A DNA stretch of 64,000 bases from an uncultured Lentimicrobiaceae bacterium. Its GTDB lineage: Bacteria; Bacteroidota; Bacteroidia; Bacteroidales; JAGNHN01. The DNA is taken from assembly GCA_964590645.1 (NCBI GenBank), contig CAZPYJ010000003.1:32349-96348 (forward strand), written 5' to 3'. The notes below the pieces were generated by a model that was not told where the DNA came from, searched no databases, and saw nothing but the letters and a program-made list of their open reading frames with translations. The position numbers and the translations under genes are program-made. Positions within the stretch are counted from its first letter, which is position 1. Every line of letters starts with the position of its first letter. Positions 1 through 64,000 of this stretch are shown piece after piece.

Positions 1-241
1 AAGCAAAAGCAAGACTCAGCCCATCGAGAAGAAAATCAAACCCAAGGCCGAGCTCCGGTATCCAGGGGAAGGACTCGGTTCGGTTGATCCCTTCTATGAC
101 CCCCTGACTTTGGTAAATGAACCAAAAGAAAAAAGCAAATTGAAGCACAGCCATCCAGATGCCGCGGATGCGTTTCAGGGGTGCCGGAAGCAGGAAAAGG
201 GAAGCTCCTGCCAGAAGATAGATGATCAGAATGCCTGTCAT
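1..241 (-). CDS. Partial (N-terminal part only) MrpA/NuoL-like cation:proton antiporter membrane subunit
   Basis: Absent from the ORF track because it runs off the window. Manual translation from the ATG (revcomp of cat 239-241) gives MTGILIIYLLAGASLFLLPAPLKRIRGIWMAVLQFAFFFWFIYQSQGVIEGINRTESFPWIPELGLGFDFLLDGLSLAFA. The hydrophobic N-terminus plus W-I-P-x-L-G...F-x-L-D-G-L-S-L motif is typical of MrpA/MnhA/NuoL-type subunits. Confidence 0.5.
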   Translation of the reverse strand, partial: MTGILIIYLLAGASLFLLPAPLKRIRGIWMAVLQFAFFFWFIYQSQGVIEGINRTESFPWIPELGLGFDFLLDGLSLAFA

Positions 242-311
242 ACCATAATTTCTTCAACCGGGCTGAAGACTCCAGCCGGGCAGAATACCAACAAGCAGCC
301 GGAGAAAAAGT

Positions 312-352
312 TATGCGCCTGTGCCCTTGCATATAAGGGGCACAGGCGCATA
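312..352 (-). terminator. Rho-independent terminator downstream of the M16 peptidase gene
   Basis: Perfect 14-bp inverted repeat atgcgcctgtgccc / gggcacaggcgcat (313-326 / 338-351). On the minus strand it is followed by aacttttt. It starts a few nt after the peptidase stop (359-361). Confidence 0.6.
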
Positions 353-358
353 TCCGGA

Positions 359-3295
359 TCAGTAATTAAAGATCTCTTCCAGACTGAGTTCCTTCAGGGT
401 TCCCATCTGGGCCAGGATATTCATATCCAGGTTTTCCTTCTTGCCCATTATCAGGTATATGTAGCTGTTTCCAGCGATGTACTGGTTAAAGAAGGCTTCA
501 AACTCATCCAGGCTCATCTCCTGCATCTGTGCATACACATCGCGCCGGATATCATAATCAATCCCCTGATCCTGCAGCCTTTGCCAGGTCCAGAATATCC
601 GGGTTTTGATGATGCGCTCGGTTTCGATCTTTTTCATAATGCTCTCCCTGGCCAGGTCGTATTGCTGCTGGGCGCGGGGCATCTCATTCATCAGCTCCAT
701 CAGGGCATCGGTGGCAATATTGAGCTTGTCGCCCTGGGTTCCTACAAAACCATAGAGATAGAAAGGATCTTCTTTTTTCTGCGGAATAGAGAAGGCGGAG
801 AAGGCGGCATAAGCCAGGGCCTTGGATTCGCGAATTTCCTGAAAGACGATAGAAGACAGTCCACTCCCGAAATACTCGCCGAAAAGTTGGGCTGCCGGAA
901 TCAGGGAGGCATCAAACTCAGGGCCTTTGGCCAGCATCAGAATGTTGGCCTGGACCATATCGTATTCCACAAAATAAACCAGGTCCTGATCGGTATTCTG
1001 AAAGGGGAAATTTTTTGCCGGGGGATAATCAAGCAAGGTCTCAGGGACATTGTGTTTAGCCAGCAGCAAACTGCTTACCTCATCGGGACTTTTCTTTCCA
1101 TAGTAAAAAATGCGGTGCTTGTAGGATGTCAGTTGACGGAGCACCTCTGTCAGCTTCGAGGGATCCAGTGCCCGAAGGCTGTCCTCCGGAAGAATGTGCG
1201 TGAAGGGGTTCTCAGCCCCGTATTTGCCGTAATTGAAGAGGGCCCGCCATAAAATGGCATCCTTGTCGAGTTTGCTGTCCATCCTTTTCTTAAGTATGCC
1301 GTCCACATAATCCCGGAAAGCATCTTCATCGGGCTGAACAGAGGATAAGATGTGCTCCAGCAAGTCGACCCCTTCTTCCAGAGAGGATTCCAGTCCGGTA
1401 ATATAGACGTAGCACCGATCATTGCCCGTACTTACATCCATCGTCAGCCCCAGGCGGAACATCTCCTGCTGCAGCTCGGCGGCGGTATACTTTTCCGTTC
1501 CCAGATAGGGAAGGTAGTTCACGGCCAAGGGAAGCAACAGATCATTATCCGACCCCATATCCAGGATGTACTGGAGATTGAAGAGTTCATTGGTTTTGTT
1601 CTCTATATAGTTGAACTCAAGTCCATTGTCGAGAGAACTTGTATAAATGGATGCAGGGTAATCTACAAAAACAGGCTCCAGGTCCTCGGTTTTCATTTCT
1701 TCAAAGCGGACAAAGAATTCCGATTTCTCATCCCGGTTGATCTCTATAGGAGTGATAGGCGGCTTTTCTACTTTTACAATGCGCTGGGGTTCACCGGTAC
1801 GCTTGTACACCACCACATAATTCTCTCCGTAGTTTTCATTGGCGTACTGCATCACCTCCTCTTTGGTGATCTTCTCCATATTATCAATAAAGGAAAGCTG
1901 TTCGCTGTATTCCTGATGGGTGGTAAATCCGTTTACATAGCTGAAGACGCGGGAGAAATTGCTTTCCATCCGCCGGATTTCCCTAAGGCGCATATCGTTG
2001 ATGATGGCCTCCAGCAGCCAGTCGTCGAACTCCCCTTTTTTAACTTTTTCCACTTCAGCCAGCAACAGGTCTTTTACCTCCTCCAGGCTCTGGCCCTGCC
2101 GGGGGCGCCCATAGAAGCTGTGCATTCCGTAGTCTTTCAGGAAATAGGCATAGGATCCTGCATTGAGAACCTTTTGTTCCTGGTTCAGGTTCAGATCGAT
2201 CAGGCCGGCTTTGCTGTTGCTCAGGATTTTATCGATCAGGCTGACCATCAGATGGTCGTGGCTGCCTACACCGGCATAGCGGAAACTCATCTGCACCGAT
2301 TCGGCATCGCGGCCATAGACATCCACGGCCTTTGCTTCTGTCAGGGCTTCTTCATTTATGGTTTGTGTTTCAGGGAGTTCGCCTGCTGCCATTGGTCCGA
2401 AGTAGCGGTCGATCACCTTTATGGTTTCTTCAAAATCAAGGTCTCCGGCAATGGCTACAGTCATATTGTTAGGAACGTAGTAGGTTTGAGCGAATTCATA
2501 TATTTTGACCATCGACGGATTTTTGAGATGCTCCGGCAGGCCGATGATGGCTCTTCCATAAGGGTGATTGGGAAAGAGGGCAGCCATCATCGCCGCATTG
2601 GCCCGGGTACGGTCCATATCCTGGTACATATTGAATTCTTCATACACTGTTTCCAGCTCTGTATGGAAGAGGCGCAGCACAATATCATTGAAGCGCTCAC
2701 TTTCCAGCATCGCCCATTTCTCCAGGGCATTGGCAGGGATATCATTGATATACACGGTATAATCCAGGGAGGTTCCCGCATTGGTATTCTTGGCACCCAG
2801 GGTGCTTACCATTTTATCGTATTCATTAGGAATGGCGTATTTGGAGGCTTCCGTGGAAAGGCTGTCTATTTCCAGGTAGATGGCAAATTTTTCTGCGCTG
2901 TCGGTGGCGGCTCGGTGGGCTTCAAAGCGCTCAGAAATTTGTTCCAGCAGGGCAGATTCTGCCTCCCAGTCGGAAGTACCGATCTCATCGGTTCCTTTGA
3001 ACATCATATGCTCAAAATAATGGGCCAGCCCGGTGGTTTCCAGCGGGTCGTGGGCAGCGCCGGCACGCACCCCAATCAGGGTAGCCAGCCGTGGCTCGTC
3101 CTGATTGACGCTCAGGAAGACCTTCAGCCCATTATCAAGGGTATAGATGCGGGCGTTCAGCGGGTCGTCGCTGTAAGATTCATAAGTGTAGCCATTGGCA
3201 TCAGTATGCGTACTGCGCTGATACTTTTCTTTGGGCGTACAGGCTACCAGCAGCAGCAACAAGGCTACATTAAGGAGAGATAAAAACTTTTTCAT
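359..3295 (-). CDS. M16 family (insulinase/pitrilysin-like) zinc metallopeptidase, two-unit long form, lipoprotein
   Basis: 978-aa ORF. HxxEH zinc motif in GLAHYFEHMMFKGT. N-terminal lipoprotein signal MKKFLSLLNVALLLLLVAC. Length fits tandem M16 active plus inactive domains. Confidence 0.9.
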   Translation of the reverse strand: MKKFLSLLNVALLLLLVACTPKEKYQRSTHTDANGYTYESYSDDPLNARIYTLDNGLKVFLSVNQDEPRLATLIGVRAGAAHDPLETTGLAHYFEHMMFKGTDEIGTSDWEAESALLEQISERFEAHRAATDSAEKFAIYLEIDSLSTEASKYAIPNEYDKMVSTLGAKNTNAGTSLDYTVYINDIPANALEKWAMLESERFNDIVLRLFHTELETVYEEFNMYQDMDRTRANAAMMAALFPNHPYGRAIIGLPEHLKNPSMVKIYEFAQTYYVPNNMTVAIAGDLDFEETIKVIDRYFGPMAAGELPETQTINEEALTEAKAVDVYGRDAESVQMSFRYAGVGSHDHLMVSLIDKILSNSKAGLIDLNLNQEQKVLNAGSYAYFLKDYGMHSFYGRPRQGQSLEEVKDLLLAEVEKVKKGEFDDWLLEAIINDMRLREIRRMESNFSRVFSYVNGFTTHQEYSEQLSFIDNMEKITKEEVMQYANENYGENYVVVYKRTGEPQRIVKVEKPPITPIEINRDEKSEFFVRFEEMKTEDLEPVFVDYPASIYTSSLDNGLEFNYIENKTNELFNLQYILDMGSDNDLLLPLAVNYLPYLGTEKYTAAELQQEMFRLGLTMDVSTGNDRCYVYITGLESSLEEGVDLLEHILSSVQPDEDAFRDYVDGILKKRMDSKLDKDAILWRALFNYGKYGAENPFTHILPEDSLRALDPSKLTEVLRQLTSYKHRIFYYGKKSPDEVSSLLLAKHNVPETLLDYPPAKNFPFQNTDQDLVYFVEYDMVQANILMLAKGPEFDASLIPAAQLFGEYFGSGLSSIVFQEIRESKALAYAAFSAFSIPQKKEDPFYLYGFVGTQGDKLNIATDALMELMNEMPRAQQQYDLARESIMKKIETERIIKTRIFWTWQRLQDQGIDYDIRRDVYAQMQEMSLDEFEAFFNQYIAGNSYIYLIMGKKENLDMNILAQMGTLKELSLEEIFNY

Positions 3296-3392
3296 AAGAT
3301 GATTTGCTTTGGTTTTTCGTGGTGAAGGCCAAAGGTAAGATTTGCAGCGGAATGGAGGAAAGCTGGATAGAATAAATTTCTTTTAAGCCTCC

Positions 3393-4166
3393 CTAAAGCT
3401 TCCTCCCTATATAGAAGGCGTAACCATAGTGCTGCTTGTATTTCATATACAGCCTGGTCTCGGCACGCTGGTTCTCAATAAAGGCCTCTGCCGTGGAATT
3501 CCCGGCGTACTTCTTAAGGAAATCTTCCTGTAGTTTCACCTGGGGTGCATAGAAGTGTTCCGTCCAACATTCTTCAGGCAGAATAAAAGAGGCCACCGGC
3601 ACATAGCCGGCATCCTGCATCCTGGCAAGGTTTGCCGGTATGGTATCTATCCCCGGATAGGCATCCTCCCAGAATGCTTCAATCTCCTTCGGACGCCGGG
3701 AGGTAAACCACGAAGCCTCAGATACCACGATCCAGCCTCCGGGCTTCAGAAAGGGCCTCCATTCCAGCATTCCACGCTCAAAACCTATGTTATAAATGGC
3801 GCCTTCCGACCAGATCATATCCAGTTCCTCTTCCCGAAAAGGAAGCTGTTCCATATTCCCAACCATCCCCTGAACGCGGTCCTCTAATTGCAGGCGCGCT
3901 GCATTTTTATTGAAGAGATTGATGAATTCGGGAAAAAGGTCCAATCCTCGAATATGCGCGGGGCAGTGTTGTGCCAGCACCATCGTCTGACCACCGGTGC
4001 CGCAGCCGATGTCCGCAATGTGTGCCTCCTCTCCAAAGGCTTCCACAAAACTGAGGGCTTTGAGGGTGGCTTCCGGACTGCCCGGGCCTTGCCGTTCGAT
4101 GCCGGCGTAATATTCGCAGATGAGTTGAAAATCGAAATCGTGTATGGATGTTTGTTCTGTGCTCAT
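3393..4166 (-). CDS. Class I SAM-dependent methyltransferase
   Basis: Motif [11 protein letters not shown]. Start chosen at the internal ATG (MSTEQTSIH...); the longer ORF-track start adds a non-conserved hydrophobic leader. Confidence 0.8.
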
Positions 4167-4432
4167 TGTAAAGTCTGTTTTGTCCTGCCCCATAACCGAA
4201 AGAAGTGGCTCATCGGCAGGCAGTATGGTAAAATAAGTGAATATTGAAATAACCCAGGGCAGGAATCTACCCGGGGAAAAAAAGAACAAAGTCCTGGCAT
4301 TTCACCACGACTTATGCAGGCACACGCTCCGAAATCACTTTAAACATCCAAAATTATTGATGCTGCGAAGATAGTGTACTTTGTACTATCCTCCAATATT
4401 GACGAAATCTTCTTACACTCCTCACTTCGCAT

Positions 4433-5968
4433 TCACTCGTCCTGGTTGAAGAATGTTGCCGGAATCAGCGTCTTTGCCTCTTTCAGATGGTAGTAATAAA
4501 AATATCCTGCCACTTTTTCCTGGCGCAGGATGGGAATACTATCCAGGCCTGATGCTTCATTGAAGTATGGTATGAAAAGGGTGGTGTCCATTCGTTTATG
4601 TCTTGTGTGCGACAAGAGGACAAGATCACTTCCTGCAGGGATATCCCCATTATGAAGATTAACCTCAAAATACTTATGCGTTCGATGCAGGCTGCCCGAA
4701 ACATAGAGTTTTTTTCCAAGCGGACCTGCCAGGTAGTGATCAAAATGGGCAGCCGGAAACCAGTTACTGCAGGCAAAGCAGGTCTGTCGCTCCTTCAACA
4801 TAGGCAGGCGGGTAAGCAAAGCGGGCTTTGCCTGATCCCAACCATACATATCAAGACTGACATCCTTTTCAGGGGAAAGTTTGCCTGAAAGAATGCCTGT
4901 TTGGATAATGATGGTGCCAAGGATGATAAGGAGGATATTCAGAATATAGCCTGCAATACTGAGGCGGAGGACGCGCATTTTGATTTTTTCAGAAAGCCAG
5001 ACTGAAGCCATCAGCGTAGCCGAAAGGTAGGCTGGACCACTCCAGTGCAAAAGGCTTGGCCGTGTGAGTGTGATTCCCAGGAATGTGATGGATATTGGGA
5101 AAAAAGAAAGAAAAAGCAATGAAGCCTGCTTTTTTCCAATGATTGTTTTGAGTGCACGATAATGCATCAGGCGATACATCAGCAAAAGGAATAGAATGGG
5201 AGAAGCCATCAGAACCTGTCCCATCATCTCCCTGAAGAAATAATCCCAACGAAGTTCCCCTTGCCACACAGCCCTTTCGCTGTGAAAGGAAAAACTCTGA
5301 AAGTCGTGTAGCCAATTCCACCATACCACAGGCAGGAGGCAAATCATAGTTATGACAAGCGAAGCATACAAGCGGGGCTTCAGCAGCTGGTCGCGGTGAT
5401 ATAGGGCAAGAAAGCCCAGCATTGCAGGCCAGTAAAAGAGAGCGGAGTATTTGGAAAGGGAAGCAAGGCCAACGAATAATCCAAAGTACATCAGGTTTTG
5501 ACCTTTGAGCGATCTCTCTGAAATGCTGAAAAGCGTCGCCTGTTCCAGCGCCAGTGCCAGGAACAGTACCAATGCTGCATCGGGCATCGCAAAAAAACCG
5601 GAAACCACGGAAAAGTAGGGCGAAGAATGAAAAAGGAGCAGGGCGATCAGGCCGGAAGTATCTCCGGCCAGGCGCCTGGCGATGCGAAAAACAATCCAGG
5701 AAGTGAGTGCTGAAAGCAGGATCGGGCCCAGTCGAACCAATACATCGCTGCTAAAGAGCAGGTTAAGTGTTGTGAGCTGAATCATCCAACCGACCATTGG
5801 TGGATGGTCAAAATGACTCAGATCCGGGAAACGGGCATATTGCAGATAGTAAACCTCATCATTCCCCAGCTGCAGGAAGAATGCTGCAATGATTTTTATT
5901 CCGCTGATTAAGCCAATGAAAATGAGGGCTTTCAGCCGTGTTGTGGTTTTGGGAATATCTGTGTCCAT
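4433..5968 (-). CDS. GT-C fold membrane glycosyltransferase (ArnT / GT39-GT83-like)
   Basis: Polytopic membrane protein with the characteristic first-loop motif LGNDEVYYLQYARF...HPPMVGW. Start taken at MDTDIPKTT. It overlaps the end of the upstream PHP gene by 37 nt. Confidence 0.7.
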   Translation of the reverse strand: MDTDIPKTTTRLKALIFIGLISGIKIIAAFFLQLGNDEVYYLQYARFPDLSHFDHPPMVGWMIQLTTLNLLFSSDVLVRLGPILLSALTSWIVFRIARRLAGDTSGLIALLLFHSSPYFSVVSGFFAMPDAALVLFLALALEQATLFSISERSLKGQNLMYFGLFVGLASLSKYSALFYWPAMLGFLALYHRDQLLKPRLYASLVITMICLLPVVWWNWLHDFQSFSFHSERAVWQGELRWDYFFREMMGQVLMASPILFLLLMYRLMHYRALKTIIGKKQASLLFLSFFPISITFLGITLTRPSLLHWSGPAYLSATLMASVWLSEKIKMRVLRLSIAGYILNILLIILGTIIIQTGILSGKLSPEKDVSLDMYGWDQAKPALLTRLPMLKERQTCFACSNWFPAAHFDHYLAGPLGKKLYVSGSLHRTHKYFEVNLHNGDIPAGSDLVLLSHTRHKRMDTTLFIPYFNEASGLDSIPILRQEKVAGYFYYYHLKEAKTLIPATFFNQDE

Positions 5969-7155
5969 AAAGGAAAGGATGGTCTTCTGAAGTGAGCCCT
6001 GCGTTTGATCAGGATAAGCAAAGGAAAGCTTAAGACAATCAGGATAATCATTCGGATAGCGGCCGTTTTCCACGGATCGACGATCGCCTGGCGAGCAGTA
6101 AAAGGCTCAATATCATATCTATACAAGGGATTGAACAGTATCTCTGTCCCGTTTTCAAATTGAGCACTGATCCTGATGTACTGGTCTGTGCACTGCATTG
6201 GGTAAACAGCTATTGCAGTGTCTTTCCCCATTGAGGCAATTTCTCCGCCCTGGCGTATAAAGCGGACACGCTTCATTTTTCGGTCAAAAGCAATCCGAAT
6301 TACATTACTGTCGAGGGTAAAGCTATGTAAAACCGGTATATCAGAGAAGAGTTTTTGTTTGGTCCGTAAGCACATCGTGTCTTTGTGAGGCATTTTCACC
6401 ACCAGGTTCCTCCCACTCCTTAATGCCTCCACAATGTCTGTCTGTTGAAGGCTGTCAGCATAAATCAGGTTTAATGCACGGCCATAATCGCGGGATTGCA
6501 TCAGGTGAAAATCATCGTTTCCTACCGCGAAAGCCGGATAGCCCGAGCTCAATACTGCATCCCATTGTTCATCATATCGTTTGCCCTGGTTCAGTATCTC
6601 CACCAAATCGAACCCGGCAAGAGATTTGAGCTCCCGGGCTTTGTAGCCTCCTGACCACCCAGGGTGTGCCAGCGCGATGAGCGCACTGTTTTTTCGTAAG
6701 GTTTGAAGATTATGCTGCTTCTGATGAAAACCCTGGTAGAATGGCTGATCGGACCAGACAGGAGCGGATGCCCCAATCAGTATCTGATGTGTTTTGGAGA
6801 AATTGGTGCCGTGCTCATACACAGGAATGAATCCCATACTGTCGCGAAGGCTATTGTTGATGTGCATATAATCCGATATACCGATGATGTCATACCCCAG
6901 CGAACGATATAGCGAAAGGAGTTCCTTTTCCGTGACATCCCCGAAAGTCATTCCACCCCACTTCCTCGTATGGGCGTGGAAGTTGGCTCTAAAGATTCTT
7001 TTTTTGGAAAGATCCTGATATGGATTGTAGATACTGTCTCCCTTGAAGGCAGAAGCCTCGGGACGGTGGAAGTAGCGAACCGGCAAATAGCTTGCCAGTC
7101 CGAACCATAGTATCCCAAGGATTAGAAAAGCAATGATTTGCAACACTTTCTTCAT
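5932..7155 (-). CDS. PHP-domain (polymerase/histidinol phosphatase-like) metallohydrolase, membrane anchored
   Basis: N-terminal TM segment, then FRANFHAHTRKWGG (H-x-H), GISDYMH, ALAHPGW and GNDDFH metal-ligand-like motifs. A C-terminal TM segment is also present. Confidence 0.6.
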   Translation of the reverse strand: MKKVLQIIAFLILGILWFGLASYLPVRYFHRPEASAFKGDSIYNPYQDLSKKRIFRANFHAHTRKWGGMTFGDVTEKELLSLYRSLGYDIIGISDYMHINNSLRDSMGFIPVYEHGTNFSKTHQILIGASAPVWSDQPFYQGFHQKQHNLQTLRKNSALIALAHPGWSGGYKARELKSLAGFDLVEILNQGKRYDEQWDAVLSSGYPAFAVGNDDFHLMQSRDYGRALNLIYADSLQQTDIVEALRSGRNLVVKMPHKDTMCLRTKQKLFSDIPVLHSFTLDSNVIRIAFDRKMKRVRFIRQGGEIASMGKDTAIAVYPMQCTDQYIRISAQFENGTEILFNPLYRYDIEPFTARQAIVDPWKTAAIRMIILIVLSFPLLILIKRRAHFRRPSFPLWTQIFPKPQHG

Positions 7156-7269
7156 CGCACAGATTTGTGCGAAAAGTGAGCAATCTATGTAAAAAGAGTA
7201 TTAAGCAGGGATTGAACAATCGTTAAGATTTCGCCTCAAACTAAAGAAGAAATGCTTCGAAATGATTTT

Positions 7270-8781
7270 TTACAGATTTCGCCCGATCACCACAGCCAGC
7301 TCATCCCGATGCACTCTTTCCTGCTTCATCGAATCCCTTTCACGAATAGTGACCGTCTCATCTTCCAGGGTTTGGTGGTCGATGGTTACACAATAGGGTG
7401 TGCCGATGGCATCCTGGCGGCGGTATCGCTTCCCGATGGTGTCCTTGTCTTCATAATAGCACATAAACTGCCTTTTCAGGCCGTCCATTATTTCCCTGCC
7501 TTTTTCCGGAAGTCCGTCTTTCTTCGTCAGGGGCAGTACGGCCACTTTATAAGGTGCCAGGAAAGCCGGGATACGCATCACCACACGGGTGGAGCCGTCC
7601 TCCAGGGCCTCTTCACAATATGCGTAGCTCAGGATGGCAAGGAAGGTGCGATCCAGGCCAATGGAAGTTTCAACCACATAAGGTACATAAGAGCTGTTGG
7701 TGTCCGGATCGAAGTATTGCAGCTTTTTGCCGGAATGCTCCTGATGGGCGCCCAGGTCAAAATCGGTGCGGCTGTGAATGCCTTCCAGCTCTTTGAAGCC
7801 CATCGGGAACAGGAACTCTATATCGGTGGCGGCATTGGCGTAATGCGCCAGTTTCTCGTGATCGTGAAAGCGGTAATACTCGGCCGGAATGCCCAGGCCC
7901 TGATGCCATTTTATGCGTTCGGTTTTCCAGTATTCAAACCATTCTTTCTCCGTACCGGGCTGGATGAAGAACTGCATCTCCATCTGCTCAAATTCACGCA
8001 TCCGAAAAATGAACTGCCGGGCCACGATTTCGTTGCGGAAAGCCTTTCCCACCTGGGCAATTCCAAAAGGCAGCTTCATCCTGCCTGTTTTCTGTACGTT
8101 CAGGTAATTCACAAAAATACCCTGGGCAGTCTCCGGGCGCAGGTATATCGTATTGGCAGCATCGGCTGTACTGCCCATTTTGGTGGAGAACATCAGGTTG
8201 AATTGCCGCACTTCCGTCCAGCTTTTTGATCCGCTCAGCGGACAGGAAATCTCCAGATCTTCTATCAGTGTCTTGATGCCATCCAGGTCGTTGTCTTCCA
8301 TCGACTTGTAGAGCCGTCCCTTGATTTCCTCCATCTGCTGCAGGTATCCCATCACCCGCGGATTGGTCTGGCGGTACACCGCTTCGTCAAAGCTGTCCCC
8401 GAAACGTTTGGCTGCCTTGGTGATCTCCTTTTGGATTTTTTCTTCAATCTTCCCCAGATGGTCTTCTACCAGCACATCGGCACGGTATCGCTTCTTGGAA
8501 TCCTTGTTGTCGATCATCGGATCATTGAAAGCATCCACGTGGCCCGAAGCTTTCCAGGTGGTGGGGTGCATAAAGATGGCAGAATCCAGCCCCACGATAT
8601 TCTCGTGGTACTGTACCATCGAGCGCCACCAGTACTGGATGATATTGCGCTTTAGTTCTACCCCGTTCTGTCCGTAGTCATATACGGCAGCCAATCCATC
8701 ATAAATCTCGCTGGACTGAAACACAAACCCATACTCTTTGGCGTGGGCTATGATCTTTTTGAGAAGGTCTTCATTTGCCAT
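7270..8781 (-). CDS. glyQS: Glycine--tRNA ligase (homodimeric alpha2 type)
   Basis: 503 aa. N-terminus MANEDLLKKIIAHAKEYGFVFQSSEIYDGLAAVYDYGQNGVELKRNI and the remaining sequence are typical of class II GlyRS. Confidence 0.95.
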   Translation of the reverse strand: MANEDLLKKIIAHAKEYGFVFQSSEIYDGLAAVYDYGQNGVELKRNIIQYWWRSMVQYHENIVGLDSAIFMHPTTWKASGHVDAFNDPMIDNKDSKKRYRADVLVEDHLGKIEEKIQKEITKAAKRFGDSFDEAVYRQTNPRVMGYLQQMEEIKGRLYKSMEDNDLDGIKTLIEDLEISCPLSGSKSWTEVRQFNLMFSTKMGSTADAANTIYLRPETAQGIFVNYLNVQKTGRMKLPFGIAQVGKAFRNEIVARQFIFRMREFEQMEMQFFIQPGTEKEWFEYWKTERIKWHQGLGIPAEYYRFHDHEKLAHYANAATDIEFLFPMGFKELEGIHSRTDFDLGAHQEHSGKKLQYFDPDTNSSYVPYVVETSIGLDRTFLAILSYAYCEEALEDGSTRVVMRIPAFLAPYKVAVLPLTKKDGLPEKGREIMDGLKRQFMCYYEDKDTIGKRYRRQDAIGTPYCVTIDHQTLEDETVTIRERDSMKQERVHRDELAVVIGRNL

Positions 8782-8909
8782 CCGGCAAAAATACCAAAAG
8801 ATTCACGACAGCATTGCAGCAATGCAGATGGAGAAATTCTTCTAACTTAGTCGGCCTTAAAATGAACCCTCTCTGTCGGTCGCTGTTCAGGGAGCTAAAT
8901 GATGATCAG

Positions 8910-10802
8910 ATGAGAAAATGGCGCATTGAAGACTCGAAGGAGTTATATAATATCCACGGATGGGGGGTGAATTATTTCTCTATCAATGAGAAGGGCAATG
9001 TAGTCGTTTCCCCTGCCCGGGATTCCAATGAAGTGGATCTGTATGAATTGATTGAGGAGTTGCAGCTGAGAGATGTTTCCACGCCAGTTCTTCTGCGCTT
9101 TCCGGATATTCTGGACAACCGGATTGAGCAGATGGCCAAGTGTTTTGCGCAGGCCAAGACGGAATACGAGTACAAGGGGGACAATTTTCTGGTGTATCCT
9201 ATCAAGGTCAATCAAATGCGTCCGGTGGTGGAAGAGATCGTTAATCACGGGAAGAAGTTTAATATCGGGCTGGAAGCCGGGAGCAAGCCGGAATTGCACG
9301 CCGTCATTGCCATCAATACCGACAGCGACAGCCTGATCATTTGCAATGGGTATAAAGACGAGGATTATATTGAATTGGCCTTGCTGGCGCAGAAAATGGG
9401 TCGCCGCATCTATATCGTGGTGGAAAAGCTCAATGAGCTGAGGCTGATCACCCGCATAGCCAAGCGCTTGAAAGTCATCCCGAATATTGGTATACGCATC
9501 AAACTGGCCAGCTCGGGCAGTGGCAAATGGGAAGATTCGGGCGGGGATGTCAGTAAGTTCGGCCTGACTTCCAGCGAACTCCTGGAGGCGATGGAGTACC
9601 TCGAAGAGCAGGGAATGAAAGAATGCCTCAAGCTGGTGCATTTTCATATTGGCAGTCAGGTGAATAAGATCCGCCGCATCAAGATTGCCCTGCGCGAAGC
9701 AGCCCAGTTTTTTGTCCAGCTGCACGCCCACGGCTTCCGGGTGGAGTTTGTGGATGTGGGCGGCGGACTGGGTGTGGACTATGACGGCACCCGTTCGGCC
9801 AACAGCGAGAGCAGCATCAATTACAGCATTCAGGAATATGTGAATGATGCGGTGAGCGCCCTGGTGGATGCGGCCGATAAAAACGATATCCCTCATCCCA
9901 ACATCATCACCGAAAGCGGACGTTCACTCACAGCCCATCACAGTATTTTGGTTTTTGAGGTATTGGAATCGGCGGTGGTGCCAAGCTGGGACGAGGAGGA
10001 AGAGGTGAGCGAAGATGACCACGAACTGGTAAGGGAACTCTATGAACAATGGGACAACCTCAACCAGCCCCGGATGCTGGAAACCTGGCACGATGCACAG
10101 CAGATCAGAGAAGAGGCGCTTGATCGTTTCAGCCTCGGTTTGCTTGATCTGAAAACCCGGGCACAGGTGGAAAGGCTGTTCTGGTCGGTGGCAAGGGAAA
10201 TCCATCATATGACACGCAGCATCAAGCACGTACCGGAGGAATTGAATCTGCTTCCCAAATTGCTTGCCGATAAGTACTTCTGCAATTTCAGCCTCTTCCA
10301 GTCGCTGCCCGACAGCTGGGCCATCGACCAGATCTTCCCCATTATTCCCCTGCACCGGCACCAGGAACGCCCCGATCGCAATGCTACCTTGCAGGATATT
10401 ACCTGCGATTCGGACGGGAACATCAGCAATTTCATTTCCACCCGGAATTTCTCCTACTACCTTCCGGTACATTCCCTGAAAAGCCGCGAATCTTACTATA
10501 TCGGCGTTTTCCTCGTCGGAGCCTACCAGGAAATCCTGGGCGACCTGCACAATCTCTTCGGGGATACCAATGCGGTGCACGTTTCCGTCACCAGCGAGGG
10601 TTACCATATCGATCAGATTATCGATGGGGAAACGGTGGCTGAAGTGCTCGACTATGTGCAATACAACGCAAAAAAGCTGGTGCGTACCGTAGAAACCTGG
10701 GTAACAGCCTCCGTAAAGCAGGGGCGCATCAGCGCCGAGGAAGGAAAAGAATTCCTCTCCAATTACCGATCAGGGCTTTACGGTTATACCTACCTTGAAT
10801 AG
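8910..10802 (+). CDS. speA: Biosynthetic arginine decarboxylase
   Basis: MRKWRIEDSKELYNIHGWGVNYFSINEKGNV N-terminus and a PLP fold III decarboxylase body (YPIKVNQ..., HFHIGSQ). The ORF-track start at 8775 would overlap glyQS, so the ATG at 8910 is preferred. Confidence 0.9.
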   Translation: MRKWRIEDSKELYNIHGWGVNYFSINEKGNVVVSPARDSNEVDLYELIEELQLRDVSTPVLLRFPDILDNRIEQMAKCFAQAKTEYEYKGDNFLVYPIKVNQMRPVVEEIVNHGKKFNIGLEAGSKPELHAVIAINTDSDSLIICNGYKDEDYIELALLAQKMGRRIYIVVEKLNELRLITRIAKRLKVIPNIGIRIKLASSGSGKWEDSGGDVSKFGLTSSELLEAMEYLEEQGMKECLKLVHFHIGSQVNKIRRIKIALREAAQFFVQLHAHGFRVEFVDVGGGLGVDYDGTRSANSESSINYSIQEYVNDAVSALVDAADKNDIPHPNIITESGRSLTAHHSILVFEVLESAVVPSWDEEEEVSEDDHELVRELYEQWDNLNQPRMLETWHDAQQIREEALDRFSLGLLDLKTRAQVERLFWSVAREIHHMTRSIKHVPEELNLLPKLLADKYFCNFSLFQSLPDSWAIDQIFPIIPLHRHQERPDRNATLQDITCDSDGNISNFISTRNFSYYLPVHSLKSRESYYIGVFLVGAYQEILGDLHNLFGDTNAVHVSVTSEGYHIDQIIDGETVAEVLDYVQYNAKKLVRTVETWVTASVKQGRISAEEGKEFLSNYRSGLYGYTYLE

Positions 10803-10992
10803 CTCAAGCCGGCCAGGGGTAATACAATTGCAAAAGCCTGTTGCGGCCTCTTGCTTGTATAAGACAGGCAGGATGGTCATTTATCAATTAATCTTAAAGT
10901 TTTCACCATATCTATTTTTATAGATATATTTGCCCTTTGTATTCAAAATGAAAAAGCAAGCCCCTGCTAAGCAGAGAAAAAAAACAAGCATT

Positions 10993-11934
10993 ATGGACAG
11001 AATTACTGTAATCGGAGCCGGAAATGTCGGCGCAACCTGTGCAAATGTCATTGCACACAAAGACCTGGCCCGTGAGGTCGTAATGGTAGATATTAAGGAA
11101 GGGATGGCAGAAGGTAAAGCCCTGGATATCTGGCAGACTTCTTCGATTAATAATTTCAGCACCCGGGTGGTGGGCGTAACCAACAACTACCTGCGCACCA
11201 AAGGCTCAGGAGTAGTGGTGATCACTTCAGGGATGCCGCGTAAACCCGGAATGAGCCGCGACGATCTGATCAAGACCAATGCGGAGATTGTGAAAGATGT
11301 GACGGAAAAAGTCATCAAATACTCTCCTGAAGCCATTGTAGTGGTGGTTTCCAATCCTCTCGATGTAATGACCTACGTGGCCTACCGTACCGCAAACAAA
11401 TCATCCAACAAAGTTTTCGGAATGGCCGGGATTCTTGATACGGGACGTTACAAGGCTTTCATCGCCGAGGCTTTGAATGTGAGCCCGAAAGATGTACACG
11501 CGATGCTGTTGGGCGGGCACGGCGACACTATGGTGCCCCTGCCGCGCTATACCTCTGTAAACGGCATTCCCGTGACCGAACTCCTGGCCACCGATGAGAT
11601 TGAGAAGATCGTGGAGCGCACCCGCAAGGGAGGAGGCGAGCTGGTGAGCCTGATGGGCACCTCTGCCTGGTATGCCCCCGGCGCGGCTGCCGCCCAGATG
11701 GTGGAAGCCATCGTGGACGATCAGAAACGCGTATTCCCGGTAAGTGCCTTCCTGAATGGAGAATACGGTCATAAAGACCTTTACCTGGGTGTTCCGGCCA
11801 AACTTGGACGCAATGGCATCGATGAAATTATCCAGATCCATCTCGACGCCAGGGAAAAGAAGATGCTGGACGAAAGCGCCGAATCGGTAAAGCAAGTGAT
11901 CGATGTGCTGAACAAGATGAAGATCCTGGATTAA
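10993..11934 (+). CDS. mdh: Malate dehydrogenase (LDH-like family)
   Basis: ITVIGAGNVGATCANVIA Rossmann motif, GMPRKPGMSRDDL and HGDTMVP. Start at MDRITVIG. Confidence 0.9.
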   Translation: MDRITVIGAGNVGATCANVIAHKDLAREVVMVDIKEGMAEGKALDIWQTSSINNFSTRVVGVTNNYLRTKGSGVVVITSGMPRKPGMSRDDLIKTNAEIVKDVTEKVIKYSPEAIVVVVSNPLDVMTYVAYRTANKSSNKVFGMAGILDTGRYKAFIAEALNVSPKDVHAMLLGGHGDTMVPLPRYTSVNGIPVTELLATDEIEKIVERTRKGGGELVSLMGTSAWYAPGAAAAQMVEAIVDDQKRVFPVSAFLNGEYGHKDLYLGVPAKLGRNGIDEIIQIHLDAREKKMLDESAESVKQVIDVLNKMKILD

Positions 11935-11959
11935 GCCGTTTCCATCATAAAAGATAAAA

Positions 11960-11988
11960 AGCCCTGCCTTGTGCGGGGCTTTTTTTTT
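11960..11988 (+). terminator. Rho-independent terminator after mdh
   Basis: agccctgc-cttgt-gcggggct hairpin followed by eight T residues. Confidence 0.8.
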
Positions 11989-12276
11989 GCCTGATTGCAG
12001 ATTACGCAATGGCAGATTATTTGATTTCTGATATGCCCACGTGCACGATTTCGTGATCGATACCCCGACCTGACTCAATGCAAGGACAAGGTGAAAAATG
12101 AAAGTGCGCTTGACCGTAAGCTGTGCCTGCGCATCCAGACTGGGTTTTACATCGTTGCTGTTGCCGATTCCCCTATCCAACTCATTTCCGGATCAGAAAG
12201 CAGTGCCAAACCCCGGAAGTTCCTGATTTCTCTTATTTTTGCCTTTCTGTAAATCGCAAACCTTAAACAGAAACCT

Positions 12277-13920
12277 ATGAGAAAAACACTTGCTATCCTT
12301 GCTTTATGGTCAGTGCTGATACTGGCCGCACCAGGCCTTTCTTATGCCTGCAGCAATTTCCTGATCACCAAGGGAGCTTCCAAAGACGGCTCCACAATGA
12401 TCAGCTATTCAGCTGATTCCCACGTGCTGTATGGTGAACTGTATCACTGGCCGGCCAAGAAATGGCCGGAAGGCAGTATGCTGGACATCTACGAATGGGA
12501 TACCGGCAAATACCTCGGGAAGATTCCCCAGGCGAAGGAAACGTACACTGTGAACGGGAATATGAACGAGCATCAACTTGCCATTGGAGAAACCACCTTC
12601 GGTGGCCGCAGCGAGCTGGGCAGCCAGGAAGGGGCCATTATGGATTATGGCAGCCTGATGTATATCGCCCTGCAGCGTGCCAAAACCGCCCGTGAGGCGA
12701 TCAAAGTCATCACCGATCTAATGGCGGAGTTTGGTTATTACAGTTCGGGAGAATCTTTCTCTATCGCCGACCCCAACGAGGTCTGGGTTCTGGAAATGAT
12801 TGGCAAGGGTGAAGGGGAAAAGGGTGCAGTTTGGGTTGCAGTAAAAATTCCCGATGGATACGTTAGCGGTCACGCCAACCAGGCCCGCATTCGGACCTTC
12901 CCGCTGAAAGATCCCGATAACTGTATCTACTCCCCCGATGTCATCGATTTTGCAAGAGAAAAAGGCTGGTTTGACGGGAAAGACAAGGATTTTAGTTTCT
13001 CAGACACCTATGCCCCTGTCGATTTTGGCGGTGCACGCTTCTGCGAATCCCGGGTATGGTCTATGTTCCGCCAGGTGAATAGCAATATGGAGCAGTATGA
13101 AGACTATGCCCTGGGCCATAATCTGGATAACCGGATGCCCCTCTACATCAAACCTGACCGTAAGATTGGGCTGGAGGATATGTTCAGCTTTATGCGCGAC
13201 CATTTCCAGGGTACGGCATTGGATATGACCAAAGATATTGGCGCCGGCCCTTATGGCGTACCTTACCGCTGGCGTCCGCTGACCTGGAAGGTGGACGGAG
13301 TGAGCTATTGCAATGAAAGAGCCGTAGCCACCCAGCAAACCGGTTTCCACTTCGTAAGCCAATCCCGTTCCTGGCTGCCCGATCCTGTGGGCGGGCTGAT
13401 CTGGTGGGGCGTGGACGATGCAGCCAACAGCCTCTATATGCCTATCTATGCTTCCAGCACACGTGTGCCTTCTACGGTAGCCGTAGGCAACGGGGATATG
13501 ATGACCTACAGCCCTACTTCCGCCTTCTGGATTTTTAATGAAGTAGCCAACCTGGCCTACACCCGCTGGAACCATATCTATCCGGAAGTCAAAGCCGAAC
13601 AGAAAAAACTGGAGAACAAGTTTATGACCTACACCAAGGCCATCGACCAGGCCGCAGCTACCCTCTATGCCCAGGATCCCGCCCTGGCGGTGGAATACCT
13701 GACAGATTATACCGTCAGCAATACCGACAAGGCCGTGATGGACTGGCGCAAATTCTATGAGTATCTCTTCGCCCGCTTTATGGACGGCAATACCAAAGAA
13801 ATTGATCCCGAAAACCGCAACCCCAAAGTGGAGTTCCCGGGATATGGAGAAGAGTGGTACCGTCGCATTGTGGAAGAAACCGGAGATCATTTCAAAGTGC
13901 GTGGCAACGATGGACACTAA
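12277..13920 (+). CDS. C69 family dipeptidase (secreted)
   Basis: A signal peptide ending LSYA is followed by the N-terminal nucleophile motif CSNFLITKGASKDGSTMISYSADSH, typical of peptidase family C69. Confidence 0.85.
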   Translation: MRKTLAILALWSVLILAAPGLSYACSNFLITKGASKDGSTMISYSADSHVLYGELYHWPAKKWPEGSMLDIYEWDTGKYLGKIPQAKETYTVNGNMNEHQLAIGETTFGGRSELGSQEGAIMDYGSLMYIALQRAKTAREAIKVITDLMAEFGYYSSGESFSIADPNEVWVLEMIGKGEGEKGAVWVAVKIPDGYVSGHANQARIRTFPLKDPDNCIYSPDVIDFAREKGWFDGKDKDFSFSDTYAPVDFGGARFCESRVWSMFRQVNSNMEQYEDYALGHNLDNRMPLYIKPDRKIGLEDMFSFMRDHFQGTALDMTKDIGAGPYGVPYRWRPLTWKVDGVSYCNERAVATQQTGFHFVSQSRSWLPDPVGGLIWWGVDDAANSLYMPIYASSTRVPSTVAVGNGDMMTYSPTSAFWIFNEVANLAYTRWNHIYPEVKAEQKKLENKFMTYTKAIDQAAATLYAQDPALAVEYLTDYTVSNTDKAVMDWRKFYEYLFARFMDGNTKEIDPENRNPKVEFPGYGEEWYRRIVEETGDHFKVRGNDGH

Positions 13921-13984
13921 AATGTTGAGAGGATAGTTTATACGCTGTTTCCCCGAAGCAGTATTCAATCCATCATAAACACTA

Positions 13985-14032
13985 AGCAGAGGGAAAGCAA
14001 CCTTAAAAAGGGCGCTCTCCCTCTTTGCTTTT
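13985..14032 (+). terminator. Probable rho-independent terminator after the C69 dipeptidase gene
   Basis: agcagaggga...tccctctttgct imperfect hairpin followed by tttt. Confidence 0.45.
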
Positions 14033-14114
14033 ATTGTTCAAGCGAATACCTGGAAAGGGAATTAGCGTACCTTTGTTAGATAATTAACTGATCTTTAAAC
14101 TTAAGCTCATCGCA

Positions 14115-15032
14115 ATGGATACACAGACCCCCACTCCTGCTGCTCCGAAAGAAAAGAAATCGCGCACCCTGATTCTGATCCTGCTCCTGATCATTGTTGG
14201 TCTGGCCGGAGGATTGATCTTTCAGCTCTGCAATACCCGTACAATAATTGAAGAGAAGGTAATAGAAAACCTCACCCTGCAATCGGAGCTGGACTCACTG
14301 ATGAATGAGCACAGCATCATCAAATACGAATACGGCGCGCTGACGGATTCTCTCGTGGGCAAAGACAGCCTGATACAAGCCAATGCCCAAGAGATCAAAA
14401 AACTGATTGCCTCACAGGCCGATTACTACCGTATCCGTAAAAAGCTCGACCTCCTGCGGGGCATCACCCAGGGCTATGTCAATACCATCGACTCCCTTTA
14501 TACTGAAAACAAAAAACTTCAGGATGAGAACCTGGTGCTCACCGAGAAGTATGAAGCGCAGGTGAGCATTTCACGTCAACTTGAGCAGGATAAAACCGAG
14601 CTTACCGACAAGGTGACCCGGGCTTCGGCGCTCAAAGCCTATAATATCAGCGCTGAAGGAATCCGTTACAAATCGTGGGGGGAAGGTGAAAAGGTGACCT
14701 ACAAGGCCCGCCGGGTGGATGCCGTGAAAATCTGTTTCACCCTGAGTGAAAATCCGGTGGCTGAACCCGGAAAACGCAACATTTATGTTCGACTCGCCCG
14801 CCCGGACAATGTCATCGTGACCCAGGGCAACGACGAAACATACACCTTTGATTATCAGGGTGAAAAAATCAATTTCTCTATGAAACAGGAGGTCGACTAC
14901 CAGAACAAAGCGATGGATGTTTGCCTCGACTGGGAAAAGGTAGCCGAAGGGCCGGCAATGAAGGGTGTATATCACATCTACATCTTTGTGGATGGGGAAG
15001 AAATCGGATACAGCCAGTTCGAACTGGAATAG
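14115..15032 (+). CDS. Hypothetical membrane-anchored coiled-coil protein with C-terminal beta-rich domain
   Basis: 305-aa ORF. N-terminal TM (LILILLLIIVGLAGGLIF), then about 130 aa of heptad-like Q/E/K/L-rich sequence, then a beta-rich C-terminus. I recognise no family. Confidence 0.6.
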   Translation: MDTQTPTPAAPKEKKSRTLILILLLIIVGLAGGLIFQLCNTRTIIEEKVIENLTLQSELDSLMNEHSIIKYEYGALTDSLVGKDSLIQANAQEIKKLIASQADYYRIRKKLDLLRGITQGYVNTIDSLYTENKKLQDENLVLTEKYEAQVSISRQLEQDKTELTDKVTRASALKAYNISAEGIRYKSWGEGEKVTYKARRVDAVKICFTLSENPVAEPGKRNIYVRLARPDNVIVTQGNDETYTFDYQGEKINFSMKQEVDYQNKAMDVCLDWEKVAEGPAMKGVYHIYIFVDGEEIGYSQFELE

Positions 15033-15048
15033 GCTTTTGCCCTGCGTT

Positions 15049-15633
15049 TCAAACTGAAGATTTCCGGGGGCGGAGGCGCTCTGTCCAGATCAGCCATAAT
15101 CCGAAGATTACCACATAGAAGAGGGGGCGGAAGAGGTAATCGTGAAAGAGGCTGAAATATGGGGGATCGACCCACATCACCATACACAGGCCAAATACCC
15201 TGAACACATTTGTGATATGAATAAGCAGTATTCCCAGGGGAATAAACCAGGCTTTGTGTTTCCAGGCACCGGGCAAAAGGAGGATAAGCAAGGCAAATTG
15301 CAGCATTTGCTTCAGGCCTGAGCAGGAACCGTCCACGGCCACCCCCCCGCCATCCGGCATATAAATGATCTGCCCGACAACAGCTACGTCTATCCCCAGC
15401 AGGTCGCGCACAATCCAAAGGGTTTGAAGAAAAACGATGCGGCCCATCCCTTCCAGGGTTTCCAGGCTCACCACAGTATGGCCCAGCACCTGATAATGTT
15501 GTTCATAAGCCCACCAGCGAAAGGCGTAGTGGATGCCCAGGGTGAGAATGACAAAGATGCCCAGATTAAACAGGCGGGCATTGTCATCTCCGGATCGGAG
15601 CCGGTGGAAAAAAGATCGCATTGCGGACTTCAC
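15049..15633 (-). CDS. Exosortase/archaeosortase-family transpeptidase (short form, XrtF-like size)
   Basis: 194-aa polytopic protein with the ordered catalytic signature of the family: DGSCSGLKQM (Cys), ITNVFRV (N-x-x-R) and a later His (FHDYLF). Confidence 0.75.
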   Translation of the reverse strand: MKSAMRSFFHRLRSGDDNARLFNLGIFVILTLGIHYAFRWWAYEQHYQVLGHTVVSLETLEGMGRIVFLQTLWIVRDLLGIDVAVVGQIIYMPDGGGVAVDGSCSGLKQMLQFALLILLLPGAWKHKAWFIPLGILLIHITNVFRVFGLCMVMWVDPPYFSLFHDYLFRPLFYVVIFGLWLIWTERLRPRKSSV

Positions 15634-15671
15634 GGTAGCTTATCAGTATTATGCAACCTCTGGCGTTGCAG

Positions 15672-15932
15672 TCAGTCGTGTCGAATTGAGTATGATTCTG
15701 AAGTGGTCTTTTTCCTTTTCCATCGATGATAAAGCACCCACAAGCCGTAGAGGCCGGCAAGCAGCATCATTACGCCCAGGCCGCCATCGATGGGACTTCC
15801 GCCAACGGGAGGGTCGCCTCCACCCGGGCCACCCGGAGGAGGGTCAGGCTGGGCATACAGGCCGGTATGCAGGATTACCCATCCCAGCATCATCCCTGAC
15901 ACACGCATTAGCATTCTAAGGAAAAATCCCAT
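15672..15932 (-). CDS. Mini-protein: signal peptide + Pro/Gly linker + P-I-D-G-G / TM / basic C-terminal sorting-signal-like domain
   Basis: MGFFLRMLMRVSGMMLGWVILHTGLYAQ | PDPPPGGPGGGDPPVGGS | PIDGG LGVMMLLAGLYGLWVLY HRWKRKK TTSESYSIRHD. It lies 38 nt upstream of the exosortase-family gene on the same strand. The start is ambiguous (ATGs at 15932, 15914, 15908). Confidence 0.6.
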   Translation of the reverse strand: MGFFLRMLMRVSGMMLGWVILHTGLYAQPDPPPGGPGGGDPPVGGSPIDGGLGVMMLLAGLYGLWVLYHRWKRKKTTSESYSIRHD

Positions 15933-16011
15933 TGGATTAAAATAAAACAGCCTTCCAATCCGCGATTGTAAGGTAGCGAAGATATAAAATCGGGCTTTCT
16001 TTAGCAATATA

Positions 16012-17046
16012 TTATGCACTTCTGGCCCTTCGGAACAAAATATTGTACAAGGCTTTTCCAAAATACTTCAGATCGGTGCGCCAGGGATGCCTTTCATAGG
16101 CCTCCAGGTAGCGCATCTCAGATTCCATTATCTCCTCAAGACTTGAAGGAAGATCAGCATAATAGGGCGGAATCAGTCCCGGTTTGTTTTTTATCCGCTT
16201 TTGCTTCAAGTCTTTGTGATACAATTCAAAAAAATGCTGGCTTAAAGGCCTGACGCCGATCAACTTCATTTCTCCCCTCAACAGGTTGATCAGCATCGGA
16301 ATCTCGTCAATCCAGAAACGCCGCATAATTCGGCCCAGGGTGGAGATGCGAAAATCCCGGTCGAGCTTGCCCCCTTCTTTCAAAGCGTAAAGATTATACA
16401 CATAGTCCTGAAGATATTCAGAATAAGCGTGCATAGTCCGCAGCTTGTATACTTCTATGACCTTTCCGTCCTTGCCAATGCGGGGAAGCCGGATCAGAAT
16501 TCCGGTATTCTTCTCTTTCAGCATTCCCGGCTCCCTTTCCTTACGGCAGAGAAAAAAGAGGAACTTTCCCACCTGCCGGGCATCTTCAATAAGAAAGCCG
16601 GCCAATGTCAGTCTTCCGAAGGTTTCAGCACGCGACAGCACCCGGTTATTGCCGCGCGTGAGATAAAAGTATATCCTGCGCGTCATCCGCAACTTCGGGA
16701 ATACCCGCTTTACAATGAAATCGAGAGAATAGTATAGATAATTCAGTCCTGGCGGGTATTTTTTCAGTATCCTTTTTTTGCGTAGAACATACGTCTCTAC
16801 AAAACCAATGAAAAGTCCCTCGGGCTTTAACTTGTGGTTAACTGAGGCGAAAAATTCATTCAAATTCTGAATATCGTTGATCCTCCTCAAATTGACGACA
16901 CTTTGAAAAGCTTCATCATCCTCCTTTTCAATATTGAATACGCTGGTGGTGGAAAGGGTAAGGTTATCGGGTGCGCCCAGGTCGCAATGGCAGCTGACGT
17001 AGGCAAAAGCCTCGTTCCCTATGGTATCCAGAATCAGTTCTTTCAT
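16012..17046 (-). CDS. Polyprenyl-phosphate sugar-phosphate transferase (bacterial sugar transferase family, priming enzyme)
   Basis: C-terminal EIPMLINLLRGEMKLIGVRPL...KPGLIPPYYADLP is the conserved bacterial sugar-transferase domain. Start at MKELILDT. Confidence 0.8.
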   Translation of the reverse strand: MKELILDTIGNEAFAYVSCHCDLGAPDNLTLSTTSVFNIEKEDDEAFQSVVNLRRINDIQNLNEFFASVNHKLKPEGLFIGFVETYVLRKKRILKKYPPGLNYLYYSLDFIVKRVFPKLRMTRRIYFYLTRGNNRVLSRAETFGRLTLAGFLIEDARQVGKFLFFLCRKEREPGMLKEKNTGILIRLPRIGKDGKVIEVYKLRTMHAYSEYLQDYVYNLYALKEGGKLDRDFRISTLGRIMRRFWIDEIPMLINLLRGEMKLIGVRPLSQHFFELYHKDLKQKRIKNKPGLIPPYYADLPSSLEEIMESEMRYLEAYERHPWRTDLKYFGKALYNILFRRARSA

Positions 17047-17186
17047 CGCTTTCTCCGCAGCAAAATTAGCGAATGCCGGGGATATTGATGTTTTATACCG
17101 GAAGGAAACCCAGGTAAGATTCTTGGCTGGTTTTCTTATCTTTGCGGCCATTCAAAAGAATGCTGAACCCAGGAAAAAAACAAGGA

Positions 17187-17804
17187 ATGAAAGATAGCTC
17201 TCCACGAGATCTTTTCCCTCCCGACCAGGAACGAATCAAACAAAGGGCTGAGAAGGAAAATCTCCTCAGGCAGCGTTCCCGTGTTATCTGGCTCTCCGGA
17301 CTGTCGGGGGCGGGCAAAACCACCATAGGCAGTGCCCTGGAGGATGCCCTTTTCAAAAAAGGCTTTCTCACCCAGATCCTTGATGGGGACATCGTGCGCA
17401 GCGGCATCAACAACAACCTGCACTTCACCCTGGAAGACCGTTTGGAAAACATCCGCCGCATCGCGGAAGTTTCCAAGCTGTTCCTGAACTGCGGCATCAT
17501 TATTATCAACTGCTTTATCACCCCTACCAACGAGATGCGAAAAATGGTCAGGGACATCATAGGCAAAGAGAATCTGGTGGAAGTGTACATCAATGCCCCC
17601 CTGGCTGTATGCGAAGAAAGGGATACCAAAGGATTGAATGGCAAAGCCCGCCGGGGAGAGATTAAGAACTTCACCGGCATCAATTCTCCCTTCGATGAAC
17701 CGGATCAGGCAGATATTGAGATCCGGACAGATTTGATGAACATCGATGCCTCGGCCGGCAAGCTCCTGGATTTTATCCTTCCAATGATCTCTTATGAGGG
17801 CTGA
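17187..17804 (+). CDS. cysC: Adenylyl-sulfate (APS) kinase
   Basis: VIWLSGLSGAGKTTIGSALE P-loop, LDGDIVR and the CysC-typical body. The start could also be 17160. Confidence 0.9.
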   Translation: MKDSSPRDLFPPDQERIKQRAEKENLLRQRSRVIWLSGLSGAGKTTIGSALEDALFKKGFLTQILDGDIVRSGINNNLHFTLEDRLENIRRIAEVSKLFLNCGIIIINCFITPTNEMRKMVRDIIGKENLVEVYINAPLAVCEERDTKGLNGKARRGEIKNFTGINSPFDEPDQADIEIRTDLMNIDASAGKLLDFILPMISYEG

Positions 17805-17830
17805 TCATCCTTTTTTCAAAAAGAAAAACA

Positions 17831-18736
17831 ATGAAGAAATACAATCTGAATCATCTGCAGGAACTGGAATCGGAGGCCATCTTCATAATGCGCGAACTGG
17901 CGGCCCAGTTTGAAAACCCCTGCCTCTTGTTTTCAGGAGGGAAAGACTCTATCGTGCTGGTACACCTGGCCCGCAAAGCTTTCTGGCCTGCCCTGATTCC
18001 CTTTCCCCTCGTCCATATCGACACCGGGCACAATTTTGAAGAGACCCTCACTTTCCGCGATACGCTGGTGGAAAAAATCAAGGCACGACTGATCGTTGGC
18101 TCAGTACAGGAGTCGATTGACCAGGGACGGGTACAGGAGGAAAAGGGCTTCAATGCCAGCCGCAATGTGCTGCAAACCGTAACCCTGCTGGATACCATCG
18201 GGAAATACAAATTTGATGCTGCGATAGGGGGAGGAAGAAGAGATGAAGAAAAGGCACGGGCCAAGGAACGCTTCTTCTCCCATCGGGACGAATTTGGCCA
18301 GTGGGATCCCAAAAACCAGCGTCCGGAACTTTGGAATCTCTTCAATGGACGCAAGAACCTGGGCGAACATTTCAGGGTTTTTCCGATCAGCAACTGGACC
18401 GAAATGGATGTGTGGCAATACATCTATATGGAGAATATTGAAATCCCCGATCTCTACTTCACCCACGAAAGGGAGGTTTTCTACCGCGACGGCGTCTGGC
18501 TGGCCGCCTACGACTTTATGACCCGCCGTCCTGAGGAAACTGTGGAAATGAAGAGGGTCCGGTGCCGCACCATCGGCGATATTTCCTGTACCGGACTAAG
18601 CCTTTCGACTGCAGAAAACCTGGAAGACATCATTGGGGAAATTGCGGCCACCCGTGTGACGGAAAGAGGGGGAAGAGCAGATGATCAGCGATCGGAAGCC
18701 GCAATGGAGGACCGCAAAAAAGAAGGCTATTTCTAA
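17831..18736 (+). CDS. cysD: Sulfate adenylyltransferase subunit 2
   Basis: PP-loop FSGGKDSIVLVHLARKAF and a 301-aa CysD-like sequence. Confidence 0.9.
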   Translation: MKKYNLNHLQELESEAIFIMRELAAQFENPCLLFSGGKDSIVLVHLARKAFWPALIPFPLVHIDTGHNFEETLTFRDTLVEKIKARLIVGSVQESIDQGRVQEEKGFNASRNVLQTVTLLDTIGKYKFDAAIGGGRRDEEKARAKERFFSHRDEFGQWDPKNQRPELWNLFNGRKNLGEHFRVFPISNWTEMDVWQYIYMENIEIPDLYFTHEREVFYRDGVWLAAYDFMTRRPEETVEMKRVRCRTIGDISCTGLSLSTAENLEDIIGEIAATRVTERGGRADDQRSEAAMEDRKKEGYF

Positions 18737-18764
18737 ATCAAGACCCAAAAGCACTTATACAATT

Positions 18765-20054
18765 ATGGATCAGCATACTGAACCGGCTTTTTCAAACAAA
18801 GCATATTTGGATATGGAGCTGCTGCGCTTTACAACCGCCGGCAGTGTGGACGATGGCAAAAGCACCCTGATCGGGCGATTGCTTTATGATTCCAAATCCA
18901 TCTTTGAAGATCAGCTTGAAGCCGTTAAAAGAGCCAGCATAAAAAAGGGCGGAGAGCATATCAACCTGGCTCTCCTGACCGATGGCCTCCGCGCAGAAAG
19001 AGAACAAGGCATCACCATCGACGTGGCCTACCGCTATTTTGCCACCCCGAAACGGAAGTTCATCATCGCCGATACACCCGGGCACATCCAATACACCCGG
19101 AATATGGTGACCGGTGCCTCCACAGCCAATGCGGCCATCATTCTTATCGATGCACGCAATGGAGTGATAGAGCAAAGCTACCGCCATTCCTACATATCCA
19201 GTCTGCTGCAAATCCCCCATATCATCGTCTGCGTGAATAAAATGGATCTGGTGAACTGGGATGAAGAAGTGTATGAGAAGATCAAAGACGACTTCAAGGC
19301 CTTTGCCGCCAAGTTGGCCATCCGTGATGTGCGCTTTGTACCCATCAGTGCCCTGCTGGGAGACAATGTGGTGGAAGCTTCTAAAAATATGCCCTGGTAC
19401 GGAGGCGGTACCCTGCGCTACATCCTGGAGAATATCCATATTGGCAGCGACCACAACCGCATCGACCCGCGCTTCCCGGTGCAGTATGTAATCCGGCCGG
19501 AAAGCAATGAATACCACGATTTCCGGGGTTATGCCGGTCGGGTGGCAGGCGGGGTCTTTCGCAAAGGCGATAAGGTAATGGTCTTGCCTTCGGGCTTTAC
19601 CTCCCACATCAAAGGCATCCATACGATGACCGGAGAACTGGAGGAAGCTTTTCCCCCGCAGAGTGTGGTAATCACCCTGGAAGATGAGCTGGATATCAGC
19701 CGGGGTGATATGATTGTCAGGGAGAACAATGTTCCGGAAGTATCCCAGGATATCGACATTATGATCTGCTGGATGCACGAAAGGCCTATGCAGCTCAATG
19801 GGAAATACATCCTGATGCATACCACACGCCAGTTGAAGTGTCTGGTGAAGGAAATAAAGTACAAAGTGGATGTGAACAACCTGCATAGAATTGAAGATGG
19901 GAATGGCCTGAATATGAATGATATTGCCAGGGTTAGTCTTCGCTCCACCAAACCCATCTTTGCTGACCCTTATCGTACGAACCGCATCACCGGCAGCCTC
20001 ATCCTGGTGGATGAAGCCACCAACGAAACCGTTGGTGCCGGTATGATCGTCTGA
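18765..20054 (+). CDS. cysN: Sulfate adenylyltransferase subunit 1 (GTPase), without fused APS kinase
   Basis: TAGSVDDGKSTLIGRLL G1 motif, DTPGH and NKMD. Start at MDQHTEP. Confidence 0.9.
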   Translation: MDQHTEPAFSNKAYLDMELLRFTTAGSVDDGKSTLIGRLLYDSKSIFEDQLEAVKRASIKKGGEHINLALLTDGLRAEREQGITIDVAYRYFATPKRKFIIADTPGHIQYTRNMVTGASTANAAIILIDARNGVIEQSYRHSYISSLLQIPHIIVCVNKMDLVNWDEEVYEKIKDDFKAFAAKLAIRDVRFVPISALLGDNVVEASKNMPWYGGGTLRYILENIHIGSDHNRIDPRFPVQYVIRPESNEYHDFRGYAGRVAGGVFRKGDKVMVLPSGFTSHIKGIHTMTGELEEAFPPQSVVITLEDELDISRGDMIVRENNVPEVSQDIDIMICWMHERPMQLNGKYILMHTTRQLKCLVKEIKYKVDVNNLHRIEDGNGLNMNDIARVSLRSTKPIFADPYRTNRITGSLILVDEATNETVGAGMIV

Positions 20055-20111
20055 GCCTGCTGCTGGATTGCTGCGCCATTTGTTTTACCTTTGGGGCAAG
20101 CTCTGCCATCT

Positions 20112-21110
20112 ATGCGTTTTCAATCCCGTAAGATTTTAGTCACCGGCGCCGATGGATTCATCGGCAGCCATCTCTGCGAACAATTGGTTCGCGAAGGGGC
20201 CCGGGTGAGGGCAATGGTGTATTACAATGCCTTTGGCCATTGGGGTTGGCTCGACGATCTTCCTCAGGAGGTGCTATCAGAGATAGAAGTGGTAATGGGG
20301 GATGTGCGTGATCCCGAAAGTACCGCCCGGCTTACTGAAGGCTGTGACCTGATTTTCCACCTGGCTGCCCTGATCGGCATCCCTTACAGTTATCAGGCCC
20401 CGGCAAGTTATCTGGACACCAATGCCGCCGGAACCCTTCATATTCTACAGGCGGCAAAGCGCCACGCCTGCGAACGCATCCTCATTACTTCCACCTCGGA
20501 GGTTTACGGAAGTGCACAGTATATCCCCATCGACGAAAGCCACCCCCGCCAGCCACAGTCGCCCTACAGCGCCAGTAAAATCGCGGCAGATGCCCTGGCC
20601 TTGTCCTTCTACCACAGCTTTCAACTCCCTGTTGTCATCGCCCGCCCCTTCAACACTTTCGGCCCCCGACAATCGGCCCGTGCCGTGATCCCCACCATTA
20701 TCACCCAACTGCTGGCAGAGAAACCCGAGATTGTTCTCGGCGCGCTGCATCCCTTGCGCGACCTTGTTTTTGTGGAGGATACGGTGGAAGGACTGATACG
20801 CCTGGCGCTGAGTGAAAAAGCCCTTGGCCGTGAAGTGAATATTGCCACCGGCGAGAATATTGCTGTTATCGCCCTGGCGCAATTGCTAATTTCTATGATT
20901 CGCCCCGGCACACCCATACGCCAGGATAGCCAACGCCTCAGACCGCAGGGCAGTGAGGTGGACCAACTGCTGGGAGACCCCAGACTGCTGAAGAAAGTGT
21001 GTAAGTGGAAACCTGCCATTCCGCTGAGAGAGGGCCTTGAAAAAACCATCGCCTGGTTTCAGGAGCACAATGATCCCAAAAGGTATAAGACGGATGCATA
21101 CACCCTTTGA
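20112..21110 (+). CDS. NAD-dependent sugar-nucleotide epimerase/dehydratase (SDR family)
   Basis: ILVTGADGFIGSHLCEQL Rossmann motif and YSASK catalytic motif. Confidence 0.85.
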   Translation: MRFQSRKILVTGADGFIGSHLCEQLVREGARVRAMVYYNAFGHWGWLDDLPQEVLSEIEVVMGDVRDPESTARLTEGCDLIFHLAALIGIPYSYQAPASYLDTNAAGTLHILQAAKRHACERILITSTSEVYGSAQYIPIDESHPRQPQSPYSASKIAADALALSFYHSFQLPVVIARPFNTFGPRQSARAVIPTIITQLLAEKPEIVLGALHPLRDLVFVEDTVEGLIRLALSEKALGREVNIATGENIAVIALAQLLISMIRPGTPIRQDSQRLRPQGSEVDQLLGDPRLLKKVCKWKPAIPLREGLEKTIAWFQEHNDPKRYKTDAYTL

Positions 21111-22266
21111 GCCCATCTTTACTTTTATCCGCCGGATTTATGGGGAGGAGGGTGAAATTCATCTGCACCAGCCCCTCTTCGGGCCGGAGGAAGAAGAAGC
21201 CGTGCTCCATTGCCTCCGTACTACTGATGTGGCCGCCACCGGGGAATATGTTGCCACTTTTGAAAAACTGCTGACAGACTACAGCGGTGCCCGTCACGCG
21301 GTGGCCTGTGTGAATGGCACGGCAGCACTGCATCTGGCCCTCATCGCCCTGGGCATAGGCGCCGGAGATGTTATCCTGACGCAAGCCCTGACTTTTGTCG
21401 CTACCCGAAATGCCATTCTTTACAGCGGGGCAGAACCCCTCTTTCTGGATATAGAAGCGGATCAGCTCAGCCTGGATCCTGTCCTCCTCCGCAACTGGTT
21501 GGAAAGAAATTCGGTACAAAAAGCCGGACAAACTTTCCTACGGTCAGATGGACGGCGGGTAGCCGCCTGCCTGCCGGTACATACCTTCGGCATTCCGGCC
21601 AGGATCAAAAACATTGCATTGGTTTGTCAGGACTTTGGGATTCCCCTGATCGAAGATGCCGCAGAAGCACTGGGTTCCTTTTATGAGAAACAGCATTGTG
21701 GAACTTTCGGCAAAGCCGGCATCCTCAGCTTTAATGGCAATAAGCTTATTACCACCGGAGGCGGGGGAGCGCTCATCACCGATGATGAGGCCCTGGCAAA
21801 TAAAGTGCGCCACCTGAGTACCCAGGCAAAACAAGCCCATCCCTTTGAATATGTGCACGATGCCATTGGCTATAACTACCGGATGCCCAACATTAATGCC
21901 GCCATCGGCTGTGCCCAAATGAGGAAGCTGAAAGCCAAACTGGCTTCAAAAAAAGCGCTGGGAGAGGCCTATGAAGATTTCTTCTCCTCCCGGCCGGAGG
22001 AGGTGATAAAAACAACGTCTCCGCTCGAATGGAACTACTGGCTGAACAGCATCCTGCTGAAAGATGCCCTTGAGAAAGACCTGTTCATCAAAGAAGCCCA
22101 CCGGAATGGCATCCGTGTAAGGCCTGCCTGGAAACCCGTACACCACGATGCGGAAGGAAAACGTATCGGAATGGCGCCTCTACCGCTGGACCGGACGGAA
22201 GACATTTACCTCCGACTGGTCAACCTGCCCAGCAGCCCGCCCGATGAAAAAAACTTCTACGAATAG
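21094..22266 (+). CDS. DegT/DnrJ/EryC1/StrS family PLP-dependent sugar aminotransferase
   Basis: VNGTAALHLAL, HTFGIPA and SFNGNKLITTGGGGALI (Lys for the PLP Schiff base) are typical of the family. Confidence 0.85.
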   Translation: MHTPFEPIFTFIRRIYGEEGEIHLHQPLFGPEEEEAVLHCLRTTDVAATGEYVATFEKLLTDYSGARHAVACVNGTAALHLALIALGIGAGDVILTQALTFVATRNAILYSGAEPLFLDIEADQLSLDPVLLRNWLERNSVQKAGQTFLRSDGRRVAACLPVHTFGIPARIKNIALVCQDFGIPLIEDAAEALGSFYEKQHCGTFGKAGILSFNGNKLITTGGGGALITDDEALANKVRHLSTQAKQAHPFEYVHDAIGYNYRMPNINAAIGCAQMRKLKAKLASKKALGEAYEDFFSSRPEEVIKTTSPLEWNYWLNSILLKDALEKDLFIKEAHRNGIRVRPAWKPVHHDAEGKRIGMAPLPLDRTEDIYLRLVNLPSSPPDEKNFYE

Positions 22267-22270
22267 GCCT

Positions 22271-23302
22271 ATGGATTACTGTATCCTTGAAGCAGGGGAA
22301 GCGTGGAAGCTGCTGGAAGACCAGGTAGAGGATATCTATTTCACACAACAGTACTACCATCTCAACCGCCTGATTCAGGAAGGAGAAGCCCGATGCTTCG
22401 TTTTCCGCGACAAAGAAAAATCCTGTCACTATCCCTTCTTGCTGCGCAGCATAGGCGATACCGGGTATTTCGACATTGAAGGGGCCTACGGCTACAACGG
22501 GCATAGTCCTGCGTATATGGAACCTGCATTCCGGCAGGCTTTTTTTACTGCCTTCAGCGACTATTGTCAATCTCAGCATATCATCGCCGAGTTTACCCGC
22601 TTTCATCCCTTGCTTGCCAACCATCATTTTGCAGAGGGATATATGGATATTACTGTCCGGCAGGAAACCGTGACCGTAGCCTTGCAAAATGGATACGAGG
22701 ATGTTTGGAACAATGCATATTCCTCCCGCAATCGAAATATGATCCGCAAGGCGGAGAAATCCGGCTTCACCCTCAGGCTTGCCGAAAAGAAGGAAGAATA
22801 TCTTGCTTTCGGGGAGATGCTGCGGCATCATCTTCGGAAGAAAGGCAGTGATCCCTTTTACCTGTGGCCGGAAGCTTACTATGCGGAACTTTTTCTTTTG
22901 AAAGAAAAGTATCGGCACCTCTGGCTGGCTTATCACGAAGGGCAGCTTTCGGGAGGAGCGATGTTTTTATCCTTCGGAAAAACCGGGCACTACCATTTGG
23001 CGGCCAGGAGCGGCCCCGGTTTAAAGGCCCCGGTTTCAAACTTTTTGCTCGATGCCGGCATTCGTCAGGCCGTGGAGAGAGGACTGCATCAAATGCACCT
23101 GGGCGGAGGGATGAGCCAGGCAGCGGATGACCCGCTGTTATTATTTAAGAAAGGCTTTTCTTCACAAAGCCGGCCATTCCGCATCGGAAGCCGGGTACAT
23201 AATTCAAAGGTTTACCATCAATTAGTAAGGGAGTGGGAGAAGGATCATCCCGGGATGGCGGAAAGATATGCACACTATTTCCTACGCTACCGCCTCCGCT
23301 GA
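22271..23302 (+). CDS. FemAB-like / GNAT-fold acyl- or aminoacyl-transferase
   Basis: 344-aa protein with two-lobed FemX-like organisation: YGYNG..., NRNMIRKAEKSGF, GGAMFLSFGKTGHYHLAARS, NFLLDAGIRQAVERG. Confidence 0.55.
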   Translation: MDYCILEAGEAWKLLEDQVEDIYFTQQYYHLNRLIQEGEARCFVFRDKEKSCHYPFLLRSIGDTGYFDIEGAYGYNGHSPAYMEPAFRQAFFTAFSDYCQSQHIIAEFTRFHPLLANHHFAEGYMDITVRQETVTVALQNGYEDVWNNAYSSRNRNMIRKAEKSGFTLRLAEKKEEYLAFGEMLRHHLRKKGSDPFYLWPEAYYAELFLLKEKYRHLWLAYHEGQLSGGAMFLSFGKTGHYHLAARSGPGLKAPVSNFLLDAGIRQAVERGLHQMHLGGGMSQAADDPLLLFKKGFSSQSRPFRIGSRVHNSKVYHQLVREWEKDHPGMAERYAHYFLRYRLR

Positions 23303-23334
23303 AAAGCTTTCAGCGATAATTGTATATTTACGCT

Positions 23335-24162
23335 ATGAGAACGGTAAAGGTAGAAGCGGGTAAATGGTCCTTTTTTCAAGGCATCCGGGAATTAAGGGAG
23401 TACCGCGATCTTTTGTTTGTGCTGGCCTACCGCGATTTCAGGGTGCGGTATGCACAGACCTACCTGGGCTTTGCCTGGGCAGTGGTGCAGCCCGTGGCAA
23501 TGCTGATCGTCTTTATCCTGGTCTTCAGCAAGGCTGCAAAAGTGGACACCTCCCCCATTCCCTACCCTCTTTTTGCAATGGCGGGGATGAGCGCCTGGAC
23601 GTACTTCTCCTTTGTGCTCAGTCAATCCGGGAATTCCATCATCGCTGCCCAGGGGATGATACAGAAGATCTATTTCCCACGCTTGATTATCCCCTTATCG
23701 AAAGGATTGGTAGGCCTGGTGGATTTTGCCATTTCCTTTGTATTGATTCTTGTGCTGATGCTTTGGTTTCACTACCCGCCTTCCACGCAGATCTGGGCCT
23801 TTCCCATTTTTCTTTTCATCACCCTGATCGCTGCCCTGGGCACAGGGATATGGGTTAGTGCCCTTACCATCCGTTTCCGCGATTTGCAGCACGTGATCCC
23901 TTTTCTGGTGCAGTTCGGGCTCTTTCTCACGCCCACTGCATATCCCCCTTCCCTGGCGATCAACAACCTGCCGCAATGGCTGGGGGTGGTCTATTACCTG
24001 AACCCGATGGCCGGGGTGGTAGAGGGTTTTCGCTGGTCCCTGCTGGGAGGCGTCGCACCCCATCCTTACGCCTGGATCTCCTTCGGGGCCGTCTTTTTGA
24101 TTTTGATCAGCGGCTTATGGTGGTTCCGGAAGATGGAGCGTGTGATGGCGGATATCGTGTAG
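23335..24162 (+). CDS. wzm: ABC-2 type polysaccharide export permease
   Basis: Six-TM ABC-2 permease. N-terminal LREYRDLLFVLAYRDFRVRYAQTYLGFAWAVVQP is the classic Wzm/TagG/KpsM signature. Confidence 0.85.
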   Translation: MRTVKVEAGKWSFFQGIRELREYRDLLFVLAYRDFRVRYAQTYLGFAWAVVQPVAMLIVFILVFSKAAKVDTSPIPYPLFAMAGMSAWTYFSFVLSQSGNSIIAAQGMIQKIYFPRLIIPLSKGLVGLVDFAISFVLILVLMLWFHYPPSTQIWAFPIFLFITLIAALGTGIWVSALTIRFRDLQHVIPFLVQFGLFLTPTAYPPSLAINNLPQWLGVVYYLNPMAGVVEGFRWSLLGGVAPHPYAWISFGAVFLILISGLWWFRKMERVMADIV

Positions 24163-24402
24163 TGGGTTGCTATTTCTTTACTAACTTGGTACAATGAAAT
24201 TGATTGAGTGGAGATCCAAACAATTAAGAACCCTATTCTTAAAAAGTCGATTGACAGAGACAAAATTTTGCTCTATGGACGAGAGGATATGGGCGATTCT
24301 GCTAAAGCCCATTCCGATCTAAAACAAGAAGTGCTAAACCCGATTCAGGAGCAGCACAACATACAATAAGCAAGGCCTACCAGCCTTCTCGAATTTGAAT
24401 AA

Positions 24403-25212
24403 ATGCAACAACAGTTTTCTGAAAGAATGATCCCTCCATCAACCCAACATTCTTTGCGCCCTTTTCCCAGGTTACGCAGAGCCACCATTGGGGTTCTCAA
24501 TGCAGCGAAGCGAAAGAATATGATACATTGCCTGGTAGAATTCGATGTTACCGAAGCAAGAAGGCAGTTGCGTCAGTTGAGGAAAGATCAAAAGGACTAT
24601 ATTTCCTTTACCGGGTATCTCATTCATTGCGTGGCAAAAAGCGTGGAAAGCAACAAGATTATGCACGCTTACCGGAACAGAAGGAATCAATTGGTCTTGT
24701 TCGATGATGTAGATGTAAGCACAACCATCGAAAGAAAGATAGAAGGGAATAGCGAAGTAGTTCCCAGAATCATCCGAAACGCGAACAGAAAAAGCATTGG
24801 TGAAATTTCCCGGGAATTGAAGAAAGAAAAAGAAGAAAATGTAAAAGAAGCTGAGGTATTTCGCTCAATGAACCTCTTTTTGGCTTTACCTCCATTCATA
24901 CGGCAAATGGTGTTCAGGACGCTGGATAAGGCTCCCAAGCTAATGAAGAAAAAAGCAGGAACCATTATGCTCACCTCCATCAATATGGTTGGGACAGGCG
25001 CCGGTTGGGGAATCCCTATTGCAACGCATACTCTGAATGTTGCGATCGGGAGTATTGTGGACAGAGTTGTGGAAAAAGAAAACAAATTTGAGACAAGACA
25101 GCATCTATGTATTACTTTTAGTTTTGATCACGATATTATTGATGGCGCACCGGCAGCCAGGTTCATTAAGAATCTGAAAAGAAAAGTAGAAGAGGGATCC
25201 ATTAATGATTAA
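24403..25212 (+). CDS. Stand-alone 2-oxoacid dehydrogenase E2-type (CAT-fold) acyltransferase catalytic domain
   Basis: C-terminal ITFSFDHDIIDGAPAARFIKNL carries the D-H-x-x-x-D-G catalytic motif of E2 acyltransferases. No lipoyl or subunit-binding domains are present. Confidence 0.7.
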   Translation: MQQQFSERMIPPSTQHSLRPFPRLRRATIGVLNAAKRKNMIHCLVEFDVTEARRQLRQLRKDQKDYISFTGYLIHCVAKSVESNKIMHAYRNRRNQLVLFDDVDVSTTIERKIEGNSEVVPRIIRNANRKSIGEISRELKKEKEENVKEAEVFRSMNLFLALPPFIRQMVFRTLDKAPKLMKKKAGTIMLTSINMVGTGAGWGIPIATHTLNVAIGSIVDRVVEKENKFETRQHLCITFSFDHDIIDGAPAARFIKNLKRKVEEGSIND

Positions 25213-25222
25213 TTGTTGTGAT

Positions 25223-25708
25223 ATGGATAAAAACTTTCAGTTGAAAATGATTGGGATTGTCAGAAAGAACGAGAATGGTTTTATCATTGAATTAGCCAAA
25301 TCGTATCATTCAGCACTTGCAAAGCTGGAAGGTTTCAGTCACCTGCAGATAGTGATGTGGGGGCATCTTACGGACAACCCAATGAGCAGAGCAAATCTTA
25401 TCACTAAACAGTTGTTTAAGAAAGGGCCGGATGAGGTCGGAGTATTTGCCACAAGGCATCCTTCCAGACCAAATCCTATTCTTATTTCTACTATCTACGT
25501 GGAACGAATAGATTTTGAACAAGGGATGATATACACTCCTTTCCTTGACGTAGTGCCTGAGACCCCAGTTCTCGATATAAAACCCTATTTACCAATGGAA
25601 AGGGTTAAAAATTGCAGTGTACCATCGTGGCTCTCTCATTGGCCAAAATGGCTCGAAGAGGCAAGCAGTTTTGATTGGCATAATGAAATAAATTTCATCG
25701 ATATTTAA
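25223..25708 (+). CDS. TsaA/TrmO-like (YaeB/UPF0066 family) SAM-dependent methyltransferase
   Basis: FQLKMIGIVRK..., GFSHLQIVMWGH, GVFATRHPSRPNPILIS and DVVPETPVLDIKPYLP match the TrmO-family beta-barrel fold motifs. Confidence 0.7.
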   Translation: MDKNFQLKMIGIVRKNENGFIIELAKSYHSALAKLEGFSHLQIVMWGHLTDNPMSRANLITKQLFKKGPDEVGVFATRHPSRPNPILISTIYVERIDFEQGMIYTPFLDVVPETPVLDIKPYLPMERVKNCSVPSWLSHWPKWLEEASSFDWHNEINFIDI

Positions 25709-25726
25709 ACTCCGTTTTTAAGCTTT

Positions 25727-26941
25727 ATGCCCGCAACCGCCATCTCCATATCCTCCCTCTCCAAATCCTACCGGATTGGACACCGCACTGAAAAAAGCCT
25801 GGGGGCAAACCTCAGGAGCCGCCTCCGCTCTTCCTTTCAGGGCAGCACCCAATACGAAACTTTCTGGGCGCTGAAAGATATTTCAATGGACATCCGGCAA
25901 GGGGAGGTTCTGGGGATTATCGGAAGAAATGGCGCAGGCAAGACGACATTGTTAAAGCTGCTCTCACGCATCACTTATCCAACGGAAGGAGGTTTTGAGA
26001 TTCAGGGGAGGGTGGCCAGCTTGCTGGAAGTAGGAACAGGTTTTCACCCGGAACTTTCCGGCAGGGAGAATATCTTTCTGAACGGAACCATCCTGGGGAT
26101 GTCGCGGGCCGAAGTGCGCTCCCGATTCGATGAAATTGTGGAATTCTCCGGGGTGGCGCATTTTCTGGATACGCCTGTGAAACGCTACAGCAGCGGAATG
26201 TTTGTACGGCTGGCCTTTGCCGTGGCTGCGCACCTGGAACCGGAGGTACTGATTGTGGATGAGGTGCTGGCAGTGGGCGATGCCGCTTTCCAGCGCAAAT
26301 GCCTGGGCAAAATGGGCGAAGTGGCCCGGCAGGGTCGTACGGTCCTTTTCGTTAGTCATAATATGGGTGCCGTGGGACAACTCTGTTCACGAGCCGTATG
26401 GCTCGACCAGGGCAACATCCGCGAAGAAGGCGATACCTCAGAGGTCATTCAGCAATATCTGACCGACACCTCTGAACAGGCCTTCGGAATGGCCCGGCGC
26501 AGCGGAACCCAGCAGGTGAGTACCAGCTCGCTCAGCCTGATGAATGCCAAAGAAGAAGCCACCCGCCACTTTCAAATGGGAGACACCCTGGAGATCGACT
26601 GGCATTTCCGATTTCAGGAAGACTTTGAAGAGGTCACCCTCAGCCTGAGCCTGCGTAATCTGGCAGGGATAAAGATTACCCATTTACTGAACCACGATAC
26701 AGGATTCCGCATTGGCGGAAAGGCCGGGGAAGAGAAAAATATCCGCATCCGCTTTCCCGACCTTTGCCTGGCACCGGGAACCTACCGCTTCTCCCTGGGT
26801 ATTGAGCAGTTCCCCGCCTACCTCGATTCCCTGGAGGATGCCCTGGAGTTTACCATCAGCCAGGGGACAAAAGTGGGCAGGACCAGTGCCTACCCATCCA
26901 ATGTGATTGCCTATATGCCCACTGAATGGAGGTTTCTGTAA
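25727..26941 (+). CDS. wzt: Polysaccharide ABC exporter ATP-binding protein with C-terminal extension
   Basis: Walker A GIIGRNGAGKTTLLKLL, signature YSSGMFVRLAFA, Walker B LIVDEVL. About 150 extra C-terminal residues are consistent with a Wzt-type glycan-terminus-binding domain. Confidence 0.85.
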   Translation: MPATAISISSLSKSYRIGHRTEKSLGANLRSRLRSSFQGSTQYETFWALKDISMDIRQGEVLGIIGRNGAGKTTLLKLLSRITYPTEGGFEIQGRVASLLEVGTGFHPELSGRENIFLNGTILGMSRAEVRSRFDEIVEFSGVAHFLDTPVKRYSSGMFVRLAFAVAAHLEPEVLIVDEVLAVGDAAFQRKCLGKMGEVARQGRTVLFVSHNMGAVGQLCSRAVWLDQGNIREEGDTSEVIQQYLTDTSEQAFGMARRSGTQQVSTSSLSLMNAKEEATRHFQMGDTLEIDWHFRFQEDFEEVTLSLSLRNLAGIKITHLLNHDTGFRIGGKAGEEKNIRIRFPDLCLAPGTYRFSLGIEQFPAYLDSLEDALEFTISQGTKVGRTSAYPSNVIAYMPTEWRFL

Positions 26942-26942
26942 A

Positions 26943-27944
26943 ATGGAGAGCACACAACATACCCGTCCGAGTCTGGGTGCCAACCTGAGCGTGAAGAATG
27001 AAGAGCACCGCATTCTGCGCCAGCATCTCGAAAACCTAAAGCAGTTTTGCGATGAGATTGTGGTTACAGTAGATGAGGAAAGCACCGACAATACTTTTGC
27101 CATCTGTAAGGAATACACCGACAAGGTATTCTACATCAAAAGCGGCGATTATTCTGATTATATCCGCCGGGCCGGCTCAGAAAAGCTCAGTACTGACTGG
27201 GAGCTTTGGGTGGATGCCGACTTTCTTTTCCCGGAGGCTACGAGGAATGAAATAAGACAAGTAATCCAACAAGCTGAAGCCAGCTGCTGCGAACTTCCGC
27301 TTGTGAATTACTACTTTGGGAAATGGTTTACCTATCCCCGGCATTGGGAGCATCATATCCGTTTGTTTGACCGGTCGAAAGTTACTTATTCCCGCAACGA
27401 CCTGCACGAGTGGGAATTCAGCTATCCCTCCTCTCCACAAAGGCTCAAGAACCCATTTCTTCATTATGGTCACCCTTCCATCGAAGGTTTCATTCAGCAG
27501 CTTAACAGATACTCCAGTATAGATATTCCTGCCATTGAAGCGGCGGGAAAAGGGGGTCTTTTTCAACGTTCTTTCGGGGAGATCAAGGAAAAAGACTTGG
27601 TAAGGGATCCGCTGCAATATTTCGATTTCTATTACAACAATCTTGATTTTCGAAAAGAAGGAATGTTTGGGGCCATTTACGCCTGGGTTTTTTCATTCTA
27701 TGCCTTCGCAGAAAAGGCAAAGATTGTGGAACATCGATATAAGCAAGAAAGCAGATGGCAGGAAGGAGTTATTGATATCGAACAGGCATACCGCTTGATC
27801 CGTGAAGAGGGGTTTGAACATCACAGCGCTCCGGTATTAAGCAACAGCCGCTTCTATAAGGTTAAGAAGATTGTCCGGGGACTGACGCCCCCTTATCTGG
27901 CGGTTTTATTGAAGCGTACATTCCTCAAAGCCTTCTATCCTTAA
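26943..27944 (+). CDS. Glycosyltransferase family 2-like protein
   Basis: LGANLSVKNEEHRILRQHLENLKQFCDEIVVTVDEESTDNT and VDADF (DxD-like), typical of small GT-A fold GT2 enzymes. Confidence 0.65.
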   Translation: MESTQHTRPSLGANLSVKNEEHRILRQHLENLKQFCDEIVVTVDEESTDNTFAICKEYTDKVFYIKSGDYSDYIRRAGSEKLSTDWELWVDADFLFPEATRNEIRQVIQQAEASCCELPLVNYYFGKWFTYPRHWEHHIRLFDRSKVTYSRNDLHEWEFSYPSSPQRLKNPFLHYGHPSIEGFIQQLNRYSSIDIPAIEAAGKGGLFQRSFGEIKEKDLVRDPLQYFDFYYNNLDFRKEGMFGAIYAWVFSFYAFAEKAKIVEHRYKQESRWQEGVIDIEQAYRLIREEGFEHHSAPVLSNSRFYKVKKIVRGLTPPYLAVLLKRTFLKAFYP

Positions 27945-27967
27945 AGGGGGCGCAATGCTGGCAAAAG

Positions 27968-29506
27968 TCATTGAGCATTGATCAGGTAAACACTGCTCTG
28001 GCGACTTTGGTACGAATCCAGGAGTTGTCCATCATTTTCATAAGGTTTAACTATCGTTTTATCTATCGACTGCCCATCTTTTACAAATGGGTTAGAAAAA
28101 ACAAGCCAAACCTCACCCCTCAAGGCCGTAAGGTCAGAATAGATTTCTTTTTCATTACTCCAGTCTTCCTCCCCTTCAATTATCTTTCCCGGTACTTTTA
28201 TCCCATTTGTTTTATGGTAATACTGATATGTAGGTATAGCCATAAAATGCACGTAAACAAGTTGATCGTCATCAAAATGATCTACCATATACTCCCAGGC
28301 GTTCTTAAACTTAACGATGTGAATCGGGTAATGAAGATATCCGGGCGCAATGAGGATGACACACAAAACAATGGAAACCAAGGCCCCTGATTTGTTTAAT
28401 TGCAATACCAGAAAATGCAGGCTATATGCCACAGGAAAAAGGAAGGAAACAGAGAGATAAAGCAGAAGTCGGGGTGCAAAAGGATACAGGGTCAATGCTG
28501 AAATAATCCATTGAAGAATAATGGGGAAGAAGACAAAATACAGAATCTGATATTTCTTATCTTTTACCATTTGGATTGTGCCCATTAAAAACAGCAAGGC
28601 AAGCAGCGCTAATAATAAGTAGCTCGGCATATTATCATTGAAAGAAAAGACTATCATCTTATTTGCAACTACAGCAGGATACTTGATAATCCAATGATAG
28701 AACTCTAAACGAAATGGGTTGGCAGGAGGAAAGTGTGCTGCCCAGAACCCTTTTAAATAAACCATTCCATCTAATTGGAGGAGGTAGGTTGAAATAAAGA
28801 AACTGAAAACAATAAACCAGAGCGTATATAGAATCAGTTCTTTTTTTATCGACTTATCTCCTGCCGACATCATCACCTTTAATCGATATAAGCCAAGGAC
28901 AAATAACACCAGGGGTGCAGTAAAACTGCTTAAAATGGAAATGATGCCGCTGAATAATAAGATCACATATTTTCGCTTGGATTCAGTTTTCTCGGAATTG
29001 GGAATGAGAAGATTACCTAAGAACAGCGCAAAGAAGAGATCCACAGCGTAGGGTTTCAATTCGCTTGCATACCTTATCTGAAAGAGGGTTATAGCAAAGA
29101 GTGCCAGAAGGAATAATGCTACGCCACGGCTTGCCCTGAGCTTCAAAGAAAAGGAGTAAACCAGAAAGAGGGAGGCTATTGAAGCCAGGAGTGGTATGAT
29201 GCGAAGTGCAAAATCATTGACGCCAAAAAGCACAGTCATACATTTCACACTCAACAGGAAAAGGGGAGCGGAGTACTGCCCCCTTTCAGAAAGGAATAGA
29301 AGTTCCGGGAAAGTATGGTCCAAAATATTCAGGGCCAAACTGGCCTCCTCGAGAATAAAGTCCCTATTGATTAAGAACTGAAGCAGCCGGAGTATGACCC
29401 CGATCAGAATCAACCATCCCCAGAGATTCTTTTCATTAATAAGGGAATTTTGAGTAGAAGGCTTGAATGGAACAAAAGCATTACGATAAAAGACGCCACC
29501 TCTCAT
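27968..29506 (-). CDS. GT-C fold polytopic membrane glycosyltransferase (ArnT/PMT-like), AT-rich gene
   Basis: 512 aa with at least 10 predicted TM segments. First-loop FILEEASLALNILDH resembles the DE/EE acidic motif of GT-C enzymes. Codon usage is visibly AT-rich compared with neighbours. Confidence 0.55.
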   Translation of the reverse strand: MRGGVFYRNAFVPFKPSTQNSLINEKNLWGWLILIGVILRLLQFLINRDFILEEASLALNILDHTFPELLFLSERGQYSAPLFLLSVKCMTVLFGVNDFALRIIPLLASIASLFLVYSFSLKLRASRGVALFLLALFAITLFQIRYASELKPYAVDLFFALFLGNLLIPNSEKTESKRKYVILLFSGIISILSSFTAPLVLFVLGLYRLKVMMSAGDKSIKKELILYTLWFIVFSFFISTYLLQLDGMVYLKGFWAAHFPPANPFRLEFYHWIIKYPAVVANKMIVFSFNDNMPSYLLLALLALLFLMGTIQMVKDKKYQILYFVFFPIILQWIISALTLYPFAPRLLLYLSVSFLFPVAYSLHFLVLQLNKSGALVSIVLCVILIAPGYLHYPIHIVKFKNAWEYMVDHFDDDQLVYVHFMAIPTYQYYHKTNGIKVPGKIIEGEEDWSNEKEIYSDLTALRGEVWLVFSNPFVKDGQSIDKTIVKPYENDGQLLDSYQSRQSSVYLINAQ

Positions 29507-29528
29507 AGTTTACCGCTCTTGGAAATAC

Positions 29529-31958
29529 TCACCACCACTGCCACCACTTCCGGCCGCGCTTGTCCTCATCCTCACTGTAATAACCGTAGCCATAACCATA
29601 TCCGTAGCCGTAGCCGTAGCCGGATCCCCAGGCAGAGTGACGGCTGAGCTTAACATCATTCACCAGTAAGCAAAGATCCCGCAGGCCACGGTCTTCCACA
29701 TCCTTAATGATATTGGCGAAAACCTTCCGGTTTGTGAAATGCTGCCGCACCACAAAAATATTGGCATCCGAATGCTTCATCAGCAGGAAAGGATCTGTGA
29801 CCAGGCCTACCGGAGGGGTGTCAATCAGGATGTAATCATACATTCCGCGCAAAACCCGAAACAGCTCACTTGTTTTCTCCCTGGCAATCAGTTCGGCGGG
29901 ATTGGGGGGCACCGGACCTCCCATTATCACATCCAGATTCTCCAGCGGTGCGGGCTGAATCACTTCCTCCAGGCTGTGTTTGCCCGTCAGGTAGCTGCTC
30001 AGCCCTTTAGCATTGCTTAGGCCAAACTCCTTATATATCTTAGGCTTACGCAAATCAAAGCCCAGCAAAAGGGTTTTCTTTCCGAACAAAGCAAAAATGG
30101 AGGCCAGGTTGATACTCACAAAAGTCTTTCCTTCCCCTACCATCGTTGAGGTGATCAGGATTACCTGCTTTTCTCCCCCTTCACCAAGATAGTTGAGGTT
30201 GGTCCTGACCAGGCGGAAAGACTCCGATACGGCCGATTTCGGATTGTCGCTCACCACAATCTTGGATTCCCTGGGACTGTGAATAATATGCCCGACTATG
30301 GGCAGCTTGCTGGCTTTCTCCACATCCTTCCGTTCCACGATCTTATCATTCATATAATCGCGCAGAAAGATGAAGGCCAAGGGCAGGGCCAATCCCAGAA
30401 TGATCGCGATCAGGTAGTTATTGGATGTCTTGGGATATACTTTCGCCGCATAGCGTGCCGGATCAATGACTTTGCTGTCGGGGGTATTGGAAGCCCTGGC
30501 AATGGCCGCTTCTGCACGGCGCTCAAGCAGGTAGGTATAGATTTGGTCTTTGACATTCAGATTGCGTTGAATATTCTGGAGGCGACGTTCGGTCAGGGGA
30601 AGGGTTTGCAGTTCATTACGCAGCTTGCGTACATTCTGCTGTATGCTCTCTTCCCTGATCCTGGCCAACGCCCTGACATTGTTAATGTTTTCCTGCAACA
30701 CCTGGCGCGCCGACTCCAACTTCACATCCAATTCTTTCAGGTACGGATTTTGCGAGGTGGAAGTGCGCATCAGTAATTTCTTCTCCGAAACCAATTGATT
30801 GAATTCCGCCACCACCTCCCCCAGGCTTCCTTCATCCAAGCCCACTGAAGCCGGTGCAATGAGTTTCTCTTCCCCGTATGTTTTCTGGTTCACGTACTCC
30901 TCCAGATAATCCAGATAACGGCCGCGTAAATCCTCCGAAACAAGCTGGGCATCCAGGATACTTAGGCGGTTCAGATACTGTCCCGGCTCTGTCCCGCTCT
31001 CCATAACAGAGGCAGAAGAACGAAAGTTTTCCAACTCCTCTTCCACCACCCCCATTGAGTCGCTCAGAACTGCCAGCTGCTCATCAATAAAATCAATGGT
31101 GCGCTTGGCATTCAGGTTTTTCTCATCCAACTCGGTATCAATGTATACCTTCGTCAGCTCATTGAGGAAATCGATGGCTTTCTGGGCGTTCGGACTCCGG
31201 ATAGAGAGGCGGAGAATGGAAGCTTCCTCATTCACGGGCTCTATCCTCACATTGCTGAACTGGCTGGTGAGCTGATCCAGCGTATTGAAAAAGAAGTGAA
31301 AATCACGGCCGATCCAGCCATCCTGAAAATCTTCGGTCAGGTAGATCTTGAAAGCGAAATAATGTGTGGATACCGGCTCTCCGAAATGGTATTCTCCCAG
31401 GACATCCGTTGGCGGACTGATTTCTTCCACGATCTCATTGCGGGCGTAATTATACACTACCATCCGCTCCTGTTTGGGCAATTCAATCACATAACGGTCA
31501 CGCGATAATACCCGGAGGTTGAAGGCGGCATTAACCAGTTGATTGTGGCTGGTATCGATGATCACTTCAAAAGGATGTTTGGGATACAACTCCCTTACCC
31601 TGTACTTCCCTTCAATAAAGTAAGTCGTGATCAGGTTGAGCGATCGCACTGCCGTATTTACGGTCTGATACGACTGAAGCGCGATGCGTGTGTTCTGCAT
31701 CGTGGCCTGATTGCTGAACATATCAATATTCCGGATGATCTTCATCGGACGCTCATTCCGGTCTTTGAGCATCAGGGTGGTGCTCACCTCATAAACGGGC
31801 TCAGTATAATGGTTGAAAAAGTAAGCGATTCCCAGGCTCAGAAAGAGGGAAAGAATGATCAGATACCAGTACGACAGTATTTTAAGCGCCAGGGCCTTGA
31901 TATCCGGGCCTTCATCCTGCAAGGGCTCCCCTCCGTAATATGTTTCTTTTCCACTCAC
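29529..31958 (-). CDS. wzc: Polysaccharide co-polymerase / BY-kinase (Wzc/GumC-type tyrosine autokinase)
   Basis: N-terminal Wzz-type TM plus coiled-coil periplasmic domain. Cytoplasmic P-loop domain with ITSTMVGEGKTFVSINLA and ILIDTPP. C-terminal tyrosine cluster GYGYGYGYGYGYGYY. Confidence 0.9.
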   Translation of the reverse strand: MSGKETYYGGEPLQDEGPDIKALALKILSYWYLIILSLFLSLGIAYFFNHYTEPVYEVSTTLMLKDRNERPMKIIRNIDMFSNQATMQNTRIALQSYQTVNTAVRSLNLITTYFIEGKYRVRELYPKHPFEVIIDTSHNQLVNAAFNLRVLSRDRYVIELPKQERMVVYNYARNEIVEEISPPTDVLGEYHFGEPVSTHYFAFKIYLTEDFQDGWIGRDFHFFFNTLDQLTSQFSNVRIEPVNEEASILRLSIRSPNAQKAIDFLNELTKVYIDTELDEKNLNAKRTIDFIDEQLAVLSDSMGVVEEELENFRSSASVMESGTEPGQYLNRLSILDAQLVSEDLRGRYLDYLEEYVNQKTYGEEKLIAPASVGLDEGSLGEVVAEFNQLVSEKKLLMRTSTSQNPYLKELDVKLESARQVLQENINNVRALARIREESIQQNVRKLRNELQTLPLTERRLQNIQRNLNVKDQIYTYLLERRAEAAIARASNTPDSKVIDPARYAAKVYPKTSNNYLIAIILGLALPLAFIFLRDYMNDKIVERKDVEKASKLPIVGHIIHSPRESKIVVSDNPKSAVSESFRLVRTNLNYLGEGGEKQVILITSTMVGEGKTFVSINLASIFALFGKKTLLLGFDLRKPKIYKEFGLSNAKGLSSYLTGKHSLEEVIQPAPLENLDVIMGGPVPPNPAELIAREKTSELFRVLRGMYDYILIDTPPVGLVTDPFLLMKHSDANIFVVRQHFTNRKVFANIIKDVEDRGLRDLCLLVNDVKLSRHSAWGSGYGYGYGYGYGYGYYSEDEDKRGRKWWQWW
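29577..29621 (-). repeat. Imperfect hexanucleotide tandem repeat encoding (Gly-Tyr)7-Tyr in Wzc
   Basis: Minus-strand codons read ggc tac ggc tac ggc tac gga tat ggt tat ggc tac ggt tat tac. Confidence 0.9.
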
Positions 31959-32752
31959 AGGCTCAATACACGAATCAGGGTTATGACAGAGACTATCAGG
32001 CCTACCGTGCCACTTATCTGGGCAAGATTGGAGCCCAGAATACGGGCTTTCATTGGTGCTACATACAGCATATCTCCCGGAAGGACATAAATGTGCTCGT
32101 TCAGGAAAACAGCCGGGTCGGTAAGATCAAGGGTATAGGTATAAACGCTATCATTCACAGTACGGATCAGCTTGACTTCCTGCCGGTTGCCCCAGGCGGT
32201 GATGTCTCCGCTCTGGGCGAGCACCTCGAAAATATTGGTTTTGTCACTCAGGAGGTTCACTGGTCCGGGCGACCCTACTTCTCCCATAACCATAACCCTG
32301 GCATTGGCCAGCCTGAGCGAGACATAACTGTCTTTCAGGAACAGGTTCACTTCTGTTTGCACCCTCTGGCGTGCTTCGGAGATGCTCAGTCCTGCCAAAG
32401 CCAGTTTCCCCAGCACCGGCATCGTGACCTCACCTTTCTCATCCACCTGGTATCCATTGTAATAGAAATACTCCGGGGAATACACAGCCGACTCTTCCAG
32501 AAGATTGAAAAAATCGTAGGTTTTTTCTTCCCATCCTGTCACACGGATATGAAGATAATCTCCGGCTTTGATGGTATGCGACCCTGAAGCCGGCAAAGGA
32601 TAGGATGCGGAGATCCGGTTGGCATCTTCCTGGATGTAGGCTAATTGTTTGTAGGTTACGCAGGAGGAAAGAAGAAGAAGCAGGGGCAACAGCAGCTGCA
32701 GGCCCATCCGGACCCGGGAGGTGCTTCTTTGGTTTGAAAAGTCCTTGAACAC
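31955..32752 (-). CDS. wza: Polysaccharide export outer-membrane lipoprotein (Wza family)
   Basis: Lipobox LLLLLSSC, Poly_export-like IKAGDYLHIRV and an SLBB-like second half. It overlaps the wzc start by 4 nt. Confidence 0.8.
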   Translation of the reverse strand: MFKDFSNQRSTSRVRMGLQLLLPLLLLLSSCVTYKQLAYIQEDANRISASYPLPASGSHTIKAGDYLHIRVTGWEEKTYDFFNLLEESAVYSPEYFYYNGYQVDEKGEVTMPVLGKLALAGLSISEARQRVQTEVNLFLKDSYVSLRLANARVMVMGEVGSPGPVNLLSDKTNIFEVLAQSGDITAWGNRQEVKLIRTVNDSVYTYTLDLTDPAVFLNEHIYVLPGDMLYVAPMKARILGSNLAQISGTVGLIVSVITLIRVLSL

Positions 32753-32871
32753 AATAAAATCCCCAGTCTAAATTATCTCCACGAAATTAAGTAATGTTTA
32801 ACTTATTTGAGGTTGAAAAGGTTACACCCGCGGCTTTTGTGTATTTTTACGCCACCAATATCTGAACCGCT

Positions 32872-33543
32872 ATGGCCAATAAACTGATGGATCCCATCGG
32901 CCGTTTGATGGGACTGCGTTACAAATCTCATCCCTGGCACGGGGTGGATATCGGAAAAGAGGCACCCGAAATCGTCACCTGTTTTGTGGAAATGGTACCC
33001 ACGGATACCGTGAAGTATGAGGTGGACAAAGAAACCGGTTATCTCCGGATCGATCGGCCGCAGAAGTATTCCAATACCGTTCCTGCCCTCTATGGCTTCA
33101 TTCCGCAAACATACAGTGCCAAAAGGGTAGCCGAATACGCCTCGTCTAAGATCGGGAATCAGGAGATCAAGGGCGATGGAGACCCGATCGATATTTGCAT
33201 TCTGACAGAGAAAGTGATCTCACACGGCGATATCCTCGTCCGTGCCCGCCCTATAGGTGGGTTCAGGATGATTGATGGCAATGAGGCTGACGATAAAATT
33301 GTGGCCGTGCTGAATAACGATGCGGTTTACGGGTCATACAAAGACATTTCCGACTGCCCCATCCTGGTAGTGGACCGGCTCAAGCATTACTTCCTCACCT
33401 ACAAAGACCTTCCCGGCCAGAGCAGTGGTGTGGAGATCACCCACACTTATGGTATCAAGGAAGCCCACGAAGTGATTGAGCGCTCAATGGAGGATTATCT
33501 TCACAAATTTGAAAACCTCGACAGCCTGCTTTCCAATGTCTGA
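32872..33543 (+). CDS. ppa: Inorganic diphosphatase (family I)
   Basis: HPWHGV..., EMVPTDTVKYEVDKETG and GDGDPIDICILT motifs. Confidence 0.85.
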   Translation: MANKLMDPIGRLMGLRYKSHPWHGVDIGKEAPEIVTCFVEMVPTDTVKYEVDKETGYLRIDRPQKYSNTVPALYGFIPQTYSAKRVAEYASSKIGNQEIKGDGDPIDICILTEKVISHGDILVRARPIGGFRMIDGNEADDKIVAVLNNDAVYGSYKDISDCPILVVDRLKHYFLTYKDLPGQSSGVEITHTYGIKEAHEVIERSMEDYLHKFENLDSLLSNV

Positions 33544-33564
33544 TGGAAGGCCTGTCTGAATGGA

Positions 33565-34317
33565 ATGGGTATTGAAATCATCGTTCGTCTGCTTGCTCTC
33601 CTGATCGCAGGACTGGCCCTGGCTCTGCTGGCGCGCTACATCTGGTCTGCCTTTTCGGGCAGGGATTATCTCCCCCTTGCCTGGAAGCAGCAATGCAAAG
33701 CCGGCCTTGTTCCTGAAGGTGTGAAGCTGCTGGAAGCGGCTTTCCCCGACAAAGTCCGTTTCTTCAACCTCTGGTTTCAGATCCATCGCCTTGAACAGGA
33801 AAACATTCCCGGCTGTTTCGCCGAATTGGGCGTGTATAAAGGCGAAACGGCGCAGTTGCTGCACCTCGCAGCTCCCCAGAGGCAGCTCTATCTCTTCGAT
33901 ACCTTTGAAGGTTTCCCGGCTGCAGACCTGGAAGGGGAAAGGGGTGAAGCGGCGGAGTACACGACTAAGCACTTTGAGGATACATCCGTGGAGCAGGTAC
34001 TGAAACGAACCGGGAAAAGCCCACACATCCACATCCGAAAGGGATACTTCCCCGATACCACAATTGGGCTGGAAAACCTTCGCTTTGCCCTGGTCAACCT
34101 GGATGCCGACCTGTATAAGCCTACCCTGGCCGGACTGCACTTCTTCTATCCCAGGCTTTCACCAGGGGGGGTCATCCTGGTTCACGACCACGACGAACGC
34201 TGGCCCGGTCTGATGCAGGCCGTCAGGGAGTTTGGACAGCAGGTTCCGGAAGTATTCATCCCCCTGCCGGATATGAGCAGCACGGTAATGCTCGTCCGAA
34301 ACCGTCACATATCATAA
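33565..34317 (+). CDS. TylF/MycF-like class I SAM-dependent O-methyltransferase with N-terminal TM anchor
   Basis: GCFAELGVYKGETAQLL and NLDADLYKPTLAGLHFFYPRLSPGGVILVHDH are macrocin-O-methyltransferase family motifs. Confidence 0.7.
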   Translation: MGIEIIVRLLALLIAGLALALLARYIWSAFSGRDYLPLAWKQQCKAGLVPEGVKLLEAAFPDKVRFFNLWFQIHRLEQENIPGCFAELGVYKGETAQLLHLAAPQRQLYLFDTFEGFPAADLEGERGEAAEYTTKHFEDTSVEQVLKRTGKSPHIHIRKGYFPDTTIGLENLRFALVNLDADLYKPTLAGLHFFYPRLSPGGVILVHDHDERWPGLMQAVREFGQQVPEVFIPLPDMSSTVMLVRNRHIS

Positions 34318-34509
34318 TTCTTTCTGATTTCTTCCGTTTTCCCGCCCTTTTTCGTCTGATTATATGAACAATTCGAATGAATATTTGTATCTCATTGCAC
34401 TATATATGCCTGATCATCAGCATAAAAAGTCAATAGGTGGCATTATTCTTTGATAATGCGTTAATTTGTGCCCGCCAAAACAAGTAGCACTTAAAGGCAA
34501 GGATTTTAA

Positions 34510-36840
34510 ATGATGGGAAAGAATTTGGTCATTGTGGAGTCGCCGGCAAAAGCCAAGACGATAGAAGGGTTTTTAGGGAAGGATTATGTTGTGAAGTCCA
34601 GCTTCGGACACGTGAGGGATCTCTCCAAGAAAGAGATGGGGGTGGATGTTGTGAACGGTTTTGCTCCCCAATACGAAGTGGACCCGGATAAGAAGAAAGT
34701 GATTTCAGACCTGAAGAAGCTGGCCAAAGAGGCAGAGCTGGTCTGGCTGGCTTCTGATGAAGACCGGGAAGGAGAAGCCATATCCTGGCATTTGATGGAG
34801 GTTTTAGGCCTTCCTCCGGAAAAGGTGCGCCGCATCGTTTTCCACGAGATCACCAAAGAAGCCATCAGCCGTGCCGTTGACAATCCCAGGCACATCAATA
34901 TGGATCTGGTGGATGCACAGCAAGCCAGGAGGGTGCTCGACCGGCTCGTCGGGTTTGAGTTGTCTCCCCTACTGTGGAAAAAGGTGAAGCCATCCTTATC
35001 GGCCGGAAGGGTGCAAAGCGTAGCCGTCCGCCTGATCGTGGAAAGGGAACAGGAGATCAATGATTTTCAGGCCGAAGCCGCATTCCGCATCACTGCCCGC
35101 TTTATGGCGCGTCCCGGGGAGGAAGACGAGGCCATTGTGGATGCCGAATTACCCCATCGTTTCAAGGAAAAAGCAGAGGCAGAGGCCTTCCTCTCCAGCT
35201 GCATCGGAGCAGCCTTCCGCATTGGCGATATCGAACAGAAACCGGCTAAACGCAGCCCCGCACCCCCTTTCACTACCTCCACCCTGCAGCAGGAAGCCAG
35301 CCGCAAACTGGGTTTCTCTGTGGCACGGACGATGACCGTGGCACAGCAGCTCTATGAGTCGGGGAAGATCACCTATATGCGTACCGACAGCGTGCATCTT
35401 TCAGATATGGCATTGGGCCTGGCTAAGAAAGTGATCGAAGCACAGTATGGCCAGGAGTATGTCAAGACCCGGCAATACACCACTGCTTCCAAAGGAGCAC
35501 AGGAAGCGCACGAAGCCATCCGTCCTACCTACCTGCAGAATCAGAAGGTTGAAGGCTCAGCGGATCAGCGGCGCTTATACGACCTGATCTGGAAACGCAC
35601 CATCGCCTCTCAGATGAGTGAAGCCCGCATTGAAAGAACCACCGTTAGCATCCTTAATGATAAAAATGAAGCCCAGTTTCAGGCTAAAGGAGAAGTAATC
35701 CTTTTTGAAGGTTTTCTTAAAGTATACTTTGAAGGAAGAGATGAGGAGGAGGATGACAACATCCGTGGGGTTTTACCCCGCCTTGTTGCCGGAGAGATAT
35801 TGAATGTGCTCGAAATACTTGCCACAGAACGATTCTCCAAAGCGCCCCCACGCTATACCGAAGCTGCACTGGTGAAAAAGATGGAAGAACTGGGTATCGG
35901 ACGCCCCTCCACCTATGCCCCCACCATCTCCACCATCCTCAAAAGAGAGTATGTGGTCAAAGAAGACCGCCCGGGAGACAAAAGAAATTTTGCCGTCTTA
36001 ATCCTGAAGAAGGATAAAGTGCAGGAGAAGATGGCAGAAGAAAACGTGGGATTTGAAAAAGCCAAGCTCTTCCCAACCGATGTAGGCATCCTCGTCAATC
36101 AATTCCTGGAAAAGCACTTTGATTATATTATGGATTATCATTTCACTGCAAAAGTGGAGAAGCAGTTCGACGAGATTGCACTGGGACAGCAGCAGTGGAA
36201 TGCGATGATAGCGGAGTTCTACAGCCCTTTTCATCAGCGCATTGAGAAAACCGCCACGGAATCTTCCCGCTTCAGCGGAGAAAAGCTGCTGGGGAAGCAC
36301 CCTGAGACAGGAAAGAATGTTTTTGTTAAGGTAGGCCGCTATGGCCCGATGGTGCAGATAGGGGATAATGATGACGAAGACAAGCCCCGCTTTGCCGCCC
36401 TGCGCAAGGGCCAGAGTATGCAGACCATTTCCCTGGAAGATGCCCTGGAATTATTCCGTTTCCCAAGAAATCTGGGCACTTATGAAGAGAAGGATGTCGT
36501 GGTCGGCATCGGCCGCTTCGGCCCCTTTGTGCGCCACAATAATAAATTCTTTTCCATTCCCAAAGGCACCGACCCGGGCGAGATCAGCATAGAAGAAGCC
36601 CTCGCCCTGATTGAGGAAAAAAGAAAGCAGGAAAGAGAAAAAACCATCAAGACCTTCGCAGAGAAGGAGGATGTCATTATCCTGAATGGGAGATTCGGCC
36701 CTTACATCTCTTTTGAAGGCAAGAATATCCGCATTCCAAAAGGGACCGATCCTGCCTCGCTGTCTTTGGAAGATTGTCATCGAATGGCTGAAGAGGCAGC
36801 CAAAAAGCCAGCCCGTCGTCCGGGACGCAAGAAAAGCTGA
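34510..36840 (+). CDS. topA: DNA topoisomerase I (type IA)
   Basis: MMGKNLVIVESPAKAKTIEGFLG Toprim start, active-site ITYMRTDS, and a C-terminal basic tail. Confidence 0.95.
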   Translation: MMGKNLVIVESPAKAKTIEGFLGKDYVVKSSFGHVRDLSKKEMGVDVVNGFAPQYEVDPDKKKVISDLKKLAKEAELVWLASDEDREGEAISWHLMEVLGLPPEKVRRIVFHEITKEAISRAVDNPRHINMDLVDAQQARRVLDRLVGFELSPLLWKKVKPSLSAGRVQSVAVRLIVEREQEINDFQAEAAFRITARFMARPGEEDEAIVDAELPHRFKEKAEAEAFLSSCIGAAFRIGDIEQKPAKRSPAPPFTTSTLQQEASRKLGFSVARTMTVAQQLYESGKITYMRTDSVHLSDMALGLAKKVIEAQYGQEYVKTRQYTTASKGAQEAHEAIRPTYLQNQKVEGSADQRRLYDLIWKRTIASQMSEARIERTTVSILNDKNEAQFQAKGEVILFEGFLKVYFEGRDEEEDDNIRGVLPRLVAGEILNVLEILATERFSKAPPRYTEAALVKKMEELGIGRPSTYAPTISTILKREYVVKEDRPGDKRNFAVLILKKDKVQEKMAEENVGFEKAKLFPTDVGILVNQFLEKHFDYIMDYHFTAKVEKQFDEIALGQQQWNAMIAEFYSPFHQRIEKTATESSRFSGEKLLGKHPETGKNVFVKVGRYGPMVQIGDNDDEDKPRFAALRKGQSMQTISLEDALELFRFPRNLGTYEEKDVVVGIGRFGPFVRHNNKFFSIPKGTDPGEISIEEALALIEEKRKQEREKTIKTFAEKEDVIILNGRFGPYISFEGKNIRIPKGTDPASLSLEDCHRMAEEAAKKPARRPGRKKS

Positions 36841-36895
36841 GCCCATTTGAAACCTCTTCAGGCCGATCCTCGTATCCGTAGCCTTAAAGAAAAAA

Positions 36896-38074
36896 ATGCG
36901 CACGATGGAAATGGCGATGTACTTCCAGCCGGTGTCCGGGCTTCCTGAAAACAACGACCCGCACCATAAGCGCTTCAGCGATGTGCTCCATATCCATACG
37001 GAAGAAGACGGCTTTCCCGCGCTAAAAGGCCTGGACATTGCACTGATTGGAGTGAAGGAAGACCGAAGAAGCCCTGAAAACGAGGGCTGTGCCGAAGGCC
37101 CTGCTGTCATCAGGGATGAACTCTACAAACTCTTCCCCCCCCACGAGCAACTCCGCATCGCCGACCTGGGAAACATCCGGAAAGGCTATGCAGTGGAAGA
37201 CACCTATTTTGCGCTCTCCAATGTCGTCAGCCAACTCCTGGAACTGGGCATTCTGCCGGTGATCATCGGTGGAAGCCAGGACCTGACCTATGCCAATTAC
37301 CTGGCTTACGAGCAGCTCGGACAAATCATCAATATTGTAGCCGTGGATCCGCGTTTTGACCTGGGAAGGACGGAAAACGAATTGGATGCCGGATCCTACC
37401 TGAGTCGAATCATTCTTCATCAACCGAATTATCTGTTCAATTACACCAACATCGGCTATCAGTCATACTATGTGGATCACAAAGCCGTCAGCCTGATGAA
37501 GAACCTCCTCTTTGACGCCTACCGCCTGGGCAGGGTCAGGGCCAACCTTGAAGAAGTGGAACCGATGGTCCGCAACGCCGATATGCTGAGTGTGGATATT
37601 TCTTCTGTCCGCCAAAGCGATGCCCCCGGACATAAAAATGCCTCCCCGAACGGTTTTTATGGCGAAGAACTTTGCCGCATCGTCCGCTATGCCGGACTCA
37701 GCGATAAACTTACCAGTATCGGCTTCTACGAGTACAACCCACTCAGGGACGCCCACGGACAGACAGCCCAGCTCATCGCGCAAATGATATGGTACTTCGT
37801 GGAAGGCTTTTACGCCAGGGCGAAAGATTTCCCCATCCGGAAAAAAGAAGACTACCTTAAATATACTGTAAGCCTCAAAAACCATTCAGAGGAAATCGTA
37901 TTTTATAAAAGCAAGCGCAGCGACCGCTGGTGGATGGAAGTAGCCTGCCCTGCTGCCGTCCGGACAAAATATTCCCGCCACTATCTTGTACCTTGTTCCT
38001 ACGCTGATTATCAGACTGCCTGCAGCGATGATGTGCCCGACCGCTGGTGGCAGGTCTATCAGAAATTTATGTAA
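36896..38074 (+). CDS. Arginase/formimidoylglutamase-fold protein with apparently degenerate metal-binding motifs
   Basis: Ureohydrolase-like layout: LDIALIGVKED, VIIGGSQDLT, VAVDPRFDL, SVDISSVRQSDAPG. Several canonical His/Asp ligand positions appear substituted. An extra tail of about 90 aa is present at the C-terminus. Confidence 0.65.
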   Translation: MRTMEMAMYFQPVSGLPENNDPHHKRFSDVLHIHTEEDGFPALKGLDIALIGVKEDRRSPENEGCAEGPAVIRDELYKLFPPHEQLRIADLGNIRKGYAVEDTYFALSNVVSQLLELGILPVIIGGSQDLTYANYLAYEQLGQIINIVAVDPRFDLGRTENELDAGSYLSRIILHQPNYLFNYTNIGYQSYYVDHKAVSLMKNLLFDAYRLGRVRANLEEVEPMVRNADMLSVDISSVRQSDAPGHKNASPNGFYGEELCRIVRYAGLSDKLTSIGFYEYNPLRDAHGQTAQLIAQMIWYFVEGFYARAKDFPIRKKEDYLKYTVSLKNHSEEIVFYKSKRSDRWWMEVACPAAVRTKYSRHYLVPCSYADYQTACSDDVPDRWWQVYQKFM

Positions 38075-38185
38075 AGTATCCTCTTTCAGTTTTTTTTGTC
38101 CTGATTTCCGGGCTTTTTCTGTAATATTATCCCTCTTTCCGGAGATGCAGCCGGAAAGTCGCAAAAACACGAACATTTCTCGCTA

Positions 38186-40321
38186 ATGGACTACCCTATC
38201 TTCACCGGATTGCTGCAGAATATTGCGATACTCCTGTCCATCGTCATTATTTATGACTACCTCTGGGCTCCCCACCACATCAAACAAAAAGCGGGAAATC
38301 ACCTGCTAACCGGAGCTTTGATCGGGCTTGCAGCCATCATCCTGATGCTCACCCCCTGGACGCTGGTTCCAGGCATTGTGTTTGACACACGCTCCATCCT
38401 GCTTTCCATTTCCGGCCTGTTCCTGGGAATCATTCCCACACTGATTGCGATGGGAATTGCTGCCCTCTACCGCATCATCCTGGGAGGGGAAGGCCTCTGG
38501 ATGGGCCTGGCAGTGATCCTTTCCTCCGGCAGCATTGGTATCTTATGGCGCCATTTCCGTCCTGCCTGGCAACAAAAGCGATACATCGGAGAATTGCTGG
38601 CAATGGGCTTCATCGTACATATTGTTATGCTCTTATGTGTACTTCTGATCCCCGCAGGGCAGAAGGTTATGGTATTCAGAATTATCTTTCTACCGGTTCT
38701 CATCCTCTATCCTGTCGGAACATTGCTGCTGGGAATGATGCTGATCAAAAGACAGGAAATGCTCAAAACAAGAAGAGCACTGCAGGAGCAGGAACAGCGC
38801 TACCGGCATCTGTATGAAAGTATGGAAGATGCCTATGTGATGGCAGACCTGAAAGGGAATTACCTCGAATTCAACAGTGCATTTCAAAAACTGACAGGCT
38901 ACAGTGCACAGGAACTTAAAAATATGAACTACAGGGAGATTACTCCTGAACAATATGTCGAGAAGGAGGAAGCACTGGTAAGACAAAAACTGAAGGATGG
39001 AGACAGTTCTATCCTCTATCAGAAAGAATACCGGCGTAAGGACGGAAGCCTTGTCCCTACGGAAGTTCGATTGCAGATTGAAAGAGACGAGGAAGGCAAG
39101 CCAGGCGGTTTGTGGGGCATCGTCCGCGATATCAGTGAAAGAAAGAAAGCCGAAGAAGAGCTGATCCTGGCCCGGGAAAAAGCGGAAGAAAGCAACAGAT
39201 TGAAATCGGTCTTCCTGGCCAATATGAGCCACGAGATACGCACCCCAATGAATGCGGTAATGGGGTTTGCCTCCCTGCTCACCTCGGAGAATGTCACAGA
39301 TGCACAGCGCATTGCATACAGTAAAACCATTCAAAACTCGGGCAATCACCTGCTCAATCTGATTGACGATATCGTGGACATTTCAAAGATTGAAGCAAAG
39401 CAGCTCCAGTTGCACCTCCGCCCGCATCCTTTGCATTCCTTGTTTACGGAAACCCTGGAATCCTTCCAGCAACATCCTTCCCTTGCCGAAAAACCTGCCC
39501 TCTCTCTCAAACTTCATTTCCCGGAGCAGTTTAAGGATACGGTCATCCTTACCGACCGCTTCCGCTTCCAGCAGGTGTTGAACAACCTGATCGACAATGC
39601 GCTGAAATTCTCGGAGCAGGGAAGTGTGGAAATCGGGTTTGAAATCCCTGAGGCACTTTCAGGTTCACAGATCCGTGTGTATGTGAAAGACAAGGGACCG
39701 GGCATTCCGCCGGAAATGCAATCGCGCATTTTTGAACGCTTCCATCAGCTCAGTCCACAAGGCACCCACCAGGGTACTGGCTTGGGTCTCAGTATTTGCA
39801 AAGGAATTGTGGAGGCAATGGGGGGAGAGATCTTCCTCGAATCCTCCCCCGGAAAAGGAACGAGCTTTTATTTCACCCTGCCCTTCAAAGAAGAAGAGGG
39901 GAATGAAGACAAGGCAGGGGAGAAGAACATCAGTACAGATTTCCTGAAAGGGCTTGATCTGCTCATCGCGGAAGACGATGAATACTCTTTCCTTTATCTT
40001 CAGGAGCTTTTTCGTCCATACGCCCTGAAAATCAGGCACGCTCGCGACGGGGAAGAGCTGATGAAAATGTTGGAAAACGGGCAGCCGGACCTATTGCTGT
40101 TGGATATCAATATGCCCAGGAAGAACGGGATGGAATGCCTGCAGGAAATCCGGGAGACAGGCTACACATTTCCTGTAATCGCCCAGACGGCCTATGCGAT
40201 GGCCGATGAACGGCAGGCTTGTATGGATGCCGGATGCCGGGGATATATTACCAAACCCCTGAGAAAGGAAAACCTGCTGCGGTTGATTCGTGATGTGTTG
40301 GCCGGGAAGCAAGCGTTTTGA
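38186..40321 (+). CDS. Hybrid sensor histidine kinase/response regulator (5TM LytS-type sensor, PAS, HisKA, HATPase, REC)
   Basis: N-terminal 5-6 TM block, a PAS region, H-box MSHEIRTPMNAV, G-boxes DKGPGI and GTGLGLSI, and a receiver with LLLLDINMP and ITKP. Confidence 0.9.
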   Translation: MDYPIFTGLLQNIAILLSIVIIYDYLWAPHHIKQKAGNHLLTGALIGLAAIILMLTPWTLVPGIVFDTRSILLSISGLFLGIIPTLIAMGIAALYRIILGGEGLWMGLAVILSSGSIGILWRHFRPAWQQKRYIGELLAMGFIVHIVMLLCVLLIPAGQKVMVFRIIFLPVLILYPVGTLLLGMMLIKRQEMLKTRRALQEQEQRYRHLYESMEDAYVMADLKGNYLEFNSAFQKLTGYSAQELKNMNYREITPEQYVEKEEALVRQKLKDGDSSILYQKEYRRKDGSLVPTEVRLQIERDEEGKPGGLWGIVRDISERKKAEEELILAREKAEESNRLKSVFLANMSHEIRTPMNAVMGFASLLTSENVTDAQRIAYSKTIQNSGNHLLNLIDDIVDISKIEAKQLQLHLRPHPLHSLFTETLESFQQHPSLAEKPALSLKLHFPEQFKDTVILTDRFRFQQVLNNLIDNALKFSEQGSVEIGFEIPEALSGSQIRVYVKDKGPGIPPEMQSRIFERFHQLSPQGTHQGTGLGLSICKGIVEAMGGEIFLESSPGKGTSFYFTLPFKEEEGNEDKAGEKNISTDFLKGLDLLIAEDDEYSFLYLQELFRPYALKIRHARDGEELMKMLENGQPDLLLLDINMPRKNGMECLQEIRETGYTFPVIAQTAYAMADERQACMDAGCRGYITKPLRKENLLRLIRDVLAGKQAF

Positions 40322-40488
40322 TGTTGGCCCTGATAGTCGGTACATAGATTAGAGCGAGAAGGTTAGTGAGACTGGGTATCCGGGAGCCCGAAGGGCGAAG
40401 CGGATGAGCTCGGTCGAAATTTTGCAGTGAGCGCCTGGCCTGAGCGAAAGATTTCGACTAATGATTTGTTTTCGCTATGCGCACCAAA

Positions 40489-41043
40489 CTAAAGTCTGGC
40501 TTCTATTGCCTGCTGAAAGCCCTCCCGCTCACCCTCCTTTTCCGGGAGAGAAAACGGTGCTTGGGGCAAGTCAATCCGTTGGAGCAGCTCCGGAACCAGG
40601 GCCTCTACCGGAGCAAACAAGCGGGAATCCTGCCTCTTTTCTTCCGGGTAAATACGCTTGTCGTGATCAATCAGATTAAATAAAAAAATCAGCACACTCA
40701 GCACCATCGCCGTCTTCAGCACACTGAAAACCAATCCCAGCAGCTTATTGATCAGACCCAGCATAACCAGCTTAACCACCTTCTCCAGCATCTTTCCCAG
40801 GAAAATCACGGCCACCATCACCAGGAGGAAGGTCAGTGAAAAGCTCAGGATATTCAACCAGTATGGATCCATTTCCACATACTTTTCTAATACTCCGGCG
40901 GCATAGGTGGAAAAATTCAGGGCGGCATAAATCCCCAGTACCAGAGCGGCCAGGCTGGCCAGCTCTATCACCAGCCCCCGTTTAAACCCTTTCCAGGCAG
41001 CCCAGAGGAAGAGGATCAGAAAAACGATATCGATGGCGTTCAT
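40489..41043 (-). CDS. cvpA: CvpA family membrane protein
   Basis: MNAIDIVFLILFLWAAWKGFKRGLVIELASL is the typical CvpA N-terminus; four TM segments. Confidence 0.8.
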   Translation of the reverse strand: MNAIDIVFLILFLWAAWKGFKRGLVIELASLAALVLGIYAALNFSTYAAGVLEKYVEMDPYWLNILSFSLTFLLVMVAVIFLGKMLEKVVKLVMLGLINKLLGLVFSVLKTAMVLSVLIFLFNLIDHDKRIYPEEKRQDSRLFAPVEALVPELLQRIDLPQAPFSLPEKEGEREGFQQAIEARL

Positions 41044-41790
41044 TTATCTTTTCAGTCGGCGTGTTAATTCGGAAGAAAAAACAAAGGCATTGATCTCCGG
41101 ACTCTGGGTATGCAGTATGCTCTCCCTGTCGCCGGTCCATTTGAGTTCACCCTTATACAAGAAAGCAATATGGTCTCCGATTTCCAGCACTGAATTCATA
41201 TCGTGGGTATTCACCACGGTGGTAATACTCAGCTCGTGGGTCAGCTCATAAATAAGGTTATCGATCACATTGGCCGTTTGCGGATCGAGGCCGGAGTTAG
41301 GCTCATCACAGAAAAGGTATTTAGGGTTCATTGCTATGGCTCTGGCGATGGCCACCCTTTTCTTCATCCCCCCGCTGATCTCGGCGGGGTACAAGTGCTG
41401 GGTATTGTCGAGGTTCACCCTTTTGAGACAAAAGTGCGCCCGTTCCCGTTTTTCTTCGCGGCTCTGGCTGGTGAACATCGTCAGCGGAAAGATCACATTT
41501 TCTTCCACCGTCATCGAATCAAACAAGGCACCGCCCTGGAACAGCATCCCGATCTCCTGCCTGATCTCCTTTCTCTCTTTAAAACCCATCCCGGAAAAAT
41601 TCCTTCCATCAAACAGTATGCTTCCCTCATCCACCTCGTGCAGGCCCACCAGGCATTTCATCAACACCGTTTTTCCTGATCCGCTTTGGCCGATAATCAG
41701 GTTGGTTTTTCCCGGCTCGAAGCTGAATGACACATCCTTCAGTACCGCTGTTCCGGCAAAAGCTTTCGATATGTGCTGTACTTCGATCAC
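41044..41790 (-). CDS. mlaF: MlaF-like ABC transporter ATP-binding protein
   Basis: Walker A GQSGSGKTVLMKCL, signature ISGGMKKRVAIARA, Walker B LFCDEP. It is translationally coupled to the MlaE-like permease. Confidence 0.85.
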   Translation of the reverse strand: MIEVQHISKAFAGTAVLKDVSFSFEPGKTNLIIGQSGSGKTVLMKCLVGLHEVDEGSILFDGRNFSGMGFKERKEIRQEIGMLFQGGALFDSMTVEENVIFPLTMFTSQSREEKRERAHFCLKRVNLDNTQHLYPAEISGGMKKRVAIARAIAMNPKYLFCDEPNSGLDPQTANVIDNLIYELTHELSITTVVNTHDMNSVLEIGDHIAFLYKGELKWTGDRESILHTQSPEINAFVFSSELTRRLKR

Positions 41791-42527
41791 GACAGCAGGA
41801 TTTGAGTGAGGATCAAGTTAAAAACGATGATGGCAATAGAGCTGAAAACAACAGCCCGTGTACTGGCCCTGCCTACTTCCAGGGCTCCCCCCTTCATCAC
41901 ATAAGCGTGAAATGATGAAATAGAAGCGATCAGGAATGCAAAAACCACGGTTTTCACCAGGGCGTAAAAAACATCAAACAGGCGGAAGTCGAGCTGTAAG
42001 CCTTCAATAAAGCTGACCGAAGTACCCAATCCGGTGAAAATAGTTGCCAGGAAACCTCCGAAGATAGAGAGGAACATACTGATGATGACCAGCAGGGGAT
42101 TGACCACAATGGATGCAACAATTTTTGGAAAGATCAGGTAGGCTGCTGAATTCACGCCCATTATTTCCAATGCATCAATTTGTTCGGTTACCCGCATTGT
42201 CCCTATTTCGGATGCGATACGTGAGCCGACCTTGCCGGCAAGGAAGAGACTGATGATGGTAGGGGAGAATTCCAGGATCACCGACTGTCGGGTAGTGAAA
42301 CCCACCGTCCAGTCGGGGATGAGGGGACTATCAATGTTGAAAGCAGTCTGAATGGCCACTACTGCGCCCATAAATACCGAAATAATGGCAACGATGCCCA
42401 GGGAGTCAATGCCCAGATTATGGCCTTCTACAATGAACTGATGCCGGAATACACTGGCTTTCTCCGGTTTGGAGAATACCCTGCGCATCAGGATAAGGTA
42501 AGCTCCTATGTCTTTGATCAGGCCCAT
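41787..42527 (-). CDS. mlaE: MlaE family ABC transporter permease
   Basis: Typical MlaE sequence (EQIDALEIMGVNSAAYLIFPKI). Start at MGLIKDIGAY. Confidence 0.85.
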   Translation of the reverse strand: MGLIKDIGAYLILMRRVFSKPEKASVFRHQFIVEGHNLGIDSLGIVAIISVFMGAVVAIQTAFNIDSPLIPDWTVGFTTRQSVILEFSPTIISLFLAGKVGSRIASEIGTMRVTEQIDALEIMGVNSAAYLIFPKIVASIVVNPLLVIISMFLSIFGGFLATIFTGLGTSVSFIEGLQLDFRLFDVFYALVKTVVFAFLIASISSFHAYVMKGGALEVGRASTRAVVFSSIAIIVFNLILTQILLS

Positions 42528-42627
42528 CGCTTGCCCGGCTAAATTACAGATAATCTTGCAACACCGGCGGCGACTTTCATATCCCGGTTTGCTCAGGCTT
42601 TTTACCTTTGCAGCAAAGTTTATCACA

Positions 42628-42816
42628 TTGAGAGCAAAACCGGCACAGCGGCTTTTCTATCTCACCGGAGTCCTTATTCTTCTGGTGTTCCTGCTCTCCT
42701 GCAATGCTCAGCGATATCCTCATAAGCCGAAAAAGAAGAAGAAATGTGACTGCCCGACCTGGTCGTGTGTACCCTCCGATCGGGGAGCAGCCCGGCAGGA
42801 TGTTGCAACTGTCTGA
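42628..42816 (+). CDS. Small putative lipoprotein, Lys-tract and Cys-rich (TTG start proposed)
   Basis: An in-frame TTG at 42628 gives (M)RAKPAQRLFYLTGVLILLVFLLSC|NAQRYPHKPKKKKKCDCPTWSCVPSDRGAARQDVATV, with an n-region, an h-region and an LLSC lipobox. A good plus-strand terminator follows at 42878-42902. Confidence 0.4.
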   Translation: MRAKPAQRLFYLTGVLILLVFLLSCNAQRYPHKPKKKKKCDCPTWSCVPSDRGAARQDVATV

Positions 42817-42877
42817 AACACTGAAACAGATAGTGGTATCAAAACCGGAAATGTTTTAGGGATTTTATAACTTTGCC

Positions 42878-42902
42878 AGCCGCCCAAAGGGCGGTTCTTT
42901 TT
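42878..42902 (+). terminator. Rho-independent terminator
   Basis: ccgccc-aaa-gggcgg stem-loop followed by ttcttttt. No other plus-strand gene ends nearby except the small lipoprotein ORF. Confidence 0.7.
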
Positions 42903-42933
42903 AAGCAGAAGGAGACAAACCAATGCCTTCAAA

Positions 42934-44025
42934 ATGAACAAACATCACTACTGTGTCATAATGGCGGGAGGGGTAGGGACCCGCTTCTGGCCGATGAGCC
43001 GGAAAGACCACCCCAAGCAGTTTATCGACATTCTGGGTACGGGGGAGACCTTGATCCAGCAAACCTTCCAACGCTTCAGCGAGATCATCCCGGAAGAAAA
43101 TATTTACATTGTCACCAATGCTTCCTATCAGGGCCTGGTGCAAAAGCAGCTGCCTTCCCTCCGTCCGCAACAGATCCTTTGCGAACCGGCCAGAAGGAAT
43201 ACGGCTCCCTGCATTGCCTACGCCAGTCACAAAATCGCAGCCAGCGACCCGGATGCCACCATCGTGGTTGCTCCTTCCGATCACATTATTACCCGGGAGA
43301 AAATCTTTCAGGAACATATCCTCACCGGTTTACACGCTGCCGAATCCAACCAGTGGCTGATCACCCTCGGCATCAAGCCTACCCGGCCGGATACCGGCTA
43401 TGGCTATATCCAGTTTGATGAAAAAAATGCCTGGGAAAAGGACAAGCGCCTGTGCAAAGTCAGAACCTTCACTGAGAAACCCGCCCTGGAAATGGCAGAA
43501 TCCTTTCTCCGAAGCGGTGATTTTCTTTGGAACTCAGGGATCTTCATCTGGTCATTGAAAAGTATACTGACCGCATTCGAGCAGCATCTGCCGGAAGTCC
43601 ACCAGCTCTTCAGCCTCGGAGGAGAAAACTTCAATACTCCCAATGAGCACGCCTTTATCACCAATGCCTACACCTTATGCAAAAGCATTTCCATCGACTA
43701 TGGAGTGATGGAAAAAGCAGACAACGTACAGGTACTGGTATCTGATTTCGGCTGGTCGGATCTGGGAACCTGGGGCTCACTCTATGATACCCGTGAGAAA
43801 AACGGGGAAGGAAACTCCATCGTGGGAAACAATGTGATGGTGTACGACACCCGCAACTGTATTATCAATATGCCCTCCGGAAAACTGGCTGTTATTCAGG
43901 GAATGGAGGATTTTATTATGGTGGAAGAAGACGATATCCTGCTGATCTGCAAGCGCAGCGAAGAACAACAGATCAGGCAGTTTGTGAATGATGTGCGCGT
44001 GGGCAAAGGAGAGGAGTTTGTATAA
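42934..44025 (+). CDS. manC: Mannose-1-phosphate guanylyltransferase (nucleotidyltransferase domain only)
   Basis: YCVIMAGGVGTRFWPMSR, APSDH and GYGYIQ motifs. Confidence 0.85.
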   Translation: MNKHHYCVIMAGGVGTRFWPMSRKDHPKQFIDILGTGETLIQQTFQRFSEIIPEENIYIVTNASYQGLVQKQLPSLRPQQILCEPARRNTAPCIAYASHKIAASDPDATIVVAPSDHIITREKIFQEHILTGLHAAESNQWLITLGIKPTRPDTGYGYIQFDEKNAWEKDKRLCKVRTFTEKPALEMAESFLRSGDFLWNSGIFIWSLKSILTAFEQHLPEVHQLFSLGGENFNTPNEHAFITNAYTLCKSISIDYGVMEKADNVQVLVSDFGWSDLGTWGSLYDTREKNGEGNSIVGNNVMVYDTRNCIINMPSGKLAVIQGMEDFIMVEEDDILLICKRSEEQQIRQFVNDVRVGKGEEFV

Positions 44026-44049
44026 CCAATCATTAATAATATACTACCT

Positions 44050-46299
44050 ATGAGAAAATTGTTTTTGTCTTTCAGCCTGGTATTTCTCCTGCTTGGCCAG
44101 GGGGTGAAGGCGGATGAAGGGATGTGGCTGCCCTTGTTGATTGAACGCCTCAATTATACCGATATGCAGAAAATGGGGCTGCAACTGACCCCTGAAGAGA
44201 TTTTCAGCATCAATCAAAGCAGCCTGAAAGATGCCATCATCATCTTCGGCGGTGGTTGTACCGGAGAGATCATTTCGGAAAACGGGCTGGTGCTAACCAA
44301 CCATCATTGCGGCTACGGAGCTATCCAGGCCAACAGTTCGGTGGAGCACGACTACCTCACCGATGGATTCTGGGCACGGAAGTGGGAAGAAGAGCTGCCC
44401 AATGAGGGCCTTAGCGTACGCTTCCTCGTGAGAATGGAAGATGTTACTGAACGCTGCCTGGAAGGTGTGAATGAGGAAATGACGGAAAAGGAAAGAGCAG
44501 CCAAAATCCGTGAGAATATCGCCGCCATCGAAAAGGATGCAAAAGGAGATACCCATTACGAACCCAATGTGAAGAGCTTTTTCTTCGGCAATGAGTATTA
44601 TCTTTTTGTCTATGAAACCTTTAAAGACGTGCGCCTGGTAGGAGCCCCGCCTTCTTCCATCGGAAAATTCGGTTATGATACCGACAACTGGATGTGGCCC
44701 CGTCATACCGGCGACTTCGCCCTCTTCCGTATCTATACCGCTCCCGATGGTTCACCCGCTGATTATTCAAAAGACAATGTGCCCCTCAAGCCAAAGTATT
44801 CCCTGTCGATCAGCCTGGATGGCTACGAAGAAGGCGATTTCTCTATGATTCTCGGAAACCCGGGTGGCACCGACCGCTATATGACCTCGCACGGCATTGC
44901 CCTCAACCTCGAATCTACCTATCCTGTACGCATCAAGATCAGGGAGAAGAAACTGGAGATCCTCAAAGCAGATATGGATGCCGACCCTGCCGTTCGCATT
45001 CAATATGCCAGCAAATATGCCGGCATTTCAAACTATTGGAAGAACTTCATCGGGATGAGCCGCGGGCTGAAGCGCTTGAAAGTGTACGACAAAAAGATGG
45101 AGCAGGAGAAGGCTTTTATGGCCTGGGTAAATCAGAACGAGCAACGGAAAGCAAAGTACGGAGAAGCCCTTGACCTGATTAAAAAGGGCTATGAAGACAA
45201 GGCCAGGTATAACGATGCTTACTTTTATTTCATTGAGGCTGCCTACCTGGGACCGGAAATCCTGCGCTATGCAAAGGGATACGAAAAACTGGGACAATAC
45301 CTGGCGGCCAAGGATGAGGAAAAAGCAAGAGGCGAGATGGAACGGCTGAGAGAAGGCCTGCAGGGGCATTACAAAGACTACAATACCCCTACGGATCAGA
45401 AGCTGCTGGCTGCAATGATGGAATTGTATTACCAGGATGTAAAACCCGAACAACAGCCCCAATATCTGAAAGACATTGCCAGCAAGTATAAGGGAGACTG
45501 GAATAAATATGCGGCAAAGGTTTTTGCCAAAAGCCATTTCTCTACCCGTGAAAAAGCCGAAGCATTGCTGGCTAAACCCTCTGCCAAAGCCATTATGAAG
45601 GACCCGGCAATGGTAGCCGTCAATGCTTTCTGGGACAGCTTTATGGAACTCAGGGGTAAACTTGCGGAAAGCGACGCTTCCCAGGGCAAAGGGTATCGCC
45701 TTTATATGGCTGGATTGCGCGAAAGCCAACCGGATAAAAACTTCTATCCGGATGCCAACTTCACAATGCGCCTGACCTATGGCAGCGTACAGGACTATTA
45801 TCCCGCCGATGCGGTACATTATGATTACTACACTACCCTGAGCGGGGTGATGGAGAAGGAAGACCCCGACAATTTTGAGTTTATCGTGCCGGAAAGGCTG
45901 AAAGAACTGTATGAAGCCAAAGACTACGGTCCTTACGGTGTAGGTGAAGAGATGTATGTCTGCTTCCTGACCACACACGATATTACCGGTGGCAATTCAG
46001 GCAGCCCGGTGCTGAATGCCAGAGGCGAACTGATTGGCCTGGCCTTCGACGGAAACTGGGAAGCAATGAGCGGCGATATCGCTTTTGAACCTGATTTGCA
46101 GCGCACCATCAATGTGGATATTCGATACGTACTCTTTATCATCGACAAATTTGCCAATGCGCAGAACATTATGGCCGAGCTGAAACTGGTTGGCAAAGGC
46201 AGCGATCAGGCCCGCAAGGTAGGAGGCAAAACCCTTCGCCCCCTGCCTGAAGGCGTGAAAGTGAAGACCGCAGAGACCGATCCTTCACCTGTTCGCTGA
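44050..46299 (+). CDS. S46 family dipeptidyl-peptidase (DPP7/DPP11-like)
   Basis: Signal peptide, then DEGMWLP, catalytic TNHHCGY and TGGNSGSPVLN. The 749-aa length fits the family. Confidence 0.9.
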   Translation: MRKLFLSFSLVFLLLGQGVKADEGMWLPLLIERLNYTDMQKMGLQLTPEEIFSINQSSLKDAIIIFGGGCTGEIISENGLVLTNHHCGYGAIQANSSVEHDYLTDGFWARKWEEELPNEGLSVRFLVRMEDVTERCLEGVNEEMTEKERAAKIRENIAAIEKDAKGDTHYEPNVKSFFFGNEYYLFVYETFKDVRLVGAPPSSIGKFGYDTDNWMWPRHTGDFALFRIYTAPDGSPADYSKDNVPLKPKYSLSISLDGYEEGDFSMILGNPGGTDRYMTSHGIALNLESTYPVRIKIREKKLEILKADMDADPAVRIQYASKYAGISNYWKNFIGMSRGLKRLKVYDKKMEQEKAFMAWVNQNEQRKAKYGEALDLIKKGYEDKARYNDAYFYFIEAAYLGPEILRYAKGYEKLGQYLAAKDEEKARGEMERLREGLQGHYKDYNTPTDQKLLAAMMELYYQDVKPEQQPQYLKDIASKYKGDWNKYAAKVFAKSHFSTREKAEALLAKPSAKAIMKDPAMVAVNAFWDSFMELRGKLAESDASQGKGYRLYMAGLRESQPDKNFYPDANFTMRLTYGSVQDYYPADAVHYDYYTTLSGVMEKEDPDNFEFIVPERLKELYEAKDYGPYGVGEEMYVCFLTTHDITGGNSGSPVLNARGELIGLAFDGNWEAMSGDIAFEPDLQRTINVDIRYVLFIIDKFANAQNIMAELKLVGKGSDQARKVGGKTLRPLPEGVKVKTAETDPSPVR

Positions 46300-46322
46300 T
46301 AGTTTTTCATCATATTCAAGCT

Positions 46323-46366
46323 GCAGCAGCGATCCGGACCATCCGGTTTGCTGCTGTGCTTTTTTG
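46323..46366 (+). terminator. Rho-independent terminator after the S46 peptidase gene
   Basis: cagcagc...gctgctg stem enclosing ccgg-rich sequence, followed by tgcttttttgg. Confidence 0.6.
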
Positions 46367-46374
46367 GAAGGATA

Positions 46375-46409
46375 TGAAAAAAAAAGCGAAACCTTGCAGG
46401 GCTTCGCTT
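46375..46409 (-). terminator. Rho-independent terminator after tRNA-Phe
   Basis: Minus strand reads aagcgaagccctgcaaggtttcgctt followed by a run of nine T residues. Confidence 0.7.
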
Positions 46410-46415
46410 TGGCGG

Positions 46416-46488
<73 letters not shown>

Positions 46489-46569
46489 ATCCTCAATCGG
46501 ACGGCAAAGATAATCTGCTTTTCCTGATTAAAAAAAATTTTTGCCTGAAAATGGCCTATTTTTGGTCCG

Positions 46570-47313
46570 GTGGAAGAGAGTATATCCAGCATAGCCATTG
46601 ACATTGGCAATACCCGTGCCCGGGCTGTCCGCTTTGAAGGCCGGGTTATCCGGCAACGCTGGGAACTGGATCAGGCAAACATTCCGGCGGTTTTTCCCTG
46701 GGAAGCGCAATGGGGTGAGCTCCCTGGTATTCTGGCCTCGGTCAGACATCCTGAAGACCCCCTGGTTCAGGCCCTGATGCAATCCCCCGGGATGCGTTCG
46801 CTGAGCAGCCATACTCCCCTGCCCTTCACCATAGACTACCTTACACGGGAAAGCCTGGGGGCTGATCGGATTGCTCTTGCGGCCGGAGGAATCAGCCTTT
46901 TCCCGGATAGCGATCTGCTGATCATAGACGCGGGCAGCTGCATCACAGCTGATCTGGTGCTGGGCGGAAATACGTATTGTGGTGGCAGCATTTCTCCGGG
47001 CATTCTGATGCGCCTGAAAGCAATGCACCATTTCACGGGGCGCCTTCCCTTCATCGCCTTTGATCATCAAGCGCCTTACCCCGGGAAAAGCACAGAAGAA
47101 AGCTTGTTGTGCGGCGCCGCCGAAGGGGCTTTGCTGGAATTACAGGAACGCATCAACCGGCTGAAACAACAATACCCCGGGCTGAAAGTTATCCTCGCCG
47201 GCGGAGACACCCATTATTTTGCTGAGAATCTAAAAAATACCATTTTTGCAAGCCCTGATCTCGTCCTGCTGGGCTTACGGTCTATCCTGTATTATGATAT
47301 TGAAGAAAAGTAA
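46570..47313 (+). CDS. coaX: Type III pantothenate kinase
   Basis: IAIDIGNTRARAV (ASKHA phosphate-1 motif), IDAGSCIT and AGGD. GTG start. Confidence 0.85.
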   Translation: MEESISSIAIDIGNTRARAVRFEGRVIRQRWELDQANIPAVFPWEAQWGELPGILASVRHPEDPLVQALMQSPGMRSLSSHTPLPFTIDYLTRESLGADRIALAAGGISLFPDSDLLIIDAGSCITADLVLGGNTYCGGSISPGILMRLKAMHHFTGRLPFIAFDHQAPYPGKSTEESLLCGAAEGALLELQERINRLKQQYPGLKVILAGGDTHYFAENLKNTIFASPDLVLLGLRSILYYDIEEK

Positions 47314-48580
47314 ACGCATTCTAAGCATCCTGCTCATCCTGGCTCTGGCCATCCCGATGCTCCCTGCCCAGGTCAGGCCCGGATCACCTTATTCCCGCTT
47401 CGGAATCGGCGACCTTCATCGCCTCAGCAATGCCCGCAACCTTTCAATGGGCGGAGTGAGTATTGCTCTCCGGGACAAGGGCGGGATCAACTACAGCAAC
47501 CCTGCCTCCTATACTGCCTTCGACTCACTCTCTTTTATTTTTGAAGGGGGGATGATCAACCATTACGCCTCAACCCGAACCAATGAACTGCAAGCTACCA
47601 ATAACTACATCAGCCTTGGGTACCTCCTCTTTGGGTTTCCCGTGACCGAATGGTGGCGGGCCAGTTTTGGGCTGCTCCCTTTCAGCGATGTGGGATACAA
47701 CATCATCGACCAGGAAAACCATCCTCAGGCCGGATCGGTAGATTACCTCTTTAAAGGTCAGGGGGGAATCAATCAGATGTATTTTGGAAGCGGATTCCGC
47801 CTCCACCCAAAGCTTTCAGCAGGCATTAATGTGGCTTACCTTTTTGGTACCCTTGAAAAAAGCCGCGCTGCCTACTTTGCCGATACCAGCTTCAGTCAAA
47901 ACCTGCGCATTGCCAACCGCACCCATTACGGAGACCTGCTTCCTTCCTTCGGACTGCAATTCCACGAGGAATGGAAGAATGATCACTATTTTACAGCCGG
48001 AATGACATACGGACCACAAACGGCACTGAAGGTCAGTGCCGATCAAATTGCCGAAACCTTTACTACCGGTTCCTCCGGACTGGAGTTTATCAAGGATACC
48101 GTCTCCAACCTCAGCGGACAAAAAGGCAAGGTCGTTTTTCCGGCAGGCTTCGGCAGCGGGCTGACTTATGGGAAAAAAGGCCGCTGGGAAGTATCGGCGG
48201 AATTCAGGATGCAAAACTGGGAAGCCTACCGTTACTTTGATATCCGCGACTCTCTGAAAAACAGCTTTCAGCTCGCCACCGGATTCTTCATCATCCCCGA
48301 TCCCGGCAGTATCTCCAGCTACTGGGAAAGGCTGACCTACCGGGCCGGTATACGGTACGGCTCAAGCTATCTGCAGCTTCGGGATAAACAGATATCGGAA
48401 ATTGGCATAAGTTTTGGGATGGGATTACCCCTCAGGCGTAGCCAATCAATGCTCAATCTGGGTGTGGAATACGGACGCAGGGGTACCCTGGCTTCCGATC
48501 TGATCCAGGAGAACTTTTTCAGGGTAGTCATCGGTGTATCGGTCTACGAGCGTTGGTTCCAGCAACGCCGCTATGAATAA
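47294..48580 (+). CDS. Uncharacterised outer-membrane beta-barrel protein
   Basis: Signal peptide MILKKSKRILSILLILALAIPMLPAQ, mature N-terminus SPYSRFGIGDL, alternating beta-strand-like pattern throughout, and an aromatic-rich C-terminus. Confidence 0.6.
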   Translation: MILKKSKRILSILLILALAIPMLPAQVRPGSPYSRFGIGDLHRLSNARNLSMGGVSIALRDKGGINYSNPASYTAFDSLSFIFEGGMINHYASTRTNELQATNNYISLGYLLFGFPVTEWWRASFGLLPFSDVGYNIIDQENHPQAGSVDYLFKGQGGINQMYFGSGFRLHPKLSAGINVAYLFGTLEKSRAAYFADTSFSQNLRIANRTHYGDLLPSFGLQFHEEWKNDHYFTAGMTYGPQTALKVSADQIAETFTTGSSGLEFIKDTVSNLSGQKGKVVFPAGFGSGLTYGKKGRWEVSAEFRMQNWEAYRYFDIRDSLKNSFQLATGFFIIPDPGSISSYWERLTYRAGIRYGSSYLQLRDKQISEIGISFGMGLPLRRSQSMLNLGVEYGRRGTLASDLIQENFFRVVIGVSVYERWFQQRRYE

Positions 48581-48598
48581 ATCAAACACTGGAGTAAG

Positions 48599-49966
48599 AT
48601 GAAAAAAGCAGCTTTAGTCGTCATTGCCGCCCTCTGGATAGGATTTAGTCTCAGCGCCCTTGATGTGACTTCAGAGCCGGTCAATCCCGACTCTCTCAGA
48701 CAGGGCCCCAAATATGGGGAAGACAGCGCCACCTGCGTAGTCAACATCTCTCTCTACCGGGAGTTTTTTAAGCAATGGAGGAATTCAGGATATAAAGCCA
48801 ATCGTGCGGCAGATGATGCCATACGTCCCTGGAGATGGGTATTCCTGCACTGCCCAATGGGCACCCAGAACACCTATATCGATGGCCCGAAACTGGTCGA
48901 GTACCTGATCAGAAAAGAAGAGGATGAAGCCAAAAAGGAAAGCTTGATTGACACCCTTTTTATGATTTATGACCAACGCATCCTCTATTTCGATAAAGAA
49001 GGCTTTGTGCTGGGCCGCAAAGGTGTGGATATGTATACCTACCGTCCTGCAGCCTATCAGGACATTTACCAGACCCTGAAAAGATCCGTTGAGCTGGAAG
49101 GCAATCGCTCGGCATCGGCCGTATTGGTATACTATTTCAGGTCTGCGCTTGAAATGCTCAGCAACGAGCAAATCGAAATGACCGAAGTATTGGAGGCCTA
49201 CGAAACCATCGAAGCCATCTGTGAACATAATATTCAGGCAGGAGGAAAGGGAGCAGAAAATTACAGCAATGCCTGGGCAAATATTGAACTTACGGCCGAA
49301 TCGGTCTTCTCTTGCGAGGACCTGATCCAAAGCCTGGGGAAAAAATTCACCCTCAGCCCGAAGGATCCTGTACTGCTCCGAAAGATCACCGGTATATTGG
49401 ATAAAAAGGCCTGCACCGACAGTGAACTATTCTTCAACGCCAGCGTCAACCTCTACGATGTAGAGCCCAGCCCTGAATCTGCCTTTATGATTGGCAAAAT
49501 GTATTTCAGACGCACGGATTATGCCAGCGCTGCCCGCTATCTGCAGCAGGCTACATCAATGGAAGACAGCAACAGTGTTGCTGATGCTTACCTGCTGATG
49601 GCTACCTCTTTTCTGAGCCTCAAAGATTTCAGCAAAGGCCGGTCTGCAGCCCAAAACGCCAGCCGTTACCGGCCCACAGACGGACGCCCATACCTGCTGA
49701 TCGGAGATATGTATGCAGCCAGTGCCAGCGATTGTGGCGACAACAAACTCACAAAAAAAGTAGCCTTCTGGGCAGCCGTGGACAAATATTTGCGCGCCAG
49801 AGCCATTGACCCATCCGTTGAGTCGGAGGCCACTCAGAAAATCAACACCTATTCTGCCTACTTCCCGGTGATGGAGGATATCTTCTTTTACGGACTCCAG
49901 GAAGGCGAATCCTATACCGTTGGCTGCTGGATCAATGAAATCACTACGGTCAGGGCACTGCAGTAA
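48599..49966 (+). CDS. Secreted TPR-like repeat protein (paralog 1)
   Basis: Signal peptide and helical repeat composition. Clearly paralogous to 50070-51386, with shared blocks WRWVF.HCP, YF.KEGFVLGRKGVD and RPYLLIGDMYA.SA..CGDNKLT.KVA.WAAVDKY. Confidence 0.7.
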   Translation: MKKAALVVIAALWIGFSLSALDVTSEPVNPDSLRQGPKYGEDSATCVVNISLYREFFKQWRNSGYKANRAADDAIRPWRWVFLHCPMGTQNTYIDGPKLVEYLIRKEEDEAKKESLIDTLFMIYDQRILYFDKEGFVLGRKGVDMYTYRPAAYQDIYQTLKRSVELEGNRSASAVLVYYFRSALEMLSNEQIEMTEVLEAYETIEAICEHNIQAGGKGAENYSNAWANIELTAESVFSCEDLIQSLGKKFTLSPKDPVLLRKITGILDKKACTDSELFFNASVNLYDVEPSPESAFMIGKMYFRRTDYASAARYLQQATSMEDSNSVADAYLLMATSFLSLKDFSKGRSAAQNASRYRPTDGRPYLLIGDMYAASASDCGDNKLTKKVAFWAAVDKYLRARAIDPSVESEATQKINTYSAYFPVMEDIFFYGLQEGESYTVGCWINEITTVRALQ

Positions 49967-50069
49967 ATCCGCTATGGCAATGCAAGGATAAGAAAACCTT
50001 AAACTTACCAAGCCACTCCCAATTATTAGCAATGTTTATATTTGTGGGCAATCTCAAATGAACTGTACA

Positions 50070-51386
50070 ATGAAAATGAAGCACATACTGCTCCTGCTCG
50101 GCTTTTCCTTATTCTTCACCGCTGCACAGGCACAGCGCTTTGGTAAGGATAGCATCAGTTGCATCACTAACCTTTCTCTCTATATTGAAGATTATAAACT
50201 CTACAGAGAAGGAACCGGAAGCGATGCAAGTGTAGATAATATGATCCGGGCCTGGAGGTGGGTATTCAAACATTGCCCTGAAGCTACCGAAAACATCTAC
50301 ATCGATGGGGTGAATATTCTGGAGCTGATGATTGAACGGGCCGGCAACGATGCTGAAAAAGCCAGGTTAATCGATACCCTGTCTATGCTCTATGATCAGC
50401 GCATCCGCTATTTCGGGAAGGAAGGCTTTGTGCTGGGCCGCAAGGGTGTGGATCTTTACACCAAAGATCCGGGACGCTACGAAGAAGCATACAAAGCCCT
50501 GAAGAAATCGGTGAGCCTGGAAAAAAACAAATCTAACCCGGCCGTATTGGTCTATTACTTCCGTATCGCTGTGAAGATGCTGCGTTCCGACAAAATCACC
50601 AAAAGTGAGTTAGTGGATGCCTACGATGTGGTCAGTACAATCATCGACCATAACCTCAGGCAGGGAAGCAAAGCCTCTTTTGAAAATGCACAGCGCAATG
50701 TGGAGCTCACCTTCGAGCCTTACGCCAGTTGCGATGACCTGATCAGCATATATCAGGCGAAATTCAAAGCCGCACCCGGGGATGCAGAGAATCTGCGCAA
50801 AATCATCAGTATCCTGGAGAAGAAATCCTGCACCGACTCAGACCTCTTCTTTGAAGTGACCATCAAGCTCAACGAGATTGAACCCAGTCCGGAGTCCTCC
50901 TACCTGATTGGAAAAATGTTTATCCGGAGGGGCGATCAGGCCAGGGCTTTGCCTTATCTTGAAAAAGGCACGGCTATGACCGATCCGAATGATCTGGCCG
51001 ACTGCAACCTTTTGCTTGCCAATGCCCGCTTTCATTTTAAAAACTTCCCCCAGGCCCGTGCTGCAGCGCTGGAAGCCGCCCGCCTGCGCTCTAATGATGG
51101 AAGACCTTATCTGCTGATCGGAGATATGTACGCCTCCAGTGCTGAATCCTGCGGCGACAACAAACTGACCCGGAAAGTGGCCTACTGGGCGGCAGTGGAT
51201 AAATACACTAAAGCCAAATCCGTGGACAGCCGACTTGAACAGGAAGCAAACGAAAAGATCGCTACCTATTCCCGCTATTTCCCCCCTCTGGAAGACATTT
51301 TCTTCTATGAGTTGACCGAAGGCCAAAGCTATACCGTCGCTTGCTGGATCAATGAGACCACCACTGTCCGCGCAGTGAAGCAATAG
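50070..51386 (+). CDS. Secreted TPR-like repeat protein (paralog 2)
   Basis: See paralog 1. Signal peptide MKMKHILLLLGFSLFFTAAQAQ. Confidence 0.7.
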   Translation: MKMKHILLLLGFSLFFTAAQAQRFGKDSISCITNLSLYIEDYKLYREGTGSDASVDNMIRAWRWVFKHCPEATENIYIDGVNILELMIERAGNDAEKARLIDTLSMLYDQRIRYFGKEGFVLGRKGVDLYTKDPGRYEEAYKALKKSVSLEKNKSNPAVLVYYFRIAVKMLRSDKITKSELVDAYDVVSTIIDHNLRQGSKASFENAQRNVELTFEPYASCDDLISIYQAKFKAAPGDAENLRKIISILEKKSCTDSDLFFEVTIKLNEIEPSPESSYLIGKMFIRRGDQARALPYLEKGTAMTDPNDLADCNLLLANARFHFKNFPQARAAALEAARLRSNDGRPYLLIGDMYASSAESCGDNKLTRKVAYWAAVDKYTKAKSVDSRLEQEANEKIATYSRYFPPLEDIFFYELTEGQSYTVACWINETTTVRAVKQ

Positions 51387-51396
51387 TTTTATCCTT

Positions 51397-51966
51397 TTGA
51401 AAACCCGAGATCCCCTTCTGCTGCTCGTCAGTCCGATCATCGGAAGCATCCTTTTCTTCTCTTCCTGTGTGAACGATATGCAGGAAGTCAAGGCCTGGTT
51501 GCCCGACGACAGCCTCCCTGCCGAAATCACACACGACATTCAAATCTATTACAGCGACTCCGGCAGAATACAGGCAATGCTTCAAAGCCCGCAAATGATA
51601 CGATACGAAGACGAAGATCCCCGCACCGTCTTCCCGGATGGGATTTTTGTGGTTTTCTACGACCGGGCAAAACAGATTCGCTCCGACCTGAAGGCCAACC
51701 ACGCGATTTCCCGATCAGAAACCAATATTATGGAGGCTCGCGGTGATGTAGAGGTGAACAATTATGAAAAGCAGGAAAAGATCAATACAGAATATATGAT
51801 CTGGGATCAGAAAGCCCATACCATCTCCTCAGATGTTTTCGTAAAGATTACCACTCCGGATAAGATCCTTTATGGCGATGAGGGTTTTGAAGCCGATGAG
51901 TGGCTCAACAAATGGGTCATAAAAAAGCCCAGGGGTAGTTTTGAAATTGAAGATCTGGCGGAATAG
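51397..51966 (+). CDS. lptC: LptC-like LPS export periplasmic protein (lipoprotein-anchored)
   Basis: TTG start, lipobox FFSSC, and an OstA/LptC-like beta-jellyroll sequence (IQIYYSDSGRIQAMLQSPQMIRYED..., ARGDVEV). Conserved position before the CNNM and PpiD genes. Confidence 0.6.
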   Translation: MKTRDPLLLLVSPIIGSILFFSSCVNDMQEVKAWLPDDSLPAEITHDIQIYYSDSGRIQAMLQSPQMIRYEDEDPRTVFPDGIFVVFYDRAKQIRSDLKANHAISRSETNIMEARGDVEVNNYEKQEKINTEYMIWDQKAHTISSDVFVKITTPDKILYGDEGFEADEWLNKWVIKKPRGSFEIEDLAE

Positions 51967-51993
51967 TGTAAAAATGATTATCTTCCACAACCG

Positions 51994-53262
51994 ATGACTC
52001 TGCTTTTGCTCATCTTGCTTACCCTGCTGCTTTCTGCCTATTTCTCAGGCCTTGAGATTGCCTATATCAGTGCCAACAAGCTGAAAATAGAGGTAGACAA
52101 GAATCAGGGACGCTATCGCGCCCGCATTCTGGCCCTGCTTATCCGAAAACCTTCCCGTTTCCTGGGCGCCCTGATGCTCGGGAGCCAGCTATCTCTGGTC
52201 CTATTTGGCATCGCCCTGGCCCTCTTACTCAAAGACTACCTGCGTGCTGTGCTTCCTGCCCCCCTGCAGTCGGAGCTGATCATCATCAGCCTGCTTATCC
52301 TGATTGCAAGCTTGATAATCCTGATCACCAGCGAGATGATCCCGCGCGCCCTCTTCCGGATCAACCCTAACCGCATTCTCTCAATACTCGCTCTGCCAAC
52401 CATTGTTGTTTACTGGGTTTTTTACCCCATCATCCTTCTTTTTACCGGATTATCCACCTTTTTGCTCAAAACATTATTCCGGGTTCAGATCATTGGCGAG
52501 GGATATGGCTTTGGCGTGACCGACCTGGATGAATACATCCGTGAATTTTCCCTGGAAGAAGAAGACGGGCAGGAAGTTTCACAGGAAATGCAAATGTTCC
52601 AGAATGCCATCGATTTCCGAACTGTAAAAATCAGGGAATGTATGATCCCGCGCACGGAAATCGCAGCACTGGAGGAAAAGGATTCCCTGGAAAAACTGCG
52701 CGAGAAACTGGTCAGTACCGGATTTTCAAGAATTATGGTCTACCGTCAGTCCATCGACAACATTGTGGGTTATGCACACGCTTTTGATCTGTTCAAACAG
52801 CCGGAGAATATTGAAGAGATTTTGAAAACACCCCCTTTCTTTCCGGAAACGATGCCGGCAAGAGAGGCCCTGACCCAACTGATCAAGGCACACAGAAGCC
52901 TGGCAGTGGTCGTTGATGAATTTGGCGGCACTTCAGGCCTGGTGACAATGGAGGACCTGATGGAGGAAATCCTGGGAGATATTTCGGATGAATATGATGT
53001 GGAAGAACTGATTGAAAAAGAGCTGGCTGAAGGCGAGTACATTTTTTCCGGAAGACTTGAGATAGATTATCTCAATGAGACCTATGAGCTGGATATTCCT
53101 GAATCAGAGGAATATGAGACCCTGGCAGGCTATATACTGAAACAAAGCAATCATATTCCCGTGGCCGGGGAGGAGATCCTGGCCGACGGGCTTCACATCA
53201 CCATTACCCAGGCTACAGACACACGCATCGAGCAGGTGCACCTGCGCAGCAATCCAGCTTAA
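51994..53262 (+). CDS. CNNM/DUF21 + CBS pair + CorC_HlyC transporter-associated protein (hemolysin family, GldE-like)
   Basis: Four N-terminal TM segments (DUF21), a CBS-pair region (IMVYRQSIDNIVGY...AVVVDEFGGTSGLVTMEDLMEEI) and a C-terminal CorC/HlyC domain. Confidence 0.85.
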   Translation: MTLLLLILLTLLLSAYFSGLEIAYISANKLKIEVDKNQGRYRARILALLIRKPSRFLGALMLGSQLSLVLFGIALALLLKDYLRAVLPAPLQSELIIISLLILIASLIILITSEMIPRALFRINPNRILSILALPTIVVYWVFYPIILLFTGLSTFLLKTLFRVQIIGEGYGFGVTDLDEYIREFSLEEEDGQEVSQEMQMFQNAIDFRTVKIRECMIPRTEIAALEEKDSLEKLREKLVSTGFSRIMVYRQSIDNIVGYAHAFDLFKQPENIEEILKTPPFFPETMPAREALTQLIKAHRSLAVVVDEFGGTSGLVTMEDLMEEILGDISDEYDVEELIEKELAEGEYIFSGRLEIDYLNETYELDIPESEEYETLAGYILKQSNHIPVAGEEILADGLHITITQATDTRIEQVHLRSNPA

Positions 53263-53374
53263 AGCGGGCTGCCCGTCTCCGGCTTGCTCCTGAAAACCAG
53301 ACGGAATAATCAAAAAGATTTCTCCGGCTGAATATTCTTTATACCTTTGCCAACCTGAAAAAATCCGATAGAAA

Positions 53375-55489
53375 ATGGCGGTAATTGGACAGATACGGAA
53401 ACGCTCCGGCTTGTTGATCATCATTGTGGGAATAGCATTGGCTGCTTTTGTGTTGGGAGACTTCCTGCAGCCGCGCAGTGGAAGACGTTCTAATGACATT
53501 GGCGTCATCGCAGGCGAGAACATCCCCTATCCTCAGTTTGCCAAGGTGGCCGACGAACAAATGGAACTGCTCAGGCAGAATCAGAACAAGGACAGGCTTA
53601 CACCCGAAGAAATCTTTCAGACCCGCCTGCAAGCCTGGAACCAAATGATTGGTGAGGTTATCCTGGGCAATGAATACGAAGCACTGGGGCTGACAGTAAG
53701 CCCTGAAGAGCTCTTCGACCAGGTGCAGGGTACACAGCCTCACGCCTATATACTCCAGTATTTCCGCGACCCGGAAACCAATCAATACAACCCTGAATTG
53801 GTGCGGAACTATCTGCGAAACCTCGACAATATGGAACAGGAAGGCCGCGATCAGTGGTTGCTGCTTGAAAAGGCCATCAAAGAGGACCGGCTGACCCAGA
53901 AATACCGCAACCTGATGACCAAGGCTTTCTATATGCCGAAAGCGCTCCTGGCAAAGGATTATGAATGGAAAACAACCACCGCCACAGCCCGGGTGCTTGG
54001 CTTACGCTTTAACAGCATCCCCGATGAACAACTTAGCCTGACCGACGCTGATTATGAAGCGTATTACAACAAGCACAAGCATAAATATGAGCAGGAAGAA
54101 TCCCGGGATCTGGACTATGTCGTCTTTGATGTGCAACCTTCGGCAGAAGACATTGCAGCAGCAGAAACAGAGATTAATCAGATTTACCGTGAGTTTGGCG
54201 ATGTGGAAGAAATCGAAGCCTACGTTAATGCCAATTCTGATGAACGCTACGACAGCACTTTCAAGATGCAGGGCGAGCTGAGCTTTACCCTGGATACCTT
54301 AATGTTTCAATCAGAACCCGGTGCCCTGGCCGGCCCCTATTTTGAAAACGGAGAATACAAAGTCGCCCGGCTTATTGCTAAAGAAATGCGTCCCGACTCA
54401 ATGCGGGCCAGCCATATCCTTATCGCCTATCGCGGTGCTTTCCGTGCAGCAGAAAACGTAACGCGCAGCAAAACAGAGGCCGAAGCCCTGGCCGACAGCC
54501 TTAAAGCGGTAGTTCAGACCAATCCCGGAATGTTCGAAGCCCTGGCCCGGCAGTATTCGGAAGACGGGACAGCAATGGAGAATGGCGGTGACCTCGACTG
54601 GTTCGCCGACCAAACAATGGTAGGCCCCTTCAACCAGGCAGTACTGGAAGGAAATGTCGGCGACATCACCGAAGCGGAAACCCCATTCGGATACCACATT
54701 ATCCAGATTACCGGAAAAAAAGCGCCGGTGGAAAAAGTCAGGGTAGCCATAATAACCCGAACCCTGGAACCCAGTGCCAAGACGTATCAGGATGCCTATA
54801 CCCAGGCAAGCATCTTTGCTGGCGAAAACAATACCCTGGCGGCCTTCAACGCAGCCGTTGCAGAACAGGGGCTGAATAAACGCTCGGCAAACAATCTTAA
54901 GAAAATGGACAACCGCATTCCCGGTATCGACAATCCCAGGGCCATTATTCAGTGGGCTTTTATGGATGATACTAAACAAGGAATGGTCTCGCCCATTTTT
55001 GATGTGGATGGCAGCTACGTGGTTGCAGCCCTGAGAGAGCTGAAAGAGGATGGCATTCCCAGCCTGGCTCAACTTAAACCCACCATTGAGCCCCTGGTGA
55101 TGCGCGAAAAGAAAGGACAGATGTTGCTGGAACGTGTTAATGCCGTTCAGGGCGACCTGAATCAGATTGCAGCCGGTCTTGAGTCAAGGGTAGATACCGT
55201 ACAGAACATCTCATTTATGAGCGCCAACCTGCCGGGATTTGGTCCTGAACCCCGTCTGATTGGAAGCATCTTTGCCTCTGAACCGGGTCAGCAAAGTGAA
55301 GCCCACCAGGGCGAAAACGCGGTATACCTGTACGTGGTCGACCGCTTCAATCCTGCGCCGCCAAAAGAGGATTATACGGTTGAAAAACAACAGCTGGTCC
55401 GTACCTTTGAAAATAAGGTAAACCAACAGTATTTTGATGTGCTGCAGAAGCTGAACTCCATCAAAGATTACCGCCACCTGTATTTCTAA
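53375..55489 (+). CDS. PpiD/SurA-like membrane-anchored periplasmic peptidyl-prolyl isomerase chaperone
   Basis: N-terminal anchor LLIIIVGIALAAFVLG and a parvulin domain ASHILIAY...GGDLDWF...FGYHIIQITGK. Confidence 0.85.
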   Translation: MAVIGQIRKRSGLLIIIVGIALAAFVLGDFLQPRSGRRSNDIGVIAGENIPYPQFAKVADEQMELLRQNQNKDRLTPEEIFQTRLQAWNQMIGEVILGNEYEALGLTVSPEELFDQVQGTQPHAYILQYFRDPETNQYNPELVRNYLRNLDNMEQEGRDQWLLLEKAIKEDRLTQKYRNLMTKAFYMPKALLAKDYEWKTTTATARVLGLRFNSIPDEQLSLTDADYEAYYNKHKHKYEQEESRDLDYVVFDVQPSAEDIAAAETEINQIYREFGDVEEIEAYVNANSDERYDSTFKMQGELSFTLDTLMFQSEPGALAGPYFENGEYKVARLIAKEMRPDSMRASHILIAYRGAFRAAENVTRSKTEAEALADSLKAVVQTNPGMFEALARQYSEDGTAMENGGDLDWFADQTMVGPFNQAVLEGNVGDITEAETPFGYHIIQITGKKAPVEKVRVAIITRTLEPSAKTYQDAYTQASIFAGENNTLAAFNAAVAEQGLNKRSANNLKKMDNRIPGIDNPRAIIQWAFMDDTKQGMVSPIFDVDGSYVVAALRELKEDGIPSLAQLKPTIEPLVMREKKGQMLLERVNAVQGDLNQIAAGLESRVDTVQNISFMSANLPGFGPEPRLIGSIFASEPGQQSEAHQGENAVYLYVVDRFNPAPPKEDYTVEKQQLVRTFENKVNQQYFDVLQKLNSIKDYRHLYF

Positions 55490-55519
55490 AGCATCGCGGA
55501 TGGATGTGGGGCCAAAGGA

Positions 55520-56257
55520 TTAACCCGCTATGGCTATCCTTTGCAGGGTTTCGTAATTCCTGATTTCCACCGAATCTCCCTGCGACTCGATCAGCCCTTC
55601 GTCTTTGAATTCCTTGAGGATGCGAATAACACTTTCTTTGGAAAGGCCGGTCATTTCAGCCAGATCCTGACGGGAAAGGTTGAGGTGGAAAGGGTTGGCG
55701 TTATAAATTTCCTTCTGCAGATACAACAGCATTTCTGCCACCCTTCCAGGGACCTGCTTCTGGGTAAGGCTGATCAGCTTTTCATAACTGAGTATCTCGT
55801 GATGATTAATCTTCCGGATCAGTTCGTTCGCAAAGCCAATGTTGGTCCCTATCAGCTTTTGGAACAACTTCCCGTCCATATAGCAACAAGTACAATCCGA
55901 TACTGCCGTAACCGTATAATGGTTTCTCCCGTCTGTGTTCAGGCCCGGTCCCCAAAACATCTCAGGCGGTTTGGCAATCCGCAGGATGAGATTACGGTTG
56001 AAGAGTCCTTCAATATACAATTTGGCGAAGCCCGAAGTCAGTGTGATGATATGCGTATTGTCCGTCCCTTGTTTGATGATGGTCTCTCCGGAACGGTAAC
56101 TGACTTCATACCGGCTGCCATTCACCATCTCAAGCTCCTGCTCCGAAAGCTTACGGAACAAAGGGGACTGAATCTCACAGTCCTTGCAATTCTTGCATCT
56201 GAATGATTTATGAAACAGGGAACTCAATTTTTCAGCCTCGTTTTTAGTATTGAACAA
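55520..56257 (-). CDS. Crp/Fnr family transcriptional regulator with FNR-like cysteine cluster
   Basis: cNMP-binding-like beta-roll plus C-terminal HTH (LSRQDLAEMTGLSKESVIRILKEF). Cys at residues 21, 24, 27 (RCKNCKDCE) and 122, 124, 125 (DCTCC) by direct counting. Confidence 0.85.
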   Translation of the reverse strand: MFNTKNEAEKLSSLFHKSFRCKNCKDCEIQSPLFRKLSEQELEMVNGSRYEVSYRSGETIIKQGTDNTHIITLTSGFAKLYIEGLFNRNLILRIAKPPEMFWGPGLNTDGRNHYTVTAVSDCTCCYMDGKLFQKLIGTNIGFANELIRKINHHEILSYEKLISLTQKQVPGRVAEMLLYLQKEIYNANPFHLNLSRQDLAEMTGLSKESVIRILKEFKDEGLIESQGDSVEIRNYETLQRIAIAG

Positions 56258-56278
56258 ATATATAAAAACTTAGACGTA

Positions 56279-56292
56279 TTGATACAGGTCAA
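56279..56292. promoter_or_regulatory. FNR/CRP-type box TTGATacagGTCAA (one mismatch to TTGAT-N4-ATCAA)
   Basis: Read directly in the divergent intergenic region. It lies 22 nt from the regulator start codon and 118 nt before the ATG at 56410. Confidence 0.55.
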
Positions 56293-56409
56293 TTATTTTT
56301 TGATCTGTTTCGTATTTTTCTCTGCTTTATTCCCTAACAAGCAAACCGCTGTATATGAGGGAAGCGTCTTTCTTTGTACAGGGATTAACAAAAGAGAGAA
56401 AGAAATACG

Positions 56410-56784
56410 ATGAAAAGACTGTTTATAATTCTGACGGCGGTAACGATGACCGGACTGGCCCTGCTGATGCCGGGATGCAAGTATGATCACCCGGTTCCTG
56501 AGCCCCTTCCTGAGAATGTAAGTTTTTCAGAAGATGTCGTCCCCTACTTCAACAAAAGCTGCAATTACGCCGGATGCCATAATACGGGGGGTGTTGCGCC
56601 CGATCTGACCCCTGAATTTGCCTATGATGATCTTTTTGCCAAAAACCAGATCAATCTGGACAATCCGGAAGAAAGCATCCTCTATGTAAAAATCGCTCCG
56701 GGTGGTTCTATGGAGCCTTACAGCAAGCCGGCAGAGACGGCGATGGTACTGGCCTGGATCAAAGACGGTGCACCCAACAATTAG
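56410..56784 (+). CDS. Small lipoprotein with cytochrome-c-domain-like C-x4-C-H motif
   Basis: Lipobox LLMPGC. VVPYFNKSCNYAGCHNTGGVAPDLT...WIKDGAPNN resembles PSCyt1-type c-type cytochrome domains but has CX4CH spacing. Confidence 0.6.
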   Translation: MKRLFIILTAVTMTGLALLMPGCKYDHPVPEPLPENVSFSEDVVPYFNKSCNYAGCHNTGGVAPDLTPEFAYDDLFAKNQINLDNPEESILYVKIAPGGSMEPYSKPAETAMVLAWIKDGAPNN

Positions 56785-56827
56785 TCGCAGCTTGTTTCAT
56801 AAAAGCCATTAAGCCAATCCAATTGAT

Positions 56828-57724
56828 ATGAAAAAGATCAGAACATTCCTACTTAGCACTCTGCTCCTTTGCGGGATCGCATTTATGGTAACAGCTCAGG
56901 ATGAGGAGAAGGTGGTTGACAAACCCATCCGACCCCCCTTTCAGAGTGGGTATCTTTTAGATAATCAAACGACCTATTTGCCGGTGGAGGGAACCCTGGA
57001 AATGATTATTCACCATCGTTTTGGAGTCACCAGCAATGGCAGCAGCGACTTGTGGGGAATATATGCGCCTGCCAATATTCGTATGGGATTTAACTACAAC
57101 ATTAAGGATTACCTCCAGGTAGGCATAGGCACCACCAAATTCAGGAAGTTGCAGGATGTGTCGTATAAAGCCCTGATCCTCCAGCAAACCCGATCGGGCC
57201 GCATCCCTGTTTCCATCGCCTTCTATGGCAATATTGCCCTTGACGCAAGAGATGAAGCGGTTTTCGGGGTGGATTATGAATTTGCCCATCGCTTTTCCTA
57301 TTTCAACCAGCTGATCATTTCCCGCAAGATCAATGATATGTTCAGCGTACAACTGGCACCCTCCTTTGCCCACTACAATATCGTTGAGCAGGGGCTGCAG
57401 AACCGCTATGCAGGGATCAGCTTTAACGGCAGGGCCCGGATCAGCCCGCAAACTTCTATTGTCTTTCAGTATGATACCCCCATCGAAATTGATGCTTTGC
57501 TGGTGAAAGGCCAGGCCGGACTGGATGGAAGCTTCGAGCACGAGCTGCCCAAAGCCAATATCGGAATTGGCATTGAAATCGCAACCAGTACACACGCCTT
57601 CCATATCTTCCTGGCTTCCGGCCAGGGGATCGTCCCCCAGGAGAATATGCTTTTCAACCGCAACGATTTTTTTGACGGTGGTATGCTTCTTGGTTTCAAT
57701 ATGACGCGATTATGGAATTGGTAA
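56828..57724 (+). CDS. Small outer-membrane beta-barrel protein
   Basis: Signal peptide ending VTAQ, alternating amphipathic strands, an HHRFG motif near the N-terminus, and a C-terminal aromatic end (TRLWNW). Confidence 0.65.
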   Translation: MKKIRTFLLSTLLLCGIAFMVTAQDEEKVVDKPIRPPFQSGYLLDNQTTYLPVEGTLEMIIHHRFGVTSNGSSDLWGIYAPANIRMGFNYNIKDYLQVGIGTTKFRKLQDVSYKALILQQTRSGRIPVSIAFYGNIALDARDEAVFGVDYEFAHRFSYFNQLIISRKINDMFSVQLAPSFAHYNIVEQGLQNRYAGISFNGRARISPQTSIVFQYDTPIEIDALLVKGQAGLDGSFEHELPKANIGIGIEIATSTHAFHIFLASGQGIVPQENMLFNRNDFFDGGMLLGFNMTRLWNW

Positions 57725-57759
57725 TTTCTTATCTTTAACAACCAACAAAAGGAGAAACA

Positions 57760-58185
57760 ATGAAATCTAAAACAATGAAAATCTTAAGCAGCACATTGGT
57801 TCTTGCCCTTGTAGGCCTCGTTATGATGTCCTTCACCTCGGCTCCTTCGCAGGAGAAGAAACCCTGGGACGTTCCTGCTAAATACAAGGCAATGAAGAAC
57901 CCTCACTCAGCAGACAAATCACTGATTAACGTCGGAAAAATGCAGTGGAACAAGCATTGCAAATCCTGCCACGGTGGAACAGGTCTGGGAGATGGCCCGA
58001 AAGCCAAACAGCTGAAGACTCCTATGATGGACTTCTCAGCGAAAGACTTCCAGGCCTTTTCCGATGGAGAGATGTATTATATGTCCTTCATCGGAAGAGA
58101 TGAAATGCCCAACTTCGAGAAGAAAATTCCGGATGAAGAAGACCGCTGGGCCATTGTGAACTTTATGCGAACGATGGCGAAGTAG
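57760..58185 (+). CDS. Monoheme class I c-type cytochrome
   Basis: Signal/anchor peptide, a single CKSCH heme motif followed by GGTGLGDGPKA, and downstream Met residues (GEMYYMSF, DEMPNF) as candidate sixth ligands. Confidence 0.85.
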   Translation: MKSKTMKILSSTLVLALVGLVMMSFTSAPSQEKKPWDVPAKYKAMKNPHSADKSLINVGKMQWNKHCKSCHGGTGLGDGPKAKQLKTPMMDFSAKDFQAFSDGEMYYMSFIGRDEMPNFEKKIPDEEDRWAIVNFMRTMAK

Positions 58186-58271
58186 TCCCATCGCATTGAG
58201 GTAGGGTGTAGTGGTCATTGCTGACCCTGCACCCTATCTTTCAAAATCCAACGACCAAATCCATCATCGCT

Positions 58272-59252
58272 ATGCTGCCAGAAAACGCAATGCATCGTTA
58301 CGGCCTGGTGCTCATTTTTATCAGTCTGCTCCTCGCCACAGGGCTGAAAGGCCAGGATTATACCAAGGACCTACCGGCAGAACTCATAGAAGAGAATGCG
58401 GTATCCTGTCTGAACTGCCATTCAAAATTGTATTTTTCCTACTACAACGAATGGAAAGAAGACAGCGTGAAGCGCAGAATGTGCGATGATTACCACATCT
58501 TACCGGAAGAGTTTTACCGGTCGAACCACAAATCATTTCGTTGCATAGATTGCCATTCTGCTGATTTCGCCCAGTATCCGCACGATCCGGATCTAAGGAT
58601 GGAACCCAAGTATGAATGTATGGATTGCCACGGCGGTGATGACTTCTGGGCGATGTATAAATTCGAAGAGATTTATGACGAATATGCCGAGAGTGTGCAC
58701 GCCAAACTCTTCGATCAGGGTTTTTCCTGCTGGAGCTGTCACGACCCGCACGAGTATCACAGCAGTTTCCGGAACACAAAAAACCTCAGAGAAAGCATCG
58801 CTTATAATAATGCAATATGCCTGGATTGCCACAGCAATGTGAATAATTACCTGCTGGTGAACGCCAAAGAAAATCCTGATTTGATGGAGACCCACAGCTG
58901 GCTGCCGAATCAAAGGCTGCATTTTGCTGCTGTACGCTGTATTGAATGCCATACTGAAGTAAATGACAGCCTTCTGGTGGCACATAAAATCTTACCCGGA
59001 AAAGAAGCGGTTCGCAATTGCGTGGAGTGCCACTCCAAAGACAGTCGACTGATGCTGTCGCTGTACCGCTTTGAAAAACAGGAGGAAAGAAGCCGATTCG
59101 GTTTTTTCAATGGCGTCATCGTGAGTAACTCCTCCTATGTCATTGGTGCTAACCGGAATATTTTCCTGAATATCGCCTCTGTTGCCATTTTCGGGCTCAC
59201 ATTATTGGGGATCTTCATTCACATTATCCTTCGTATCACCATAAAAAAATAA
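58272..59252 (+). CDS. Heptaheme c-type cytochrome with C-terminal membrane anchor
   Basis: Seven CxxCH motifs read in the translation: CLNCH, CIDCH, CMDCH, CWSCH, CLDCH, CIECH, CVECH. N-terminal signal and C-terminal TM (IFLNIASVAIFGLTLLGIFIHIIL). Confidence 0.85.
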   Translation: MLPENAMHRYGLVLIFISLLLATGLKGQDYTKDLPAELIEENAVSCLNCHSKLYFSYYNEWKEDSVKRRMCDDYHILPEEFYRSNHKSFRCIDCHSADFAQYPHDPDLRMEPKYECMDCHGGDDFWAMYKFEEIYDEYAESVHAKLFDQGFSCWSCHDPHEYHSSFRNTKNLRESIAYNNAICLDCHSNVNNYLLVNAKENPDLMETHSWLPNQRLHFAAVRCIECHTEVNDSLLVAHKILPGKEAVRNCVECHSKDSRLMLSLYRFEKQEERSRFGFFNGVIVSNSSYVIGANRNIFLNIASVAIFGLTLLGIFIHIILRITIKK

Positions 59253-59256
59253 TCTT

Positions 59257-59880
59257 ATGAGTGAGAAATTATACCTCTACCCGGCCAGCATTCGCATCTG
59301 GCATCTGGTGAATGCCGTCCTGATCATTCTGCTTATCATCACCGGAGTGAACCTGCAATATGCTTCCAAAGAGTTTATGCTTATCCCTTTTGAAACCGCG
59401 GTCAGCATTCATAATATCTGTGGGGTTTTGCTTTCGTTTAACTATCTCCACTATATCATAGCCAGCATTATTACAGGCAACTTTAAGTTTTATAATCTTT
59501 TTAAACCCGGCTTTCGGACCAATCTGCTGAAGCAGGCCCGCTTCTATATCTACGGACTCTTTAAAGGTGAACCACATCCCTTTCACGCCAGCAAAGCGGA
59601 GAAATTCAATCCGTTGCAGAAAATCGCCTATTGGTTTGTGATGTTTATCTTTCTGCCGCTGGTAGTAATAACAGGATGGTTTTTGCTGTATCCCGACAGC
59701 GTTGCCTATGTTCTGGCCGGGATACATCTTCTTCATTTTACCATCGTCATTCATATCATTGCCGGCTTTATGCTCTCCGTTTTCCTCATTGTACACATAT
59801 ACCTGTGCACCGTCGGAATGAAATGGAGTGATGCCATTAAAACCATCTCCACAGGCTACCATCATCCGGTCGAAGAGTAA
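59257..59880 (+). CDS. Membrane cytochrome b (PhsC/FdnI/Ni-Fe-hydrogenase b-type subunit-like)
   Basis: Four to five TM helices. N-terminal YPASIRIWHLVNAVLIILLIITG with conserved His, further His residues in TM helices, and a start 5 nt after the heptaheme gene stop. Confidence 0.75.
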   Translation: MSEKLYLYPASIRIWHLVNAVLIILLIITGVNLQYASKEFMLIPFETAVSIHNICGVLLSFNYLHYIIASIITGNFKFYNLFKPGFRTNLLKQARFYIYGLFKGEPHPFHASKAEKFNPLQKIAYWFVMFIFLPLVVITGWFLLYPDSVAYVLAGIHLLHFTIVIHIIAGFMLSVFLIVHIYLCTVGMKWSDAIKTISTGYHHPVEE

Positions 59881-59902
59881 AAAAAATATGCCCTCCCAAC
59901 AT

Positions 59903-59934
59903 AAGCCGGTCTTCAATAGCAGATCGGCTTTTTC
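59903..59934 (+). terminator. Rho-independent terminator after the cytochrome b gene
   Basis: aagccggtct-tcaatagc-agatcggctt: a 10-bp stem with one G.U pair, running into ttttt. Confidence 0.7.
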
Positions 59935-59963
59935 TATTATTAATGATCCACCTCACTAATTCC

Positions 59964-59977
59964 TTGATATATATCAA
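59964..59977. promoter_or_regulatory. Perfect FNR-consensus box TTGATatatATCAA
   Basis: Read directly. It lies 137 nt upstream of the hexaheme lipoprotein ATG (60114). An extra TTGAT half-site occurs at 59985-59989. Confidence 0.6.
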
Positions 59978-60113
59978 TCCATTGTTGATCCTTTGCCGTT
60001 TCTTGCCTGAAAAATCTCAGCCATCATTTTAACGCTATTAACAAGAATAGAACGAAATTGCAAGGTGAAAAAGAAAAGCGATTTCCAATAACCAAACCTA
60101 ACATTGAAGCGAT

Positions 60114-61157
60114 ATGAAAAAGTCATTGACCAGATTGCTTAGCCTCTTCGGACTGTTTCTTGCATTCCAGGTGCTTATGCTCACTTCCTGTGAAGGACCG
60201 GAAGGACCGGCCGGGCCACAAGGTCCTGTAGGCGCCGATGGTTCCGCCATTTGTGGCGATTGTCACAACCTCACCACCGATCTGTATGCCAAGATCATTC
60301 AGTATGAATCTTCCACACACCGTCTGGGAGGAAACTATGAGCGGAGTACGGCATCCTGCGCCAAATGCCACACCCACGAAGGGTTTATGGAGCAATTGGC
60401 TACCGGCACTGTGGCAGCTAGCATTAACAACCCCACCCCTGTTAACTGCCGTACCTGCCACCCCATTCACGAGTCTTATACCCAGGCAGATTACGCCTTA
60501 CGTACGGTAGCTCCTTTCGAGCTGGACATTCTGGATACCAAAGTGACCTTTGATATGGGCAACGGGAATATTTGCGCAGCCTGCCACCAGCCGCGTGTAG
60601 CCAATCCCAAGCCCGAAGTAGGAGGAGCAGATGTCACCATTACCTCCTTCCGCTGGGGATACCATTACAGTACCCAGGCTGCAATGATGGTAGGTGAAGG
60701 CGGATATCGTATCCCCGGATCCATCGATTATAACACCGTGGCCGCCAAGCATTACAATAATCTGAAAGATGGATGCGTGGACTGCCATATGGCCAAGGCC
60801 TTTGGCTCACAGGCAGGAGGACATACATTCAATGTTTCCTATGAGGCTTATGGAAATGCCACCCCCAATATGGCGGCCTGTACCGATTGCCACAGTGGAG
60901 CCACCAGCTTTGATATTATGGGCGGGCAAACCGAGATTGCAATGCTGCTCGACTCGCTGAAAAGCCTGATGACCGATGCCGGTATCTATGGGTTCAATGG
61001 CAGTTATATTTATCCGGGCACCTATAGCGCCGATGATGCAGGCTGCTACCTGAACTATCAGTTTGTATATGCCGATCAAAGCCTGGGAGTGCACAATACC
61101 AGCTATGCCCGCGCTCTGCTTAGCAACTCCATTGAATACCTGAATACCAAGAAATAA
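60114..61157 (+). CDS. Hexaheme c-type cytochrome lipoprotein with N-terminal collagen-like G-X-Y segment
   Basis: Lipobox LMLTSC followed by EGPEGPAGPQGPVGADG. Six CxxCH motifs: CGDCH, CAKCH, CRTCH, CAACH, CVDCH, CTDCH. Confidence 0.85.
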   Translation: MKKSLTRLLSLFGLFLAFQVLMLTSCEGPEGPAGPQGPVGADGSAICGDCHNLTTDLYAKIIQYESSTHRLGGNYERSTASCAKCHTHEGFMEQLATGTVAASINNPTPVNCRTCHPIHESYTQADYALRTVAPFELDILDTKVTFDMGNGNICAACHQPRVANPKPEVGGADVTITSFRWGYHYSTQAAMMVGEGGYRIPGSIDYNTVAAKHYNNLKDGCVDCHMAKAFGSQAGGHTFNVSYEAYGNATPNMAACTDCHSGATSFDIMGGQTEIAMLLDSLKSLMTDAGIYGFNGSYIYPGTYSADDAGCYLNYQFVYADQSLGVHNTSYARALLSNSIEYLNTKK

Positions 61158-61187
61158 TCACTGATAAGGATTAGAATGATTTGGGTG

Positions 61188-61226
61188 AGGGGCTGTCTCG
61201 TAAGTCGAGGCAGCCCCTTGATTTTT
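61188..61226 (+). terminator. Strong rho-independent terminator after the hexaheme gene
   Basis: 13-bp stem aggggctgtctcg / cgaggcagcccct with loop taagt, followed by tgattttt. Confidence 0.8.
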
Positions 61227-61278
61227 AGGATTCATTGCTCCCAGTCGATTCTCAGGGGGCAAATGACTGATGAGAAAT

Positions 61279-61328
61279 CCCCTCAACGCCGCTCCCCTCG
61301 ACTACGCTCGGGGAGCGGCGTTGAGGGG
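61279..61328. repeat. Perfect 19-bp GC-rich inverted repeat (12-nt spacer)
   Basis: cccctcaacgccgctcccc (61279-61297) and ggggagcggcgttgagggg (61310-61328) are exact reverse complements. Confidence 0.9.
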
Positions 61329-61376
61329 AGCGGGAGGCAAAGAGTTTTATCTACCTTTGCTGTTACATTAAAGATA

Positions 61377-62489
61377 ATGAGCAAAGCGGAGAAGCCATCC
61401 AAATCAGCCCTGAATGTCCAGAAAGGCATAGACCCCCCGCCCCTGCTGAATCCGGTGGCGGTGGGAAAAATCCGTGCCCTCAGGAAAAAAGAACTCACAG
61501 TGGACGAGATCAGGCTGGGTCTGCTGCAGGGAGATCGCAATATGCTGGGAAGGGCGATCACCCTGACGGAAAGTCGCCGGAAAGATCATCAGGCCCTGGC
61601 CCGCGATCTGATCGAGTCTTGTCTCCCGCTAACAGGAAAATCCATCCGCATAGGCATTACCGGGGTTCCGGGAGTGGGAAAAAGTACTTTCATTGAAGCC
61701 CTGGGCACCTATCTTACCCGCCTTGGAAAGAAACTGGCTGTTCTGGCCATTGATCCCTCCAGCGCCCGTACCGGAGGTTCCATCCTTGGCGATAAAACCC
61801 GGATGGAGAAACTATCCATCGATCCCAATGCCTTTATCCGTCCCTCACCCTCGGCCGGAAGCCTGGGCGGGGTGGCCAGAAAAACCCGGGAAGCCATTGT
61901 CCTATGCGAAGCAGCCGGATTCGATGTGATCCTGGTAGAAACGGTGGGGGTAGGACAGTCGGAAACCGCAGTACACGCTATGGTGGATTTCTTCCTCCTG
62001 CTGATGCTTGCCGGCGCCGGCGACGAGCTGCAGGGGATAAAAAGAGGCATTATGGAAATGGCGGATGCCATTGTGATCAATAAAGCAGACGGAGAGAACA
62101 TTACAGCTTCAACACGTGCTCAGGCACAATACAAAAACGCCCTGCATCTCTTCCCGCCGCCCAAATCGGGATGGGAACCCAAGGTCCTTACCTGCTCTGC
62201 CCTGCAACAAAAAGGCATCCCGGAAGTATGGGCACTCATCACCGAATATAAAGCCCTCACAACCCACAATGGCTTCTTCGAGGAAAAACGCAGAGAACAA
62301 AGCCGGGGACTGCTGAGGGAAGCCATTCAGGAAAGACTGATGGAAGACCTTTTCCGGCATCCGGAGATACAGGAGCGAATCAAAGATCTGGAAGAAGCCG
62401 TAGTACAAAACCGCAGCAGCGCATACCACGCCGCCAATAAGCTCACCGAAGCCTATTTCAGAATCATTGAAAAGGAGCAGCAGGCTTAA
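61377..62489 (+). CDS. meaB: MeaB/ArgK-type G3E-family GTPase (methylmalonyl-CoA mutase-associated)
   Basis: [19 protein letters not shown]-loop, [10 protein letters not shown] and INKADG. Start at MSKAEKPSK; the longer ORF-track start spans a terminator and a palindrome. Confidence 0.85.
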
Positions 62490-63556
62490 GCGCCTGTCTT
62501 GTTTTCTTCTTTTGCCTTTTTCCCCGGGAATAAAAGAGAGGCCACAATACTGATCAGCAAGATCCCTCCTACAATGATCAGGCTGTGGACGGTTTTAAAG
62601 CCAGCCCCGGTCAGAAAATCGTGAAGAATCATCTTTATTCCGATGAATCCCAATAATACAGAAAGACCGGTTTTCAGGTAGCGGAAAGTATTCATCACGT
62701 GCATTACCAGAAAGAAAAGAGAGCGCAACCCGATGATGGCGAAAATATTGGAATAGAAGACGATATAGGGATCTTTGGTGATGGCAAAGATGGCCGGGAT
62801 AGAATCAACGGCAAAAATTACATCGGTAAACTCGATGACAAGCAGGACGATGAAAAGCGGAGTAATGAAAACCTTCCCCTTATGATCGCGAATAAAAAAG
62901 CGATGCCCGACATCCCGGGGATAAACTGCGAAGTATTTTCGTGCAAACTTTACCACAGGATGACGCCCGGGCTCGATCTTCGCCTCCTTGTTCCGTTTGC
63001 GGTACATCAGCCAGGCTGTGATGATCAGAAAGCCCCCGAAAACGTACAGTATCCACTCGAAGCGATAAATGAGGGCTGCACTCCCGAATATAAAAATGAA
63101 GCGCATTACGATAGCACCGAGGATTCCCCAAAAAAGTACCCATTTATAATATTTCTCTCTCACCCCAAAGGAGTAAAAGATCATAATCATTACAAAAACA
63201 TTATCCACCGAAAGGGCTTTCTCGATGAGATAACCCGTGATGTATTCCAGGGCAAGATTGGCCTTATACAGTTTCTGGGCGGCAAGCAGATTGTCCTCCA
63301 CCTGGATAGGATGGCGGTGCAGGAGAATCAATTCCCTGATCCGCTCTACACTGTCGGCACCGTGGATCAGGTCTCCTTTGAAGAGCAGGAAAAAATAAAA
63401 GCCAACCCCCAGGCTGATCCATACGATGGTCCAGAACAATGCCTCCTTAAAATGGATCACGTGGCTCTTTCGGTTGAAGACGCCCAGATCAAAAAGCAGT
63501 ATCGCCACAATGACGACCAGAAAGCTGCCAAAAAAGACAAATTCGCTGTGATTCAC
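62486..63556 (-). CDS. TerC family integral membrane protein
   Basis: [18 protein letters not shown] and [12 protein letters not shown] are the duplicated TerC signature motifs. Confidence 0.85.
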
Positions 63557-63669
63557 GCCGCAAAGTTAGTGTAATTGTATCCTGCTGCATTCGCCCTTCT
63601 TTGCCGTCGTTCAAAGATTTCATAGTTTTGGAACCCTTTATTGACCACAAATTCTTAAAAAAGATATCT

Positions 63670-64000
63670 ATGAAAGAAAGCATTGAAATGAATCCCAATC
63701 CCCTGGTGCAGTACCTGAATAAACCTGCCTCGGCATTTACCAAAGCAGACCTGATGAGCTTCATCGAGGATCATAACATTGAAGCGGTCAACTTTCGCTA
63801 TGTTGGAGGGGATGGACGCCTGAAGACTTTGAATTTCATCATCCAGAGCCGCGATCACCTGGATCAGATCCTTAGCTCCGGGGAGCGGGTGGATGGCTCC
63901 AGCCTGTTCTCCCATATTGAAGCCGGCAGCAGCGATCTCTATGTTGTACCCCGTTACCGCACTGCCTTTGTCAATCCCTTCTCCCATATTCCGGCCGTGG
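63670..64000 (+). CDS. glnA: Partial (N-terminal) glutamine synthetase family protein
   Basis: Not in the ORF track (runs off the window). Manual translation gives MKESIEMNPNPLVQYLNKPASAFTKADLMSFIEDHNIEAVNFRYVGGDGRLKTLNFIIQSRDHLDQILSSGERVDGSSLFSHIEAGSSDLYVVPRYRTAFVNPF, which matches the GS beta-grasp N-domain as remembered from Bacteroidota GS proteins. Confidence 0.6.
   Translation, partial: MKESIEMNPNPLVQYLNKPASAFTKADLMSFIEDHNIEAVNFRYVGGDGRLKTLNFIIQSRDHLDQILSSGERVDGSSLFSHIEAGSSDLYVVPRYRTAFVNPFSHIPAV

What the first reader, a model, noticed from the sequence alone, without database searches (positions are those of the whole stretch)
55520..61157. FNR-controlled multiheme / cytochrome b / small OM-barrel cluster with no recognisable catalytic subunit - candidate undescribed electron-transfer system
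Seven adjacent genes form a coherent envelope-spanning redox set. They are a Crp/Fnr regulator with an FNR-like Cys cluster; divergent from it a CX4CH lipoprotein, a 298-aa OM beta-barrel, a monoheme cytochrome c, a heptaheme cytochrome with a C-terminal TM anchor and an integral-membrane cytochrome b whose start is 5 nt after the heptaheme stop; and, after a terminator, a separately transcribed hexaheme lipoprotein. This gives 14 canonical CxxCH sites plus one CX4CH, spread over the inner membrane (cytochrome b, anchored heptaheme), the periplasm (monoheme) and lipid-anchored or outer-membrane positions. No molybdopterin, copper, siroheme, Fe-S or other terminal oxidoreductase subunit is present. 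The layout is what a quinol-to-periplasm/outer-surface electron conduit would look like: cytochrome b as quinol dehydrogenase, multihemes as wire. This is reminiscent of porin-cytochrome or CymA-type modules, but with different parts and a barrel far smaller than MtrB/OmbB-type porins. Both transcription units carry FNR-type boxes, implying induction under oxygen limitation.
Basis: partly seen in the sequence, partly recalled or inferred. Interest (0 to 1): 0.78.

Follow-up and report, generated by a model that had tools for sequence, protein, structure and literature searches.

The report
Cytochrome electron-export gene cluster in Bacteroidales

Summary
The set is a conserved unit. In 80 related Bacteroidales loci the heptaheme gene is followed by the cytochrome b gene in 78/90 cases, the DUF5777 barrel is present in 78 loci and the small lipoprotein cytochrome in 74, while flanking genes differ.

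The parts can now be named:
- **Heptaheme + cytochrome b:** match the published description of Geobacter CbcBA, a menaquinol oxidase needed for low-potential extracellular electron transfer.
- **Hexaheme lipoprotein:** a shortened relative of OcwA, the surface terminal reductase of Thermincola.
- **Barrel:** a 12-stranded DUF5777 protein. Elsewhere it occurs fused to a homolog of the cluster's monoheme cytochrome c.
- **"CX4CH" protein:** a variant of a mostly CxxCH lipoprotein family.

FNR-type boxes recur upstream of the same two genes in relatives, about ten times more often than background. About half of the relatives also carry a DsrO/DsrP-like (NrfC/NrfD-type) quinol module that this window lacks.

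The best reading is an outward electron conduit to extracellular acceptors (confidence 0.55). How electrons cross the outer membrane is unresolved. I rate it a new variant of a known kind. No function was tested experimentally.

The parts
55520..56257 (-). Crp/Fnr-family regulator, 245 aa, TTG start. N-terminal C-x2-C-x2-C (C21, C24, C27) plus a central Cys (C125).
   Evidence: Pfam cNMP_binding + HTH_Crp_2. In 63 homologs the N-terminal CxxC is 95-97% conserved and the central Cys 98%; the fourth Cys position varies. The Cys cluster lies before the first ATG, so the non-ATG start is required. A public gene call also gives 245 aa. Present in 57-58 of 80 related loci.
56279..56292 (.). FNR-type box TTGATacagGTCAA (1 mismatch) in the divergent intergenic region, 124 nt upstream of the small cytochrome gene and 22 nt upstream of the regulator's TTG start.
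   Evidence: Equivalent boxes lie within 250 nt upstream of the small-cytochrome gene in 31/86 homologous cases, mostly 115-146 nt upstream, against about 3.5% expected from background density.
56410..56784 (+). Small lipoprotein monoheme c-type cytochrome, 124 aa, with a lipobox Cys and a CNYAGCH heme site.
   Evidence: Weak NCBIfam LIC11213-like hit. The family is found in 74/80 loci, directly upstream of the barrel in 75/85 cases. 71/86 members have CxxCH and 13 have CX4CH. A lipobox is present in 82/86 members. A homolog sits in a Kapabacteria cluster (E 2e-7).
56828..57724 (+). DUF5777 outer-membrane beta-barrel, 298 aa, with signal peptide; predicted 12 strands.
   Evidence: Pfam PF19089, E 2.4e-73. 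AlphaFold2 model pLDDT 89.6 with 12 strands. Best structural matches are FapF, OmpG, NanC and COG4313 channels. Present in 78/80 loci. Invariant H63 and H256. A natural fusion with a monoheme cytochrome c exists (P0489).
57760..58185 (+). Periplasmic class-I monoheme cytochrome c, 141 aa, with signal peptide, CKSCH and a conserved Met116.
   Evidence: Pfam Cytochrom_C / Cytochrome_CBB3. C67, C70, H71 and M116 are at least 95% conserved in 74 homologs. Present in 58/80 loci. 30% identical (E 3e-21) to the cytochrome domain fused to DUF5777 in P0489.
58272..59252 (+). CbcA-like heptaheme cytochrome c, 326 aa, periplasmic, with a C-terminal TM helix (about residues 296-325) that carries invariant His317 and Arg321.
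   Evidence: 7 invariant CxxCH plus H317/R321. 2675 homologs at E<=1e-5, found in at least 589 GTDB species genomes. The architecture matches CbcA as described. A fused form with cytochrome b exists (P0097, 528 aa).
59257..59880 (+). CbcB-like dihaem cytochrome b, 207 aa, about 4 TM helices. Conserved His16, His52, His166 and His180.
   Evidence: PF01292, E 7e-22. NCBIfam thiosulfate-reductase cytochrome b (PhsC) model scores 169 bits, below the 204 cut-off. A profile built from 7 homologs hits the hydrogenase-1 cytochrome b HyaC, 4gd3, at E 2e-4. Four His are at least 95% conserved. It follows the heptaheme gene in 78/90 cases with a median gap of 2 nt.
59903..59930 (+). Terminator-like hairpin followed by a T-run, after the cytochrome b gene.
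   Evidence: 10-pair stem, tail TTTCTATTAT. This is a consensus scan only.
59964..59977 (.). Perfect FNR-type box TTGATatatATCAA, 143 nt upstream of the hexaheme gene.
   Evidence: Equivalent boxes lie upstream of the hexaheme gene in 28/55 homologous cases, against about 2 expected.
60114..61157 (+). OcwA-like hexaheme lipoprotein, 347 aa: lipobox Cys26, a collagen-like G-P-x linker, 6 CxxCH and a C-terminal three-helix bundle.
   Evidence: 6 invariant CxxCH plus 5 invariant extra His. AlphaFold2 model pLDDT 90.5. Foldseek best hit is OcwA 6i5b (E 9e-6, TM 0.47-0.50), then NrfA weakly. Profile versus OcwA gives E 1e-11 over the C-terminal half. Present in 49/80 loci and also in Gemmatimonadota, Kapabacteria and Ignavibacteria.
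61186..61220 (+). Strong terminator-like hairpin (15 pairs) after the hexaheme gene.

Best explanation
This is an oxygen-repressed electron-export (extracellular electron transfer) pathway. Shown here: gene content, conservation, homologies, fusions and conserved regulator boxes. Inferred: direction of flow, protein locations and the acceptor. (1) When O2 is low, the Fnr-type regulator, which probably senses O2 through an Fe-S cluster on its Cys motif, binds the TTGAT-N4-ATCAA boxes. It then switches on two units: small cytochrome - barrel - monoheme - heptaheme - cytochrome b, and the hexaheme gene. (2) The 4-TM dihaem cytochrome b (CbcB-like) oxidises menaquinol and passes electrons through its two b haems to the heptaheme (CbcA-like). 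The heptaheme's C-terminal helix packs against cytochrome b and may supply a haem ligand (His317). (3) The soluble monoheme cytochrome c carries electrons across the periplasm and docks on the periplasmic face of the 12-stranded DUF5777 barrel. (4) The barrel, the small lipoprotein cytochrome and the OcwA-like hexaheme lipoprotein on its collagen-like stalk form the outer-membrane and surface end. They hand electrons to extracellular or cell-surface acceptors such as Fe(III)/Mn(IV) oxides, humic quinones or partner cells, giving fermenting Bacteroidales an extra electron sink. The physical way electrons pass the outer membrane is not resolved.
For: Co-conservation is independent of the flanking genes. 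Heptaheme and cytochrome b are present in 80 and 79 of 80 loci, the barrel in 78, the small cytochrome in 74, the monoheme in 58, fnr in 57 and the hexaheme in 49; ppiD, meaB, gldE and terC are shared only with the nearest relative L001. CbcBA match: 7 haems, a C-terminal TM helix with an invariant His, and a 4-TM dihaem b cytochrome that scores as 'thiosulfate reductase-like'. [quoted passage not shown] They also report homologous clusters in Prolixibacter, Marinilabiliales and Labilibaculum, and the loci fetched here include Prolixibacteraceae, Marinilabiliales and Tangfeifania MAGs. Fusions: heptaheme-cytochrome b (P0097) and monoheme c-DUF5777 (P0489). The hexaheme's closest solved relative is OcwA, a cell-surface terminal reductase. 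A Kapabacteria cluster holds hexaheme, small cytochrome, monoheme, a CbcA-like cytochrome (E 6e-35) and cytochrome b; in the barrel's place it has a 427-aa protein with an N-terminal CxxCH followed by a barrel-like C-terminal part, a Cyc2-type layout. A Bacteroidota locus keeps the outer module and the hexaheme but swaps CbcBA for a NrfC/NrfD-type quinol module, as expected for interchangeable quinol dehydrogenases feeding one outer pathway. FNR boxes are conserved upstream of the two unit starts and absent before internal genes. Cultured Labilibaculum strains reduce Fe(III) and Mn(IV) oxides while fermenting glucose, and the genes responsible are unknown.
Against: There are no experimental data for any protein of this cluster. 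A 12-stranded barrel is too narrow to enclose a folded cytochrome, so the known porin-cytochrome mechanism does not transfer directly. One or two haems can hardly bridge an outer membrane. Whether the two lipoproteins are on the cell surface is unknown; acidic residues after the lipid Cys are only suggestive. OcwA-like and NrfA-like proteins can also reduce soluble nitrite and hydroxylamine, so the acceptor could be soluble. Homology to Geobacter CbcBA rests on matching architecture and on the paper's statement, not on a sequence comparison made here. The regulator type differs from Geobacter (Fnr-type here, sigma-54/BccR there). The 80 loci were selected through the heptaheme and are related to each other, so the counts are not independent.
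Confidence: 0.55

Rival explanations
1. It is a periplasmic respiratory or detoxifying reductase system for a soluble acceptor. CbcBA-type quinol oxidation feeds the monoheme cytochrome, which feeds the OcwA/NrfA-like hexaheme. The hexaheme is the enzyme, acting on for example nitrite, hydroxylamine, NO, a sulfur oxyanion, selenite or peroxide. The DUF5777 barrel is only the outer-membrane entry channel for that substrate, and the lipoproteins face the periplasm.
For: The hexaheme belongs to the NrfA/OcwA structural superfamily. OcwA has two five-coordinate haems and slowly reduces nitrite and hydroxylamine. Only 5 invariant non-motif His are available for 6 haems, and most family members have a 'HH' pair at the position of window H184-Y185, so one open haem is possible. 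12-stranded barrels such as NanC and COG4313 are substrate channels. NrfC/NrfD-type modules in the relatives are typical of periplasmic reductases.
Against: There is no CxxCK catalytic motif and all six sites are CxxCH. CbcBA is so far tied to extracellular acceptors. A substrate-channel role does not explain the fusion of a cytochrome c to the barrel or the Cyc2-like cytochrome-barrel protein at the same position in Kapabacteria. It also does not explain why a second small cytochrome lipoprotein always sits next to the barrel.
Confidence: 0.22
2. It runs in the opposite direction and takes up electrons, for example by Fe(II) or reduced-humic oxidation or uptake from a cathode. The barrel plus monoheme would act like the Fe(II) oxidase Cyc2, passing electrons inward to the multihemes and through cytochrome b into the quinone pool.
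For: The monoheme-DUF5777 fusion and the Kapabacteria CxxCH-barrel protein have the Cyc2 layout. CbcL/MtoC/MtrH-type bc cytochromes occur in both Fe(III) reducers and Fe(II) oxidisers. Cyc2 homologs were reported in Bacteroidetes MAGs from an anoxic humic lake.
Against: The carriers are mostly anaerobic, fermentative-type Bacteroidales MAGs. No terminal oxidase or nitrate reductase is linked to the cluster. Induction by an Fnr-type regulator under O2 limitation fits an alternative electron sink better than microaerobic Fe(II) oxidation. DUF5777 shows no detectable homology to the Cyc2-like Kapabacteria barrel (hhalign probability 11%).
Confidence: 0.13
3. The DUF5777 barrel is not an electron-transfer part at all. 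It would be a dedicated export or anchoring device for the neighbouring lipoprotein(s), in the manner of Slam or FapF-like translocators. The redox chain would consist only of the cytochromes.
For: The closest folds include FapF, a polypeptide secretion channel. The barrel gene is almost always directly downstream of a lipoprotein gene (75/85). A separate module pairing small cytochrome lipoproteins with a DUF5777 barrel occurs without the other cytochromes (L011).
Against: c-type cytochromes receive haem and fold in the periplasm, so passage through a 12-stranded barrel is implausible. An exporter role does not predict the fusion of a soluble class-I cytochrome c to the barrel's N-terminus.
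Confidence: 0.08

Closest known systems
CbcBA (GSU0594/GSU0593) of Geobacter sulfurreducens, an inner-membrane bc-type menaquinol oxidase for low-potential extracellular electron transfer
   Same: A seven-haem periplasmic cytochrome anchored by one C-terminal TM helix that carries a conserved His. A separate 4-TM dihaem cytochrome b usually annotated 'thiosulfate reductase-like'. Gene order c then b, tightly coupled. Fused forms exist in other lineages. Homologous clusters in Bacteroidetes were already noted by the authors.
   Different: It is regulated by an Fnr-type protein with TTGAT-N4-ATCAA boxes rather than the sigma-54/BccR system. It is embedded in a fixed cluster with a DUF5777 barrel, two monohaem cytochromes and an OcwA-like hexaheme, none of which is part of the Geobacter operon as described. 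Four rather than three conserved His are seen in the b subunit. No direct sequence comparison with the Geobacter proteins could be made here.
OcwA of Thermincola potens (PDB 6i5b), cell-surface terminal reductase of a Gram-positive electroactive bacterium
   Same: It is the best structural match (Foldseek E 9e-6, TM about 0.5, 21-23% identity) and the best profile match (E 1e-11). Both have a multihaem core plus a C-terminal three-helix bundle of the NrfA superfamily, and both are cell-envelope-anchored.
   Different: Six haems instead of nine. It is a lipoprotein with a collagen-like stalk in a diderm cell. The window protein has H-Y where most family members have H-H. Whether it has open-coordination haems like OcwA haems 2 and 5 is unknown.
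Cyc2, the fused monohaem cytochrome-porin of Fe(II) oxidisers
   Same: One c-type haem domain is associated with the N-terminal, periplasmic side of an outer-membrane barrel. A natural monohaem c-DUF5777 fusion exists (P0489). A CxxCH-barrel protein occupies the equivalent position in a Kapabacteria cluster.
   Different: In the window the cytochrome and the barrel are separate genes. The barrel has 12 predicted strands (Cyc2 is predicted to be larger; this is from my own knowledge). No sequence homology was detected to the Cyc2-like Kapabacteria protein. Cyc2 works inward, as an Fe(II) oxidase.
Porin-cytochrome conduits (MtrCAB, Pcc OmbB-OmaB-OmcB, MtoAB)
   Same: The overall logic is the same: an inner-membrane quinol oxidase, periplasmic cytochrome(s), an outer-membrane barrel and a surface lipoprotein multihaem cytochrome.
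   Different: The barrel is far too small (12 strands, 298 aa) to sheath a deca- or octahaem cytochrome, and no MtrA/OmaB-like periplasmic multihaem insert is present. Apart from weak Pfam matches of both multihaem proteins to the MtrC/MtrF domain II/IV model (one above its cut-off), no specific sequence relationship to these systems was found.
NrfBCD / DsrOP / Cbc4 (CbcSTU)-type quinol dehydrogenase modules
   Same: About half of the related loci carry a TAT-signal 4x[4Fe-4S] protein (DsrO/NrfC-like, 182 bits against the DsrO model) and an NrfD/DsrP-like membrane protein right after cytochrome b. One locus has only this module.
   Different: These genes are absent from this window, where CbcBA is the only quinol module.

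Membership tests
CbcBA-type bc cytochrome (Joshi, Chan & Bond 2021) | Periplasmic c-type cytochrome with seven CxxCH sites | tested here: met
   7 CxxCH, all invariant in 18 homologs; 78 of 91 cluster members have exactly 7.
CbcBA-type bc cytochrome (Joshi, Chan & Bond 2021) | Single C-terminal transmembrane anchor on the c subunit, carrying a His that can ligate haem b | tested here: met
   Hydrophobic segment at residues 296-325 with invariant H317 and R321. Haem ligation itself is not testable.
CbcBA-type bc cytochrome (Joshi, Chan & Bond 2021) | Separate four-TM dihaem cytochrome b of the PF01292 / 'thiosulfate reductase-like' kind, encoded next to the c subunit | tested here: met
   PF01292 E 7e-22; PhsC model 169 bits (below its 204 cut-off); 4 conserved His; 4-nt gap to the heptaheme gene; adjacency in 78/90 cases.
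CbcBA-type bc cytochrome (Joshi, Chan & Bond 2021) | Sequence homology or orthology to G. sulfurreducens GSU0593/GSU0594 | not testable with these tools
The paper states that homologous clusters occur in Prolixibacter, Marinilabiliales and Labilibaculum, taxa whose relatives appear among the loci found here.
CbcBA-type bc cytochrome (Joshi, Chan & Bond 2021) | Sigma-54 / BccR-type regulation | tested here: not met
   The regulator here is Crp/Fnr-type with FNR boxes. A sigma-54 regulator does occur next to a distant analogue in Gemmatimonadota.
CbcL / MtoC / MtrH fused bc cytochromes | One polypeptide with an N-terminal multihaem domain and a six-TM cytochrome b domain | tested here: not met
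   There are two genes with 1 + about 4 TM helices. A fused relative exists (P0097), but the literature says CbcBA and CbcL share no sequence homology.
Porin-cytochrome complex (MtrAB / Pcc type) | Large barrel (about 20 or more strands) that encloses a periplasmic multihaem cytochrome | tested here: not met
   12 predicted strands in 298 aa. No MtrA/OmaB-like gene is present.
Cyc2 fused cytochrome-porin | N-terminal CxxCH domain and barrel in one polypeptide | tested here: not met
   They are separate genes in the window. Fusion is seen only in a relative (P0489). Homology to authentic Cyc2 was not tested (no reference sequence), and hhalign to a Cyc2-like protein gave probability 11%.
OcwA / NrfA multihaem superfamily | Multihaem core with a C-terminal three-helix bundle; fold and profile similarity | tested here: met
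   Foldseek against 6i5b E 9e-6; profile HMM E 1e-11; helices at 268-288, 306-321 and 329-346.
OcwA / NrfA multihaem superfamily | NrfA catalytic CxxCK haem, or OcwA's nine haems with two five-coordinate haems | tested here: not met
   Six CxxCH and no CxxCK. Haem coordination state is not testable from sequence.
FNR-type O2-sensing regulators | Crp/Fnr fold with an N-terminal Cys cluster plus a central Cys, and TTGAT-N4-ATCAA target sites | tested here: met
   Pfam domains. Three Cys positions are 95-98% conserved and a fourth is variable. The boxes are enriched about tenfold upstream of the two unit starts. Fe-S binding and O2 response are not testable.
Pfam DUF5777 | Score above the Pfam gathering threshold over the full model | tested here: met
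   246.9 bits against a 23.1 cut-off, model positions 1-247 of 247.

The most novel reading that the evidence does not exclude
DUF5777, together with its docked monohaem cytochrome c and the small lipoprotein cytochrome, is a new minimal kind of trans-outer-membrane electron conduit. It would be a split analogue of Cyc2 built on a 12-stranded barrel, possibly using the barrel's invariant histidines or a bound cofactor. Feeding an OcwA-like surface reductase, it would make hundreds of supposedly fermentative Bacteroidales species electroactive.
Probability: 0.35. Interest if true: 0.82.

Novelty: new variant of a known kind. Interest (0 to 1): 0.62.

Why it matters
Bacteroidales are among the most abundant anaerobes in sediments, groundwater, digesters and soils, and are normally modelled as fermenters. 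This cluster occurs in at least 589 species-level genomes. If it exports electrons to minerals, humics or partner cells, it would change carbon- and metal-cycling budgets, and it would give a genetic marker for 'fermentative-type' metal reduction, whose genes are unknown. It would also assign a first function to the DUF5777 family (about 1,900 representative sequences at 50% identity; no paper in the searched library mentions the name). Finally, it would show how electrons cross an outer membrane without a large porin. Cultured carriers reported by others (Labilibaculum, Prolixibacter) make the idea testable.

Tried and rejected
- **Known molybdo-, copper- or sirohaem-enzyme complex:** rejected. 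No such subunit is in the window or among the recurrent families in 80 loci.
- **Chance adjacency or simple synteny:** rejected. The flanks are not conserved but the cluster is.
- **CX4CH as a special site:** rejected. It is a minority variant of a CxxCH family.
- **DUF5777 homologous to the Cyc2-like Kapabacteria barrel:** no support (hhalign probability 11%).
- **Hexaheme as an OmcS-type nanowire or MtrC-type decahaem:** the structure search returned only OcwA/NrfA-type hits. The Pfam MtrC-domain hits are modest (48 bits, just above the 30-bit cut-off, for the hexaheme; 29.8 bits, just below it, for the heptaheme).
- **PDB sequence search with cytochrome b alone:** nothing useful was found. 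Only a 7-sequence profile reached HyaC.
- **NrfC/NrfD, the ~500-aa NapC/NrfH-like cytochrome or CcsBA elsewhere in the window:** none found.
- **Literature searches for this cluster:** searches for DUF5777 and for Bacteroidales/Bacteroidota EET found no description of it. There were only general notes of putative EET genes in Bacteroidetes MAGs and the CbcBA remark.
- **Sigma-70 promoter scan:** uninformative, 9 sites against 9.5 expected; Bacteroidota promoters are not covered by that scan.

Full report
**1.

Public gene calls on 24 contigs read that carry the same heptaheme protein give the same products: 245, 124, 298, 141, 326, 207 and 347 aa. A regex count gives 7 CxxCH in the heptaheme, 6 in the hexaheme, 1 in the monoheme, and one CNYAGCH in the 124-aa lipoprotein. 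The 7 and 6 motifs are invariant in alignments of 18 and 61 homologs.

Pfam and NCBIfam give the following:
- The regulator has Crp/Fnr domains.
- The barrel is DUF5777 (E 2.4e-73).
- The monoheme is a class-I cytochrome c.
- The cytochrome b is PF01292, with a strong but sub-threshold match to the thiosulfate-reductase cytochrome b model (169 bits against a cut-off of 204).

The two FNR-type boxes are at 56279-56292 (one mismatch) and 59964-59977 (perfect). Only two perfect sites exist in the whole window. Terminator-like hairpins follow the cytochrome b gene (59903-59930) and the hexaheme gene (61186-61220).

There are two minor corrections. The heptaheme most likely starts at ATG 58272. The gap to the cytochrome b start is 4 nt.

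**2. It is a conserved functional unit, not a chance neighbourhood**

The heptaheme has 2675 homologs at E<=1e-5. It was found in at least 589 species-representative genomes, almost all uncultured Bacteroidales or Bacteroidota MAGs. I fetched 80 loci with 10-kb flanks and analysed them by tblastn and by all-against-all ORF clustering.

| Gene | Loci (of 80) |
|---|---|
| Cytochrome b | 79-80 |
| DUF5777 barrel | 78 |
| Small lipoprotein cytochrome | 74 |
| Monoheme | 58 |
| fnr | 57 |
| Hexaheme | 49 |

The order is stereotyped:
- The small cytochrome gene is directly followed by the barrel gene in 75/85 cases.
- The barrel gene is followed by the heptaheme gene directly (47 cases) or via the monoheme gene (25 cases).
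- The heptaheme gene is followed by the cytochrome b gene in 78/90 cases, with a median gap of 2 nt.

The window's flanking genes (ppiD, gldE, meaB, terC) are shared only with the nearest relative, L001. The rest of the window is ordinary housekeeping.

Two caveats apply. The loci were selected through the heptaheme and are related to one another, so the counts are conditional and not independent. My ORF caller also used ATG starts only.

**3. What the relatives add**

About half of the loci carry three further genes directly after cytochrome b:
- a TAT-signal poly-ferredoxin (DsrO/NrfC-like), in 41 loci;
- an NrfD/DsrP-like membrane protein, in 40 loci;
- a roughly 290-aa protein with a C-terminal TM helix, in 37 loci.

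Thirty loci have a roughly 500-aa cytochrome with a NapC/NrfH-like N-terminus, most with six CxxCH sites and (in L011) N-terminal hydrophobic segments. Twenty-four have a CcsBA cytochrome-maturation fusion. None of these has a homolog in the window.

The nearest relative L001 has the three genes exactly between cytochrome b and the hexaheme. The direct cytochrome b → hexaheme adjacency of the window occurs in none of the other 80 loci. The window lineage therefore looks like a deletion variant that relies on one quinol module.

Conversely, an 8.1-Mb Bacteroidota genome (L081) has fnr, small cytochrome, DUF5777, NrfC-like, NrfD-like, a 285-aa gene, monoheme, hexaheme and CcsBA, but no heptaheme or cytochrome b. 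So two quinol-dehydrogenase modules appear interchangeable in front of a constant outer part. No catalytic molybdo-, copper- or sirohaem subunit turned up anywhere.

**4. Identity of the inner-membrane module**

- The heptaheme carries a C-terminal hydrophobic helix (residues 296-325) with invariant His317 and Arg321.
- The cytochrome b has four His conserved at 95% or more (H16, H52, H166, H180).
- A profile of the cytochrome b reaches the hydrogenase-1 cytochrome b HyaC.
- A 528-aa natural fusion of the two proteins exists (P0097), inside an otherwise identical cluster.

This is the architecture that Joshi, Chan and Bond describe for CbcBA of Geobacter sulfurreducens. CbcA is a seven-haem periplasmic cytochrome with a C-terminal anchor that seems to supply a haem-b ligand. 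[quoted passage not shown] The authors state that homologous cbcBA clusters occur in Bacteroidetes (Prolixibacter, Marinilabiliales, Labilibaculum), and they propose cbcBA as a marker for extracellular electron transfer. MAGs labelled Prolixibacteraceae, Marinilabiliales and Tangfeifania are among my loci.

I could not fetch the Geobacter sequences. Membership therefore rests on matching architecture plus that statement. The regulator type differs: Fnr here, sigma-54/BccR in Geobacter. The fused CbcL/MtoC/MtrH family is a functional analogue but not the same family.

**5. Identity of the hexaheme**

It is a lipoprotein: 49 of 55 family members have a lipobox. After the lipid Cys comes a collagen-like G-P-x stretch, then six invariant CxxCH sites and five further invariant His.

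- The AlphaFold2 model is confident (pLDDT 90.5) and ends in three long helices.
- Its best solved relative is OcwA, the cell-surface terminal reductase of Thermincola potens (Foldseek E 9e-6, TM about 0.5), followed weakly by NrfA-type nitrite reductases.
- A family profile hits OcwA at E 1e-11 over the last two haem sites and the helical bundle.

OcwA reduces iron oxides and shuttles. It has two five-coordinate haems and slowly turns over nitrite and hydroxylamine. The cluster therefore does contain a candidate terminal reductase.

The family also occurs in Gemmatimonadota, Kapabacteria and Ignavibacteria.

**6. The outer-membrane module**

The DUF5777 model (pLDDT 89.6) is a 12-stranded barrel. 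Its nearest folds are FapF, OmpG, NanC and the COG4313 channel. It has invariant His63 and His256. That is too small to hold a folded cytochrome.

The family has about 1,900 representatives at 50% identity. Most are stand-alone proteins. P0489, however, is a natural fusion of a class-I monohaem cytochrome c to the N-terminus of a DUF5777 barrel. Its cytochrome domain is 30% identical to the window's monoheme (E 3e-21), and Pfam precomputed hits confirm the fusion. This ties gene 4 to gene 3 physically and reproduces the layout of Cyc2.

The 'CX4CH' protein belongs to a lipoprotein family in which 71 of 86 members have ordinary CxxCH.

In a Kapabacteria contig, the hexaheme is followed in this order:
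- a 427-aa protein with an N-terminal CESCH and a barrel-like C-terminal part (a Cyc2-like layout; no Pfam hit and no structure model was made);
- a homolog of the small cytochrome lipoprotein;
- a monohaem c;
- a CbcA-like cytochrome (E 6e-35, including the anchor helix);
- a cytochrome b.

The same system therefore exists with a different barrel, and DUF5777 is not detectably related to that barrel. A Gemmatimonadota locus has a more distant analogue with a DUF3187 barrel and sigma-54 regulators.

**7. Regulation**

In the regulator family the N-terminal CxxC and a central Cys are 95-98% conserved, and a fourth Cys varies in position. This resembles the FNR cluster ligands. In the window these Cys lie upstream of the first ATG, so the TTG start is needed.

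| Gene with a box (≤1 mismatch) within 250 nt upstream | Cases |
|---|---|
| Small cytochrome | 31/86 |
| Hexaheme | 28/55 |
| fnr | 29/63 |
| Barrel, NrfC-like, NrfD-like | 0 |

Background density predicts about 3.5%. The boxes mostly lie 115-146 nt before the start codon, as in the window (124 and 143 nt). This is a phylogenetic footprint for Fnr-type control of the two unit starts. The response to O2 itself is inferred.

**8. Mechanism and rivals**

The best-supported reading is an outward electron-export chain:

menaquinol → CbcB-like cytochrome b → CbcA-like heptaheme → monohaem c → DUF5777 barrel with the small lipoprotein cytochrome → OcwA-like hexaheme → extracellular acceptor

In its favour:
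- Physiological plausibility comes from Labilibaculum, whose strains reduce Fe(III) and Mn(IV) oxides while fermenting glucose, by unknown genes.
- Putative EET genes have been noted in Bacteroidetes MAGs from an anoxic humic lake.

What is not explained:
- How electrons cross the outer membrane through or along a 12-stranded barrel.
- On which side of the membrane the lipoproteins sit. Acidic residues at +2/+4 after the lipid Cys resemble the Bacteroidota surface-export signal (my own knowledge) but prove nothing.

The rivals are:
- a periplasmic reductase for a soluble acceptor, with the barrel as substrate channel (0.22);
- inward electron uptake of the Cyc2 kind (0.13);
- the barrel as a lipoprotein export or anchoring device (0.08).

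**9. Novelty**

The kind of system is known: quinol oxidase, periplasmic cytochromes, outer-membrane barrel, surface multihaem. Its inner module belongs to a described family, and the presence of that module in Bacteroidetes was already noted. The fixed partnership with DUF5777, two monohaem cytochromes and an OcwA-like lipoprotein under Fnr control is not described in any paper I could find. I therefore rate it a new variant of a known kind, with interest 0.62.

Noticed in passing
L011 17948-20854 (minus strand); second DUF5777 copies (26-30% identity) also in L004, L032 and L076 (surrounding genes not examined there): A second, separate module: two small CxxCH lipoproteins of the same family, a 147-aa protein of unknown family, a weakly YceI-like protein (NCBIfam E 0.0018) and a divergent DUF5777 barrel (29% identical to the window's), with no multihaem genes. 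The small cytochrome + barrel pair may therefore be a self-standing unit.
   Followed up: partly
L083 11109-12392 (Kapabacteria contig): A 427-aa protein with signal peptide, N-terminal CESCH and a barrel-like C-terminal part ending in an aromatic residue. This is the layout of the Fe(II) oxidase Cyc2. It has no Pfam hit and lies between the hexaheme and the small cytochrome lipoprotein.
   Followed up: partly
L088 6257-7480 (protein P0489): A natural fusion of a class-I monohaem cytochrome c to a DUF5777 barrel, next to a Reeler-domain protein with a type-IX secretion tail.
   Followed up: partly
Protein P0396 (615 aa): A tandem duplication of two DUF5777 barrels in one polypeptide.
   Followed up: no
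L082 1741-11092 (Gemmatimonadota contig): A histidine kinase and a sigma-54 response regulator lie directly upstream of multihaem - cytochrome b - multihaem - DUF3187 - hexaheme. The regulator type recalls BccR of the Geobacter cbcBA operon.
   Followed up: partly
window 59881-60113, compared with L001 11585-15107: The nearest relative has three extra genes (DsrO/NrfC-like, DsrP/NrfD-like and a 291-aa C-terminally anchored protein) between cytochrome b and the hexaheme. The window has only a 233-nt spacer there. This direct adjacency was seen in 0 of 80 relatives, so the window lineage looks like a deletion variant.
   Followed up: partly
window 61176-62489: The 437-aa MeaB/ArgK-like ORF begins inside the hexaheme terminator hairpin (61186-61220). 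The public gene call is 370 aa, so the true start is near 61377.
   Followed up: partly
window 28262-28275: The only other perfect TTGAT-N4-ATCAA site in the window lies inside ORF 27968-29506 (minus strand, 512 aa, no Pfam hit). Its significance is unknown.
   Followed up: no
Related loci, e.g. L011 14812-16317 (minus strand): A roughly 500-aa cytochrome with N-terminal hydrophobic segments (seen in L011), a NrfH/NapC-like domain and, in most members, 6 CxxCH occurs in 30 of 80 loci. It resembles the description of Geobacter ImcH, but this was not tested.
   Followed up: no
window 56313-56320: TATTTTTC lies about 34 nt downstream of the centre of the first FNR box. It resembles the Bacteroidota -7 promoter motif TAnnTTTG (my own knowledge), at the spacing expected for a class II Fnr-activated promoter (sequence read).
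   Followed up: no
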